A stretch of DNA of 64,000 nucleotides from Camelus dromedarius (lineage: Eukaryota). Shown here in pieces: positions 1-64,000 of this stretch. Every line of letters starts with the position of its first letter. The stretch's first letter is position 1. The translations under genes were made by a program, and so were the position numbers. The stretch covers positions 11,036,001 through 11,100,000 of the forward strand of contig NC_087436.1 of NCBI RefSeq assembly GCF_036321535.1, read 5' to 3'. Below the pieces are notes generated by a model, which ran no database searches, was not told where the DNA came from, and worked only from the letters and a program-made list of their open reading frames with translations.

Positions 1-455
1 AGAAAAAAGAATGAGTTGTGGAAGTTGAGAGAGGGAAACAGAAAAAAAAATGAAGAAACAGTGGCTGAACTCTTCCCAAATTTGATGAAAATTGTAAGCC
101 TTCAGATCCAAGAAGCTAAACAAACCCCAAGCACAAGGCATACAAAAAATGTTACATCAAGACATGTCATAAACAATCCTCTTAAAACCAGAGATGAAGA
201 AAAATAACCCTAAAATTACCCTCTCTGCCCTGCAAAAGCCACATGACATTGAGAGGAATCAAGATAAGCATGGCAGCTGATTTTTTGTCAGAAACAGTGA
301 CAGTCAAAACAGAATGTAGTGCCATCTTTAAAGCATGGAAAGAAAAAAAAATCAACCTAGAATTCCATGCACAAGTAATATGCCATTGAAGAGAACAAGA
401 AATAAAAACTTCACATGTATAAAAGCTGAGAGAATTCATCACCAGTGGATTAATA
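1..455 (+). mobile_element. Old L1 ORF1 fragment (degenerate)
   Basis: Translation EETVAELFPNLMKIVSLQIQEAKQTPS..TSRHVI resembles the L1 ORF1 RRM region; compare EEIMTENFPNLKKESDIQVQEAQRVP in the L1 at about 51990-52065. Confidence 0.8.
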
Positions 456-462
456 CTATATC

Positions 463-650
463 TAAGACAAGGAGAGAATAAAGACATTTTTAGACATACA
501 AGGTTAGATAATTTATACTTCATCTTTACCTCTTCCAAGATGACACTGGAGGCTATATTTTCCCCAAAAGAGGGATTAAACCAAGAAAGAGAAATACAGG
601 TGGTCCAGATGCAGGAGAGTCAATCCAGGAAAAGAAATAAGGGCAAGTGG
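463..650 (+). mobile_element. Ancient HAL1/L1-like ORF1 C-terminal and downstream fragment
   Basis: 'aataaagacatttttagacat...aaaccaagaaagag' resembles the eutherian HAL1 consensus as I recall it. Confidence 0.45.
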
Positions 651-857
651 AAAGAACAACTATATCTGAATAAATGGATAATCTAAAAGAAATGGATAAA
701 TATACAACCTACCTACTACATCATGAAGTAATAGAAAATTTGAACAGACCAATAATTAGTAAGAAAATTAAATCAGTAATCAAACCAAACATTTAAAGAA
801 GAATTAATGCCAACTGTCTTCATATAGATGCAAAAATCCTCAACAAAATACTAATAA
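651..857 (+). mobile_element. Internally deleted L1 ORF2 fragments
   Basis: Collinear ORF2 pieces (gaaatggataaa..., accaaacatttaaagaagaattaat, atagatgcaaaaatcctcaacaaaata) with large gaps between them. Confidence 0.75.
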
Positions 858-2968
858 TGTTAGGTCACAAAACAAGTCTCAACAAATTTAAGCAGACTGA
901 AATTATATCAAGCATATTTTCTGACCATAACTGTATAAAACTAGAAATCAACAAGAAAAAAATGAAAAAAAAAATGAACATGTAGAGAATAACCTATAGG
1001 CTACTGAACAACCAATGGGTCAACAAAGAAATCAAAGAGGAAATAAAAAAAATACTCTGAGACAAATGACAATGGAAATACAATGATCCAAAATCTATGG
1101 GACAGACTAAGGACAGTTCTAAGAGGGAAGTTTAGAGCAATACAAGCCTACTTCAAGAAACAAGAAAAATTTCTAATAAACAACCTAATCTTATACCTAA
1201 AGGAATTATAAAATGGAGAACAAACAAGATCTAACTTATAGTAGAAGGAAAGAAATCATTAAGATCAGGGAAGAAATAGATGAAATTGAGGCTTAAAAAA
1301 ATAGAAAATATCAATGAAACTAAGAGCTGATTCTTTAAAGGATTAAAAAAATAGGTAAACCTTTTGTCAGACTCCTCAAGATAAAAAGAAAAAGGATGAA
1401 AATAAATACAATCAGAAATGAAAGAGAAGTTACAACTGACACCACAGAAATGCAAGAGACCATAAGAGGCTACTACAAACAATTATATGCCAACAAATTG
1501 AACAGTCTAGAAGAAATGGATACATTCCTAGAATGTTTCAAAACTGAATCAGAAACAGAAAATCTGAACAGACTGATCACTAGTAATGAAATTGAATCAG
1601 AAATAAAAAAAAACTCCCAATAAACAAAAGTCCAAGAGCAGCCACATTCACAGGTAAATAATAACATTTAAAGAAGAATTAATATCTATCCTTCTCAAAC
1701 TATACCAAAAATTGAAGAGGAAGAAAGTCTTCCAAACTCAGCATTACCCTGATACCAAAACCAGATAAAGACACTACAAAAACAGAAAATTACAAGCCAA
1801 TATCCCTGATGAACACAGATGCAAAAGACTTCAACAAAATATTAGTAAACTTAATTCAACAATACATTTAAAAGATTATACAGATTGACCAAGTCATCCC
1901 AGGAATGCAAGGATGTTTCAATATTTGCAAATGAATCAATGTGATACACAATATGAACAACACAAGGATAAAAGTCATATGATCATCTCAACAGATGTGG
2001 AGAAGACATTTAACAAAACTTAACAGTTTTTCAGGATAAAAAAAATCTCAACAAACTGGATATAGAAGGAACATACCTCAACATAATATTTGACAAGCCC
2101 CAAACTAGCATGATACTCAACAGTGAAAAGTTGAATGTTTTTCCTCTAAGATCAGGAACAAGAAAGCCCACATTTATCACTTCTATTCAAGGGAGCACAG
2201 GAATTCCTAGCCAGAGCAATATGTCAAGGAAAAAAAAAAAAAAAAAAAAAAAAGGAATGGCATCCAAATCAGAAAAGAAGTAGTAAAATCATCTCTGTTT
2301 GCAGGTGACATAATCTTATGTATAGAAAATCAAAAAAACTCTACCAAAACAGTGTAAGAACTAATAAATGAATTTAGTAAAGTTACAGGAAGAAAAATCA
2401 AAATACAAAGATGAGTTGTATTTCTAAAGACTAAAAATGAACATTCCAAAAGAGAAATTAAGAAAACAACTCAATCGATTATTAGACCAAATCAAATCAA
2501 ATCAAATACAGTACTTAGGAACAGATTTTACCAAAGAGATGAAAGATCTGTACACTGAAAAATATAAAACATTCATGAAAGTAACTGAATTAGACACAAA
2601 TATATACAAACATACCCAGTGTTAATAGATTGGAAGACTTAATATTGTCAAAATGTCCATACTAAGCCCCAAGCAATCTGCAGATTCAATGCAATCACAT
2701 TAAAATTCCAATACCTAACAAAATTTTACTGGATTAAAAAAAAATCCTGAAATTCATATGGAACCACAGAAGGCTATGAATAGTCAAAGCAATTCAGAAC
2801 AAAAAGAACAAAGCTGGAAGCATCACATTATCTGTTTTCAAACTATACTACAAAGCTTTAGTAACTTAACAGCAAGGTGCCAGCATAAAAATAGAGAATA
2901 TAGATCAATGGAATACAATTGAAGGCCCAGAAATGAATGCATACCTTTATGATCAATTGATATTCAAG
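858..2968 (+). mobile_element. L1 ORF2 fragment (end of endonuclease through RT), degenerate
   Basis: ORF 1396-1623 reads [30 protein letters not shown]; degenerate RT motif 'tttgcaggtgac' near 2298; A24 run at 2230-2253. Confidence 0.95.
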
Positions 2969-3231
2969 GAACATATATAACAATTTTATTTAAATTGTCA
3001 AGCGTATTGGTCCTTTTATTATCATCATACCCTGCCACTCCATTCTTAATCTTAACACCTCCCAGCCTTGATCAGTCTACTTGTTGTGTAAGTTACAAAA
3101 ACACAAATAGAGTGTAGCTAGAAACAATACTCTCATAGATCTGTTCCCTAAACAAGCACTAAAAATCAAACAAAATAATCATAAAATCAGCATGTAGAAT
3201 ATCTCAACCTTTTCCTACATTTGATTTTAGG

Positions 3232-3295
3232 GTTTTTTTGTTTGTTTGTTTGTGTGTTTGTTTTTGGTTTTTTGTTCTTTGTCTTTTTGTTTTTC
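3232..3295. repeat. T-rich (TTTG)n-like low-complexity tract
   Basis: Seen directly in the sequence. Confidence 0.8.
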
Positions 3296-3893
3296 AGGAT
3301 GACTGGTTTTCTTCAACCAGCTTTGTTGGCCAATGTTTATTTACCCAGTAGTAGTATAAATTCTTAAGAGTAAATTCAGATGACACAGTATATCTAAAAA
3401 ATAGGAGTTACTATTTTTTGTTCAAGATCTAAGAGGTCAATTCTAATGGTAAGTTATCCTTTTATTGACCAAGATTCAAATGAGAGTATCGATTACTAGG
3501 GAAGTTCTCACAACCCTAGCCAATTCTTAAACTAATGGGCTGGATAATTCATTCTATTTAGTTGACTTCCAAACTGTAATGATCTAAATTGATCACTTCT
3601 AGCTTTTGGCATTGATAAATAAGTTACACTTATTTTATAATTTCTGCAAGAGATACTCCTTAGACTCCCTTATAATTTATTAAATGAAGAGAATAATAGA
3701 TTTTTTTTTACTTCCCACCAACTAATCTTAATATATCTTCACATATCCTATGATTTGAAACACATTTACAAATAACTGTTTTTGCAAAACTCAGTCTACG
3801 GAATCCTCCTCCCAGGAATTTAGCAAACACAGTTTTAAGGCTTAGGGAATTTAGCAAATTTTACTGGATTTGCTCACTCCAGATACTTTAATC

Positions 3894-4118
3894 TAGACTT
3901 TGGCTAACTATGGCTCTTGGGCCAAATCCAGCCCACTACTTGATTTTGTAAATAGAGTTAAACTGGAGTACAGCCGTGCTCATTGATTTACCTACTGTCT
4001 GTGGCTACTTTTACATTATAAGAGCAGAGCTGAACAGTTGTGACAAAGATCCCAAGGTCTGCAAAGGCTAAAATATTTACTAATCTAGCCCTTTATGAAA
4101 AAAGTTTACCAATCTCTA
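3894..4118 (+). mobile_element. MER58A-like hAT-Charlie MITE
   Basis: 'gggccaaatccagccc...ttttgtaaata...aaaatatttacta.tctagccctttatgaaaaaagttt' follows the MER58A consensus over about 225 bp. Confidence 0.85.
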
Positions 4119-5489
4119 CACATTACAAAAGTAAATGGGCAGAATTGCTATTCACCTGAGTGAAGAGATAGGTACCTAATTTCAAGATCCGGGTGTATTC
4201 TTATTGTATGGAACCATGTGACAACATCAAGGTGACAGAATTGAGAGTAAAATGGTCCACTAAAGGGTATTCAAAAAAAAAAATCTAGATTGAAAAACCT
4301 CAAAAATATTGCATCATAGAAATGATTGGAATGTGACAGGAAAAAAAAAGTTTTAATTGACATTTGAGCAGAGTACTTGGAGCTTTGAAGATTTCCAAAC
4401 CACTGACTTTGGCAAGTCAAATTCCTTGATAATATATGACTTCAGCCATCATGCACCTGACCGCACTCAGAATCATGTTAAACAGTAAGTATGGATTCAT
4501 GGTTACCAGGCATGCAAGCACTAAAAATGGCAAGTTTTAGTCAGACAGCAGCTGAGATTTGCAGCACAACTTGAGGATGCCAAGGCCAAACTCTGGTTCC
4601 CAATAAGTGGTTCCTATAAAACCTGCTCTTCATTGAGAACACGAAGTATAACTTAGACTCTTCTGTGGCATCTAGTGGTTCCACCCAGTATCACTTCCTG
4701 CTAATGATTTCCATGAGCTACATTTACCACAGTCTATCTGACAAGGCAAATTTGAACTCAAGTTCTATCAAATAAAACATTTGTGATCCCAGACAAAATA
4801 CAGGGTAGAACCCTTGCTGTTAGCATTTACCCACTAAGTTTCAAGAGACAATGTGTTATAACATAACTGTTGTACATTTGCAAGTGCTTTTAAGTACATT
4901 TAAAATTCACATCATTATGTGTAAATAAAAAAGAAAACTTGTGAGGTGAAAACAAACATACAACCTACTGACACCAGCACTTAAATTAAAACAATTCACT
5001 GAAAAGGCCAAAATTCTACCCAATGCATTACTTGTTTCATTCTAAATATACTAACCTTAATTATAAATGTTTAAATCACTCTTTAATCTTCTTGTTGTCT
5101 CTGTATTGAGCATTTAGAAGAAAGACTATAAATTAGTGACCAGTTACATCCAAGTGGAGACAGAGCTACATCCAAGATGGCCCTAGTCCATCTCATCACT
5201 TCCCTAATAAGATGTTCTAAACCACTTCTGTGTTTTTTTTTTTAAACGGAGATACTGACAGCTTGTGTATTGTTGTTTGACACTTAAAATGGAAGCAATG
5301 AAAATTTATAAAGAATAAAAAATGTTTTCATGTATCTGAAAGCAGCAGGTGCTCACTTAAGCTTCCAAAATCATTTGGAAAACAAGTCTCATGGAAGTCC
5401 ACAAAGAATTCTGAAAACCACACTGTAATATTTTTATATTTACTCCACACAATCAAAAGAAATTCTGATGCCTCAGTACTGCTGTGAAT

Positions 5490-5640
5490 GCCTTGGGCTA
5501 AGAACCAGGAAATCTTCACTTTGGTCTCAGCTCCCATACTATCTGTCTTTGTGACTTTAGGCATATCACTTGAACCTCTCTGGCTCTCAGATCTATCATT
5601 TGTTGATTGCTCAGGTCCCTCCCAACTATAAAATATTGTA
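5490..5640 (+). mobile_element. MIR fragment
   Basis: Core 'tgtgactttaggcatatcacttgaacctctctggctctcag'. Confidence 0.6.
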
Positions 5641-8600
5641 TCTGCATTTGTATTTATGCACGGTAAGTGTGGGATTTGAAAACTACAACTCTGGTGTCAT
5701 CGCTGCCCATTTTCCACAGAGCAAAACAAGGTGGAGTCAATGAATCTGTAATTACACCACTCCACTGCTTAGTGTCAAGTCACAGAAAATTATCCAGCTG
5801 ATAAGAAAGATTAGGAGATCCTCTAATCACATATTTGAAACCTCCACCATTTCAACTGTCAATTTCTATTGAAAATATTTTCAGGACAACTTCACAGGCA
5901 GCAGAGTACATGGAGAAGGTTGGGAAAGGACATGACATTTAGAATTGACTGGCTAAGAACCTTGATTGCTGAATCTTATTTCCAAGTCCTATAATCAGTG
6001 ACCATGCAGACCAAATCCGTGGCTGGATATCTGATCCAAGGTAATTAAATGACTTCAATTTCCAACAGTTTTTTAAAAGAAGAAAAACATTTGTGTGCAG
6101 TCTGGAATAAGGCTTAATTTGATGTTGAAAGATATGTTTTTCTCAAACTCAGCAATTTTTTCTTGAGTTGTTTTCTAGAAATATATTTAATCTTTAATTC
6201 TCTTTTCCTGTTTATGAAATGACCTCCCCCCTGGGTGTTAGGTAGGCTGTGAATCAATCTGAAATAGCAAATAGATGGGCTATCTATAAATACATTTGGT
6301 TGGTGAATTTGCCACTGTCAACCACTCTACTCTGTTTTATTGAGGCAGAACAGGCTAAGTGTTTGCAGTTATTCTTACTTTTCTTGCTTAATTCATTTAC
6401 CTTCTTGATGCTTTTTATCTCCCAGCAACTTGAAATCTGAGACATAGAATATAGTTAGCTTTTCTTTTTTTTTTTTTTTTTTTTTTTTGAGTAGCCTGTG
6501 AAGTTCACTTTTGAAGAAGAGCTTAGAAACAGCTGTCTTACTGGTAGGCAGCCCTGTCAACTGACTGGATTCCATTTTTTTTTTCTTCTACTACCTAATA
6601 CCAACAGTATATCTAGTGCTACTAGCAATATATTGTGCTGCCCTATATATTACAGTATAGAACATATATTTTATATATTATAAGTATATATTTATATTTT
6701 ATTTTATTTATGAGTATGTATTATACATATTATATATTATAATTGTTTAGCATTGTCACTCCTAGCCTCTAACCAAAATGTTTGATTCTTCAATTATTAG
6801 TATAATAATATTGAAAATTAGGGAATACCATGGCGTATTTGCTTTTTGAAAACTTTCTCCTTATAGTCTCTAGAAAAAATATTCCGTATAATTTCCAGTA
6901 ATTCACACATCTGGCCTCATGTAATGTTTCCTCTGTGGGCAGATGCAGAGTTCAAAATGGTTGCTTGTCCCCTCTCAAAAGTTATAAACTTAAACCCTAT
7001 TGATAACTAGAAAACTAGTTCATGTAGTTCTTTCTTAGTATGATACAAACGACTACAGCAAACCACTGATTTAAAAGTTACAGTTAACTCTGATGTTGAA
7101 CTAAAGAATGAATTTTTGATTCCACACTTATTCCTATTGTTTTTTGATTCTTAGTGTAAACTATGGTTGCAATGATTTGAGAAGTTTTCCAAGAGAGAAC
7201 TTAACAGCTTGAATTAATGAATAAAATAATGTCCAGGCCTGGACTCACAGAGCAAAGATATATATGAAAAGGACGTCTGAGACAAACAGAAGGAATAAAA
7301 CAATGGTTCCGCTATCAGTTAACTGTGTACATTTCAGTTGCAGCTAACCCTTCTCCATGCTCTGCTTGCCTGGCAGATGCATTTTTGGATGGTTTGTCTC
7401 CTGAGTCCACACCCCCCTCCCCAGCCCCTTGAGGATGTGGTCCTTTTGAAAGACTAGGTGAGGGCAACCTTCAATAGCACACAGCACCTCACTCATCTAG
7501 GGACAGAAGACATAAAATCCACTTGGGGATATTTTTCCCATAATAATCAACAGCAGAAGAACCACTCGTGTAAATACACACAAGGCCAATCCAAATATCT
7601 CCATTTCTCAGATCTCTTTTCTCTTCATTTTTGACTTTAAGGGAGGCTAAGCTGGCGCATGTTGCCAGATACACACCATTGTTATGGGACAGTATTTCCG
7701 TAGGTCAGAATGCGCTAGTTACTAGCTCCTCCTTGCCCCATCCTGCCTCTCCTCCACACTTTACAAGTAAATTATCCCCAGGAAACCACTAACTAGTAGC
7801 TCTGTTGGGTCGAGACTGGTGGACGCGGCCCCCACCTGCCCCAAAGGCAATGCCTTGGATCTAAGGTCTGTGAGGGCAGGGCTTAGCTCAAATTCCTGAC
7901 ACCAGAAAATAAAACAAGAATGTAATAGTTTACTAGTAATACGAGGAGTGTGATGATGTACTGTGAGTGATTACTTAAACAATGATCAGAGACTCTTTTT
8001 GACTTAGTGCCCAGGCTTAGAATGGACGTGGTAGATGGATTGACGGGGTGGTGTGCAGAGCCCCTGAGCTTTTTCGCCAGGCCACTCTGGAATGGGTTTT
8101 TGCTGGTTTTCCCAGGATCCCTTCAGCTTCCCTTGTTTTGCCCAGACCCGAAGATTCTGCGGACTTCAAAGGAAGTTTCACATGCAAACAAACAAAAATA
8201 GTATGAGAAAAAAGGGGTGAACTTTGAATTGAACCCCTGAGAATAAAGTATTTTCTGTAAGACCCAAGATAATGGATCTTTTTTAATTGACTGGAATAAT
8301 TTTTTCTTTGTTTATTCCCACCAACATAAAACACAATCTCTGTTCCTGCAGTGAAGACTCTTAAATGTGTCTCTTTTCTAAATAAGCACAGGGAAAGGTT
8401 GTGGTTTCCTTAGCAACAGATGGCTTCTATTTTTCTTTTAGGGGAAAAAATGTACTTTAGCTTTGTAAAGAACCTTTCATCATGGGTATCAAAGCATTCT
8501 GTGACCAAATTGTCACCCTGCCCCAGCAAAGAAGATAAATAATATTCTCCCCACTTAACTGGGGGAGGAAAACGGCAGTGGGACCAGCAGCTGCAGCCAG

Positions 8601-8675
8601 AACTTCATCCCTTGGGTTCTGGGCCGTGCTTTGCTAACCTTCACTGGCAGCTCTGGGAGAACTGTGGCAAGGGAG

Positions 8676-9176
8676 TCTGGCAGAAACCCCTCAAGTGACC
8701 CCCCCAGTAATCCACTCCTGGTAGGAGCCCCTCCCCTTGAATGTGGGCGGGACTTGTGACTTGCTTCTAACCAACAGAACGTGGCAAAGGTGTTGGGCTG
8801 TCACGCCTTTGATTAGGTTACGTTTATAAGGCTCCATTAGAGCTCACTGGAGGCAGAGAGCCCTCCTGCTGCCCTTGGGACAGAAAAGGGGAGGCCTTTA
8901 GGATGTGAAGGTGAGCCCCAGACAACAGCGGTAAGAAGCCAGGGCTCTCAGCCATGCAGCTGCAAGGAAATGAGTTTTGCTAACCGTTGAAAGAGAATAC
9001 AAAGCTCCAGAAAGAAAGGAGACCCAGCTAACACTTTGACAGCAGGCTTTAAGTCCTTGAGCCAAGGAGCCAGCTAATCATGGCCAGACCCATGACCCAT
9101 GGAAACTGTAGGATAACAGACATGTGTTGCTTTCAATCACTAAGAGCTTCTTATGCAGCAATAGATACCTAATACA
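8676..9176 (+). mobile_element. ERVL-MaLR solo LTR (MLT1E/F-like)
   Basis: 'ccctccccttgaatgtgggcgggacttgtgacttgcttctaaccaacagaa' and 3' terminus 'gcagcaatagatacctaataca'. Confidence 0.85.
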
Positions 9177-9244
9177 ATGGGCTCTGCAAATGGATAGTTG
9201 CTGGGCTCAGGTGAGTAGCTGGAGGACAACAAAAAGGGAGATAA

Positions 9245-9455
9245 TAGCACATGGGCTTGGAACTCAGACACAGGCGGGTTTATTTCCAGGTTTGTCACTT
9301 AATGTCTGACCTCAACCTCTCTAAACCACGACTTCATTCATCCCACAGTGGAAGGATGGAGATAATACCTACCCTGCACACAGCAATGAGGATTAAAAAT
9401 GATGACTCTGAAAGCCTCTGGCACAGTTTATGGCACTTAGTGGGTGTGCAATAAA
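9245..9455 (+). mobile_element. MIR
   Basis: 'gataatacctaccc...gaggattaaa...ggcacagt...ggcacttagt..caataaa'. Confidence 0.7.
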
Positions 9456-9608
9456 GAATATGAGAAGGAATATATATGTGTGTATATATATGTGTGTATA
9501 TATATGTGTGTGTGTATATATATATATATATGTATAACTGAATCACTATGCTGTACACCAAAAATTAATACAACATTCAATACTGAATATACTTCAATTA
9601 AAAAAAAA
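9456..9608 (+). mobile_element. 5'-truncated L1 3' tail with (TA/TG)n expansion and poly(A)
   Basis: 'ataactgaatcactatgctgtacacc...atacttcaattaaaaaaaaa' matches the L1 3' ends at about 41390-41463 and 56885-56965. Confidence 0.85.
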
Positions 9609-10979
9609 GATAATTAGCAGTAGATGTAGTCATAATAGAAAAAGAGTGTGGACCCTGTTCCCAGAACTCTAGTAATTGCAACATGGATGGGGAGTTTTGT
9701 AAGCTGGCATTCCCCTAGGGAGAAACCCTGGTTGACAAGATGAGGTCAATGGAAAGTTTCAAGAAATCAGCTCACCTTTCTCTCAACTGGGATCTCACAG
9801 TACTCGGAGCAAAGGTGGTAGAATTTAAGGGTTTAACCCACTTTCCATTTGGTGGCTTACTTTGTGTTCTGTTTGTTTATTCTATCATAAGGAATCCATT
9901 GAGGGCATTTTCTAAGACATTATGAGGCAGTGCAATGCCTGAGGAGTGAGCCAGGGCTGGTGCACTTATCCTGGAAGACAGCCAAGTGGATTATCCATCT
10001 GCAGGAACTCCTGTGAGGAGGCAGGGAAGAGGGGTAAGTAAAGGAGGAGCAGGGAATCAACCAAGTGAATCCAGATAACAAGGTCAAATGAGAAGATCCA
10101 GGGATGAACCAGAGACAGGGTGTAAAACCATTCCATCAGGGCAGAGTCATAAAGATGCAGAATGAGAACAAGGAAGGTATCCATCTTATGATAGGGTGTG
10201 CCTTGCATAGGTGAATCTAGCTGCCTTAAGTGTGAGATGTGAGCAAAGAGAGACATGGCTCTGGGCTGGAATAGCTGAAGGGATATGGGCCATCTAATAC
10301 GAGGATCATCTAAATTTGAACAGTGCTGTGGTCAACCAGAAGTCTGCTGCCACTGAGGATAAACTCTTTGACTTTCTCTGTTGTTGACATAGGTTTCCAG
10401 ACAGGATGCCTAGAAAAAACAAGCCCACAGTTCTGACTAGGTTCTGGAAGTGGTCTGACCTCAGATACACAGAAAATTGTAGAGACTTTCGCATTTTTCT
10501 GGACCAGAATTTGCTCCTCAAGTGGCCAAGTGCAAAATCCCGACAGTAGGTATCACCACCCAGCAAGTCACTGATGCACTGTTTTTGCAAGACTCATTTG
10601 TAGTTGTGAGCATTGCACATGGTTAAATGTGTGAATTGCACAATTTGTGTATGTTTTTGCTTTCGTGAATCCACAGAGGCAGGCAGTTTCGAATGAATGG
10701 AAAACAAATAGAAGCGTGCAAGAAATGCCCTTTCCTGCTATGAATGCTTGATTAAGACATGCAGGCTAACTAGGCAGTCAGGAGGTGAGGTGCCCTGCTT
10801 GGTGTGATTTGAAAGAAAAACAATACAGAACTCTAAAACAGAAGACAACATTCTGATTTTCTACATGGTGCGTGCTGCAATGTTATTTTCTAAAATTTGA
10901 AATATCAAATTCTTTCTCCAAAAAAAAGGTTTCTCGTCTCTTTCAGGTGCCATGCTTTGCAGGTTCCCTAATCATATGC

Positions 10980-11420
10980 TCAGTCATGTCCCCTAAAAGC
11001 AGAGCCTAAGGGTGTGATCTTGTGCACGTGATGCTGAGGCAGTGCTCTCAGGACAACTCCCTGAGGAGGAGGTGAAGGAAACAGCAGAGGGTTAGGTAGA
11101 CACTCAGCCAAGATGTAGGTTCAGCTGAAAGTAGCTTCAGGCTGAGCCAATGAGGAGTTTGGGAGCCTGAATGGTGACCCACAGTAGTTCCAGTTTTACA
11201 TAAGTGGCTGGGATTTTGTATTGGGTATCAGCCAACCATTGGCCATGGCTGTGGGCTGTCCAGAGCCCACAGAGGAGGGAATAACTGCCCAGAAATTTTC
11301 AGGCTAGGAGCCTTCAATTGCTGGATGGGAATTCTCTTGAGAAGAGTACAGCTGTGGAGCTTAGCAGCTAACACTATAAGCAACTGGGGGGGGGGGGTGA
11401 CTACACCAGCACAGCACGGG
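10980..11420 (-). mobile_element. ERVL solo LTR (LTR16/LTR33 group)
   Basis: 'aagcagagcct...gtgctctcagga', 'cattggc', 'acagctgtggagcttagcagctaacact'. Confidence 0.65.
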
Positions 11421-13034
11421 GATCGAAGTGGGAAATTGGGCGCCTCCTTTACATTCAGTATTCAGTACGCTTATCAGGACTCCAGGACGATCTATTTCAT
11501 AGTGAGACCTTCTTTAAAGACCTTCAGACAAATAGAGTCTGTCATTGCCTACATAATATGGTTGAAAGGACACGTATCCATCCCAGGAGCCTGAATACTC
11601 AAGTCCTAATTCTTTGGGTTGAATATTGCTGTCTTAGTACCGCCTTCATATATGATGGAAATGAAGAGGTAATGTGAGGTCCTTAACTCCTAAATGAACA
11701 TTAGCTTCTCAGAGATAGAAGAATCCTGAGGCAGAGGAAGAGAAGGGGCTGGGGAATGGAAAAGGGAGGAGCCAGCTTCAAGAGCTGGAGGGGTGGGCAC
11801 CCAAGAGGAGGGCCAAGGGCACCCCAAGCACCTCGGCCTCATTTTCTCAATTTGCCAAATTGAGCAGCTACCCAGCTGCCCTACCTTCCACTCCATCGGG
11901 CTGCGTTACACCAGCCCCGCCTTAGGACCATTACCGCTGCAGTGTGAGCAGAGCCCTTTATGAGATTAGCTGTTAATAAAGCTGAAAGTCAAAGAACAGA
12001 GGACAGAAGAGAAGCCACAGAGCAATGATTTCTCATACCAGAAGCAGCAAAGCTGTCTGCCCGTGGAATGAACTCCCGTGTGCCGCGAGGGGGAAATAAG
12101 CAGTTCAAAGACTGAGGGGAAAAAACTCATAAAAGCCAAGGGTGTTCAAAATAAAAGATAGTCATTTCAAATCATCTTGCACTACATGGGAAGTTAGAAA
12201 AGTGGTTTGAGAAAAGCCATAATTTATTAAGGGATCTGAGTAGAGAGTTCCTCACACACGGTGATTTAAAAAAAAAAAAAAAAAAAACTAGAAAAGCTTT
12301 AACAGAAGTCACAAGCAAAGAAGAAAGGGAGACCATCATCACTGTCAGAGCAGGAAACTGCTGATCTCTGAACTGTGGGCTTGCGTTGTTGGATCTGCAA
12401 GCCAGGCAGTAAAAACCCTACAATGCAATAGGAGCAGAAAAGGAAGGCGAGTCCCTAACCTTGCACACTCATGAATCATTGCTTTCGTGGGAGGCCAGAT
12501 CCTCCTGCGAGCCGCATATCTTTCATAACTTCTCTGCTTGTAATGAACTTCTGTATTTGGACTAAGTGTGAATAATGTAATTGCACTTCTGCCTAAGATT
12601 TTATGAGATGGACCTTTATTTTATACAGATTTCCCACCAGTAGCAAAAGAAGGAAAAAAAGCAAACTCTAACTTTAAAAGGAAGTAAGCCACTTGTCCTG
12701 ATCAGATTTGAGGACTGGAGACTTTTCTACCACTGGAAAGGAAAGGGTTGTATCTCTAAAAGTGCCAAGAAAAAAAGCATAAAAGACATTTCCCCCCAGT
12801 ATATTTGCCTTGGGATAGATACACAAATGTATTTCTCTTTGCAAAGGTTCAATGTGAATAAGAACATCCGACAGTTTACTAGGAAGTTCTTATCTACGTC
12901 ATGTTTGCTGTTTTCCATGATCACTTAAAATGTCTCTTATCATTCAAACAATAGAAGCATTTCTCATACAAGCTATAAAACAGTAGTCATTTTTAATACC
13001 ATTCTAGCAAAGTAACTGCATATTAATAACAACA

Positions 13035-13490
13035 ACAATAAGAGTTAACATTTGAAGAATGTTATGTGTCAGACAATGTCCTAAGTGCTTTACCTGTTTT
13101 AAATCATTTAATACTCAGAATATTCTTTTGAGATGGTGTGATGGTTAATTTTATGTGCTGTGGTGCTCAGATATTTGGTCAAACATTATTCTGTATGTTT
13201 CTGTGAAGTTTTTTTTTTTTTTTTATGAGAGTAACATTTAAATCAGTGAACTTTGAGGAAAGCAGATTGTTTTCCACATGGTGGGTGGGCCTCATTCAAT
13301 CAGTTGAAGGCCTTAATAGAACAAAGATTGGCCTCTCTTTGACAGACGGAGTCTGGCAGCTGACTGCCTTTGGACTAAAACTACAACTCTTCCAGCAACA
13401 TACTCTGTTGGCTTTAACTTACTGGAGGACACTGACTAATACAGATGGGTACTATAATTATTTATTCTTAGATAAAAAAATTGAACATTT
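13035..13490 (-). mobile_element. MIR, split by an MLT2 insertion
   Basis: MIR-like 'ttaacatttg...tgtgtcagaca..ctaagtgctttac...tcatttaat' on the left resumes after 13443. Confidence 0.6.
13137..13443 (+). mobile_element. ERVL solo LTR (MLT2-like, internally deleted) with 5-bp TSD GATGG
   Basis: Starts tgtgatggttaattttatgtg and ends ctgactaataca; GATGG at 13132-13136 and 13444-13448. Confidence 0.9.
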
Positions 13491-13896
13491 TTAGCCAAAT
13501 CTGTCTTGAATCAACTTGCAACATCTGATTCAGTTTTCACAATTTCTTAAGCTCATCTTTTACTCTACTATTCAAAGCAACTGAACCCAAGGCACTTAAA
13601 AAAGAAGACACACCATATGGTTGAGAACACCCGTAGAACATATATTTAGTCCATAGACATGAAATTTACAGAGCAATTGTAAACTAAAGCATTTATCGAT
13701 TTGATTCTGTGTCATCATGAAAACCTAGATGCTGCAATTTTTTGTACTTCTTTCACCAAAGTTGTATTCCCTAAAATGGTCCCCTCTCAAGTCTGCCAAA
13801 ATTAAAATAAACCATTAAATATTTCAATTATACAATTCAAAATTATATACTTTTGTAGAAAACGGTTTTGTTTTTTTCTTGACCAAAGCTTCCATT

Positions 13897-14475
13897 TGTT
13901 AGGCAGTTAGAAATGAGCACCAGGCAAGGGAGAAGAAGAGGGTGGGAGCAACCCAGGATAAAGGGCTCCAAAAAACTTCTACTTTCTCTAAATGAGGGCC
14001 AGCAAAGAAGTCAGCTAAAATCAAATGCTGCAGCTGTGCAGTAGAGAGAAGGACCTGGCTTAACTTGACACCATGCTCACTATAATATAATTAATGTTAC
14101 AATTTGAGCCCCCTGTGTAGGTGTGCATCATGGGGAAGAACATGCGTAAAGAGATGGGCATGCCTGAGCACGAGGAATGGGAGCTGTCAGTCAGCCTGAG
14201 CACTCAGAGAACCTGAGCTGTGAATCAGTCAGTCAATCAAGAAAACGCCTCTAAACCAGGACATAAAAACAGGGAAAACAAAGGAGCGGCACCATTTTTC
14301 CTCTCCCGGATTGGTTCACCCCCAATTCTCAGGGGACGTACTATGTTTTACTACATTTTTACTTCACTAATAAAATCTTCTGTTTATATCATGCTTTCCA
14401 TCTCCTGTTAGAAACTCTTTTTTGAGGGGATGACTAAGAACCAAGGTAACTTTTATTCCCCTCCTCCTGGTAACA
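13897..14475 (+). mobile_element. ERV1-class solo LTR
   Basis: TGTTA...TAACA termini; AATAAA at 14369-14374; 4-bp TSD catt/tatt (one mismatch); no primer-binding site downstream. Confidence 0.85.
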
Positions 14476-14739
14476 TATTGATAAAATTTACTTTAGTTAA
14501 GTAAAATATTTCTACAAGAAATCTGAGTGATATTTTCTTATTTATAGATTAGTCTCCGTGTAAAACATAGGAAAACTCAATAATCTTCATCTTATTTTTT
14601 CTTAGAAAATAGATATATTAAATAGTATGTTTATTTTGATATATATGAAAAATTTTAAATGATTCCAGGTACTAACCAAGCCCTTGATTTTACTAAACTT
14701 TCTATTAACTTTTTTCTACCTCCATAATTTTTACAGAAC

Positions 14740-14958
14740 ACTTTCATCCTTTAGCATCCTGGGGGCGTTGGTTCCAGGACCTGCCATGGATACCAGAATC
14801 CTCAGTTGCTCAAGTCCCTCACATAAACTGGCAGTGGTATGTTTGTTGTACAGTTGGCCCTCTGTATCACTGGTCCTGCATCCTCGAGTTCCACCAAACC
14901 CATCCACAGCTAGTTGAATGCAAGGACGTGGAATATACAGATAAAGAGCCTGCCTGTA
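14740..14958 (+). mobile_element. TcMar-Tigger MITE (MER2/Tigger9-like)
   Basis: 'ttggttccaggacc...ggataccagaatcc..gctcaagtccct'; ends '...ctg' followed by TA. Confidence 0.75.
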
Positions 14959-14991
14959 TTTCCCACCATTCTACTATTCTATAAGTAAAAC

Positions 14992-15067
14992 AGGAAAGGA
15001 AGGAGGAAGAGGAAGGAAGGAAGGAAGGAAGGGAGGAAGGAAGGAAGGAAGGAAGGGAAGAAGGAAG
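14992..15067. repeat. (GGAA)n microsatellite
   Basis: Seen directly; imperfect pure-purine tract. Confidence 0.95.
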
Positions 15068-15107
15068 TTAGCTTGAGCAAATTACTTATGATCAACGATA
15101 CTGTTCA

Positions 15108-15703
15108 TTTTTTTTAATATATATTTTTATTGAAGTATAGTCAGTTTGAAATGTGTCAATTTCTGGTGTACAGCACAATGCTTCAGTCATATATGAACAT
15201 ACATATATTCATTTTAATATTTTTTTTCACCATAGGTTACTACAAGCTATTGAATATAGTTCCCTATGCTATACAAAAGAAATTTATTTTTTATCCATGG
15301 TATTTTTCTGCTTTGATAATTTTCTTTTGTATTAGCTTGGTTTCTTTTTGGTTTTTGTGACTCTATTGTATGCTTTTGATTAACTTGTTTTTTAAGTATG
15401 TTAACCCCTTACTATATCTGACTATATCTGTTTGCTTCAGACTGGTAGTCATGTAGGTGCAAACACATCCTAAAGAGAATGAAGGGAAAAAAAGAAAGAA
15501 AAAAGAGAAGAGAGAGAAAAAAAATCTATATTTTCTTGCTCCCCATCCCACCTTTTATGATTTTGATGTCCTTTTTTTTTTTTTTCAACAACTTCATATT
15601 TATTCTGTTGCAAATCATTATAGTTATTACATTTCCACTTCTGGTTTTCCTGTTCCTATAGCTTCCTGCTTCTTTTCTATTTAGAGTAGACCTTTCAATA
15701 TTT
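15108..15703 (-). mobile_element. ORF2-less L1 derivative (ORF1 end + inter-ORF spacer + 3' tail + poly(A)), HAL1-like
   Basis: The reverse complement aligns to 52397-52756 of the full-length L1 in this window, then jumps to 3'-end sequence (gaaaaataccat; tgtatagca.ag.gaa.tata). Confidence 0.85.
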
Positions 15704-16269
15704 GTTCCTCTATTACATTGTGATCCCTTGCAGCCAATGGTTGTGTTTTACTTCTCTTTATTTTTAAGTTCCCATTGCCTATGACAGTGAGTTTTCAACA
15801 AATGTTTGTTGTTTGGAAGAACCCACATAAAATGCCTAACACAGTGCTCAGAGACAGGAAGCACTGGTTTTCATTATTATCCTATGAAAATGAGGGTAGA
15901 ATGAAACAGTAAAAAGTTCACCCTAAGGAGAGATAAGAACATCTGAGCACTAAGTCCTGAGCTATTGGTTTGTCCTTGAGTTTCTCCCTTTACTGCTCTG
16001 TGTCTTTCTTTAGCTGTAGCACAAAGAGAGTAGACCACCTCCTTAAGGCCCTGTACTTAACTCCTTGACTAGACTCAGTTGGTTTGTGGCTGTTTGGAGG
16101 CTTCTACACAATGCCAAATACATGAATGAAAAAGAAAAGCTCAGTCACCTGGATGCACTAATGTATGGTGCCTGGCAATTCCAATGGGGAAATGATACTG
16201 TGTGAAAATATGTAAAATGTCTTATTTTTGCATAGTTTATAAAATTTATAGTTTTTAACACTCTGTCAG

Positions 16270-16410
16270 GTGCACTGTTTCATCTTAATTATCACAACAG
16301 TCTTGAATTATTATTTTCTTCTTGTATATGAGGCTTAGAGATATTAAGTGATTTGCTCAAAATCACACCGGTAGCAGGAAACGGCTGGAATGAAAATGCC
16401 AGTTTTCTAT
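16270..16410 (-). mobile_element. MIR
   Basis: 'tgaggcttagagatattaagtgatttgctcaaaatcacac'. Confidence 0.7.
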
Positions 16411-17419
16411 AAAGATGATGATTCTGCTTTCAGAGATGTTAACTATAATCAAGATATTTAATTAAAAGATCAAAATTTTCCCTTTTTATAAGTATTATGG
16501 AATCAAAATTGGAAGAACTATTGTCTTCATTATAGTCATATTTCTCAGAATTTTTGAAGTGAAGAAAGGAAGAAAGAAGAGATAGAGGGAAAGAGAATGA
16601 GAGATACAGGATATTTTAAATTATTAAGTAAAACATAGTTGACTATATATTTTAGAAAAACATTTTTTAGGATATTAAAAATGTTCTTTTTTTTCCAAAC
16701 TCCACTTCCAGTCAGTCTGTTCTAAACTGAAATGCCAAAAATTGCATTTCTTATTCATACATAGACAGTGCATGCCAAACTTCTTCTCATTATTATTCGG
16801 TCCATTGGCAATTGCTCCTCTTCCAGGTTGTCAAGTTCATTTATTTCTGGCTATTACAATCTGTTTATATTTTTCCAATTCATCCTTTTATTAAGTGAGA
16901 AAAGCTATCAAATAAATCTATTTGGGAAATGAGCAACTAGTCCAAAAGAAGCATCTGTAATGCTTCATAATACTATTCAGAAATGTTTTGATGTCCTGCT
17001 GTTCATTCAAAGTGCTACATCAATTTACTAATTTGAACATAAGACAATTCATCATTTTTTAAATCAATTTTTAAATGTGTACTTTCAAAACTCAAACATT
17101 CTTCTGTTCATTCTGGAGAAGAAAATACCACCTTATGGAAAAAATGTAGAGTGAAGAGAAACCCAAAGGACTATCAAATGAGTAATTCTCTGCAAACTTT
17201 CTAAAATCTTCCCTGCAGTTCCCTCTTAACTTTTGGCACACATTTACTTTTCTTTTCCTTCCCTGATTTCTGTTCTTGAATTTATTTTTGCAAATGCTTT
17301 TTGTAGATATTTTAGAGACCAACATTATATGAATAGAACCTTCTAAGGAAGTCAGTAAAATCTTTCTACCCTTAGAAACCTAGATTATGAATAATTCCTT
17401 GAAGACATTGCTTTTACTA

Positions 17420-17535
17420 TAAAAATGAACATTTACATAGGTCATCTGACTCATTTGATCCTTATAACAACAACAAAAATGAGTATTTATTGCCCTCATT
17501 TTAGAGATAAGAGAACAGATTCAGAGAAGGTAAGC
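17420..17535 (-). mobile_element. MIR
   Basis: 'tcatttgatccttataacaac...cattttagagataagagaacagattcagagaaggtaag'. Confidence 0.7.
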
Positions 17536-18071
17536 AAGACAAAGAGAAGAGGTTGAGGACTGAGTAAGAGAGGAAAAGTGCCTGAGAGATGCCTAAGAAT
17601 GCAGCAGCAAGCTCATAAAAGGAGGGCCTGTCATCCTCTGGGCCTCGAGGGGGAAGGCAGGGATAGCTGCAGATGCAGGTGTGTGAGATACACCCACCCA
17701 GTGTCCACTCAGGGAAAGGTCATTGGACAAGAACGGGAAAGAGGCGGGGCTGAGAGAAATCAGGGAAAAAGTGATGAAGATAATAGAACAGCCATTATTG
17801 GATACAGGAGAGAGGATGGCCAAGTGGACTCTGTGCCAATAAAAGCATTTAGACGGGCCTGTTGACTTATAGCAGGACTCCAGCTGGATTTTTAAAATAT
17901 AACGAGCACTTTTTCATTAGTGAGGCAGGCTGGAAAAAGATTGCCCACTGAAAAAAAATCAAAGAAGAAGATTAAACATTTTTAGAGTGGACAGCAAATA
18001 TTTTCACTTATCCCCTGAAGTTTCCTATTTATATGCCTCAATCATTTGCATGTGTTGTATAAATAACTTTA

Positions 18072-21000
18072 GTTTTTATTTTTATTGGAGAATAGTTGAT
18101 GTACAATATTATATAACTTTCAGGTGCATAACATAGTGATTCACAATTTTTAATTTTAAAGGTTATACTCCATATATACTTATTGTAAAACATTGGCTAT
18201 ATTCCCTGTGCTGTATGGTATATCCTCACGGCTTATTTATTTTATACATAATAGTTTGTACCTCTCAATCCCCTATCCCTACATCGCCTCTCCACCTTCC
18301 CTCTCCCTTCTGGTAACCACTGGGTTCTATTCAGGTCTTCTGACTATTTTTTAATTGGGATTTTTCTCTTTTTGTAGTTTTGTGGAAAACATCAGTGTTT
18401 TGTAGTTTTCAGAGTATAGATCTTTCATCTCCATTTTTAGGTATTTTATTCTCTTTGAAGTAATTTTAAATGGGACTGTTTTCTTAATTTCTCTTTCTGA
18501 TAGTTCATTATTAGTATACCCAAAATCAACAAATTTCTGCGTATTAAACTTGTGTCCTTCAACTTTATTGGATTCATTTATTAATTCTAGTAATTTTTCG
18601 GTGGAGATTTTAGGGTTTTCTATAGGTGGTATTACATCATCTGCAAAGAGTGGCAGTTTTACTTCTTTCCTTCCAATCTGGATGCCTTTTACTTCTTTTT
18701 CTTGTCTAGTTACTGTGGCAAGGACTTCCAATACTATGTTAAATAGAAATAGTGCAAGTAAGCATCCTTTTATTGTTCCTCATTTTACAGGAGAAGCTTT
18801 CAACCTTTCACCATTAAGTATGATGTTAGCAGGGAGGATATAGATCAAGGGCTAGAGCACATGCTTAGCATTCATGAGGTCCTGGGTTCAATCCCCAGTA
18901 CCTCTTCTATAAACAAACAAACAAACAAACCTAATTACCTCCCCCCTCAAAACAAGCAAATTAAAAAAAATGTTCATGAGGGTTTGTCATAAATGGCTTT
19001 TATTCTCTTGAAATATGTTCTCTCTATACGAACTTTGATGACAGTTTTTATCATGAATGGATGTTGAATTTTGTCAGAGGTTTTTCTGTATCTATTGAGA
19101 TGATCATGTGATTTTTATCCTTCCTTTTGTTAACGTGGTGAATCATACTGATTGATTTGTGAATATGAAATCATTTTTGGGTCCCTGGCATAAATCTCAC
19201 TTGATTATGATGTATGATCTTTTTCATATCATACACCATGTGTATGTTGAATTTAATTTACTAATATTTTGTTAAGGAGTTTTGCATCTTTATTCTTTAA
19301 AGATATTGACATATACTTTTCTTTTTTGTAGTGTTTTTGTCTGGTTTTGGCATCAGGGTGATGATTGTCTTGTAGAATGACTCTGGGAGTGTTCTGTCCC
19401 CTTCAATTTTGGAGCAGAGATTGAGGTATTAGCTCTTCTTTATTTGTTTGGTAGAATTCCCCCATAAAGCCGTCTGGTCCTGGACTTCCATTTTCCAGGA
19501 TTTTTTCATCACAAATCCAATTTCACTACCAGTGATTGGTCTGTTCAGATTGTCTATTTCTTCTCGATTCAGGATTGGCAGGTTTTATGTTTCTAGAAAC
19601 TTGTCCATTTCTTCTAGGTTGTCCAGTTTGTTGGCATACAGTTGATTGTGGTATTTTAGTTAAGATTTTTTGGTGTCTCTGTAATATTGGTTGTTATTTC
19701 TCCTCTTTGATTTCTTATTTTGTTTATTGGGATCCTCCCTCTTATTTTCTTGATGAGCTTGTCTAAAGATTTACCAATTTTATTTACCTTTTCAAAGAAC
19801 CAGCTCTTGGTTTCGTTGATCTTTGCTATGGTTGTTTTGGTCTCTATTTTACTTGCTTTCTTTCTGATCTTTATTATTTCCTTCCTTCTGCTGATGTTGG
19901 GCTCTTCTTGTTCTTTTTTAATTATCCCTTTAGGTGGAAAGTTAGATTGTTTATTTGCATTTTTCTTGTATCTTGAAGTAGGCCTGTATTATTATAAACT
20001 TCCCTCTTAGAACTGCTTTTGATGCAACCTATAGATATTGGAAAATTGTGTTTCTGTTTTCATTTGTTTCCAGGTGTTTTTTGATTTCCTCTTTGATTTC
20101 TTCATTGACTCATGGCTTTTTTAGTAGCATGTAGTTTCATCTCCATGTGTTTGTGCTTTTCCCATTTCTCTTCCTGTACTTGATTTATAGTTTTATATTA
20201 TCTTATCATAAAAAATGCTTGATGTAATTTTGATCCTCTTAAATTTGGTGAGACTTGTTTTGTGACCTAGCATGTGATCTGTCCTGGAGAATGTTCTGTG
20301 TGCCCTTGAAAATAATGTGTATTCTGAAGTTTTTGAATGGAAGGTCCCGTAGATATCTATTAAGTCCGATTGATCTATTGTATCTTTTAAGACCACTGTT
20401 GCCTAATCGATTTTCTGTCTGAATGATCTGTCCATTGATGTTAGTGGAAGACTAAAGTCCCCTACTATTGTTGTACTGTTGTCAATCTCTCCCTAAAGTC
20501 TGTTAGCATTTGCTTTATATATTTAGGTGCTCCTGTATTGGGTGAATATGTTAATGAGTGTAATATCTTCTTCTTGTATTGATCCCTTTGTGATCATATG
20601 ATGTCCTTTTATCTTTTGTTATAGACTTCGTTTTAAAGTCCGTTTTGTCTTTGCTACCTCCACTTTCTTCTCATTTCTGTTTGCATGAAATATCTTTTCC
20701 CCCTCTTTCAGTTTCAGTCTGTGTGTCTTTAGTTCTGAAGTAAGTCTTGTGAGCAGCATGTCGGGAGATCTTGTTTGTTTGTTTTAATCCAATCAGCCAT
20801 GCTGTCTTTTGATTGGAGTATTTAGTCCATTCACATTAAAGTAAATATTTATTGGTGGGTACTTACTGCCATTTTAATACTTGCTTTTGGTTGTTTTGTA
20901 GATCTTCCTTATTCTTTTCTTCTTATTGTAGTTTCTTCCCTTGTATTTTGATGATTTTCTTTAGTGATAAGCTTGTGTCCTTTCTCTCTTGTTTTTGTGT

Positions 21001-22609
21001 AACTATTTTAGCTTTCTGATTTGTGATTACTAGGTTGTTTATATTTTGACCTATAGCTATATCTATATGTTTTAAATTGCTAGTCCTTTAAGTTCAGACA
21101 CATCCTAAAAGATCTACATGTTTTACTCCCTTCCTCCACATGTTTTCTTTCTAATACGTCTCCATGCTTATCCCTTTACTGATTATTGTAGTTATGCTTG
21201 ATTTTACAATGTTTTTGTCTTTTAATATTTGTACTAGCTTATTTAAGTGATTGATCCTCAGCTTTTACAATATATTTGCCTTTACTACTGGGATTCTTCC
21301 TTTTCTATTGATTGTCACTTATCATTATAGCCTTTTTTTTTTCCATTTAGAAAGGATTCTTTAACATTTCTTTTAGGATAGGTTTAGTATTGATGAACTC
21401 TTTTAGTTTTTGCTTGTCTAGAAGTTCTTTATCTCTCCTTCAATTCTAAATGATAATCTTATTGAATAAAGTATCCTAGGTTGCAGGTTTTTCCTCTTTC
21501 AACACTTTAATTGTATCTTGTCACTCCCTTCTCACCTGCAAATTTTCTGCAGAGAAATTAGCTGAAAGCCTTTATGGTGATTCCCTTGTATATGATTTTT
21601 TTTCTTTTTCTTTTGCTGCCTTTAGGATTCTCTACCTTTAACTTTTGCTATTTTCATTATAAATTGTCTTGGTGTGAGTCTGTTTGGGACCCTCTATGCT
21701 TCCTGTATTTGTATATCTGTTTGCTCCTTCAGACTTAGGAAGTTTTCAGCCATAATTTTATTAAATACATTTCCAACTCCCTTCTCTCTCTTTTCTCCTT
21801 CTAAGACCCTATAATGTGAATGTTTCTATGCTTGATAGTATTCTAAAGATCCTATAAACTGTTTTCATTTCTTTGAAATTATTTTTCTTTTTGGTGCTCT
21901 GATTAGAAGATTTCTATTATTCTATCTCCAGACCATTTATTTATTCTTCTGTATCACCTGGTCTGCTGTTAATTCCTTCTAGTGTGTTTTTCATTTCAGT
22001 TATGGTCTGGTTCCTTTTTATATTTTCTAGTTCCTTGTTAAATTTCTTACTGTGTTCCTCTATTCTTTTCCCTAATTCAGTTAGTATTCTTATTACTAAT
22101 GCTTTGAATCCTTTATTTAGTAAATTGTTTATTTCTATTTCAATAGTTGTTTTTAAAGGGCTTTTCTCTTTCCCTTTCAATTGAGACAAATTCCTCTGTC
22201 TTCAGTTTTGGTTAGCCTTCTCTGTCTCTATGAAATTAGGTGAAGCAGTTATCCATGGTGGTTTTGAAAAGGTGTCGTTATGTGGGAGCACTTCTAGACT
22301 GTCTGCATGTGCTGCTGACTTTGGTGAGTCAGCTGGATTTGACATGAACACAAGTCCTGTCTTTCTTCAGGATATGCTGGAGGCTATTAACTTAATGAGA
22401 GGTGGGGCTGGAGAAGGAGCACCTAGGATCATAGCCAGGTGTGAGGCAGGGCTTCCCTTTTGCTCAGTGGCTATCACCACCCTACTTGGGGGGAGGATCG
22501 GGTCCCAAGTTGCTAGAACAGAAACCCTGAGGTTCAAGTCCAGGCTGGCTCAGTTACCTTTAATTGTGTGCTCTACCCACTCCACGCACCCTGACCCTGA
22601 TTCCCAGAG
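18072..22609 (-). mobile_element. Older L1: 3' tail, ORF2 with internal deletions, spacer, ORF1 and truncated 5'UTR
   Basis: Minus-strand ORFs 18351-18731 (LPLFADD, RT), 20193-20396 (endonuclease) and 21941-22189 (ORF1 N-terminus SQLKGKEKSP). Confidence 0.95.
18831..18970 (+). mobile_element. Camelid tRNA-Ala-derived SINE (Vic-1-like) nested in L1
   Basis: tRNA-like head with B box 'gggttcaatccc', (AAAC)n, 'cctaattacctcccccc' and A tail; interrupts L1 ORF2. Confidence 0.9.
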
Positions 22610-22685
22610 AATATTTTTTGATATTTTTATTGAATTATATTCCCTTATAAAAAGAGCCAGTAATTATTATCTCACTTTTTGTTCC
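22610..22685 (+). repeat. 76-bp perfect direct repeat, copy 1
   Basis: Identical to 23910-23985. Confidence 0.95.
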
Positions 22686-23059
22686 AAGTAATGGAGCAAG
22701 AAGGGCTGGTGTGGGTATTCAGCAAGGATCAGGGCATTGGGTGTTGTGGTCTGACCAGGTTCAGAGACCTTATCTGCCTCTGACTTACTACCTATGCAAT
22801 CACCTGTAATGGCTACTCTCTCCCTGCTTAGATGCCCCTTAGAGTTTGAGCCTCCACAGTGTCTCATAGCCAAGCCTTTTTCTTGGTCACGGCCACCTTT
22901 GCTCTCCTGGGGAGCTGTGACACGAGGCAGCCAGTGCTGGAGCATTTGCTTGGCTCAGGCTGGGACAATAAAAATGAAAATTCATTTAGAGCTAAGTTAC
23001 ATTCTATTCATTTAAATTTTGCAAACTTAAACATTCTTTTACTCAAGTATTTTAATATA

Positions 23060-23875
23060 TGTTTCCATAGAGTTTTATAGTTTTTCTCTATAAAAGTCTA
23101 AAGTCTCATTTGTTAGATTGTACCTGTAGGTGCTTACATTTCCTCTTTCAAAACCTACATTTTCAATTTTTAAAAAAATTGCTGATGTATGAAATTGCAA
23201 TTATATTTTGTATATTTTCTGTGCAACAGTAATTGTGCTGTCCTCTCTTAGATATTTTTAATAATTTGCCTGTAGATTCTTTCAGATTTTCCTTGTCAGA
23301 CTAATTTTCTATCTGTAAAGAGACAGAGCTGTATTTATTTTTCATAATATTCTTACATCTTTTATTGCTTATTCCCAACCTCCTGAACTGAGTAAAGTCT
23401 CCAGTATAATTTGATTAGTAGTAGAGATAGTGGGCATCCTTTTGTTGTTCTTGATATGAACTAGAATGCTACTAATGATAAATATAAAGTTCATTTCTGA
23501 TATTTGGTAGATACAGTTGAAATTTAGTCTTGCTATCTGGTAGAAATGTAAGTCATCCTTATTTTTTTTAAACTTTTCTTATTGAGTTATACAATAAGAT
23601 ATTTTATTGAGTTTACAATGTTGTGTCCATCCTTATTTTTAAATATCTGATTTTCTGTGAGTTTTTCTCTTGAATGTGGGACTTTTTATCCAATGTCCCT
23701 ATTTGATACAGCTATATATTATTTCTTTGTATCTTTTGGTTAATTACATTAACACATTTTCTAACGTTAAAAAAATCCTTACATTCCTAGTATAAATTCA
23801 AGTTGCTCAAGATGTTGTTTTTAAGTATGTTAATATAAATAATACAAAATAAATTGCTTGGCATGGTTTCCTAAT
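23060..23875 (-). mobile_element. Ancient L1 (L1M/L1ME-like) ORF2 remnant
   Basis: Degenerate 'gatagtgggcatccttttgttgttcttga' and 'gtagattctttcagattttc'. Confidence 0.7.
23567..23627 (-). mobile_element. 61-bp L1 3'-terminal insertion with 13-bp TSD
   Basis: TSD catccttattttt at 23554-23566 and 23628-23640; the reverse complement begins gacacaacattgtaaa, as at 56921. Confidence 0.85.
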
Positions 23876-23909
23876 ATCTGTGGGAAAAAATTAACCTCAT
23901 TTTCTCATA

Positions 23910-23985
23910 AATATTTTTTGATATTTTTATTGAATTATATTCCCTTATAAAAAGAGCCAGTAATTATTATCTCACTTTTTGTTCC
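23910..23985 (+). repeat. 76-bp perfect direct repeat, copy 2
   Basis: Identical to 22610-22685. Confidence 0.95.
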
Positions 23986-24047
23986 TAAGAAGAGTTTACT
24001 TGATTAAGATTATTTGTTCTTTGTCACTACTAAAATATCTAGATCTG

Positions 24048-24415
24048 TGCTATAGACTAAATGTTTGCATGTCCCCAAAATTCGTATGTTGAAACCTGAT
24101 CCCCAGTATGATGTTATTTGAAGTTGAGACCTTAGGGAGCTTGGTTAGTGTGTGGAACCCTCATGAATTATATTCATGTCCTTATGAAAGAGATCCCATA
24201 GAAATCCCTTGTTCCTTCCACCATGTGAGGACAAAGGGGGAAGACAGTTGTATATGAACCAGGAAGCAGGGCTTCATCAGACACCAAATCTGTGGGTACC
24301 CTGATCTGGGGCTTCTCAGTCTGCAGAATGTTGAGAAATAAACTTCTACTGTTATAACCAGTACGGTATAACAGTCTATGGTGTTCTGTTCTAGCTGCCT
24401 GAACAGACTAAGACA
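24048..24415 (+). mobile_element. ERVL-MaLR solo LTR (MLT1A-like)
   Basis: Starts tgctatagactaaatgtttg..tccccaaaattc and ends cagactaagaca. Confidence 0.9.
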
Positions 24416-24739
24416 GTTTGACTTCTGGTTAAAGAAAATTTGAAGATACATATTTGCGTCCACTTCTTCACCAAATGGATGGATTTATAAAACTGAAAAA
24501 TAGATGGATAAGTGATAACTGTCATAGAAAATGGAGTAAACCTAACCCTAAACTGGCTGCAAAGAAAGCCAAGAACAAACACAATTGCCACCACAGATGG
24601 CAAAACTCTTGAACTAGTGGTAACAGGTTCATCTAGAAGAGGGTATATAGAACTGAAGTGGGTGTAAACATGATACTGAAAATAGATGAGAAGTTTAAAA
24701 GCTGATTAATAAGATTTCAATTGCCAAATGATCTTCTCC

Positions 24740-25260
24740 ACCCCAGCAGAAGATTGGAACTTTATTCCTTGGTAGTAGTAAAACAGATGGTGGAAAACTA
24801 TACATCAAAACAGGCATTTAATTGAAAACTTATACAGGAAATGTGGAAACCCCCATCTCCTGTTTAAGCCTAGCTCCAAGAATTCTGGCAGCAAGGATTC
24901 TACATTGCAGGCAGGAAATTATAAGAGGCTTGGCTCTATAAATTTGGGGTGCTCAATTAAATTTGAATTTCAGAGAAAGAATAAATAATTTTTCAATATC
25001 ACTATATCCCCTTAATAATCAGGTCACAATTATTCTAAAAAGTTACCCTTTGTTTACATAGAATAATATTTAATTGGGAATCTTACATTTTTATTTGCTA
25101 AATCTGGCAACCTACTTGTTTGAAGGATCTGACCAGCCCATGAGAAAAGACCTAAAGATACTGACATTCAGTGCCCCGCTAACACTTTATATTTAAAAAG
25201 CCCTGTGCGTGCACAAAGCACTTCCAATCAGCTTTTTTGTATCTCACTTTTTAAAAATGA
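24740..25260 (+). mobile_element. Ancient HAL1/L1 5' region remnant, interrupted by MER53
   Basis: 'ctgaccagcccatgagaaaagacctaaagatactgacatt' and 'ttccaatcagcttttt' recalled from HAL1-type consensus. Confidence 0.4.
24930..25114. mobile_element. MER53-like palindromic hAT MITE
   Basis: 'ttaaatttgaatttcaga' and terminal 'tttttatttgctaaatctggcaaccta'. Confidence 0.75.
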
Positions 25261-25559
25261 ATTCAATAAGTATAGGATCCCTTTATTTATTAATAGTAAC
25301 TGTTAATACTTTGAGTTGATATGACCCAGGCTTCATTTTCTGGTTAGTATACACTAGATAGACCACATCTCTAAATACCAGTGCTCTGTGCTCTTGTTTC
25401 TTTACCATGGAAACCCAGTAGTTTCCACCATCGCATTTGATCCTAGAAACCTAAGAAAACAGAGACTGCTATGGAAGAATGTGGAGTGAAGTCATGCTGC
25501 TCTGTTGACTTTGCTACTATGTTCTTCAGAGGTTACTGCTAATCCTGTTGCTAAGTATC

Positions 25560-26985
25560 TCTTTTTTATTTTTTTGAGGTGAAATTCACATAAACATTAA
25601 ATTAACCACTTTAGAGCGAACAATTCAGTGGCATTTAGTGCATTCATAATGTTGTATGCAATCTTTATCTCTGTCTAATTCTAACTATGGATTATAACCA
25701 AATACTGCTTTGGTTACCGGGTGCTCTTTGAGATGGCTTCTGTGCCCCATTTGACATACCCCCATTAATGTCTGTATTTTTTTTTTCCAATTCTACTTTT
25801 TATTAAGATTTGAGTTGTTCTTAATTATTGCTATGATTACTAGTGCTGCTAGAGACATTTTTGTACTTCTCCTGTGTAAGAGTTTGTCTAGAAATTGATT
25901 TAAAATGGGAGTTTCTCTATCATGGGGTATATGATAAAGCCAAATGTTGTTCTAACTTGGTAGCATTAATTTATACTCCCACCAACAATGTATAAGATGT
26001 CCCACTGAGTCACATTCTCTATAACACTTGATATTAACAGACTTCAAGTTTTGCAAATCTAGTAGCTATAAATAATATTACACTTCATGTCTCTATATAT
26101 TAATAAGGATGAATACATTTTCAAATGCTCACTTATAATTTATGTTTTCTTTCTGTGAAAGACTTGTTCACATATTCTGTTATTTTGACTGTGGGTGTTT
26201 TCTTACTGATACACAGGAATTCTTTGGCAGTTGTGTGTATCACAAATATCTTTTATATTTTTGTCTTGTCACATTTTATTGTGTCTTTAACAAGGAAATA
26301 AATTCTTAATGTCAACCTAGTAGCATAGTAATTTTATCTTTTGTTGTTCTGATTAGTAAAATTATGAAGATTTTCCCCTCAGTATTGTTCCTTAAAGTTT
26401 TGAGATCTTGATTTTATATTTAAACCTTACTCTTTCAAAAACTTAAATTAATTCTATAAAGTGAAATAGAAATACATTTTGTTGTTGTTGTTATTTAGTG
26501 GTGCTGCTATGAACTCTTTGTGCAGTAGTTTATCTTAAAAAAATACATCTGGGAAGGAACTTCTGTAGCACAAGTATAGGTGATAATGCCAAATATTTTA
26601 CTGTATAGGCCTTTCTTTCTTCCAATAATCTGCAAACGCGATCCCTGCTACAAGTAACGTGTAGGTTTAAGTTCCTATTTTGTTTTATTTTTATTTATCG
26701 ATCTTTATGCCAGCACTGCACTGTCTTATTAAGTAGACCATTCTATTTTTTCTCAATTTGGTTGTCTTTTACCACTGACTCTGTGCTCTTTACATACATT
26801 GTAAAATCTGCTTGTCAAGTTCCCCAAAAACCATGCTGAAATAATGTTTTGAATTGAATTGAACCTATAGATCAGTAATGAAGAGAACTCATATCTGTAT
26901 GATATTGAGCTTTCCTATTCATGGATGTTTATCTTTCCATCTACTTAGGTCTCTATAATTTATCAATGGAGTTTTAATTTTCTAT
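25560..26985 (-). mobile_element. Mosaic of ancient L1 (L1MB/MC/ME-like) 3' fragments
   Basis: 'aattcagtggcatttagtgcattca', 'aatttatactcccaccaacaatgtataag', 'attgaattgaacctatagatca'. Confidence 0.7.
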
Positions 26986-26989
26986 ATTT

Positions 26990-28995
26990 ATTTTTTATTG
27001 AAATATAGTTGATGTGCAATGTTATGATAGTTTCAGATGCAATATATAGTAATTTGACATTTGCATATACTATGAAATGATCAACAAATCTAGTAACAAT
27101 CTGTCCCCATACAAAACTATTACAATATTATTGACCATATTTTTATGCTGTATATTACATCACCATGGCCTATTTATTTTATAGCTGGATGTTTGTACCT
27201 CAGCCATTCATCTATTTCCTTGCCTCCCACCCTTCTCCTCTGTGGCAAGAACCTATTTGTTCTCTGTATCTATGAGTCTATTTTCATTTTGTTTTGTTTG
27301 TTTTGTTTTGAAGACTTCATGTATAAATGAGAGCATACAGCATTTCTCTTTCTCTGTCTGACTTGTTTTTGTCTTCCTGATCTTGGAGGAAATGCTTTCA
27401 GCTTTTCAGCTGAGTATGATGTTGACTGTGGGTTTATCATATATGGCCTTTGTTATGTTGAGGTATGTTCCCTCTATAAACATTTTGTTGAGAGTCTTTA
27501 TCATAAATGGATGTTGTCTAGTCACATTTGGTTACAATTTGCTTTTAACTGTGAAGAAGTGACTTTATTTTCATGGACCATTTTCCCCTCACTTGTAAAT
27601 AAGGCTCTATGAGTGGTTTGCAAGTCAGCATCTGAAGACCATGCTCCTATTTTGGATACCCTAATAGAAACCACACATTCACTTATGACACAATGAATGC
27701 ATTGATCAAATTATCCAGTTTCTTAGTCTCGGAATAAAATGAATTACTACAGCATGCTACCATGTGCTCATTTCAGCTCATTAGAAGCTCAGGCATTGTA
27801 TGTTAATATGCAGCTGTATTTAATAAAAAATTTAAATTAGTAATTATTAATAAATGTAGATTAGTAAACAAACAAAAATTAATAAATAAATGGATGTTGA
27901 ATTTTGTCAGAAGCTTTTTCTGCAGCTTTTGAGGTTATCATATAATTTCTACTCTTCAGTATGTTAATGTGGTGTATTACATTGACTGATTTGTGGATAT
28001 TGAACCATTCTTGTGCCCCAGGAGTAAATGCCATGGTGTACGATCATGGTCATGGTGATTGATCTTTTAATATATTGTTGACTTTGGTGGGCTAAGATTT
28101 TGTTGAGTCATTTTGCATCTAGGATATTGGCCTGTAGTTTTTTTGTGTGTGACACCTGTCTGGTTTTGGTATCAAGGTAATGCTGTCCTGGTAGAATGAG
28201 TTTGGAAGCATTTCTTCTGCTTCCATTTTTTAGGACAGTTTAAGAATAGGTGCGAACTCTTCTTTAAATGTTTGGTAGTATTTACCTCTGAAGCTGTCTG
28301 GTCCTGGCTTTTCTTTGTTGGAGGTCTTTTTTTTTTTATTACTGATTCAATTTGATTACTGATAATCAATCTGTTCACATTTTAGATTTCTTCCTGATTC
28401 AGTTTTGAGAGATTGTATGTGTCTAGAAATATCCATTTCTCCTTGGTTGTCCATTTTATTGGTATGTAATTGTTTGTAATAATCTCCTATGATGATCTGT
28501 ATTTCTGTGGTGTCAGCAGTAACTTTTGCTCTTTCATTTCTTAATTTATATATTTGAGCTATCTTTTTCTTGTTTATCTATTTTGTTTACCTTTTCAAAG
28601 GACCAGCTCTTAGTTTTATTGACCTTTTCTATTGTTTTTCAAGTCTCTGTTTCATTAATTTCTGCTCTATATTATTCCCTGTCTTCTTCTAACCTTGGGT
28701 TTTGTTTGTTCTTTTTTTAGTTCTTTTAGGTGTAAAGTTAGGTTGTATATTTGAGATTTTTCTTGTTTTCTGATGTAAGCATGTATCACTATAAAATTCC
28801 CCTTTAGGACTGCTTTTTCTGCATCCCATAGATTTTAGATTGCTGTGCTTCATTTTCATTTGTCTCTAGGTATTTTTTTTACTTCCTCTTTGATTTATTT
28901 CATGACCAGTTTGTTTAGCTTCAACATGTTGTATTTTTTGCAGTATTTTGTGTCTTGTAGTGAAGTCTCATAGCGTTGTGGTCAGAAAAGTGCTT
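26990..28995 (-). mobile_element. L1 (3' tail fused to mid-ORF2 by an internal deletion at about 27365), interrupted by a 369-bp insert
   Basis: 3' tail 'tttattgaaatatagttgat'; minus ORF 28172-28378 MNRLIISNQIESVIKK (ORF2). Confidence 0.9.
27517..27885 (+). pseudogene. Retrotransposed non-repeat sequence (3'UTR retrocopy or orphan transduction), source unknown
   Basis: 14-bp TSD ataaatggatgttg at 27503-27516 and 27886-27899; AATAAA at 27822 and 27849; A-rich tail. Confidence 0.75.
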
Positions 28996-29061
28996 GGGAG
29001 GGAGGGTAGTAGCTCAGTGATAGAGTGTGGGCTTAGCACGCACCAGGTCCTGGTGTACCTC
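28996..29061 (+). mobile_element. Truncated head of the camelid tRNA-derived SINE
   Basis: 'ggagggtagtagctcagtgatagagtg...gcttagcacgcaccaggtcctgg' + 'gtacctc'; B box and tail are missing. Confidence 0.75.
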
Positions 29062-32000
29062 AGTTTACTCACAGCTGCAAGTATACTCACTCTCTGACCA
29101 AAAGAGCAGCCCAGAACACAGTGTCACTATTAAATTATTCTTTCTTGTCCTTGGAAGCCAGAGGGATTTTCTCTCTACAGTTCTGCCAAAAGTATTTTAG
29201 TTGTACCATCAAGCATTTGCTATAGAAAATGTTCCTTGCAGAAACCAAGCCCAAATCCAAAAGTCCTGCATGTGTCTCCCTAATTTGCTCATTTCTCCCT
29301 GAGTTTGGCATTCCCAGGCTGTCTTTTACACACAATAATCCTCATGTCTTAAATAAACAATAATAAAGATATATTATTTCTCCATAAGTGTATTGAGTAA
29401 AATATGAAGCAGAAAGACAAAATATTTGTTACTAAGCTTGATTCTTGACTTTCATATATCTGGACCCTTTCATTTCATTGTCAAGTTTTTAAAACAACTA
29501 CCAAAACATGAAACAATGTAGATTTTACTCTTGCCTATTCTCTGTCCTCATAATTGACACTTTCCAACCTCTCTACTTCCCACTATTAAAATCCCTCTCC
29601 AACTGAACATCCTTTCCATTAACACTGCCAACAGTCTAGCTCAGACCTCAACCAGAGATTTCAACTTTTTGAACATGAGGAAATTTTTTAATATTAATAA
29701 AATGGTTTATCCCTTTTTACAAAAAGGAACTTATATTTTTAGAATCTAATACTTGAGAAAATCTACAAAGACAAAAGCTACTATTGATTTATTAACTCAT
29801 TTAAATGATTTATATTTTATTAGTCAAAATAATATCTCTAAATACCTCCCAGATATTGAGTGTATGTGTGTGTGTGTGTTGTGGTTTTCACGTGCCTAGC
29901 ACTTCTGTCTTATTTGGGAAACAGGCTACCCTTTCTGCTCTGGTTGTGTTTCCCTTGTCGTGATAGTTGGCTTTGGGTCTTGAGGAAGTCACGTCACACG
30001 TGTCTGCAAACGCCACTCCTTGTGTTAGGCGCTGAGTCTTGACAAATCATACAACTGTGATAATTAGAGTTCCTCCATGTGACTGGGGAGAAAAGTCCTC
30101 TAGGGACCAATGGAAAGGCCATGAGGACGTGAGCTTGGCTGCTGGCAGCAGCCCTCCGCTTCACAACATTGTGAACTTGGGATGAGGCCAACTTACAGGG
30201 AACATCAGAGATGAAAAATGAAAACATTTCCTGCTTTTTGAATAAGCTGATTTAAGTTGAATTTTCTGTTAGTTTAAACCTCCCACCCTACAGCGCACCA
30301 TTGAGAAAGCAGGGTCGGGGAAAACCAACTCATCTTTAAAATGATCCGATTCACTTTTTAAATTATAAAAGTAAAACAGCAATAGGAACAAACAAAAAAA
30401 TCAAGCATTACTTAAGAATATAAAAGTAAAGTTTTCCCCCTCAAATCCACAGCCCAGCTTTTCGCTGGAAACTTCTAGATTTCTAGATTTCCTTCCAAGA
30501 TCAAAGACATACAAAGGGGAATCTTTGAAATTTTGTTTAAATGGTTAGTATTATCCAATACATATTAGTCTACCATTTGCTTCCATTCTAGAAATATGGA
30601 TCTACTTCATTATTTTTAATGAGCTCGTTGGCGAGGGAGAAGTTCCAAAGCAGGCAGCTTTCATATTTTTTAGACAAAGAAACAAATTTGTGAGGAATTG
30701 ACAGGATAAAGAAACCTGGCTTTGAGTGCTTAATTAATAAAGAATCTAAGCAGTTTGGGCTTGATTTCCCCACTGCTGTTAGTCCTGTGTGACTTCTGTC
30801 CTGTTCCTGCTGTGCACAATTGGGTAAATACAGGTTCTTGATACTTGGACCGACTATAAACCAGTCACTTTGAAAAATTCATATATATATGTATATATAT
30901 GGTATCTGAATTACTTTTGCAATCTGATCATGTTGGCCTCAATAAGATGCATCTTAACTTATTTCCCTGATCTGAAATATACTATTTTTGGTAAAAACAA
31001 TTCAGTGATGTGCATTACAGAAGCTTGGATGTATGACCTCTGAGAAAGCAGTCATTGAAGATGGAATATCAAATCAACAATAGATAACCAAGTTTAATTT
31101 TCTGTGATTTTCCACAAGATACTTCCACAGTACGGCAGATAGAGACCTAGGTTTAATAAAATAAATATTTAGGAGGCAGAGAGGTTAATGTGACTCTTGC
31201 ACACACACAAAAAAGTAATTTGGTAAATTAGATTCAACACCACCAATCGTTTGAAATTTCTTAAAGATGGTCAATGTGAACTTCTTAGTAGATAACAGAC
31301 ATTCTCTGAAGCCTAACAGCAACCAGAGAAAAATGTTTAAATGTTCCCATGATAATGAATAGTTTGCATTTACTCTGTGCCTTCCTGGAAAAACTCTGAA
31401 GACTTTATGAATGAGTATTTTTGTAAGTAAGTGAGTTTCAGTGCAGAGTAAAGCAAGGTGCTCAACATGACTGGGATCTATCTAAAGACTCATTTCCTTT
31501 ATGAGCCACTTAAAAATATAGGTAATGAGACAATACTCTCTGAAAAAACAACTATGTCTTCAAAAACGTAGATTAATGTAGAAAATGGCTTAGGATTTAG
31601 TAAAAGTTTCCTTTCACTGGAAAAACCAGTTCCAAATTTCTTCATGAGTAGCTACTGCCCTTGACTGTTGATGCCTTCTATGGCCTGTAAGACATATTTA
31701 AATAATTAATAAGTATTGCTTGTTAATCAGTTTAGTTCTTGCTTCCTCCTACAGAAAAGAACAAAATAATCCACAAGCGAGGGCAATATGTTGTCCTCGG
31801 TTCATTGTAGATACTTCAGATCACGTAGACTGTTCTGATATTGGACAGCAATGATCATAGCACGTTTAGGAATATTAACAAGTAATAGTTCTGGAGAAAA
31901 GCCAGTTGGCAAAAACTGCTGCTGCACCAAACAGGAGATTAGCCAGTTCTTTTACTCCCTCCTGCTTTGAAAGTAGAAAAATCTCCACATTACATACAAT

Positions 32001-32767
32001 TACATTATTGTTAATGTTTATATGCACAAAGTATATGCACTTACAAAATATTTAATTTTTAATTAAAACTCAGAAAGTGCCTTGAAACCCTAGTGGGCTG
32101 ATATGTTATGTGCCATATGGTATCCACATGTAGAATTAGGGAAGTTTTTCAGAAATCAATGATCTCGCCAAAAATGTAATGCAAACTAAGTTGTCCCCGT
32201 ATTGAGCTACTGGGGCTCCTAATATTCTTATGAAGAAGATCCTACTCTCAGGACAATTGTGTTTAATTTAATCAGTACGCTTGAAAGTTTGACGTAAAGA
32301 CGTGGAATTAAAATTTTCAAAATTGGTTCTTCCTCTGATATCAGTAATTCTATTTTTTTAAAAAAGAAAAATTCCCAGTTGGCATACAGCTTATCAAATA
32401 TTCTCACCTTTCTGAAACTTTTCCATTCTTATAAAACACCACCTCATCATACTCTACAAATTTAGTTTCCTCAGCCGTTCACTTGGGAGAAGATGTGTTA
32501 CCTGGCCTGTTTGTATTGATCAACTTAACCCAGGGTTAATTAGAATGTAGATGTTAATCAACATGGCTTAGTGAGTGCTTACTGTACAGGAGGAACTGTG
32601 CTTGGCACTTGACAAGGCTCTATGTGATGGGCATTATCAGAGATAATATTCACATGCTGACGGCAATCACAGCACAGGCATTGATTTATCAGTACATACC
32701 AGTACAGACACAGATCATAACTACAATATGTCCTGGAGGTGACCTACCAGCCGGATATTAGCCCTGA

Positions 32768-33154
32768 TCTCTTGGTTTGCTAGGGCCACCATCACAGTCT
32801 ACCTGCCTTAAACAACAGACATTTATTATTTTTTTGTAGTTCTGGAGGCGAGACGTCTGAGACCAAGATGTCAGCAGAGTTGGTTCCTGCTGAGGGCTGC
32901 AAGGAAGAGATCTATTCCAGGGTCTGCTTACCGATCACCTCTTCTCCCTGTCTTTTCATATCTTCCCTCTATCCACATCTGTATTCAAATTTTCTTCTAA
33001 GGACACCAGACATATCAGATCAGTGCCACTAATAACCACTGTTTAACTAAGCCTCCTTAAACACCTGATTTCCAAAGATGGTCATATCCTGAGGTGCTGG
33101 GGGTTAGGACTTCAAGAGATGAATTTTTGAGGGGACACAATTCTGCCCATAACA
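32768..33154 (-). mobile_element. ERVL-MaLR solo LTR (MLT1B-like) inserted in a MIR
   Basis: 'gtttgctagggc...ttaaacaacaga...gttctggagg...ggggacacaattctgcccataaca'; TSD cctga/cctgg. Confidence 0.85.
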
Positions 33155-34865
33155 CCTGGTTACCTTAACTCCATTTTAAGATAAAGAAATAAACTGTAGT
33201 TTAAGTACTTAGCTTATGGTCATATAACTAACAGACTAAAACTAGAGTTCAAATCGAAGTTTGTGAGAGTCTAATTTTCATAATCACTAAAAACTTCAAG
33301 CAATTGATTTTTGAATTATTTGATTTACTTTTTCTTTATATCATTTTATCTTTAAAAAGTTTACGTTAATTATAGACACGTTCAAGTTAAAGGACATTTT
33401 CATCAAGTTAGCATTATAAACTTCTGATTACATGGTATTTGATGTACTACGTGTATTTTTATTTGCTAATTTTTTCTATAACCAGTGGTCGTTCCCAACA
33501 GATATAAGAAAGCTTATGTGAAAAGTCATACTTACAACAAAAACATAAATAAAGAAAACAAACAAACAAACACAGTTTAAGGTAAACTATGAGAAGTGTT
33601 CCTAAGTGTGAACTCTATTTCTGAGCTCCTACGTGTGGAGACCAGTTCAGCCTGAAGAAGGAATTGGAATCCTGTCATGGTATTAGGAAAACATGGTGCA
33701 TCCATTATGTCCAAAACTCGAAACTAGGGCAAGTTTATTCCAGCAGGCTCTTCCAAATTCTAACAAGTTCTCCTGAGGAGAATCCAACTCCCTGAGGGTT
33801 GTTTGACTCCCTAGGACATATGACTTTATTTGATTTTACTTCTTTTACTTGTGAATTATTATTTTCTAGCTATTAGGGCTCAGATTCTGAAAAATTAGAT
33901 ATTGTCTTGTAGAAAATGGATAAATTGCAAATTATTTGTGTCCAGGCATTTGAAAATGATCTCTGTCTATTAGAAGATATAAGATAGCCCAAAGATGACC
34001 ACCACTGTATTGTCCTGTAGGACATTAGCCACTTTTGACTCAAAATTACTTAGCTTTCTTATTCCATCCATCATTTGCCACAAGTAATCAGCTTCAACAT
34101 TCTGTATCATTAATAAGTTAAATAGGTCCCTGAATCTTTAACATGTACCTACTAAGAGACTTACCTATTTAACTTTTTGAAAATGTTATCTTAACATCTG
34201 ATAAACTGATGGGTAAGTGACCCCAAGACATCTATTTCATGAGTTTGTGTGTCTGTGGCAAATATTACTTGTGACATTTTGTGTATAGACATTTTGTGTT
34301 TAGACCAAACTTTAGAGGGAGAAGAGAATGGAGAGAATTGATGGTTCATCCTTGGCCCCAATCCAGGGACTAGACGTGATCTTTTATGACCAAGGTGTGC
34401 AAGCGGCAGGAGGGTCTTGATGAAGCTCAAAACACAATCAGTGTTACATCTGAGCCCAGCCCTGAGAGGTGAAGGGGCAAATCCGCAATCCAGTTTTTCT
34501 TTCAGCTAATATGCTTATAACAGATAAATCATGGCAGACAGTGATTGCTTTATCATTAAAAGATTTTGTAAACACATGGCCCATATTTCTCTAAAAATAA
34601 TTTTTTCTATAAACTAAATTAATGTAAGATTGTTAGTAGAGGGTCAATGAGAAGCAGAAGAGCATCAGGAAAACAAAATAATTTACAACCAACCGGGATA
34701 CTTTCAAGAGTAAAAGGCAAAGCTATTAATCACCCTAGAAATACAAGAGTAAACCATGACTGAGTTGAGCAAATTGGGATTTAAGGTCACTCTACGAAGG
34801 GACAAGAGTAGCAGAATAAATCTTAATTAATGTTTTCTAGGTACTTTTAGAAAATATGAGTGTCC

Positions 34866-35224
34866 TTGCAATGGACATAGAGATGCACTATCCAGATCAG
34901 ACCCCTCCAAGAAAGTCCCCCATCTCCTAGGAGCAGTGTCAATAGGCAGCCTCACGACCAGCTCCTTCATGAAGGCTCAGCCACAGAGGGCTTCCCTGCC
35001 CAAGATCTCACCCTTCCTGGGGGCAGCTCAGGCCATTTCATTCCAGCACAGGACAACTGTCTCAGGCCATTTTAGCTGTAGAGCTCCCGAGGGTTTGACT
35101 TCTTCCTCTGCCCAATCCCACTTCCCTTCCCGCAGGTGTTGATCTCAAGGGCACTTCCTAATAAAAACATTGCCTACTAAACTCCATCTCAGAATCTGCT
35201 TCCCAGAAATCCCAACCTGGGGCA
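34866..35224 (+). mobile_element. ERVL solo LTR (LTR16C-like)
   Basis: 'ctaataaa..aaactccatctcagaatctgcttcccagaaatcccaacctg'. Confidence 0.75.
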
Positions 35225-35289
35225 GTGTTTGACCTTGGTACCTTAAGTAGACTGTAATCGCACGATGCCAACGTGACGATGACCATAGG

Positions 35290-35490
35290 CTGCCTGGTTA
35301 CATTCCCCATGTACCAGTTATATGACTGTGGGCAAGTTACTCAGCCTTGACTTCTTTTCCTGTAAAATGTAGATAAAAATAGAACCTTCCTTACAGGGCT
35401 GCTGTGAGATTTGAATGAGTTAATACATTTGAAGAGCTTAGATGGTGCTTAGAATATAGAAAGTCCTCAGTAATTCTTAGCTGCTATTAG
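35290..35490 (+). mobile_element. MIR
   Basis: 'tgactgtgggcaagttact..ctgtaaaatg..gggctgctgtgagatttgaatgagttaataca'. Confidence 0.8.
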
Positions 35491-35993
35491 TAACAGTGAA
35501 ACTAGTTTCAGTCCTTTTCTAGTCAAAGTTGGAAACAATCCAGCATCTTCTTTAGAGCATAGGAAGCCCACAGCAATTTGGGATTGACTGAATTCACCGT
35601 AATGGGGCTCTTCTCCAAATTCAGTACTCTATGAGCTTCCTGACTGGCACCCAGGTCCTTGGTGATTTAACTCATGCATTATCCAGGTTCTGGCACTAAG
35701 CACAGCCCCTCCAGTGATGAAATTCCCTGTCTGAGGTCCGTGTCTACTCGAAGTCTAGATTCCTGGAATATCCCAATATTCCCACATCCAGGTCCCTAAT
35801 AGTCATCCCAGGATATTCCCAACCTCCCCAAATTTGCTTACCCAGACCTCCAACTATGTCTAGTTGAGCAGATATCTGGGTCTCTTCTTACTCTGAATTT
35901 TTCCAACAGCATGCTCATGCTGCCCCCCCCCCCCTTTTTTTAACCCCTTTAGACCAAATTTCCCAGGTTTAAGTACCCATTTCTTTTCTTAGG

Positions 35994-35995
<2 letters not shown>

Positions 35996-36036
<41 letters not shown>

Positions 36037-36159
36037 AAGGAGTGGGAAGGTAATTAGATTTATTTATTGATTTATTTATAATTGGCAATACTGATGATTG
36101 AACCCAGGACCTCATGCATGCTAAGCATGCACTGTACCACTGAGCTATACCCTTCACCC
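35996..36159 (-). mobile_element. Camelid tRNA-Ala-derived SINE (Vic-1-like) with 39-nt pure A tail
   Basis: 'attgaacccaggacctcatgcatgctaagcatgcac..accactgagctataccct' and 'ggtaattag'; T39 at 35996-36034. Confidence 0.9.
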
Positions 36160-36856
36160 AAACATAGCTTCGATTCACTCCCAAAACAAGAATCTTATTT
36201 TTTTCTCTGTTTTCATACTCAACCCTGTCAGGCTGCAGAGACCCCAGTTCTTTCGTTTGATCATCTTTGCTGATGCCTCCAAAATCTCAGTCCCAATCAG
36301 TGTGACTGAAAGAAAATCTCTCAGGGCAACAAGTCACAAACGACGCAGGGATGTAATAAATGTGGTCTAACATTCCAACCACAATGACTCTCAGGAGCCT
36401 GGTGAGGTTTTGAAGTACAACTCCCCAATTACCTCACAGAACGACACTCGGGTACTGCGTACATCTTGCATTATTTAAGATAGTCTAAGTTATGATAATA
36501 GTAACTGCTTCTGAAGCCAAAAATGAACATTATTTTTGAGATTATTCATTCTAAACATAGAAACCAGTTGTGAAAGAAGAAGGCAGAATATTTTGTCTTG
36601 ATTTTTTTCAGTCTTTAAATAAATTAAGACAGGAATAGTGACAACTAAATTGCATAATCCCTTACTTCAATATACTGCTCAATTAATTTTTATGAATAAA
36701 AAGTATATTTCATACTTGTACAATATTTTAAAGTTTTAATCAAAATTTGTCTTCATAGAACAAACATTTTTATTACTGAGGAAAAATACTTAGAATTAAA
36801 CATTTTCATTTGAGTGTATTAGTTTTAGTGATAGTGGCTGTTTTCCCTGATGTTTC

Positions 36857-37377
36857 AAAAATCCATCATAGATACTTGATAGCCAAAGCAATCCTGAGGA
36901 AGGAGAGAAAAGCTGGAGGCATCACATTTCCTGATTTCAAGCTATATTATAAAGCTATAGTAATCAAAACAGAATGGTATTGGCATAAAAACAAATATAT
37001 AGACCAATGAAATAGAATCGAGAGCCCAGAAATAAACCCATGCATATACAGTAGTTAATATTTGACTAAGGAGCCAAGGATACTCAATGGAGAAAACACA
37101 GTCTCTTCAATAAATGGTGTTGGGAAAATTGGATATTTATATGTAAAAGAATAAAACTAGACTGTATCTTACACCAATCACAAAATAAATAAATTCAGAC
37201 AGATTAAAGACTTAAATGTGAAACCAGAAATCAGAAAATTCTTGGAAGAAAACATAAGGAAAAAGATCCTTGAAATTGTCTTGGCAAAAGTTTTTTTTTT
37301 GTTTTGTTTTTGTTTTTGTTTTTGTTTTTTTGGTTATAGCATCTAAAGCACATGCAACAATCAAAAATAAACAAGTA
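36857..37377 (+). mobile_element. L1 ORF2 3' fragment
   Basis: [36 protein letters not shown]. Confidence 0.92.
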
Positions 37378-40249
37378 CTCTAAGTACTCCAGCTTGGGTT
37401 ATGCCATTATTCCTGTGACCAAAAGAACTAAATTAAAAAAAATTAACTGAAGTGGAAGGAAATGAAGCTCCCTAACGGAATGGAGAAAACTGCTCCTGGA
37501 AGGGAAGGGACAAAACAGTAGTTGTCCCTGTTATCAAAAAAGCACCGCTGTTTCCAACCCTCAACTTTCAACCAGTTACTGCAACAGGGCAATGCCTGGA
37601 AGACATCACTTCTGACTGCTATTTCAAGCATCAATAAGGCTGATACTGTTTATTCCTGGCCATGCAGGGTTTAGATGTTTCTGGTCTTGATCCTAGAAAT
37701 TCTGACATGCTTCTCCACTACCAACCCAGACCAATGTCCCCAGTGATCTTCAGAATCTGAACTAAATAGAGCCGGGGACACCCTTGGCTTGCTCTCTAAC
37801 AGAGAACTCAACACTCAATAAGTAATATCTTCGATGTTGAAATAATCTCGAGAAACACAATAATTTTCTTAAGACCTTCAGGATTCCTTCTTTATTGCAA
37901 GTCAACTCTATGCCTGGTCTATAACTTTGGTGTGGTTCTCCTACTCTTTATTGTAGTTCCAAGAGTTGGGAGTGGACTGCTGACAGACACAAAGAAGACC
38001 ACAAAGAGATGAGGTGTTCATTTAGAAAGACTACTGCAGGTATCGGGTCATGTGTATTATGAAACAAGGAGAAAGGTGCAAAGCAGAGATGGATTTGGAT
38101 CCTTTCCTCTTTAAAAGCAATAAGTCATTGGTCATTACTCCACGGTGGCCTAATGCCTAGAGGGATTTATAAGAAAAATGAAAAAGCAATCCTGGATGAG
38201 CAGCAGAGGCACCATTCATTTGGCGTATCCTGCTAATTGTTCATTATACAGACCTCCCAGGGAATAACCATTCTGGCAACAGCAGAAAAGAATCCTGAGA
38301 TTATAGACCACCTCATTTCTAAAATACTCAAATTCCTATTAAGATGATAAATCACAGTGTTTCTAAAGAAGTGTGACTCATTCTCTGTCTGGCAGGTGAA
38401 TAATCACTGGATTAAGAGTCCCTAATGATATCATAGGTGTAATAATGGATTATAGCTCCTTTTAATAATAGGTCAAGAATTCTGAACCCTCCCTGTTAAT
38501 CCATATTGCTTTAAAAAGCTGTTACAGTCCCAAGTATATGAAAATTAAGCTGACTTTTCTGGGAGATTAGTGAAGAGAATTTATTATTGAATTTAGTGCC
38601 AGAAATGTGCCCAAAAGTGGTAACTCAAAACAAAACAAGCCCATGAGGACCAACAGCCACTCAAAAAAATTTTTTTTAAGTTTGAATTATAATATTACCA
38701 AACCAAAGGCCTTCATCAGTTTAAACTGATTTGATTAATATTCTAGAAAATCAGTTACTAGTGCCTGGAACACAGGAATAGACTATGTGAAAGACTAGAT
38801 TAAAATCTACACCATTTGCCTTTGATGTCATATACAAAATATAATTAAATAAAATAAATGCAAATAAATAATAAATCTGTTCTTCTAAAGTTCAATAGAT
38901 GACAAGATGATAGAGTGGATTCAACTGTAAAATTACGATGACTCCATAAACAATTGAGCTTTTTTCTCAATGATGAATTGGTGGATTCAGCTCTGGGTTG
39001 TTGAATTTGATGGCCGTCAACCAAGCCAACCTTGAACTGCTAATCTGCCCAAGAGCTGCTCACCAGTGGCTCTTTCCATCCTGGTGGATTATGTTTCCTA
39101 GCAGCCAGTGAATTTATGTGCCAAAATGAAGTCAATAAGTGCACCAGCTCACCATATTTCCCTTTAAATAGCTTAGGCTTTTAATAGAGCAAAAAAAAAA
39201 AAAAAAAATAGAGGCTCCTATGAGATTAAATCAAACCAAGAGTCAAGGTTCATGGTCAAGAGAAACTGAGATTTCAGGGCTTATGAGGGGGAGCTGATAA
39301 AGATGGAGAGGCTTTTCTCCATCTCAGGGGGACAGCTGAGAGACTGTTTTACTGCAAGTGAGATGTCGGCTTGTTACTGACTCATCACACCTGCCAACCT
39401 TAAGAGGGTCTCTTTGTCATTACTTATAACTGCCAATTTATAAAATGGCCCAGTAGGGAGTGAAAGAACCAACTGGAACAAATAGAGGTGTTACCACAGT
39501 TGCAATCTGTCTACTCCAGTCAGCACAAGTGGTGAATCTCAAATAGGAAGGAGCAGCCCAAGGCTGCTCCTTTCTGGTCACCAAACATGGTGGGCCTGAG
39601 AGGTGGGCCCCAGCCCTGGAGTCAGCCTCTGTGGAGTGCTGTGGACCGGGCATTCTGGGTGATAGCTGGGCAGAAAGGCTTGATTTGATCACATAAAGTT
39701 TTTCAGTATTAACTGGTTCAGGATATATAAGGTTTTTCCTAGTAACTTTACCTTGGGTTCAAATTCTGGGGAAAGAGAAGACAATTAAGCAGAAGCATCA
39801 GTGAAAAGACAGTGCGACGACACGGGAAGCACACAGGGAGAACCCTGACAACCCGACTCAACTGAAATAAGAGAAAATGAGATTGAGAAAAGGCTTCTGT
39901 CTGCCTAGAACATTTCTGCTGTGCCATTTCTCTCCCTCTGGTCATGTCTGTGTGTTTAGGCCTTTCAAGCTAGAGGCTGTTCTGGGCATAATACAAGGCT
40001 CAGCTGTTCACCCTGGTCTTACTTTGATTTGACCTTTCAGTCAAATTGGCATTTTGTAGTTGTTTGGAAGCTGTGCCTTGGGGAGGGAGTTTGCTGTGCT
40101 GGGCAGGGAGGGTACTGAAGGAAGAGAACACAATTTATAACCATTTTGGTAGCCCACTGACAGTGGAAGGTCATGCTATGATGTTTTGAATGCATTTCTG
40201 GGGACTATGTCAGCCCCCTAATGTGACTGCAAGTTAAACCTTAGCTTGG

Positions 40250-40428
40250 ATATGGCTTTAAAGCACAACAGAATGACCCACAGAGCTTTTCAAAAGTACC
40301 CGTGTCTGGATCTCATCCCTGGATATTCTGACTTAATTAGACTAGGATGGGACCCAATCCTTAGACTTTTAAAAAAGCTCCCCCAGATACTTATAATGTG
40401 CACATATTTCTAATGTGCAGCCAGGACA
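40250..40428. mobile_element. MER5-like hAT-Charlie MITE
   Basis: 'attctgacttaatt...ttttaaaaaagctccccc...ttctaatgtgcagccagg'. Confidence 0.7.
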
Positions 40429-40611
40429 TAGAATCCCCCCAAATCAGAAAAAAATCCAAATACAGAGAATGCTCTGGTCTATAAGGGCATGTCTGCTGTT
40501 CTTTGGATTGGATCCGTTGAATCCTTAGTGGCACTGGCTCCGACGTTTGATAAGATGCCTCCACCCCAGAGATGCTTGCCTCTGTGCTTCTATCAGAAAT
40601 CCTTGCATAAC

Positions 40612-41463
40612 TTGAAAAAATGCTCAATAGCACTACTTATCAGAGAAATGCAAATCAACACTACAATAAGGTATCACTTCACACCAGTCAATAACAATCA
40701 TTCAGAAGTCCATGATAAATGCTGGAGAGGCTGTGGAGAAAAGGGACCCCTCCTGCACTGCTGGTGGGAATGTAGTTTGGTGCAGCCATTATGGAAAACA
40801 GTATGGAGATTCCTCAAAAAACTAAAAATAGACTTACCATATGACCCAGCAATCCCACTCCTGGGCATATATCTGGAGAGAACTCTAATTTGAAAAGATA
40901 TATGCACCTCAATATTGACAGCAGCATTATTTACAATAGCCAAGACATGGAATCTACCTAAATGTCTGGATGACTGGATAAAGAAGCTGTGGTATATTTA
41001 TACAATGGAATACTACTCAACCATAAAAGAATAAAATAATACCATTTGCAGCAACATGGATGGACCTGGAGATTATCATTCTAAGTGAAATAAGGCAGAA
41101 AGAGGAAGAAAAATACCATATGATATTACTCATATGTGGAGTCTTTAAAAAAAAAGACACAAAAGAACTTATTTACAACAGAGAAACACATTAACAGACA
41201 TAGAGAACAAACTTATGGTTACCAAGGAGGGAAGGGAGTTGGAAGGGATAAATTGGAAGTATGAGGTTTCTAGATACTAACTACTATACATAAAATAGAT
41301 AAACAGCAAGTTTATACCATATAGTACAGGGAATTACATTCAATATCTTGTAGTAACCTATAATGAAAAAGAATATAAAAAGGAATATATCTGTCTGAAA
41401 TGCTATGCTGTACACCAGAAATTTACACAACATTGTAAACTGACTATACTTCAATTAATAAAA
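40612..41463 (+). mobile_element. 5'-truncated camelid L1 (ORF2 C-terminus + 3'UTR) with degenerate TSD
   Basis: [18 protein letters not shown] cysteine-rich motif; TSD agaaatccttgcataa (40595-40610) vs agaagaccttgcatta (41464-41479). Confidence 0.95.
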
Positions 41464-41505
41464 AGAAGACCTTGCATTAAGTTATGCAGATTGGGATCAT
41501 ATATT

Positions 41506-41507
<2 letters not shown>

Positions 41508-41560
<53 letters not shown>
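41508..41560. repeat. (TG)26 perfect microsatellite
   Basis: Seen directly in the sequence. Confidence 0.97.
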
Positions 41561-41562
<2 letters not shown>

Positions 41563-42534
41563 CTTGACATACATGTGACATGCATACCTGTTAATGGCTT
41601 AAGACAATAGTAGTGTCCAGGAAAATTTCAAACTTAAGGAAATCCTTCTGAAGGAATTCCACGGGGCTCATTAAAAGAGTAATGGTCTTTCAAAAGTAGA
41701 AATCTTCACTAATTTGGGCTCAAATTCTCTTTTAAGTGTGGCATTGAAGAGATACTTCTATATCTAAAATTTGATATTCAACCAGATAAGGAAGGCTACA
41801 GTTTTTAAATTGACACAATTTCCTTGATAAAGTGAAGGCTGTCAAAATGATAGGTCGAAGCCCTGAGGCAGGAGGAAAGATACTTTCCATCTCCGTGGTA
41901 AATAAAGTTCTTGACAGAGTCTGAGTGAAATAGGAGAGCGTTCCAGCTGGCAATCTCCTGATAGTCATTCTTGGCATGATGGAAGAAGGATTACGGAAGG
42001 GGGGACATAATTAGCTTTCATCACAGTGTCATGACAGAATCCTCCCCTCTGTGGGACTAGCCTTATGAAAAAGATTATTATACCCACTGCCATTCATAAC
42101 TGGACTGCATTATGCAACCTGTGATTAAAAAAAAAGTTTGACATTCCGTGAAGCCTAAATCAAGAATGCATAGCATATGAATTACGATTTAAGTGGAAAA
42201 GCAACCTCGCGGGAAGGGAGAAGTCTAGTCCATGACAAGCCATGCAGGCTTTATGATTCCTCTGTGTTCCAAGTTTCAGTGAGCTGATAAATAGGAAGTG
42301 GTGAATGATTAACTCTGTTGAAGAGTATACAACACCCTCTGAGAATTAGAATCCATCCTGGATATTTACTCAATATCCCTCCAAAGAGATTTTGCCTTTC
42401 AATGTAGTGGAGCGAGCCCAAAACTTGGTACCAGGGTTTCTGTGTTCTGACCCCAGATATTCAAATAAGTGCTGTAAGCAATTCAGTATTTCTGGAGCTT
42501 ATTTTTTTTTTTATCATCTGTAAACAGTGGGATT

Positions 42535-42800
42535 GTATTCACTCATTTGTTCATTCAAGAAATAGTCATTGTTGCCTATTACGTTCTAAGTATATTCCAG
42601 GGACTGAGGATGCAGAGATGAACAATTTTTGGAGCTTGCGCTCAAGCAGTGCAGAGCCTAGACAGCTAAGTAAGTAAGTATGGACCATTCAGAAGAGCAA
42701 AAACATACACAAAATACAAAAGGAAATGACTAACTTGGTTGGGGAGGGGAGGGGGAATCAGTGCAGACTTCACAGAGCAGGAAATGCTCGAGCAAGGCTC
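42535..42800 (-). mobile_element. L2 3' fragment
   Basis: 'attcactcatttgttcattcaagaaata..gcctatta..gggactgaggatgcagagatgaacaa'. Confidence 0.7.
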
Positions 42801-43324
42801 AGGAACCTATAGGCCCATGTTAGTTTGAGTCTGTGATCTTAAAAACTGAAAATAATGTAGTCCGATAATAAATGGAGTTATACGGGTGAATTAGTGTCTT
42901 TGTATAAATTGCAAGAGTTTTTTCCATAAGTCCAATAGATCTGTGAGTCCTGGTGAGCATCAGAGAATAATACTTAGGAAGCGCCTTCTCATCCTTTCCC
43001 AGTGCTGTATCAGGCCCCACCCTGGAAAGCATCTCAGTGCCACAATCCCTCCATTCAGTTATGCTGCCTGCCGACCATCTGCTTGGCTTTGTACGACTCC
43101 CCGGGCAGATGAGAAGGAATAAGACTCAGCTCTGCCTTTAATGAGTTTAATAGGCAGCTGGGGGAAAAGATTTATAAACATATTTAAGGGAAAAATAAGG
43201 GGGTCACAGAGTAATGAGCCCTATAATAGGGATTGACCAAAGGTGCAATGGGAACCCAGAAAAAGGGGGGCACTTAGTGTTGACTAGAGGTAGGGGTTTT
43301 AGAAGAGTGATAACACCTCAGTTC

Positions 43325-43985
43325 ATATTTATTGAGCTCTTACATTGTGCAGTCATTTTTCACGATTGTCTCGTTTGATTCTTTATTACAGTCCTATAAG
43401 GTAAATATTATTACCCTTTTTTTTAATTGAAGGATAGTTGATTTTACGTTAATTTCTGGTGTACAACAAAGTGATTCAGTTATACATATATATATTCTTT
43501 TTCATATTCTTTGTAGGTTATTACAAGGCATTGAATATAGTTCCCTGTTCTCAACAATAGTACCTTGTTGTTTATCTATTTTGTATATAGTAGTATCTAC
43601 AAACCCCAAACTCCTAATTTACCCCCTGCCCATTCCCCACTGGTAACCACAAATTTGTCATCTATGTCTGTGAGTTTGTTTCTGTTTTGTAAATAAGTTC
43701 ACTTGTGTTCTTTTTTTTTTAAGTTTCCACAAATAAGTGTTATCATGTGATATTTGTCTTTCTCTGACTTATTTTACTTAGTATGACAATCTCCAGGTCC
43801 ATCTATGTTGCTGCAAATGGCATTATTTCATTCTTTTTTATGGCTGAATAGTATTAGATTTATTATCCCATTTTACAGATGAAAAAAATCTTGGGCTCAG
43901 AGAGATAAGTAATCTAGACCCAAATCACAGTCATTCTTAAAAAGGCAAGCTTCCAACTCGAGTCTGCCTGAGCCCAAAGTCTACA
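43325..43985 (-). mobile_element. MIR split by an L1 tail insertion
   Basis: MIR core resumes at about 43860 'tattatcccattttacagatgaaaaaa..gctcagagag'. Confidence 0.7.
43416..43855 (-). mobile_element. 5'-truncated L1 3'UTR tail
   Basis: Poly(T), 'atttctggtgtacaac', 'gttgctgcaaatggcattatttcattctttttta'. Confidence 0.9.
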
Positions 43986-44040
43986 TGTGCAGCTATGTTT
44001 AGATACTGCTTCCCAAATAGAAATTTCCTACGAAACTGCT

Positions 44041-44490
44041 TGCCTTCATTTCTTAGGGTTGCTATAACAAATTACCATAAACTGGATGGACTAAAGCAAG
44101 AGAGCTTATTTTCCCATAGTTTTGGACACCCCAAGATCAAAATCAGTGTGTCAGTGGGACTGCACTCCCTCAAGAAGCTCAGGGGCATAATCCTTACTTC
44201 CCTCCCTCCCCATTTGGTGACATCAACTATTCTTTGGCTGTGGAAGGACAGTCCCATCTCTGCCTCCTCCTCCACACAGCTCCTCCTGTGTGCCCCTGTG
44301 TCTTCTCTTCTGTTTCTCATAAGGACATTGGTCATCAGATTTAGGACCTAATTCAGAACTATCTCATCTTGAGATCTTTACCTTAAATTACATCTGCAAC
44401 AACCCTTTTTCCAAACAAGTTCACACTCATAGGTACCAGGATTTGGGGCTTAGATATATCTTTTGGAACGCCACAATTCAACCCACTAGA
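44041..44490 (-). mobile_element. ERVL-MaLR solo LTR (MLT1C-like)
   Basis: 'agggttgctataacaaattaccataaactgg..ttacatctgcaacaacccttttccaaac..ccacaattcaacccacta'. Confidence 0.85.
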
Positions 44491-44964
44491 ATAATGCTTC
44501 AGTGGAGTTTACAGGACAAGCTGGAGTCAGGGAACAGGAGAGAGTATCCCAAGAAGAAATAGCAGACCAGACAGGTAAGAGAAAGCCACATGGGAAACCA
44601 CATATACTCTGTTACACTGGGAACACCAATATACAAATAAACAAACAAAAGCATAAGCTGAGAAAAGAGGTTCAAAAACTAGAGAGAGTTCAAATAATCA
44701 AGAAACTGGCCCACCAATCTAAGTTATTAGGGTTACATTCAAGACATTTTATGTAAGGGAAAAAATAATTAATTATGCATTTGATGAAAGACACTTTAGT
44801 GCCAATATCTAGGCAACATTACAGGATGGGAATTTGTGGTGAGGAAGATCCAATAGGTAGCCTTTGTCATAACCCAGGTGGAAGAGAATAGAACAAAGAC
44901 CATTAAAAAGGAGAAGGGGTTACGAAATCAAATGATAGCAAAGGATAGATTTGACTAGACTTGA

Positions 44965-47900
44965 CAGCTTTGCTGTGCAGAAGCTTTTTAGTTTGATAGG
45001 TCCCATTTGCTTACTTTTGCTTTTGTTTCCCTTGCCTAAGGAGACATATCCAAATATATGTATATATAGCTAAGACCAATGTCAAAGAAAGTACTGCTTA
45101 TGTTTTCTTCTAGGAGTTTTATGGTTTCAGGTCTTGCACTGAAGTCTTTAATCCATTTGGAGTTTAGTTTTGTATATGATGTGAGAAAGTGGTCCACTTT
45201 CACTTTTCCATATAGCTGTCCAGTTTCCATAGCACCACTTATTGACGAAGTTGTCTTTTCCCCATTGTATATTCTTATCTCCTTTGGCATAGATTAACTG
45301 ACCATATGTGTGTGGGTTCGTTTCTGGGCTCTCGGTTCTGTTCCATTTATTTATGTGTCTCTTTATGTGCCAGGCCATACTAATGTGATTATTGTAGCTT
45401 TGTAGTATAGTTTTGAAATCAGGAAGCGATACCTACAGCTTTGTTCTTTAAGATTATTTTGGCTATTCATCATCTTTTGTGTTCTATACAAATTTTAGGA
45501 CTATTGCTTCCAGTTCTGAGAAAAAATACATTGATATTTTGATGCAGATTGCACTGAATCTGAAAATTGCCTTGGGGAGTATGGTCATCTTAATAATATT
45601 AATTCTTCCAAGACATGAGCACACTATATCTTTACACTTATCTATACATCTTTCATTTCTTTTGTCAGAATCTTATACGGTAGTTTTCTGAGTACAGGTC
45701 ATTTACCTCCTTGGTTAGATTTATTCCTAGTTATTTTCCTTTTCATGCAATTGTAAATGAGCTTGTTTACCTAAAGTCTTTGTTATTATTGTATAGAAAC
45801 ACAACAGATTTCTGTATATTAATTTCATAGGCTGCCACTGAATTGAATTCATTTATCAGTTCTAATAGCTTTTTAATGGTGTCTTTAGGAGTTTTTATAT
45901 AGTATCATGTCATGTGCAAACAGTGACAGTTTTACTACTTTTATCCATTTTAGATGTCTATCATCTCTTTTTTCTTGCCTGATTGCTATGGCTAGGACTT
46001 CCAGTACTATGTTGAATAAAAGTGGTGAGAGTAGGCACCCTTGTACTGACCTCGATCTTAGAGGAAGTGTTTTCAGCTTTTCACTATTGAATATAATGCT
46101 GGCTATGGATTTTTCATATATGGTCTTTATGATGTTGAGGTATATTTCCTCTGTACCCATTGTGTTGAGCATTTTATCTTAAACTGATGTTGAATATTGT
46201 CAAAAGCCTCTTTTTGCATCCATTGAGATGATCATATGGTTTTTATTCTTCAATTTGTTAATGTGGTCTATCACATTGACTGATTTGCAGATATTGAAAA
46301 ATCCTTGCATCCTTGGGTTAAGTCTTACTTGATCATGTTGTTTTATCCTTTTAATGTATTGTTGAATTCAGTTTGCTAACATTTTGTTAAAGATGTTTGC
46401 ATCTGTGTTCATCAGGGACACTGGCCTGTAACTTTCTTTTTCTGCTATGTCCTTGTCTGGTTTTGGTATCAGGGTGATGGTGCCCTTATAGAATGTGGAA
46501 TACTTCCTCAATTTTTTTTGGAGCAGTTTGAGAATAGGTGTTAACTATTCTCTAAATATTTGGTTGAATTCACCTTTGAAGCCATCTATTGATAGACTTT
46601 TGCTTTGGGAAGTTTAAAAATTACTGATTAAATTTCATTACTGGTACTTGTTCTGTTCATATTTTATATTTCTTCCTGATTCAGTCTTGGGAAATTGTAT
46701 GTTTCTAGGAATTTGTTAATTTCTTATAGGTTGTCCATTTTATTAACATATAGTTGTAGTAAACTCTTATGATTCTTTGTATTTCTGTGGTGTCAGTTGT
46801 AACTTCTCTTTCATTTCTGATTTTATTTATTTGGGTCCTCTCATTTTTCTCTTGATTAGGCTGGCTGAAGATTCATCAATCTTGTTTATCTTTTCCAAGA
46901 ACCAGCTCTTAGTTTCATTGATCTTTTCTGTTTTTTCTTTTAGTCTCAATTTCATTTATATCCACTTTATTATTCCTTCCTTCTATTAATTTTGGGCTTA
47001 GTTTGTTCTTCTTTTTGTAGTTCCTTTAGTGTAGATTATTTGTTTATTTGAAGAGCTTTTTGTTTGTTTGTTTCCTGAGGTAGGACTGTATTGCTATACA
47101 CTTTCCTCTTTAAATTGCATTTCTGTGGTCCATCAATTTTGGATCATTGTTTCTGTTTTCATTTGTCTCCAGATATTCTTTGAATTCTTCTTTATTTCTT
47201 CAGTGACTCACTGGTTGCTTAGTAGCATATTATCTAATCTCCATGTGTTTGTGTTTTTTGTAATTTTGTCTTTATAGCTGATTTCTTATATTTCTATAAC
47301 ATCGTGGTTGGAAATGATGCTTGACATGATTTCTTCTTAATTTTATTGAGACTTGTTTTGTGGCCTAGCATGTGATTTATCCTGGAGAGCGTTCCATGTG
47401 CACTTGAAAAAAAAAGTCTATTCTCCTGCTTTTGGATGGAAGAGTCCACATATATATCAATTAATTTCATCTTATATAATGTGTCATTTAAGGCCAGTGT
47501 TTCTTTATTGTTTCTCTGTCTGGAGAATCTGTCTATTGATGTAAGTGGTATGTTAAATTTTCTTACTATTATTGTTTACTATCAATTTCTCCCTTTTATG
47601 TTTGTTAATATTTGCTTTATGGATTTAGGTGCTCCTATGTTGGATGCATAGCTATTTACAAATGTTTATCTTCTTGTTAGATTGATCAATTTATCATAAT
47701 GTAATGGTCTTCTTTGTCTCTTGTTACAACCTTTGTTTTAATGTCAATTTTGTCTGATATAAGCAGTGCTACCCTGGCTTTTTATCTCAACTTCAGTTCT
47801 GAATGATAACCTCACTGGATAAAGTATTCTTAGTTGTAATTTTTTCTTTCAGCATTTTGACTATATTATGCCAGTCTCTTCTGGCCTCTAAAGTTTCTGC

Positions 47901-49712
47901 TGAAAAATCAGCCTATAGCCTTATGGGGCTTCCCTTGTATGTAACTAGTTGTTTTTCTCTTGCTGCTTTTAAAATTCAGTCTTTAACTTTTGACACTTTA
48001 ATTGCTGTGAGTCTTGGTGTGGATCTTTGTGGATTCATCTTATTAGACACTCTTTATGCTTCTTAGACTTTGATATCTGTTTCCTTTGCCAGGTTAAGAA
48101 GTTTTCAGCCATTACTTCTTCAAATAGGGTTTCTGTCTCTTTCTCTTCTTCTTCTAGGATCCCTATAATGCAAATGCTAGTACGTTTGATGTTATCCAAA
48201 AGGTCCCTTAAACTGTCCATCTTTTCATACTCCTTTTTTTTCTGTTCTCATTTACACTACCCTGTCTTTTGGACCACTGATCTGTTCTGCAACCTGTAGT
48301 CTGCTGTTGAGTCCATTTAATGTGTTTTTCATTTCAGTTATTGTATTATTCAGTTTTGATTGGTTCTTTTTTATATTTTCTTTCTCTTTGTTGAAGTTCT
48401 CACTGAGTTCATCTATTTGTCTTTCAAATTCAGTGAGAGTTTTTGTGACTATACTTTGAACTCTTTACCTGGTAAATTGCTGATCTGTTTTGGATAATTC
48501 CTTTTCTGAGATTTTGTCTTGTTCTTTTGTTTGAAAGGTATTCCTGTGTCTCCTCATTCTGACTAACTTTCTTTGTTTCTATATATTAGATATATCAGCT
48601 ATATCTCCCACTCTTGAAAGAGTGGCCTTATGTAGAAGGTTTCCTGTGGGACCCAGCAGCACAATCCCCCCTGGTGACCAGAGCCAGGTGTCCAAGGGTA
48701 TCCCCTGTGGGGTCTGGGCATGCTCTTCTATTGTGGTTGGGTGATGATTGCTGCAGGTGTGCTGGTGTGTGGGGCTGGCCCTTGGCCCATCTGGCTGAGA
48801 AGTCTGGCCACAACTGCTGCAGGCATGCTGATGTACCATGCTGGCCTCTGTCATGACTGGCTATGAGGTCTGGACACAAATGTTGCAGGCCCACTATTGT
48901 GCAAGACTGGCCCCCCTGGAGCAGGAGCTGCTTTGGAGGGGTGTCAGTGCCAGCCAAGGCTGCCTGTCAGGCAGGGAGGGGTACGAGACCCTTTGGAGAG
49001 GCTGGCTGGGGTGGGCATTTTGAATAGGGCAGGTTCTCGGGGGAATTCTGGGGCAGGGTATGATGCTGATGGAGAGTGACAGATATGGCACCTGCCAGTG
49101 CTGAACCAGCTGGGTGGAAGGAATGTTAAAAAAAAAAAAAAAAAGGCACCCACCAGACATCCATTCCCAGAGGAAGTTCCACCAGATCTCTGCCCCTCCA
49201 GCACATGCCGTAAATTAGTCCCTGAATCTCTTCATATGACAAAGGTGCTTTTCAAGTGCTGCCTCAGCACTGGGACTCAAAGTGAGTGAGTTTGTGTGTG
49301 AGCCCTTCAGGAACAGAGTCTCAGTTTTTCGTAGCCCTTTATCTCTCCCAGTTGTTTACACTCAAAGCCATATGTTAAGGGGGCTTGTCTTCCCAGTGCA
49401 GGTCCCCTGGGCTAGGGGGCCCAATGTGGATCTTGGACCCTCGCTCCTCAGGGAGAACCTCCATGGTTGTAATACCCTTCTGCTAGTGGGTTGCCACACC
49501 AGGGTGGGCATTCTGACTGGACCACATCTCTGCCCCTCCTACCCAGCTCAGTGTGGCCTTTTTTATATGCTTAGTTGTAGAAAAATCTGTTCTGCTAGTC
49601 TTTGGGTCATTCTCTGGAGTAGTTAGCCTGCATATAGCTATTGTTTTGGTATGTCCATGGGAGAAGGTGAGCTCTGGGTCTTCCTACTCCACCATCTTGA
49701 TCTGGACCTCTC
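44965..49712 (-). mobile_element. Older L1 with intact 5' end (5'UTR about 1.15 kb), ORF1 and ORF2; 3'-truncated, internal deletion at about 47785
   Basis: Minus ORFs 45885-46172 (RT; LSLFAHD) and 48035-48220 (ORF1); 5' terminus 'caagatggtggagtaggaagac' (YY1-type) at about 49680-49700. Confidence 0.95.
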
Positions 49713-49739
49713 AAGAGCTCCACTTTAAATGGAACCATT

Positions 49740-50250
49740 TTCATTTGACCTAATTGAAAATATTATTTGAATAACTAAATTAATATTTATACTCACTATA
49801 AAATATACCAAACTTATGGACAAACCAATACATTTAATTTTAAAAATCATTTATACTTTACCAGAAAAAAACATTATTTTTGATGACTATCTTTCTAATC
49901 CTTGTGCTTTACAAACATATATACTGTTTTTTTCTTTACAAAAAAAAAATTGTCATACCACAAGTCTATCCTGTGAAAGTTACGATGAAATGTAGTTCCA
50001 TGTCATAAGATAAACTTCAACATTATTTTTATGACTTAATGTTACTTCTCTGTATTGATAAATCACAGTTTACTTAATCAATTTCTTGCTTTAAGGCATT
50101 TAGATTACTTCCAAATTTATATTGTATTATTATAAACACTGTTTTGAAGAACATTGTTATAGCTTAGTTATTGTGCATATTTATGCCATTTTCTTATGAT
50201 ACATTCTTAAAATTGGGACTTTTCAGGTTTTGAGATATTTTGCCAAATTT
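49740..50250 (-). mobile_element. Ancient L1ME-like 3' remnant
   Basis: 'ggcatttagattacttccaaattt...ttataaacactgttttgaagaacatt'. Confidence 0.55.
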
Positions 50251-50314
50251 CCTACCAACTCATGTGAATGAACAAGTTCATAATCATTATTTAAAAGATT
50301 TGAGAATATAATAG

Positions 50315-50790
50315 GTGTGCTGGCATTTCTGTTCACCCTTCCAGATCCACACTGTACTCCAATTGCCACCACGTTCCATGCCCCAGGAGGCTGTTCCTTA
50401 AGAATCCTATCAACCAGTTCCCTTGTCTTTGGCTTCTGGTTGGGTTTGGCCAGCAAAGGATAACAGCAGAAAATTGGAATGCTGTTGGAAAGAGAATGGA
50501 CTTCCTAGCCTTGCTCCCTCTATGCCAATACAGTTGACAGTTGCTGAACACCTCTTTTGTTGGATATCCCTTTCCTGCAGCCTCAGTCCTCCCAGAGTCT
50601 CAGTAAAAATTTGCTTTGTTGCCTCATCAAGCCAAAGATGGTAACAATTTCCCATAATTGCAATGAGTAGAATGTTTCAGTTTCTTATTGGTTACCTTGA
50701 GAGACTCACAACTATAAAACAATCCCTTCGGCAAAACTCTCTCCAATTATCCCACAGAGAGTTTCATCTATTTCATGCCAGGGCTTTGGC
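50315..50790 (+). mobile_element. ERVL solo LTR (LTR33/LTR41 group)
   Basis: 'ccagatccacact..tgccccaggaggctg..tggcttctggttgggtttggcca'. Confidence 0.65.
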
Positions 50791-51269
50791 CAAAAGATGG
50801 ATAAGTACAAATTCTTTAACATAGAACTAATCCAGGGCAATCCATATGAAGTGCCACCATTCACACTGTGATATGCTCGTCTCCACATCATTCACTTTTT
50901 TCTCATTAATGGTTTTGTTTGGATCAACAGAAAAATCAAGTTACTTTTAATATGCTTAAAGAAAAATTTGTTTTTTCATAAGAAAAGAAAAAATTAGGTG
51001 GGTAGGGACGTGAGAAAAATTGTACGAGGTCTTCTTCCATGCTTTCTTGTTGGGAGTGCTGTTTCCTTTTGCCAAGATTCAAGGCTGAGGCCAGTCATTC
51101 CCTTCTCTGCCCCCAGCCCCACTGAAGAGGTCGGCACCTCTTCCACCGCTGCCATCATCCCTGCCTTCTCCTTTCTTTGAATAGGGGCAACTGCTTGCTG
51201 AAGTGTGATGTATGAAGAGGTGGGAGGAAATGAGCCTGATACCTCAGAAGCTTCAACTCAGGAGGAGGC

Positions 51270-51280
51270 CAAGATGGCGG
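51270..51280 (+). promoter_or_regulatory. YY1 site of the L1 internal promoter
   Basis: CAAGATGGCGG about 10 nt from the L1 5' end, the canonical position in mammalian L1s. Confidence 0.8.
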
Positions 51281-51517
51281 AGTAGAAGGACGCTTGTAGC
51301 TCACCCTCTCCCCACAAATACACCAAGACTCACATCTACAGACCCACTTAGCCAACCAGAGCACCCGCGGAACTCGGACAGAATATCGTCCTCTTCAAAA
51401 GACAGAGATGCCAAAAACCTGTTTATTCCTACATAGGCATTAGATAGATAAATAAATAAGCTCCTTAAGGACCACAGTAGATAACTGATACTCCGTAAAC
51501 CACAGTGCCAGAGAGGT

Positions 51518-52419
51518 ATGAGCAAGATGAAGAAGCAGAGAAATCATTCCCAATTAAAGAGCAAGAGAAATCCCCTGAAAGAACGATCAATGAAACAGAC
51601 ATCGATAGCCTACTAGATCAAGATTTCAAAAAAGGAGAGATCAAAGTACTGAAGGAACTAAAAGAGATAGTGTTTAGAGATATAAAATATGTCAAAAATG
51701 AAATGGAAGCTATAAAAAAGAGCCAAGTAGAATTGGTAAACTCATTGGCTGAGATGAGAAATGATCTAAAGGCTGTGCAAAGTAAACTAGGTAATGTAGA
51801 GGAACGAATAAGTGACCTAGAAGACAAGACAACAGAAAGCAACCAATCAGAACAGCTACAAGATAAACAAATAAAAACAAATGAAAATAGCACAAGGGAC
51901 CTATGGGATAATATAAAGTGTGCCAATCTTCACATAATAGGGGTCCCAGAAGAGGAAGAAAGATCAAAGGGGATTGAAAAGGTATTGGAAGAAATCATGA
52001 CTGAAAACTTCCCAAACTTAAAGAAGGAATCAGATATCCAAGTACAGGAAGCTCAGAGGGTCCCAAACAGGAAGAACCCAAACATACCCACACCAAGACA
52101 TATCATAATCAAGATGGCCAGAGTCAAGGAGAAAGAAATGATCCTAAAGGCAGCAAGAGAAAAGCAAAGAGTGAGTTACAAGGGAACCCCCATAAGGCTC
52201 TCAGCTGATTTCTCTACACAAACACTACAGGCCAGAAGGGAGTGGCAAGATATATTCAAAGTCCTGAATGAAAAAAAGATGCAGCCTAGGATACTTTATC
52301 CAGCAAGGCTATCCTTTAGGATAGAAGGAGACATAAAGAATTTCACAGACAAGAAAAAGCTACAAGAGTTTAGCAATACTAAACCCATGGTAAAAGAAAT
52401 ATTGAAAGGTCTACTCTAG
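51518..52419 (+). pseudogene. L1 ORF1p (coiled coil, RRM, CTD); one N-terminal frameshift at about 51556
   Basis: ATG at 51518 gives MSKMKKQRNHSQL, then the frame shifts to KEQEKSPE...; REKQRVSYKGTPIRLSADFS, ARREW and YPARLSF motifs; stop at 52419. Confidence 0.9.
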
Positions 52420-52834
52420 AAAAGCAGCAGGATGCTACAGAAATGAGAAACTCACAACTAGAAAGGTGATAACTCATGAATTACAAATAAAATAAACATG
52501 AAATTGTAAAAGAAGACATCTAAATCATTGAGAGTGGGAGAGGGAGGCAGGAAAGTATAGAATTTTTTTTCTTTCTTTTTTAAATTTTTTGTTCTTAGTA
52601 GGATGGGTTTGAGATCATGTTACTATCAGTTAAATAAAAATAGTTGTAGTAATGGGCTAATAGACTTACAAAAAAGGGTAACCACAAGCCAAAAACTTAC
52701 AAGGGAGTCACAAAAACTAAATAAAGTCCATGATAATACAAAGGAAAATTACCAAACCACAAAAGGAAAAAGAAAGGAACAAAGAGGAAATACCAAATCA
52801 ACTGCAAAGATAAGTTCCAAATTGCAATTAAAAA

Positions 52835-55800
52835 ATGGCAATAAACACACATCTGTCATTAATTACTGTAAATATTAATGGACTAAATGCTCCAGTCAAG
52901 AGACAAAGAGTGGCAGACTGGAAAATAAAGCAAGAACCTTCAATATGCTGCATACAAGAGACCCACTTTAGGGAGAAGGACACATACAGATTGAGAGTGA
53001 AAGGATGGAAAAGGATATTCCATGCAAATGAAAAAGCCAAAAAAGCAGGTGTTGCAGTACTCATTTCAGACAAAATAGACTTTAAAACAAAGTCCATAAA
53101 GAAAGATAAAGAAGGACATCTTATAATGATTAAAGGAGTAATAAAAGATGAAGATATTACACTTGTTAATATATATGCACCCAATATAGGAGCACCTAAA
53201 TACATAAAACAATTACTAACAGAGATAAAGGGGGATATTGATAGGAATACAATCACAGTTGAATATTTTAACACCACATTAACATCACTAGACAGATCTT
53301 CCAGACAGAAAATAAATAAGGCAACAGAGAAATTAAATAATACAATAGAAAAATTAGATTTGGTGGATATTTTCAGAGCATTACACCCTCAAAAAATAGG
53401 ATATATATTCTTTTCAAGTGCACATGAAACATTTTCTAGGATTGATCATGTACTTGGGCACAAAAGAAACCTCAACAATTTTAGAAAGATAGAAATTATC
53501 TCAAGCATCTTTACTGACCACAATGCTGTGAAACTAGAAATCAACAACAGAGAAATGAAGGAGAAAAAAAGGAAAGCATGGAGATTAAACAATATGCTAT
53601 TAAAAAACCAATGGGCCAATGAGGAAATCAAAGCTGAAATTAAAAAATACCTTGAGACAAATGAAAATGAAACCACAACCACACAAAATTTATGGGACAT
53701 AGCAAAGGCAGTGGTAAGAGGGAAGTTTATAGCGATACAGGAATTCCTCAAAAAAGAAAACAATTTCAAATAAACAATTCAACCCACCAGCTGAAAGAAT
53801 TAGAAGAAGAAGAACAAAAAACCCCAAAAGGCAGCAGAAGGAAGAAAATTATAAAGATCAGGGAGGAAATAAATAAAATAGAGATTTACAAAAACATGGG
53901 AAAAATCAATCAAACCAAAAGCTGGTTTTTTGAAAAAGTAAATAAAATTGACAAACCTCTGGCAAAACTCACAAAGAAGAAAAAAGAGAGAGCACAAATT
54001 AGCAAAATAAGAAAGGAAAGTGGAAAATTACAACAAATAAAATAGAAATACAGAATATCATATGAGAATATTATGAAAAACTATATGGAACCAAACTGGA
54101 TAACCTAGAGGAGATGGACAAGTTTCTGGAAACATACAGTCCACCAAGACTGAATCAAGAAGAAACTGATCACTTGAACAAACTGATCACTAGAAATGAA
54201 ATCGAAATAGCAATAAAAAACCTCCCTACAAATAAAAGTCCAGGACCGGACAGCTTCACCGGAGAATTCTACCAAACATACAGAGAAGAACTCATACCAG
54301 TCCTTCTCAAACTCTTCCAGAAGATTGAAAAGGAGGGAATACTCCCAAATTCATTCTATGAAGCCACCATCACCCTGATACCAAATCCAGGCAAAGACAC
54401 TACCAAAAAAGAGAATTATAGGCCAATATCACTAATGAACATAGATGCCAAAATCCTCACCAAAATATTAGCAAATAGAATCCAACAGCACATAAAAAAG
54501 ATTGTACATCATGACCAAGTGGGGTTCATCCCAGGGACACAAGGGTGGTTCAACATATGCAAATCAATCAATGTAATACATCACATCAACAAGAGAAAGG
54601 ACAAAAACCACATGATCATCTGAATCGATGCAGAAAAAGCATTTGATAAAATTCAATACCCATTTATGATAAAAACTCTCACTAAAGTGGGTATAGAGGG
54701 AACATATCTCAACATAATAAAAGCTATATATGACAAACCTACAGCCAGCATAGTACTCAACAGTGAAAAAACTCAAAAGCTTCCCACTAAAATCTGGGAC
54801 AAGACAAGGATGCCCACTATCACCACTCCTATTCAACATAGTCTTGGAAGTCCTAGCCACAGCAATCAGGCAAGAGAGAGAAATAAAAGGGATCCAAATT
54901 GGAAAAGAAGAGGTAAAAGTGTCACTATATGCCGACGACATGTTACTATACATAGAAAACCCTAAAAGGTCCACACAAAAACTACTAGAGCTGATTGAAG
55001 AATTCAGCAAGGTGGTAGGTTACAAGATTAACGTTCAAAAATCAGTTGCATTTCTTTACACTAACGATGCATCAACAGAAAAAGAAAGTAAAGAAACAAC
55101 TCCCTTTAAAATAGCACCCAAAGTAATAAAATATCTGGGAATAAATCTAACCAAGGAGGTGAAAGAATTATACACAGAAAACTATAAACCATTGATGAGG
55201 GAAATTAAAGAAGACTTTAAAAAATGGAAAAATATCCCATGCTCTTGGAGTGGAAGAATCAATATTGTTAAAATGGTCACACTGCCTAAGGCAATCTACA
55301 GATTTAATGCAATCCCTATCCAATTACCCAGGACAGATTTCACAGAACTAGAAAAAATCATAATAAAATTCATATGGAACCATCAAAGACCTAGAATTGC
55401 CAAAGCATTACTGAAGAGAAAGAAAGAGGCTGGAGGAATAACTCTCCCAGACTTCAGACAATACTATAGAGCTACAGTCATCAAGACAGCATGGTATTGG
55501 TACCAAAACAGACATATAGACCAATGGAACAGAATAGAGAGCCCAGAAATGAACCCACAAACTTTTGGTCAACTAATCTTCGACAAAGGAGGCAAGAATA
55601 TACAATGGAATAAAGACAGTCTCTTCAGCAAATGGTGTTGGGGAAAGTGGACAGCAGCATGTAAAGCAATGAAGCTAGAACACTCCCTTACACCATATAC
55701 AAAAATAAACTCAAAATTGATCAAAGACTTAAACATAAGACAGGATACAATAAACCTCCTAGAATAAAATATAGGCAAAGCATTATCTGACATACATCTC

Positions 55801-56635
55801 AAAAATGTTCTCCTAGAACAGTCTACTGAAGCAATAGAAATAAAAGCAAGAATAAACAAATGGGACCTAATGAAACTTACAAGCTTCTGCACAGCAAAGG
55901 AAATCGTAAGTAAAACACAAAGACAACCTATAGAATGGAGAAAATTTTTGCAAATGAAACCGACAAAGGCTTGATCTCCAGAAAACATAAGCAGCTCATA
56001 TGACTTAATGAGAAACAACCAAACAACCCAATCCAAAAATGGGCAGAAGACCTAAACAAGCAATTCTCCAAGGAAGACATACAAATGATCAATAGGCACA
56101 TGAAAAAGGCTCAGTATCACTAATTATAGAGAAATGCAAATCAAAACTACAATGAGGTCACCATGTCAGAATGGCCATTATTCAAAAATCCACAAATGAC
56201 AAGTGCTGGAGAGGCTGTGGAGAAAAGGGAACCCTCCTTTACTGCTGGTGGGAATGCAGTTTGGTGCAGCCACTGTGGAAAACAGTATGGAGATTCCTCA
56301 AAAGACTAGGAATAGACTTACTGTATGACCCAGGAATCCCGCTCCTGGGGATATATCCAGAAGGAACCCTACTTCAAAATGACACCTGCACCCCAATGTT
56401 CATAGCAGCACTATTTACAATAGCCAAGACATGGAAACAGCCTAAATGTCCATTAACAGATGACTGGATAAAGAAGTGGTATATTTATATGAAGGAATAC
56501 TACTCAGCCATAAAAACCAACAACATAATGCCATTTGCACCAACATGGATACTCCTGGGGAATGTCATTCTAAGTGAAGTAAGCCAGAAAGAGAAAGAAA
56601 AATACCATATGAGGTCGCCCATATATGGAATCTAA
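52835..56635 (+). pseudogene. L1 ORF2p (APE endonuclease, RT, C-terminal Cys-rich domain), disrupted
   Basis: Endonuclease ORF 52835-53773 (NINGLN, QET, TDH); RT YADD at 54928-54939; CWRGC..CWWEC; frameshifts near 53760, 54030 and 54770 and premature stops at 54621 and 55765. Confidence 0.95.
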
Positions 56636-57084
56636 ACAACAAGAAAAAAAACAAAAACAAACAAAAACAAAGAAAACATAAATACAAAACAGAAATAGAC
56701 TCATAGACATAGAATACAAACTTGTGGTTGCCAAGGGGGTGGGGGGAGGTTGGAAGGGACAGACTGTGATTTCAAAATGTAGAATAGATAAGCAAGATTA
56801 TACTGTATAGCACAGAGAAATATACACAAGATCTCATGGTAGGTCACAGAGGAAAAAAAAGTGACAATGAATATATATATGTTCATGTATAACTGAAAAA
56901 TGTACTGTACACTGGAATTTGACACAACATTGTAAAATGATTATAAATCAATAAAAAATGTTAAAAAAAGAAAAAATTAAGAGATATTTTTCAGTATGTT
57001 GAAGCATTGTCAGTTATGCGTTTTTACCAGTTTATAAAATTGAGATAAACAGCTGATTGTAAACAAATATTCAAACGATATTTA

Positions 57085-58020
57085 TCCAACAGGCACATGA
57101 ACAGATGCTCACATTACTAATCATCAGGGAAGTGCAAAATCAAAACAATGATGTATCACCTCTCACCTATTATCAAAAAGGCAAGAAATAACAAGTGTTG
57201 GCAAGGATGTGGAGAAAAGGGAAACTTGATGCACTGTTAGTGGGAATGTAAATTAGTGCAGCTACTATGGAAAACAGTATGGCAATTCCTAAAAAAAAGT
57301 AAAAATAGAATTACCATATTATCCAGCAATTTCTGTGTATTTATCCAAAGAAAATGAAAATGCTAATTTGAAAAGACTTATACCCACCATGTTCATTTCA
57401 GCATTATTTATAATAGCCAAGATGTAGAAACAACCTAAATGTTCATCAATGGATGAATTGATAAAGAAAAAGTGACATCTTTATAAGACATCTAAACACA
57501 CACAGTGGAATGTTATTCAGCCATGAAAAAATAATGAAATCTTGCCATTTACCAAGACCATGGATGGACCTTGTGGGCATTGTGCTAAGTAAAATAAGGC
57601 AGAGAGAGACAAATACCTCACTTATATGTGGAATCTAAAAATCAACCAACAAACAAAAAACCAAGTGCATAGATACAGAGAACAGACTGGTATTTGCCAG
57701 AGGCGGGGGGCAGAAGGGAGGGCGAAATTGTCAAAGGGGGTCAAAAGGTATATTAAACTTCCATTTATAAAATAAATAAAGCAGGGATATGATGTTCAGC
57801 ATGTAGACTGTAATTAATAATATTATATTGTATATTTGAAGTTTCTAAAAGAGTAGATCTTAAAAGCCCTCGTTACAAGAAAAAAAATTTGTAGCTATGT
57901 ATGGTGATGAGTGTTAACTAGACTTATGATGGTGATCAGTTTGCAATATATACAAATATCGAATCATGTTGTAACCTTAAACTAATATAATGTATTGCAT
58001 TTATACCTCAATAAAAAATT
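57085..58020 (+). mobile_element. Older L1 3' end (L1MA-like)
   Basis: 'acaagtgttggcaaggatgtggagaaaagggaa', 'gagtagatcttaaaag', 'ttatacctcaataaa'. Confidence 0.9.
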
Positions 58021-59809
58021 TTATTTTTAAATTGTGAGAACGCACATTGCATTAGTATCAAGAATTCACTTACAATTATCAGACTACTCTATTTTATTTC
58101 ATACAAAGTCAGTATGTTCAGGAACATTCCAAATGTGGCATTCTCTTTAATTCTGTGGCCCCGTCAGTCACATATTTTTCTGCTAAGATCTTACTAAGAT
58201 GAAGCCCATCGCCAGCTGTCAGTGATCGGTTGCTTTTCTCAAACGTAGTCTCCTATGGAAATCTCCACTCGCTGCTTCTTCATTGAAGAGCCTCCTTCTG
58301 ATATTTACAATCATGAAACAATGTCCCTGAGCTAATCCCAAACCTTCTGCACGTTACCGCGTGATGTGGTATGGGGTAACTGATGCCGCCTCAGAGTACC
58401 TGGCATCCTGTGGGGGTGACTATTCTTACTAGTTAAGGTTGGTCTCCAGACACTGTCCCTGAGGAAAGGCTTAACATTTCTAGAGCAGCTAGAAACTATT
58501 CCAAAATTAGCGCATGTTTATTTTAAAGGTCATTTATTATGCTGCTACATTCTATTAAGGGTGAAGTAATAAGAGAAATTGAGAGTTTGTAAAAAGCCCA
58601 TCACGACAAAACCTCAAAGCTGCCCTGGGCTGGCAAATACATCATCTATTTTAAGTCATCAGGAATAGATATGATCATTTTTTCCTTGATGGTAACTACA
58701 GACATATATAAAGAGACTCACTGTCAAAAGCTGTAGTTCAGAGAGCTTGCTTAGTCCTAAAAAAATGCATCTAGTCTATGCCTAAAAATGAAGAGGATTT
58801 TTTTCTCTTGTTTTGTCTTGAAATTAGTTAATTGTTCTAGACAGCCTTAAAAAAACACTGAATGTCAAAAGTGGCAAAGTAAGATATCATCACAGAGAAG
58901 TTAAGGAAGTTAGTAATTTGGAATGATTATTAGTTTTTGTTGAGTTTCTACAGGTACAAGACAACAGACCACATTAGATATGTCTACATGCAAAGCTTGA
59001 ATTATGGCTTTTAAGCTGCCAGAATAATTTTGAACAGTAGGCTTGAACTTAGGGCCTATTCCAATTTATGTTTCTGCTTGAAACTTCATTGTGGTTCTGA
59101 GATATTTTTTAAACTTCAGGCACGTGAACCTGAGAGAACTAGATGTCACTGAAGAGCCCATTGAACATGTAGCCAAGTTCTTGTCCTGTGCATCCTACTG
59201 ACGCATGATTGCTTCTAAGATTAATTCTTATTTCAATTCAGTTGAAATGCTACAATTCTCCAATCAAGTCTCAGCATAGCTACAAACCGTTGTAATTCAC
59301 AGGTGTCAGTTTCTCCTTGAAATGCCAGAGGAGATTGCTGAGAATTAAAACAGCAATGATAACAACATAATTACATGTAGAAAGGCTACTGGATACAGCC
59401 TCATTTCCTAGTTCTTCCCAGAGTGAATGTATGTAAAATTACATGAAAATGAGCTTTACTTATCATTTTCAACAGGACACAGTGTTTAACTAATTTTGTG
59501 GAATGCCAAGTGGTTTGGAATGTTGTAAGTAATTAAACACTGCAGAGAGTGAATTCCCTTGATGATAAAGTGAATTAAAAGTCGGGGGGAAATTCAGGCA
59601 CAACGGTAACATTTTCCCATGAGCTTTAACCTATTTCCTTTTAACATTAGGAAAGGATCACATTCAATAGATATCAGTATTTAAAATATTATTTAAAAAA
59701 AAAAAACTTACAAGTGCTAGATTGTCACCAATGACACTCGCTATTCTCCAAATGGAAATGAAGCCAGTGGAGGCTTAAAAGAAAAATTAAATCAGTCCTA
59801 TTAGCAAAA

Positions 59810-60400
59810 GTTCAATTCAATAAGTGTTAACTGAGATCCCATTATATGCAAAATGAAAATAATATATCACCCCTAACCTCATGTTACTTACAACCTGATT
59901 AGAGGATAATATAAATTTAAGAATAATAATAAAAATAGAACAAAAAATTTAAAAATAAAGATAATTAGCATAAGAGATACTAAGTACACAGATTCAAAGG
60001 GAAGAAAATAAACCTTTTTTAGAACATCAGAAATTTCATGGAAAATGTAGCCTTAGAGATGGAGGGAATGCCCACAAGATGGGGAAGACAGGAATTTCAA
60101 GAGTAAAAGCACAGACAAAAATAAGGGAGAAAAATATATGTTGCACACAGAGAAAACATCTAGATTTCACTGCAGAATGGTTAAATGTGTGAGGCATATA
60201 ATTGGGAGGTGCTGTTAAGATTTTTCAATTTCATTCTGTAGGCATTAGGGAAGCATAAAAATTTTATGTGGAGAAAAAGTGTCATGGGCAAAGTTATTCG
60301 TATCTCAGCAATGAATAGGATAACTGGTGTGGGGAGTGACGAGTTGGGAAAGCCAGTTACACTTCAGTCGCAATAGATCAGGTGAGAGGGATGTGATTAA
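59810..60400 (-). mobile_element. L2 remnant
   Basis: 'ttcaattcaataagtgttaactgag..' and 'ttcattctgtaggcattagggaagc'. Confidence 0.5.
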
Positions 60401-60667
60401 ACTGAATACTTCAGCCAAGATGGTGGTGACAACTGTTGGAGAACTGTGTTGCCCCCCAATACAGTCAACAGCTCGAAAGCTGTGAAAACTAGTCTTGTTA
60501 AAACATCAGAGTGTGTAGTTGGTGTGCTGTAATACACAGAAGCTAAATCAGGCAAGGTGTGTCATCACAGCTCACTATCATTTGAAACAGTAAGTTTCAA
60601 GGATTCCCAGGAGACTGGCCACGAATAACTCAACATTGCTATACGTAGATGTCTTAACATCGCTCCC

Positions 60668-61188
60668 TGTAGTAGGGAAGAAAAATCTGACTCCGCAGTA
60701 GATCTGTTTCTTTGCCTCTAACCCTGTGCTCTGTTTCCTGGGCTCAGTCCTGTTGGTTCTGCACCTTTTGTAAAAGAATGTTGCCTAGAGCCTGAAATAG
60801 ACAGGAGAGCCCATTCACAAGGCTCTGACCTTAAGGGTGTTACTTTCCCATTCATATAAAGATTAAAAAGTTGCAGAATAGAAAATAACATTTGTCTTGT
60901 TGGAGGTTTACAGGGACACCATGACCTGACCTAGGTGGACAGCTGCAAGAACAAAGGATTCTGACAGCAAGAAGTTTGCAACAACCAACTACACTCCCTC
61001 CCCTTTTTAGGATAAAAGGAGTCAAAATTCTGACCTGGAGAAGATGATACTCTAGGGCACTAGTCCCTCATCTTCTCAGTCTGCGGGCTTTCCAAATAAA
61101 GTCACTATTCCTTGCCCCAATAAACATCTTATCTCCTGATGTATAGGCCTGTCATATGGCGAGCAGAGTGAGTTTGGACTCAGTAACA
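60668..61188 (+). mobile_element. ERV1-class solo LTR
   Basis: TG...CA termini; AATAAA at 61095-61100; ends 'ttggactcagtaaca'; 4-bp TSD tccc/tcct. Confidence 0.85.
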
Positions 61189-62177
61189 TCCTCCTTACTC
61201 TGGACTCTGGGTAGAAGCACCGTACATTCTGAGTGCCTCGGAACGGGACCAAGGCACTCTGCTCCTTACTTGCAACTGAGACCAAAACTACTGGTCTTAA
61301 TTTTTAACTCTATTTTTATGATTTCAACATTTTTAAAAATTGTGCTTCTTTTTTGTTTATCTAGATGGTAATACAGTGTTTGAATCCTCCTTCTTTTCCA
61401 AAGCTAGCTCCTTTTGCTGACACAAATGCCTCTCTCCAGCAAATAGTCTAAATCTAAATGAGATAAATAGGTGTCCTCCGGGGCTTATCTCAGAGGAGCC
61501 TCTGGGCATTGCTGAATACATTCAGTTAGGAGGTGTCATTCCCAGGTGTGGCAGTGGCAGGACTTAAGTCCTAAGAAATGGCAATCTGAGCACTTGAATT
61601 CTGGGTGACTAATTTGGTTGACTCCACTTGCAAGATTTGACCGGCCACTGCAGGTGAAAGGACTTGATTGAGCATAGATCAAAAATCTCCCCAGAGCTGA
61701 GTGACCTTGTTAAGCAACTCTGCTACACATTTTATGCGGGGAGTTATGCTCAGCAAAGCACAGATATTTTCCATTAACCTCTGAGGCAACAACAAATTTA
61801 TCCATTTCCTTTCCTGGCTTACTCGCCTCACTCAAATCCCTCAGCAAAATGTCCCTCTCTTCTCTCCTTTGTCAACTTGTCAGGCGGGTTGTGTGAGCGT
61901 GGTCCCCAAGGAAGACTGCCATCTATGCCAAATCTGCAATATTCTTGAGTTTTAATGGGTTCCTGGAATTCTGACTTCTCAAAAAGAATTCCAAATATAA
62001 TTTAAAGTGCCTAGAGAAACAGAGAGAAAGCTCTCCCCTTCTACAGTGTTACAGCCTAACTGAGTATCTGTGTCAAGCTAGATCAAGTCAGTCCAAACAT
62101 AGTTACTCTATGCCTAGAGCCACAGGGCACTAAGTCATACAATGGCAGGTCACAGTCCCTCCCTGGAGAAAGAGGGA

Positions 62178-62378
62178 CAGTGGATTACAGAACAGGTTTC
62201 GGCGTCTGATAGACCCAGGCCCAATTCCACCTCTGTAGTTTTGATAACATAACTTTTCTGAACCTCAATTTCTGCACCTGCAAAATGGGAATAACACCTC
62301 ATAGGGATCCTGATGATACTAGTGAAATGCTTAGTTCTGTTTGTGACGATCTGAAGGATGCCCATGTGTTAGCTGTTT
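62178..62378 (+). mobile_element. MIR
   Basis: 'ttctgaacctcaatttctgcacctgcaaaatgggaataacacctcataggg'. Confidence 0.75.
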
Positions 62379-63205
62379 GTTGTTGCTGCAGGGTTTTATT
62401 TTTGTCTTGTTTCAGTTGGATTTGGTTTGGGTTTGTTTTGTTTGAGAAAATCACTATCAAAGGGAGGGGAGCAAATTAAACCAGTAATTATTAAGTAATG
62501 TCCAGGCACTCACACCAGTGGACCTCTCTCCTTTTTCAGTAAACATTTCTGTAACTATCATCTTAAGTGAACTATAAGAGGATACCTTTTATCTTAATAT
62601 CTTAAGGTATGTGTCATGTGTGTGGACATAAATAATAGCAGATCCTTAAACACAAGTTTATTAAGAAGAGGGGAATGCTTTGAAGCAAATTAAGTTATGT
62701 CCAGGTTATTAGCACTTCTCACAGTATAATCGGTCAAGGCCAGGCCTTAGTCAGACTCTGGGTCAGCCAAATCTACTCCAGAGGAAAGCACTAAGCATGC
62801 CGAAGGTGCTAAGGGACAGTCACGCCTGGGATGGTTGCTGTGCTACGGAAAAGACCTCAAGCTCACAACATTCCCACAGCAAACTGTGTAATGTGCACAA
62901 AAATCTCTTGAGGGGCTCTATTAGAACTCCTAATAGCCAAATGGCCATTTGGAAAATGTATGGTTCTTTCTATAACCTAGACCTTGGAACACATGAGCCA
63001 TCAATGGCAAACATAATCAGAGATTGCAGGAAAATGTTTCCATGTTAAAGATCTTGTCAGTTTCAGCCCCTCGCGTTACTCTCACTGGCATTGGTCCCCT
63101 GTGCCACATCACATCACCAAAGGCTTAGACCAAGAAAAGAGCTGAGTAATAAGATGGACCAAGACCATTATAGACTCAAAAGAGGACAGTGACCCAGGAA
63201 TCTAT

Positions 63206-63740
63206 AGGTAGTTAGATAAGTGGGGACACTGGGCAGATAAGGTAGAAGAGAAAGAGGATGGTCCAGAAGATGGTGGGATGCTTGCCTTCAGCATAAAGGG
63301 GCTTTACTTCGTCTAAGTAAGTGCCAGCAAGAAACCGATTAGAACCCGATGGCCACGACTGCTCGGTAGCAACAAGGACCTAACTGGACGTGACCTAATG
63401 TTCACTGTAATATAATTAGCATTGTGGTTTTGCCCCCCGCCCATGGGTTTTTCTGTGTGCATCAAAAGGGGACGAGCAGGACTGAGCACTCCAGGGGCAA
63501 GAGCTGTCAATCAATCAAGAGATCACTTCTAAGCGAGGGTATAAGAGAAGGGACCAAACAAAGACCATTGCTATCCGCCCTTGGATCAGCCCACCTCCCA
63601 TTCCTGGAGGTGTACTTTCCCTTTGCTAATAAATCCTTTAAAATCTTTTGCTACACAATGCTTCTGTCTCCTGTCTGAATACTAATCTTTCAGGTAAGAC
63701 AAGAACTGGGGTCTTTTTTCCTTCCCCTTTTGGGGTAACA
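63206..63740 (+). mobile_element. ERV1-class solo LTR related to 13897-14475
   Basis: Starts aggtagttaga (compare tgttaggcagttaga); TATAA at 63540; AATAAA at 63628; ends ggtaaca; CTAT on both flanks. Confidence 0.8.
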
Positions 63741-64000
63741 CTATAGACCCAATGTACACAAAGTGCTGGGTAACTCTCCTGGCGTCACCCACAGGGGCAC
63801 TCTGCTCGTGAGATCAAGGCCATGAAGGTGCTCGTACTCCGTCACCCTCGCACTCCCAGACCAAGCCCCCATGTCCAACCATGAAAGGTTTCCGAGGAGG
63901 TCTGTCCCATAACATGCCACAGATCACAAAAATCTCATTTAACATAAACAAAAAAGCAAAAAGCAAAGGGATTTGACTCTGTGGGATGTCTGGGTCCTTA

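What the first reader, a model, noticed from the sequence alone, without database searches (positions are those of the whole stretch)
50983..51260. Candidate 5' transduction: 264 bp of non-L1 DNA carried inside the TSD of a young L1
Seen: the 14-bp sequence at the L1 3' end (aaaagaaaaaatta, 56966-56979) recurs at 50983-50996, not next to the L1 start (ggaggaggcCAAGATGGCGG, 51261). The intervening 264 bp are much more GC-rich than the flank, start with G, and end in 'agaagcttcaactca', which could be the TSD of the donor L1. Known: 5' transductions arise when an L1 is transcribed from an upstream promoter, and they are much rarer than 3' transductions. Inference: this copy records a donor locus and a host promoter that drove it in the germline.
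Basis: partly seen in the sequence, partly recalled or inferred. Interest (0 to 1): 0.7.

Follow-up and report, generated by a model that had tools for sequence, protein, structure and literature searches.

The report
Host exons spliced onto camelid L1
A dead LINE-1 jumping gene carries at its front two exons of a host gene with their intron removed, so it was likely copied from a host transcript spliced onto the element, a rare kind of hybrid recently catalogued in humans.

Summary
The 14-bp duplication occurs only at 50983 and 56966 (0 of 618 control windows reach 14), and the 264 bp are not part of the L1 family 5'UTR. Contigs from public runs show the segment is two exons of an unidentified intron-containing gene, joined without the intron. 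Exon A (50998-51174) is followed at its source by GTGAGT. Exon B (51175-51261) is preceded there by a pyrimidine tract plus CAG and followed by GTTTGT. The L1 starts exactly at that donor, and one extra G precedes exon A. The proposed 'donor TSD' is just the end of exon B, so this is not contiguous flank. The L1 is dead (both ORFs broken) and its 257-nt 5'UTR is likely spliced too. Best reading: the host promoter transcribed through an intronic L1 and spliced into its first bases (0.55). Rivals are a reverse-transcriptase jump and trans-splicing. No donor L1 or empty site could be seen. It is a new member of the mRNA/LINE-1 5' chimeras of Law and Burns 2026 (closest: MAP3K13/L1PA5). The scan noted similar chimeras in other genomes before. 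A second intronless copy of the same exons exists elsewhere.

The parts
50983..50996 (+). 5' target-site duplication (14 nt exact; 17 nt from 50980 with one mismatch)
50997..50997 (+). One G not present at the source gene (C there); likely copied from the RNA cap
   Evidence: loose ends before 50998 in X10 and X18; cap reading from PMC9341517 passages
50998..51174 (+). Host exon A (177 nt), likely the first exon; CpG-rich DNA lies upstream at the source and a GTGAGT donor follows it there
   Evidence: X10 records 10, 11, 13; X1 record 3; loose ends at 50998 and 51174
51175..51261 (+).
   Evidence: X10 record 14, X1 record 4, X2 record 25; loose ends at 51175 and 51239
51262..51518 (+). L1 5'UTR, only 257 nt; G51261 can be read as the last exon base or the first L1 base
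   Evidence: (summed depth 30.9 to 33,517 across 51261 in X1)
51421..51422 (+). Likely internal splice (or deletion) junction of the L1 5'UTR
   Evidence: 24 X1 contigs carry a pyrimidine tract ending AAGT before 51422; the neighbouring older L1 has GGTAG right after the aligned position
51519..52419 (+). L1 ORF1, frameshifted near its start
   Evidence: (PF02994, PF17489, PF17490)
52835..56635 (+). L1 ORF2 in six pieces (endonuclease and reverse transcriptase remnants)
   Evidence: PF03372, PF00078
56636..56965 (+). L1 3'UTR, AATAAA at 56950, and a few residual A's
56966..56979 (+). 3' target-site duplication

Best explanation
The insert is one L1 insertion whose first 265 bases are two intron-less exons of a host gene, and it was likely reverse-transcribed from a host-promoter transcript in which the second exon was spliced in cis to the first bases of a sense L1 lying downstream in that gene. 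Shown: the TSD encloses exons plus L1; the exons are separated by an intron with GT and AG ends at their source; the L1 joins exactly at the exon-B donor; one extra G leads the insert. Inferred: (1) exon A is the capped 5' end of the transcript; (2) a full-length L1 sat in intron 2 or further down and may since have been lost; (3) the acceptor AG was formed by the last flank base plus the L1's first G, which is why no acceptor is visible inside the L1; (4) the first 160 nt of the L1 acted as an internal exon, because a donor near +160 was joined to an acceptor near the end of the 5'UTR; (5) ORF2p inserted this RNA at an A-rich site in the germ line, and the copy then decayed.
For:: source contigs stop at 51174 (X10 record 13, X1 record 3) and start at 51175 (X10 record 14, X1 record 4, X2 record 25). 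The X10 loose ends read GTGAGT after exon A and a T-run plus GCAG before exon B. In X1, X2 and X10 (3 of 4 runs laid) the loose end after 51239 matches 51240-51261 at 18 of 23 columns (by eye) and then reads GTTTGT. 7 of 10 scored window-private changes are CpG decay, as expected for a promoter exon moved into methylated DNA (established knowledge). Splicing of the L1 part: acceptor-like tract before 51422 in 24 X1 contigs, donor-like GGTAG at the aligned place of the neighbouring older L1, and a UTR of 257 nt against more than 1,140 nt there. A 31-mer starting one base before the L1 start (A, then GGAGG) has depth 15 in X2 against about 5 for single loci (record 30), so other copies likely also have AG at the boundary. 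Precedent: RAP1GDS1 exons spliced in cis to an intronic, UTR-spliced L1PA2 (PMC13174262). By my reading of its Table S5, 5 of the 11 rows (of 17) whose L1 begins at or near its start show the spliced-UTR junction, against about 2% of full-length human L1s (PMC5860796).
Against: No donor L1 was seen; the longest source contig reaches only about 476 nt into intron 2 (record 14). No contig bridges intron 1, so exons A and B are linked only through the two retrocopies. An A-rich TSD makes a poor pyrimidine tract for an acceptor at +1. The donor side of the UTR junction was not seen in this family, and the junction has one T fewer than a clean splice of the consensus would give. Law and Burns found no intronic L1 for 15 of 17 human cases and favour trans-splicing. 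The donor after exon A and the acceptor before exon B are printed for one run only (X10; 8 loose-end rows were not shown).
Confidence: 0.55

Rival explanations
1. Template jump: ORF2p copied a full-length L1 RNA to its 5' end, then jumped onto the free 3' end of the host exon A-B splicing intermediate and copied that to its cap.
For: The junction is exact on both sides (exon end and L1 start) with 1-2 shared G's, and no acceptor is needed. Template switching is a listed route for sense chimeras (PMC13174262). An earlier scan note proposed the same for a fish LINE (e1-8601215, unchecked).
Against: It needs the likely UTR splice as a second, independent rare event. Law and Burns do not favour it where a splice junction is present. 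Free 5'-exon intermediates are short-lived (own knowledge).
Confidence: 0.2
2. Trans-splicing: the exon-B donor was spliced to an acceptor at the 5' boundary of an L1 transcribed, with upstream flank, from another locus.
For: Same junction anatomy. It is the model preferred for 15 of 17 human cases without an intronic L1.
Against: It needs a read-in L1 transcript and a rare reaction. A lost polymorphic intronic L1 explains the same data, as the authors also note. The length of intron 2 is unknown here.
Confidence: 0.15
3. One reading: contiguous read-through from a promoter upstream of a donor L1 whose flank happened to be an older intron-less retrocopy of these exons, with the L1 inserted at the exon-B end.
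For: An intron-less second copy of the exons exists (X2 record 27, X2 record 24).
Against: That copy has 14 scored private changes that this insert lacks and continues with different sequence after 51261. This insert is closer to the intron-containing gene. An L1 landing exactly on an exon end is unlikely by chance. No further copy was seen in the five runs laid.
Confidence: 0.05
4. Two separate insertions or chance: a short processed pseudogene was there first and the L1 landed at its end, or the TSD match is chance.
For: The TSD is A-rich and the empty site was not seen.
Against: 0 of 618 controls reach 14 nt. No poly(A) or second TSD lies at 51261. Source homology starts two bases after the TSD and ends at a splice donor.
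Confidence: 0.05

Closest known systems
Human mRNA/LINE-1 5' chimeric insertions, especially MAP3K13/L1PA5 and FHIT/L1PA4 (Law and Burns 2026, PMC13174262; sections 13 and 15 part 1 and Table S5 read)
   Same: Sense-strand spliced 5' exons ending at a splice donor, joined to the first bases of a near full-length L1, one untemplated 5' base, all inside a 14-15 bp TSD. The MAP3K13 row also shows a spliced L1 UTR (my reading of Table S5).
   Different: A camelid-type L1 and a different, unidentified host gene (no likeness by eye to the 17 listed segments). Arrival as one unit is shown here by TSD and source boundaries, not by a multi-species alignment.
RAP1GDS1/L1PA2 promoter co-option (PMC13174262, passages of section 14)
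   Same: Two host exons spliced to an L1 whose 5'UTR is internally shortened; the host promoter likely replaces the L1 promoter.
   Different: There the intronic donor L1 is known, the acceptor lies 15 bp upstream of it, and supporting RNA reads exist. Here the join is at L1 +1/+2 and no donor or RNA was found.
SpIREs, L1 copies with a spliced 5'UTR (Larson et al. 2018, PMC5860796; passages read)
   Same: Short 5'UTR with a likely GT-AG junction.
   Different: Defined for human L1PA1-6 splice sites; the donor side is not seen for this family, and typical SpIREs carry no host exons.
Contiguous L1 5' transduction (e.g. the 4-bp macaque case, PMC9341517; passages read)
   Same: Extra 5' sequence and an untemplated G inside the TSD.
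   Different: There the extra bases are the donor's immediate flank; here they are spliced exons.

Membership tests
L1 insertion by target-primed reverse transcription | TSD flanking the whole insert | tested here: met
   14 nt exact, 17 with one mismatch; 0 of 618 controls
L1 insertion by target-primed reverse transcription | L1 ORF1 and ORF2 domains in order | tested here: met
   Pfam hits in 4 of 7 pieces scanned; both ORFs broken
L1 insertion by target-primed reverse transcription | 3' poly(A) tail and endonuclease-type T/A site | tested here: inconclusive
   AATAAA at 56950 but only a few A's remain; T-rich then A-rich target, an imperfect match to TT/AAAA (motif as in Table S5)
mRNA/LINE-1 5' chimera (Law and Burns 2026) | 5' part maps in sense to spliced exons of a single-copy gene | tested here: met
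   GT after 51174, AG before 51175, intron absent in the window
mRNA/LINE-1 5' chimera (Law and Burns 2026) | 5' part ends at a splice donor | tested here: met
   CAG then GTTTGT at the source in X1, X2, X10
mRNA/LINE-1 5' chimera (Law and Burns 2026) | Near full-length L1 (over 5 kb) | tested here: met
   51262-56965, about 5.7 kb, starting at the family's 5' end
mRNA/LINE-1 5' chimera (Law and Burns 2026) | 5' part begins at the transcript start | tested here: inconclusive
   CpG-rich upstream loose end, one extra G, and a second retrocopy starting near the same place; no start-site data
mRNA/LINE-1 5' chimera (Law and Burns 2026) | Both parts arrive together (empty site in outgroups) | not testable with these tools
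   no genome held; the three DNA runs laid all carry the insertion
Contiguous 5' transduction | Segment is the unspliced flank directly upstream of a donor L1, ending in the donor's TSD | tested here: not met
   the segment is split by an intron at its source and the proposed TSD is exon sequence
L1 subfamily 5'UTR | Segment present in other family copies | tested here: not met
   summed contig depth 30.9 before and 33,517 after 51261 in X1; other copies show unrelated flanks
SpIRE (spliced L1 5'UTR) | Precise removal of a GT-AG intron from the L1 5'UTR | tested here: inconclusive
   acceptor-like tract in 24 contigs; donor seen only in an older L1; one-T discrepancy

The most novel reading that the evidence does not exclude
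One host gene fed its first two exons into L1 twice, through two different L1 subfamilies. The second intron-less copy continues after exon B with 14 nt and then a G-rich stretch ending in ATCAAGAT, like the start of the older L1 in this window, and its contig breaks 59 nt on in all three DNA runs, as it would on entering a repeat. If so, this gene is a recurrent promoter donor, and acceptors created at the flank/L1 boundary plus a donor near L1 +160 would be a general route to such chimeras without trans-splicing.
Probability: 0.25. Interest if true: 0.62.

Novelty: new member of a known kind. Interest (0 to 1): 0.42.

Why it matters
The class was catalogued only in 2026, with 17 human cases, and its mechanism (cis-splicing, trans-splicing or template switch) is open. 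This is a clean case from another mammalian order with every boundary at base resolution. Its likely double splice favours host-promoter transcription through an L1, the route by which an L1 with a damaged promoter can still move and by which L1 may gain new 5' ends. The copy itself is dead and no function is indicated.

Tried and rejected
No whole genome is held, so neither BLAST against the assembly nor an empty-site alignment was possible. Pattern scans found nothing: the segment in metagenome contigs, the L1 start in metagenome and viral contigs. Earlier scan notes had no look-alike of the segment or of the UTR. Rfam over the whole window gave 2 tRNA-like hits, none in the segment. The segment has no meaningful second match in the window (best E 0.57). 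Expression: X17 and X18 hold exact pieces of this locus at depth 4 and 2, but the X17 contig runs 63 nt into the upstream flank and both libraries may contain DNA, so this is no evidence of transcription. No contig of the spliced source mRNA was listed in X18; some records are filtered, so this proves nothing. Only 5 of the 24 runs listed were laid (X1, X2, X10, X17, X18); X19 (organism D, share 0.52) was not. The second retrocopy was rejected as donor (private changes, different continuation). PMC2768975 (passages) had no bearing; PMC8605555 (passages) gave no L1 subfamily or 5'UTR data.

Full report
Observation. The 14-mer lies at 50983-50996 and 56966-56979 and nowhere else in the window; it extends to 17 nt with one mismatch. 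In a control, the L1 3'-end region was compared with 618 other 400-nt windows on both strands: the longest exact match was 13 nt (4 windows) and 0 of 618 reached 14. The segment is 51.5% GC against 35.2% upstream. The element is an L1: Pfam finds ORF1 domains and the endonuclease and reverse transcriptase of ORF2 in 4 of the 7 pieces scanned. It is dead: ORF1 is frameshifted and ORF2 lies in six pieces.

The segment is not family 5'UTR. No genome is held, so I used public runs. Of 24 runs listed, 17 hold all sampled words of the segment, among them runs of three organism labels (14 rows are marked as possible sources of this DNA). Five runs were laid. In X1 the summed contig depth rises from 30.9 (51220-51260) to 33,517 (51261-51301), and other L1 copies show unrelated, mostly A-rich flanks before their start. 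Summed depth is no copy number, but it marks the family's 5' end at about 51261. Single contigs span flank, segment and L1 start in X1, X2 and X10, so the junctions are not an assembly artefact, although these runs may include the window's source.

What the segment is. One search shows a second locus in pieces. X10 record 10 aligns at 50998-51092 (7 differences) with a CpG-rich loose end upstream, whose last base is C where the window has G (50997); X18 shows the same end. X10 record 13 and X1 record 3 align at 51089-51174 (6 differences) and stop; the X10 loose end there begins GTGAGT. X10 record 14, X1 record 4 and X2 record 25 start at 51175 (5 differences to 51239); the X10 loose end before it is a pyrimidine tract ending in CAG. 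In X1, X2 and X10 the loose end after 51239 matches window 51240-51261 at 18 of 23 columns (counted by eye) and then reads GTTTGT. So the source is a gene with an intron between 51174 and 51175 and another after 51261, and the window holds the spliced form. Exon A differs from its source at 13 of 177 positions (records 10 and 13). Of 10 scored changes private to the window, 7 are CpG decay (position 51051 was left out because X2 aligns it differently, and differences near contig ends are not listed by the tool). This fits a promoter exon copied into methylated DNA (established knowledge). The gene could not be named.

A second retrocopy. X2 record 24 (576 nt; 51004-51261; 30 differences, 3 gaps), X1 record 2, X10 record 12 and X18 record 20 show a third locus with both exons joined, its own upstream flank, and different sequence after 51261. 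It has 14 scored private changes that the window lacks (the four at 51038-51060 rest on X2 alone and lie near gaps), so it is not the donor. Its continuation may be exon 3, making it an ordinary processed pseudogene. It may instead be 14 nt plus an older L1 start: the printed 30 letters end in ATCAAGAT, as in the start of the older L1 at 49700, and the contig ends 59 nt on in all three DNA runs. I could not decide.

The L1's own 5'UTR. It is 257 nt, against more than 1,140 nt in the neighbouring older L1. Before 51422, 24 contigs in X1 carry a pyrimidine tract ending in AAGT (agreement 0.63). The older L1 aligns, loosely, up to the base matching 51421 and continues GGTAG. This suggests a spliced-out UTR intron, but the donor side was not seen in this family and the junction has one T fewer than expected, so a plain deletion or a short-UTR subfamily is not excluded.

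Mechanism. Shown: TSD around both parts, spliced exons in sense, join at a splice donor and at the L1's first or second base, one extra 5' G. Inferred: the G is from the cap (PMC9341517 passages); exon A is the first exon; the RNA was inserted in the germ line. The junction alone cannot separate cis-splicing, trans-splicing and a template jump. I favour cis-splicing into a sense intronic L1 (0.55). A flank ending in A plus the L1's first G makes an AG at the boundary, and a 31-mer with that AG has about three times single-locus depth in X2 (record 30). With a donor near +160 the L1's first 160 nt would form an internal exon of normal size (inference). In Table S5 of PMC13174262, 5 of the 11 rows (of 17) whose L1 begins at or near its start show, by my reading, the same UTR junction as the RAP1GDS1 element that the authors call spliced (two of the five are the RAP1GDS1 pair), against 131 of 6,609 full-length human L1s (PMC5860796). 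Against this: no donor L1 was seen, an A-rich TSD is a poor acceptor context, and the authors found no intronic L1 in 15 of 17 cases and favour trans-splicing.

Comparison and novelty. Law and Burns 2026 describe 17 human L1 insertions with mRNA or lncRNA fused 5'; six end precisely at splice donors, and in some the L1 part maps to the first 10 bp with no L1 acceptor. MAP3K13/L1PA5 has the same anatomy as this insert. 5' transductions are under 1% of new human germline insertions. I read the outline, passages, section 13, the first part of section 15, all three parts of Table S5 (long cells cut) and passages of supplement 1; one supplement (mmc7) could not be read. 'Camel' and 'alpaca' do not occur in its main text. 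Six literature searches (listings only, except the five papers opened) showed no camelid case, which does not prove there is none. Earlier scan notes report similar host-exon chimeras in other genomes and a 55-nt L1 leader in this one (unchecked). Interest 0.42.

Noticed in passing
source-gene contigs (X1 records 3, 4; X2 record 25; X10 records 10, 13, 14): In X1 both source contigs have about half the depth (4.7, 4.9) of this locus (8.5) and of the second retrocopy (9.7); in X2 and X10 the depths are similar. This would fit a hemizygous, for example X-linked, source gene, but contig depth is a weak measure.
   Followed up: no
third locus, X2 record 24 (aligns to window 51004-51261): A second, more diverged intron-less copy of the same two exons; what follows exon B (exon 3 or an older L1 start) is unresolved.
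   Followed up: partly
window about 43400-49714, minus strand: An older, long L1 with a 5'UTR of more than 1,140 nt lies head to head with this insert, about 1.3 kb away.
   Followed up: partly
PMC13174262 Table S5: By eye, 5 of 11 human chimeras that start at the L1 5' end carry the spliced-UTR junction; in the parts I read the authors remark on this only for RAP1GDS1.
   Followed up: partly
window 52420-52834: The spacer between ORF1 and ORF2 is about 415 nt and holds a T-rich tract.
   Followed up: no
window 18834-18905 (+) and 36083-36152 (-): Two weak tRNA-like Rfam hits, probably SINE heads or tRNA pseudogenes.
   Followed up: no
window 51261-51270, loose ends: Many related L1 copies have a different purine-rich start before 51270, so at least two 5'-end types exist in the family.
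   Followed up: no
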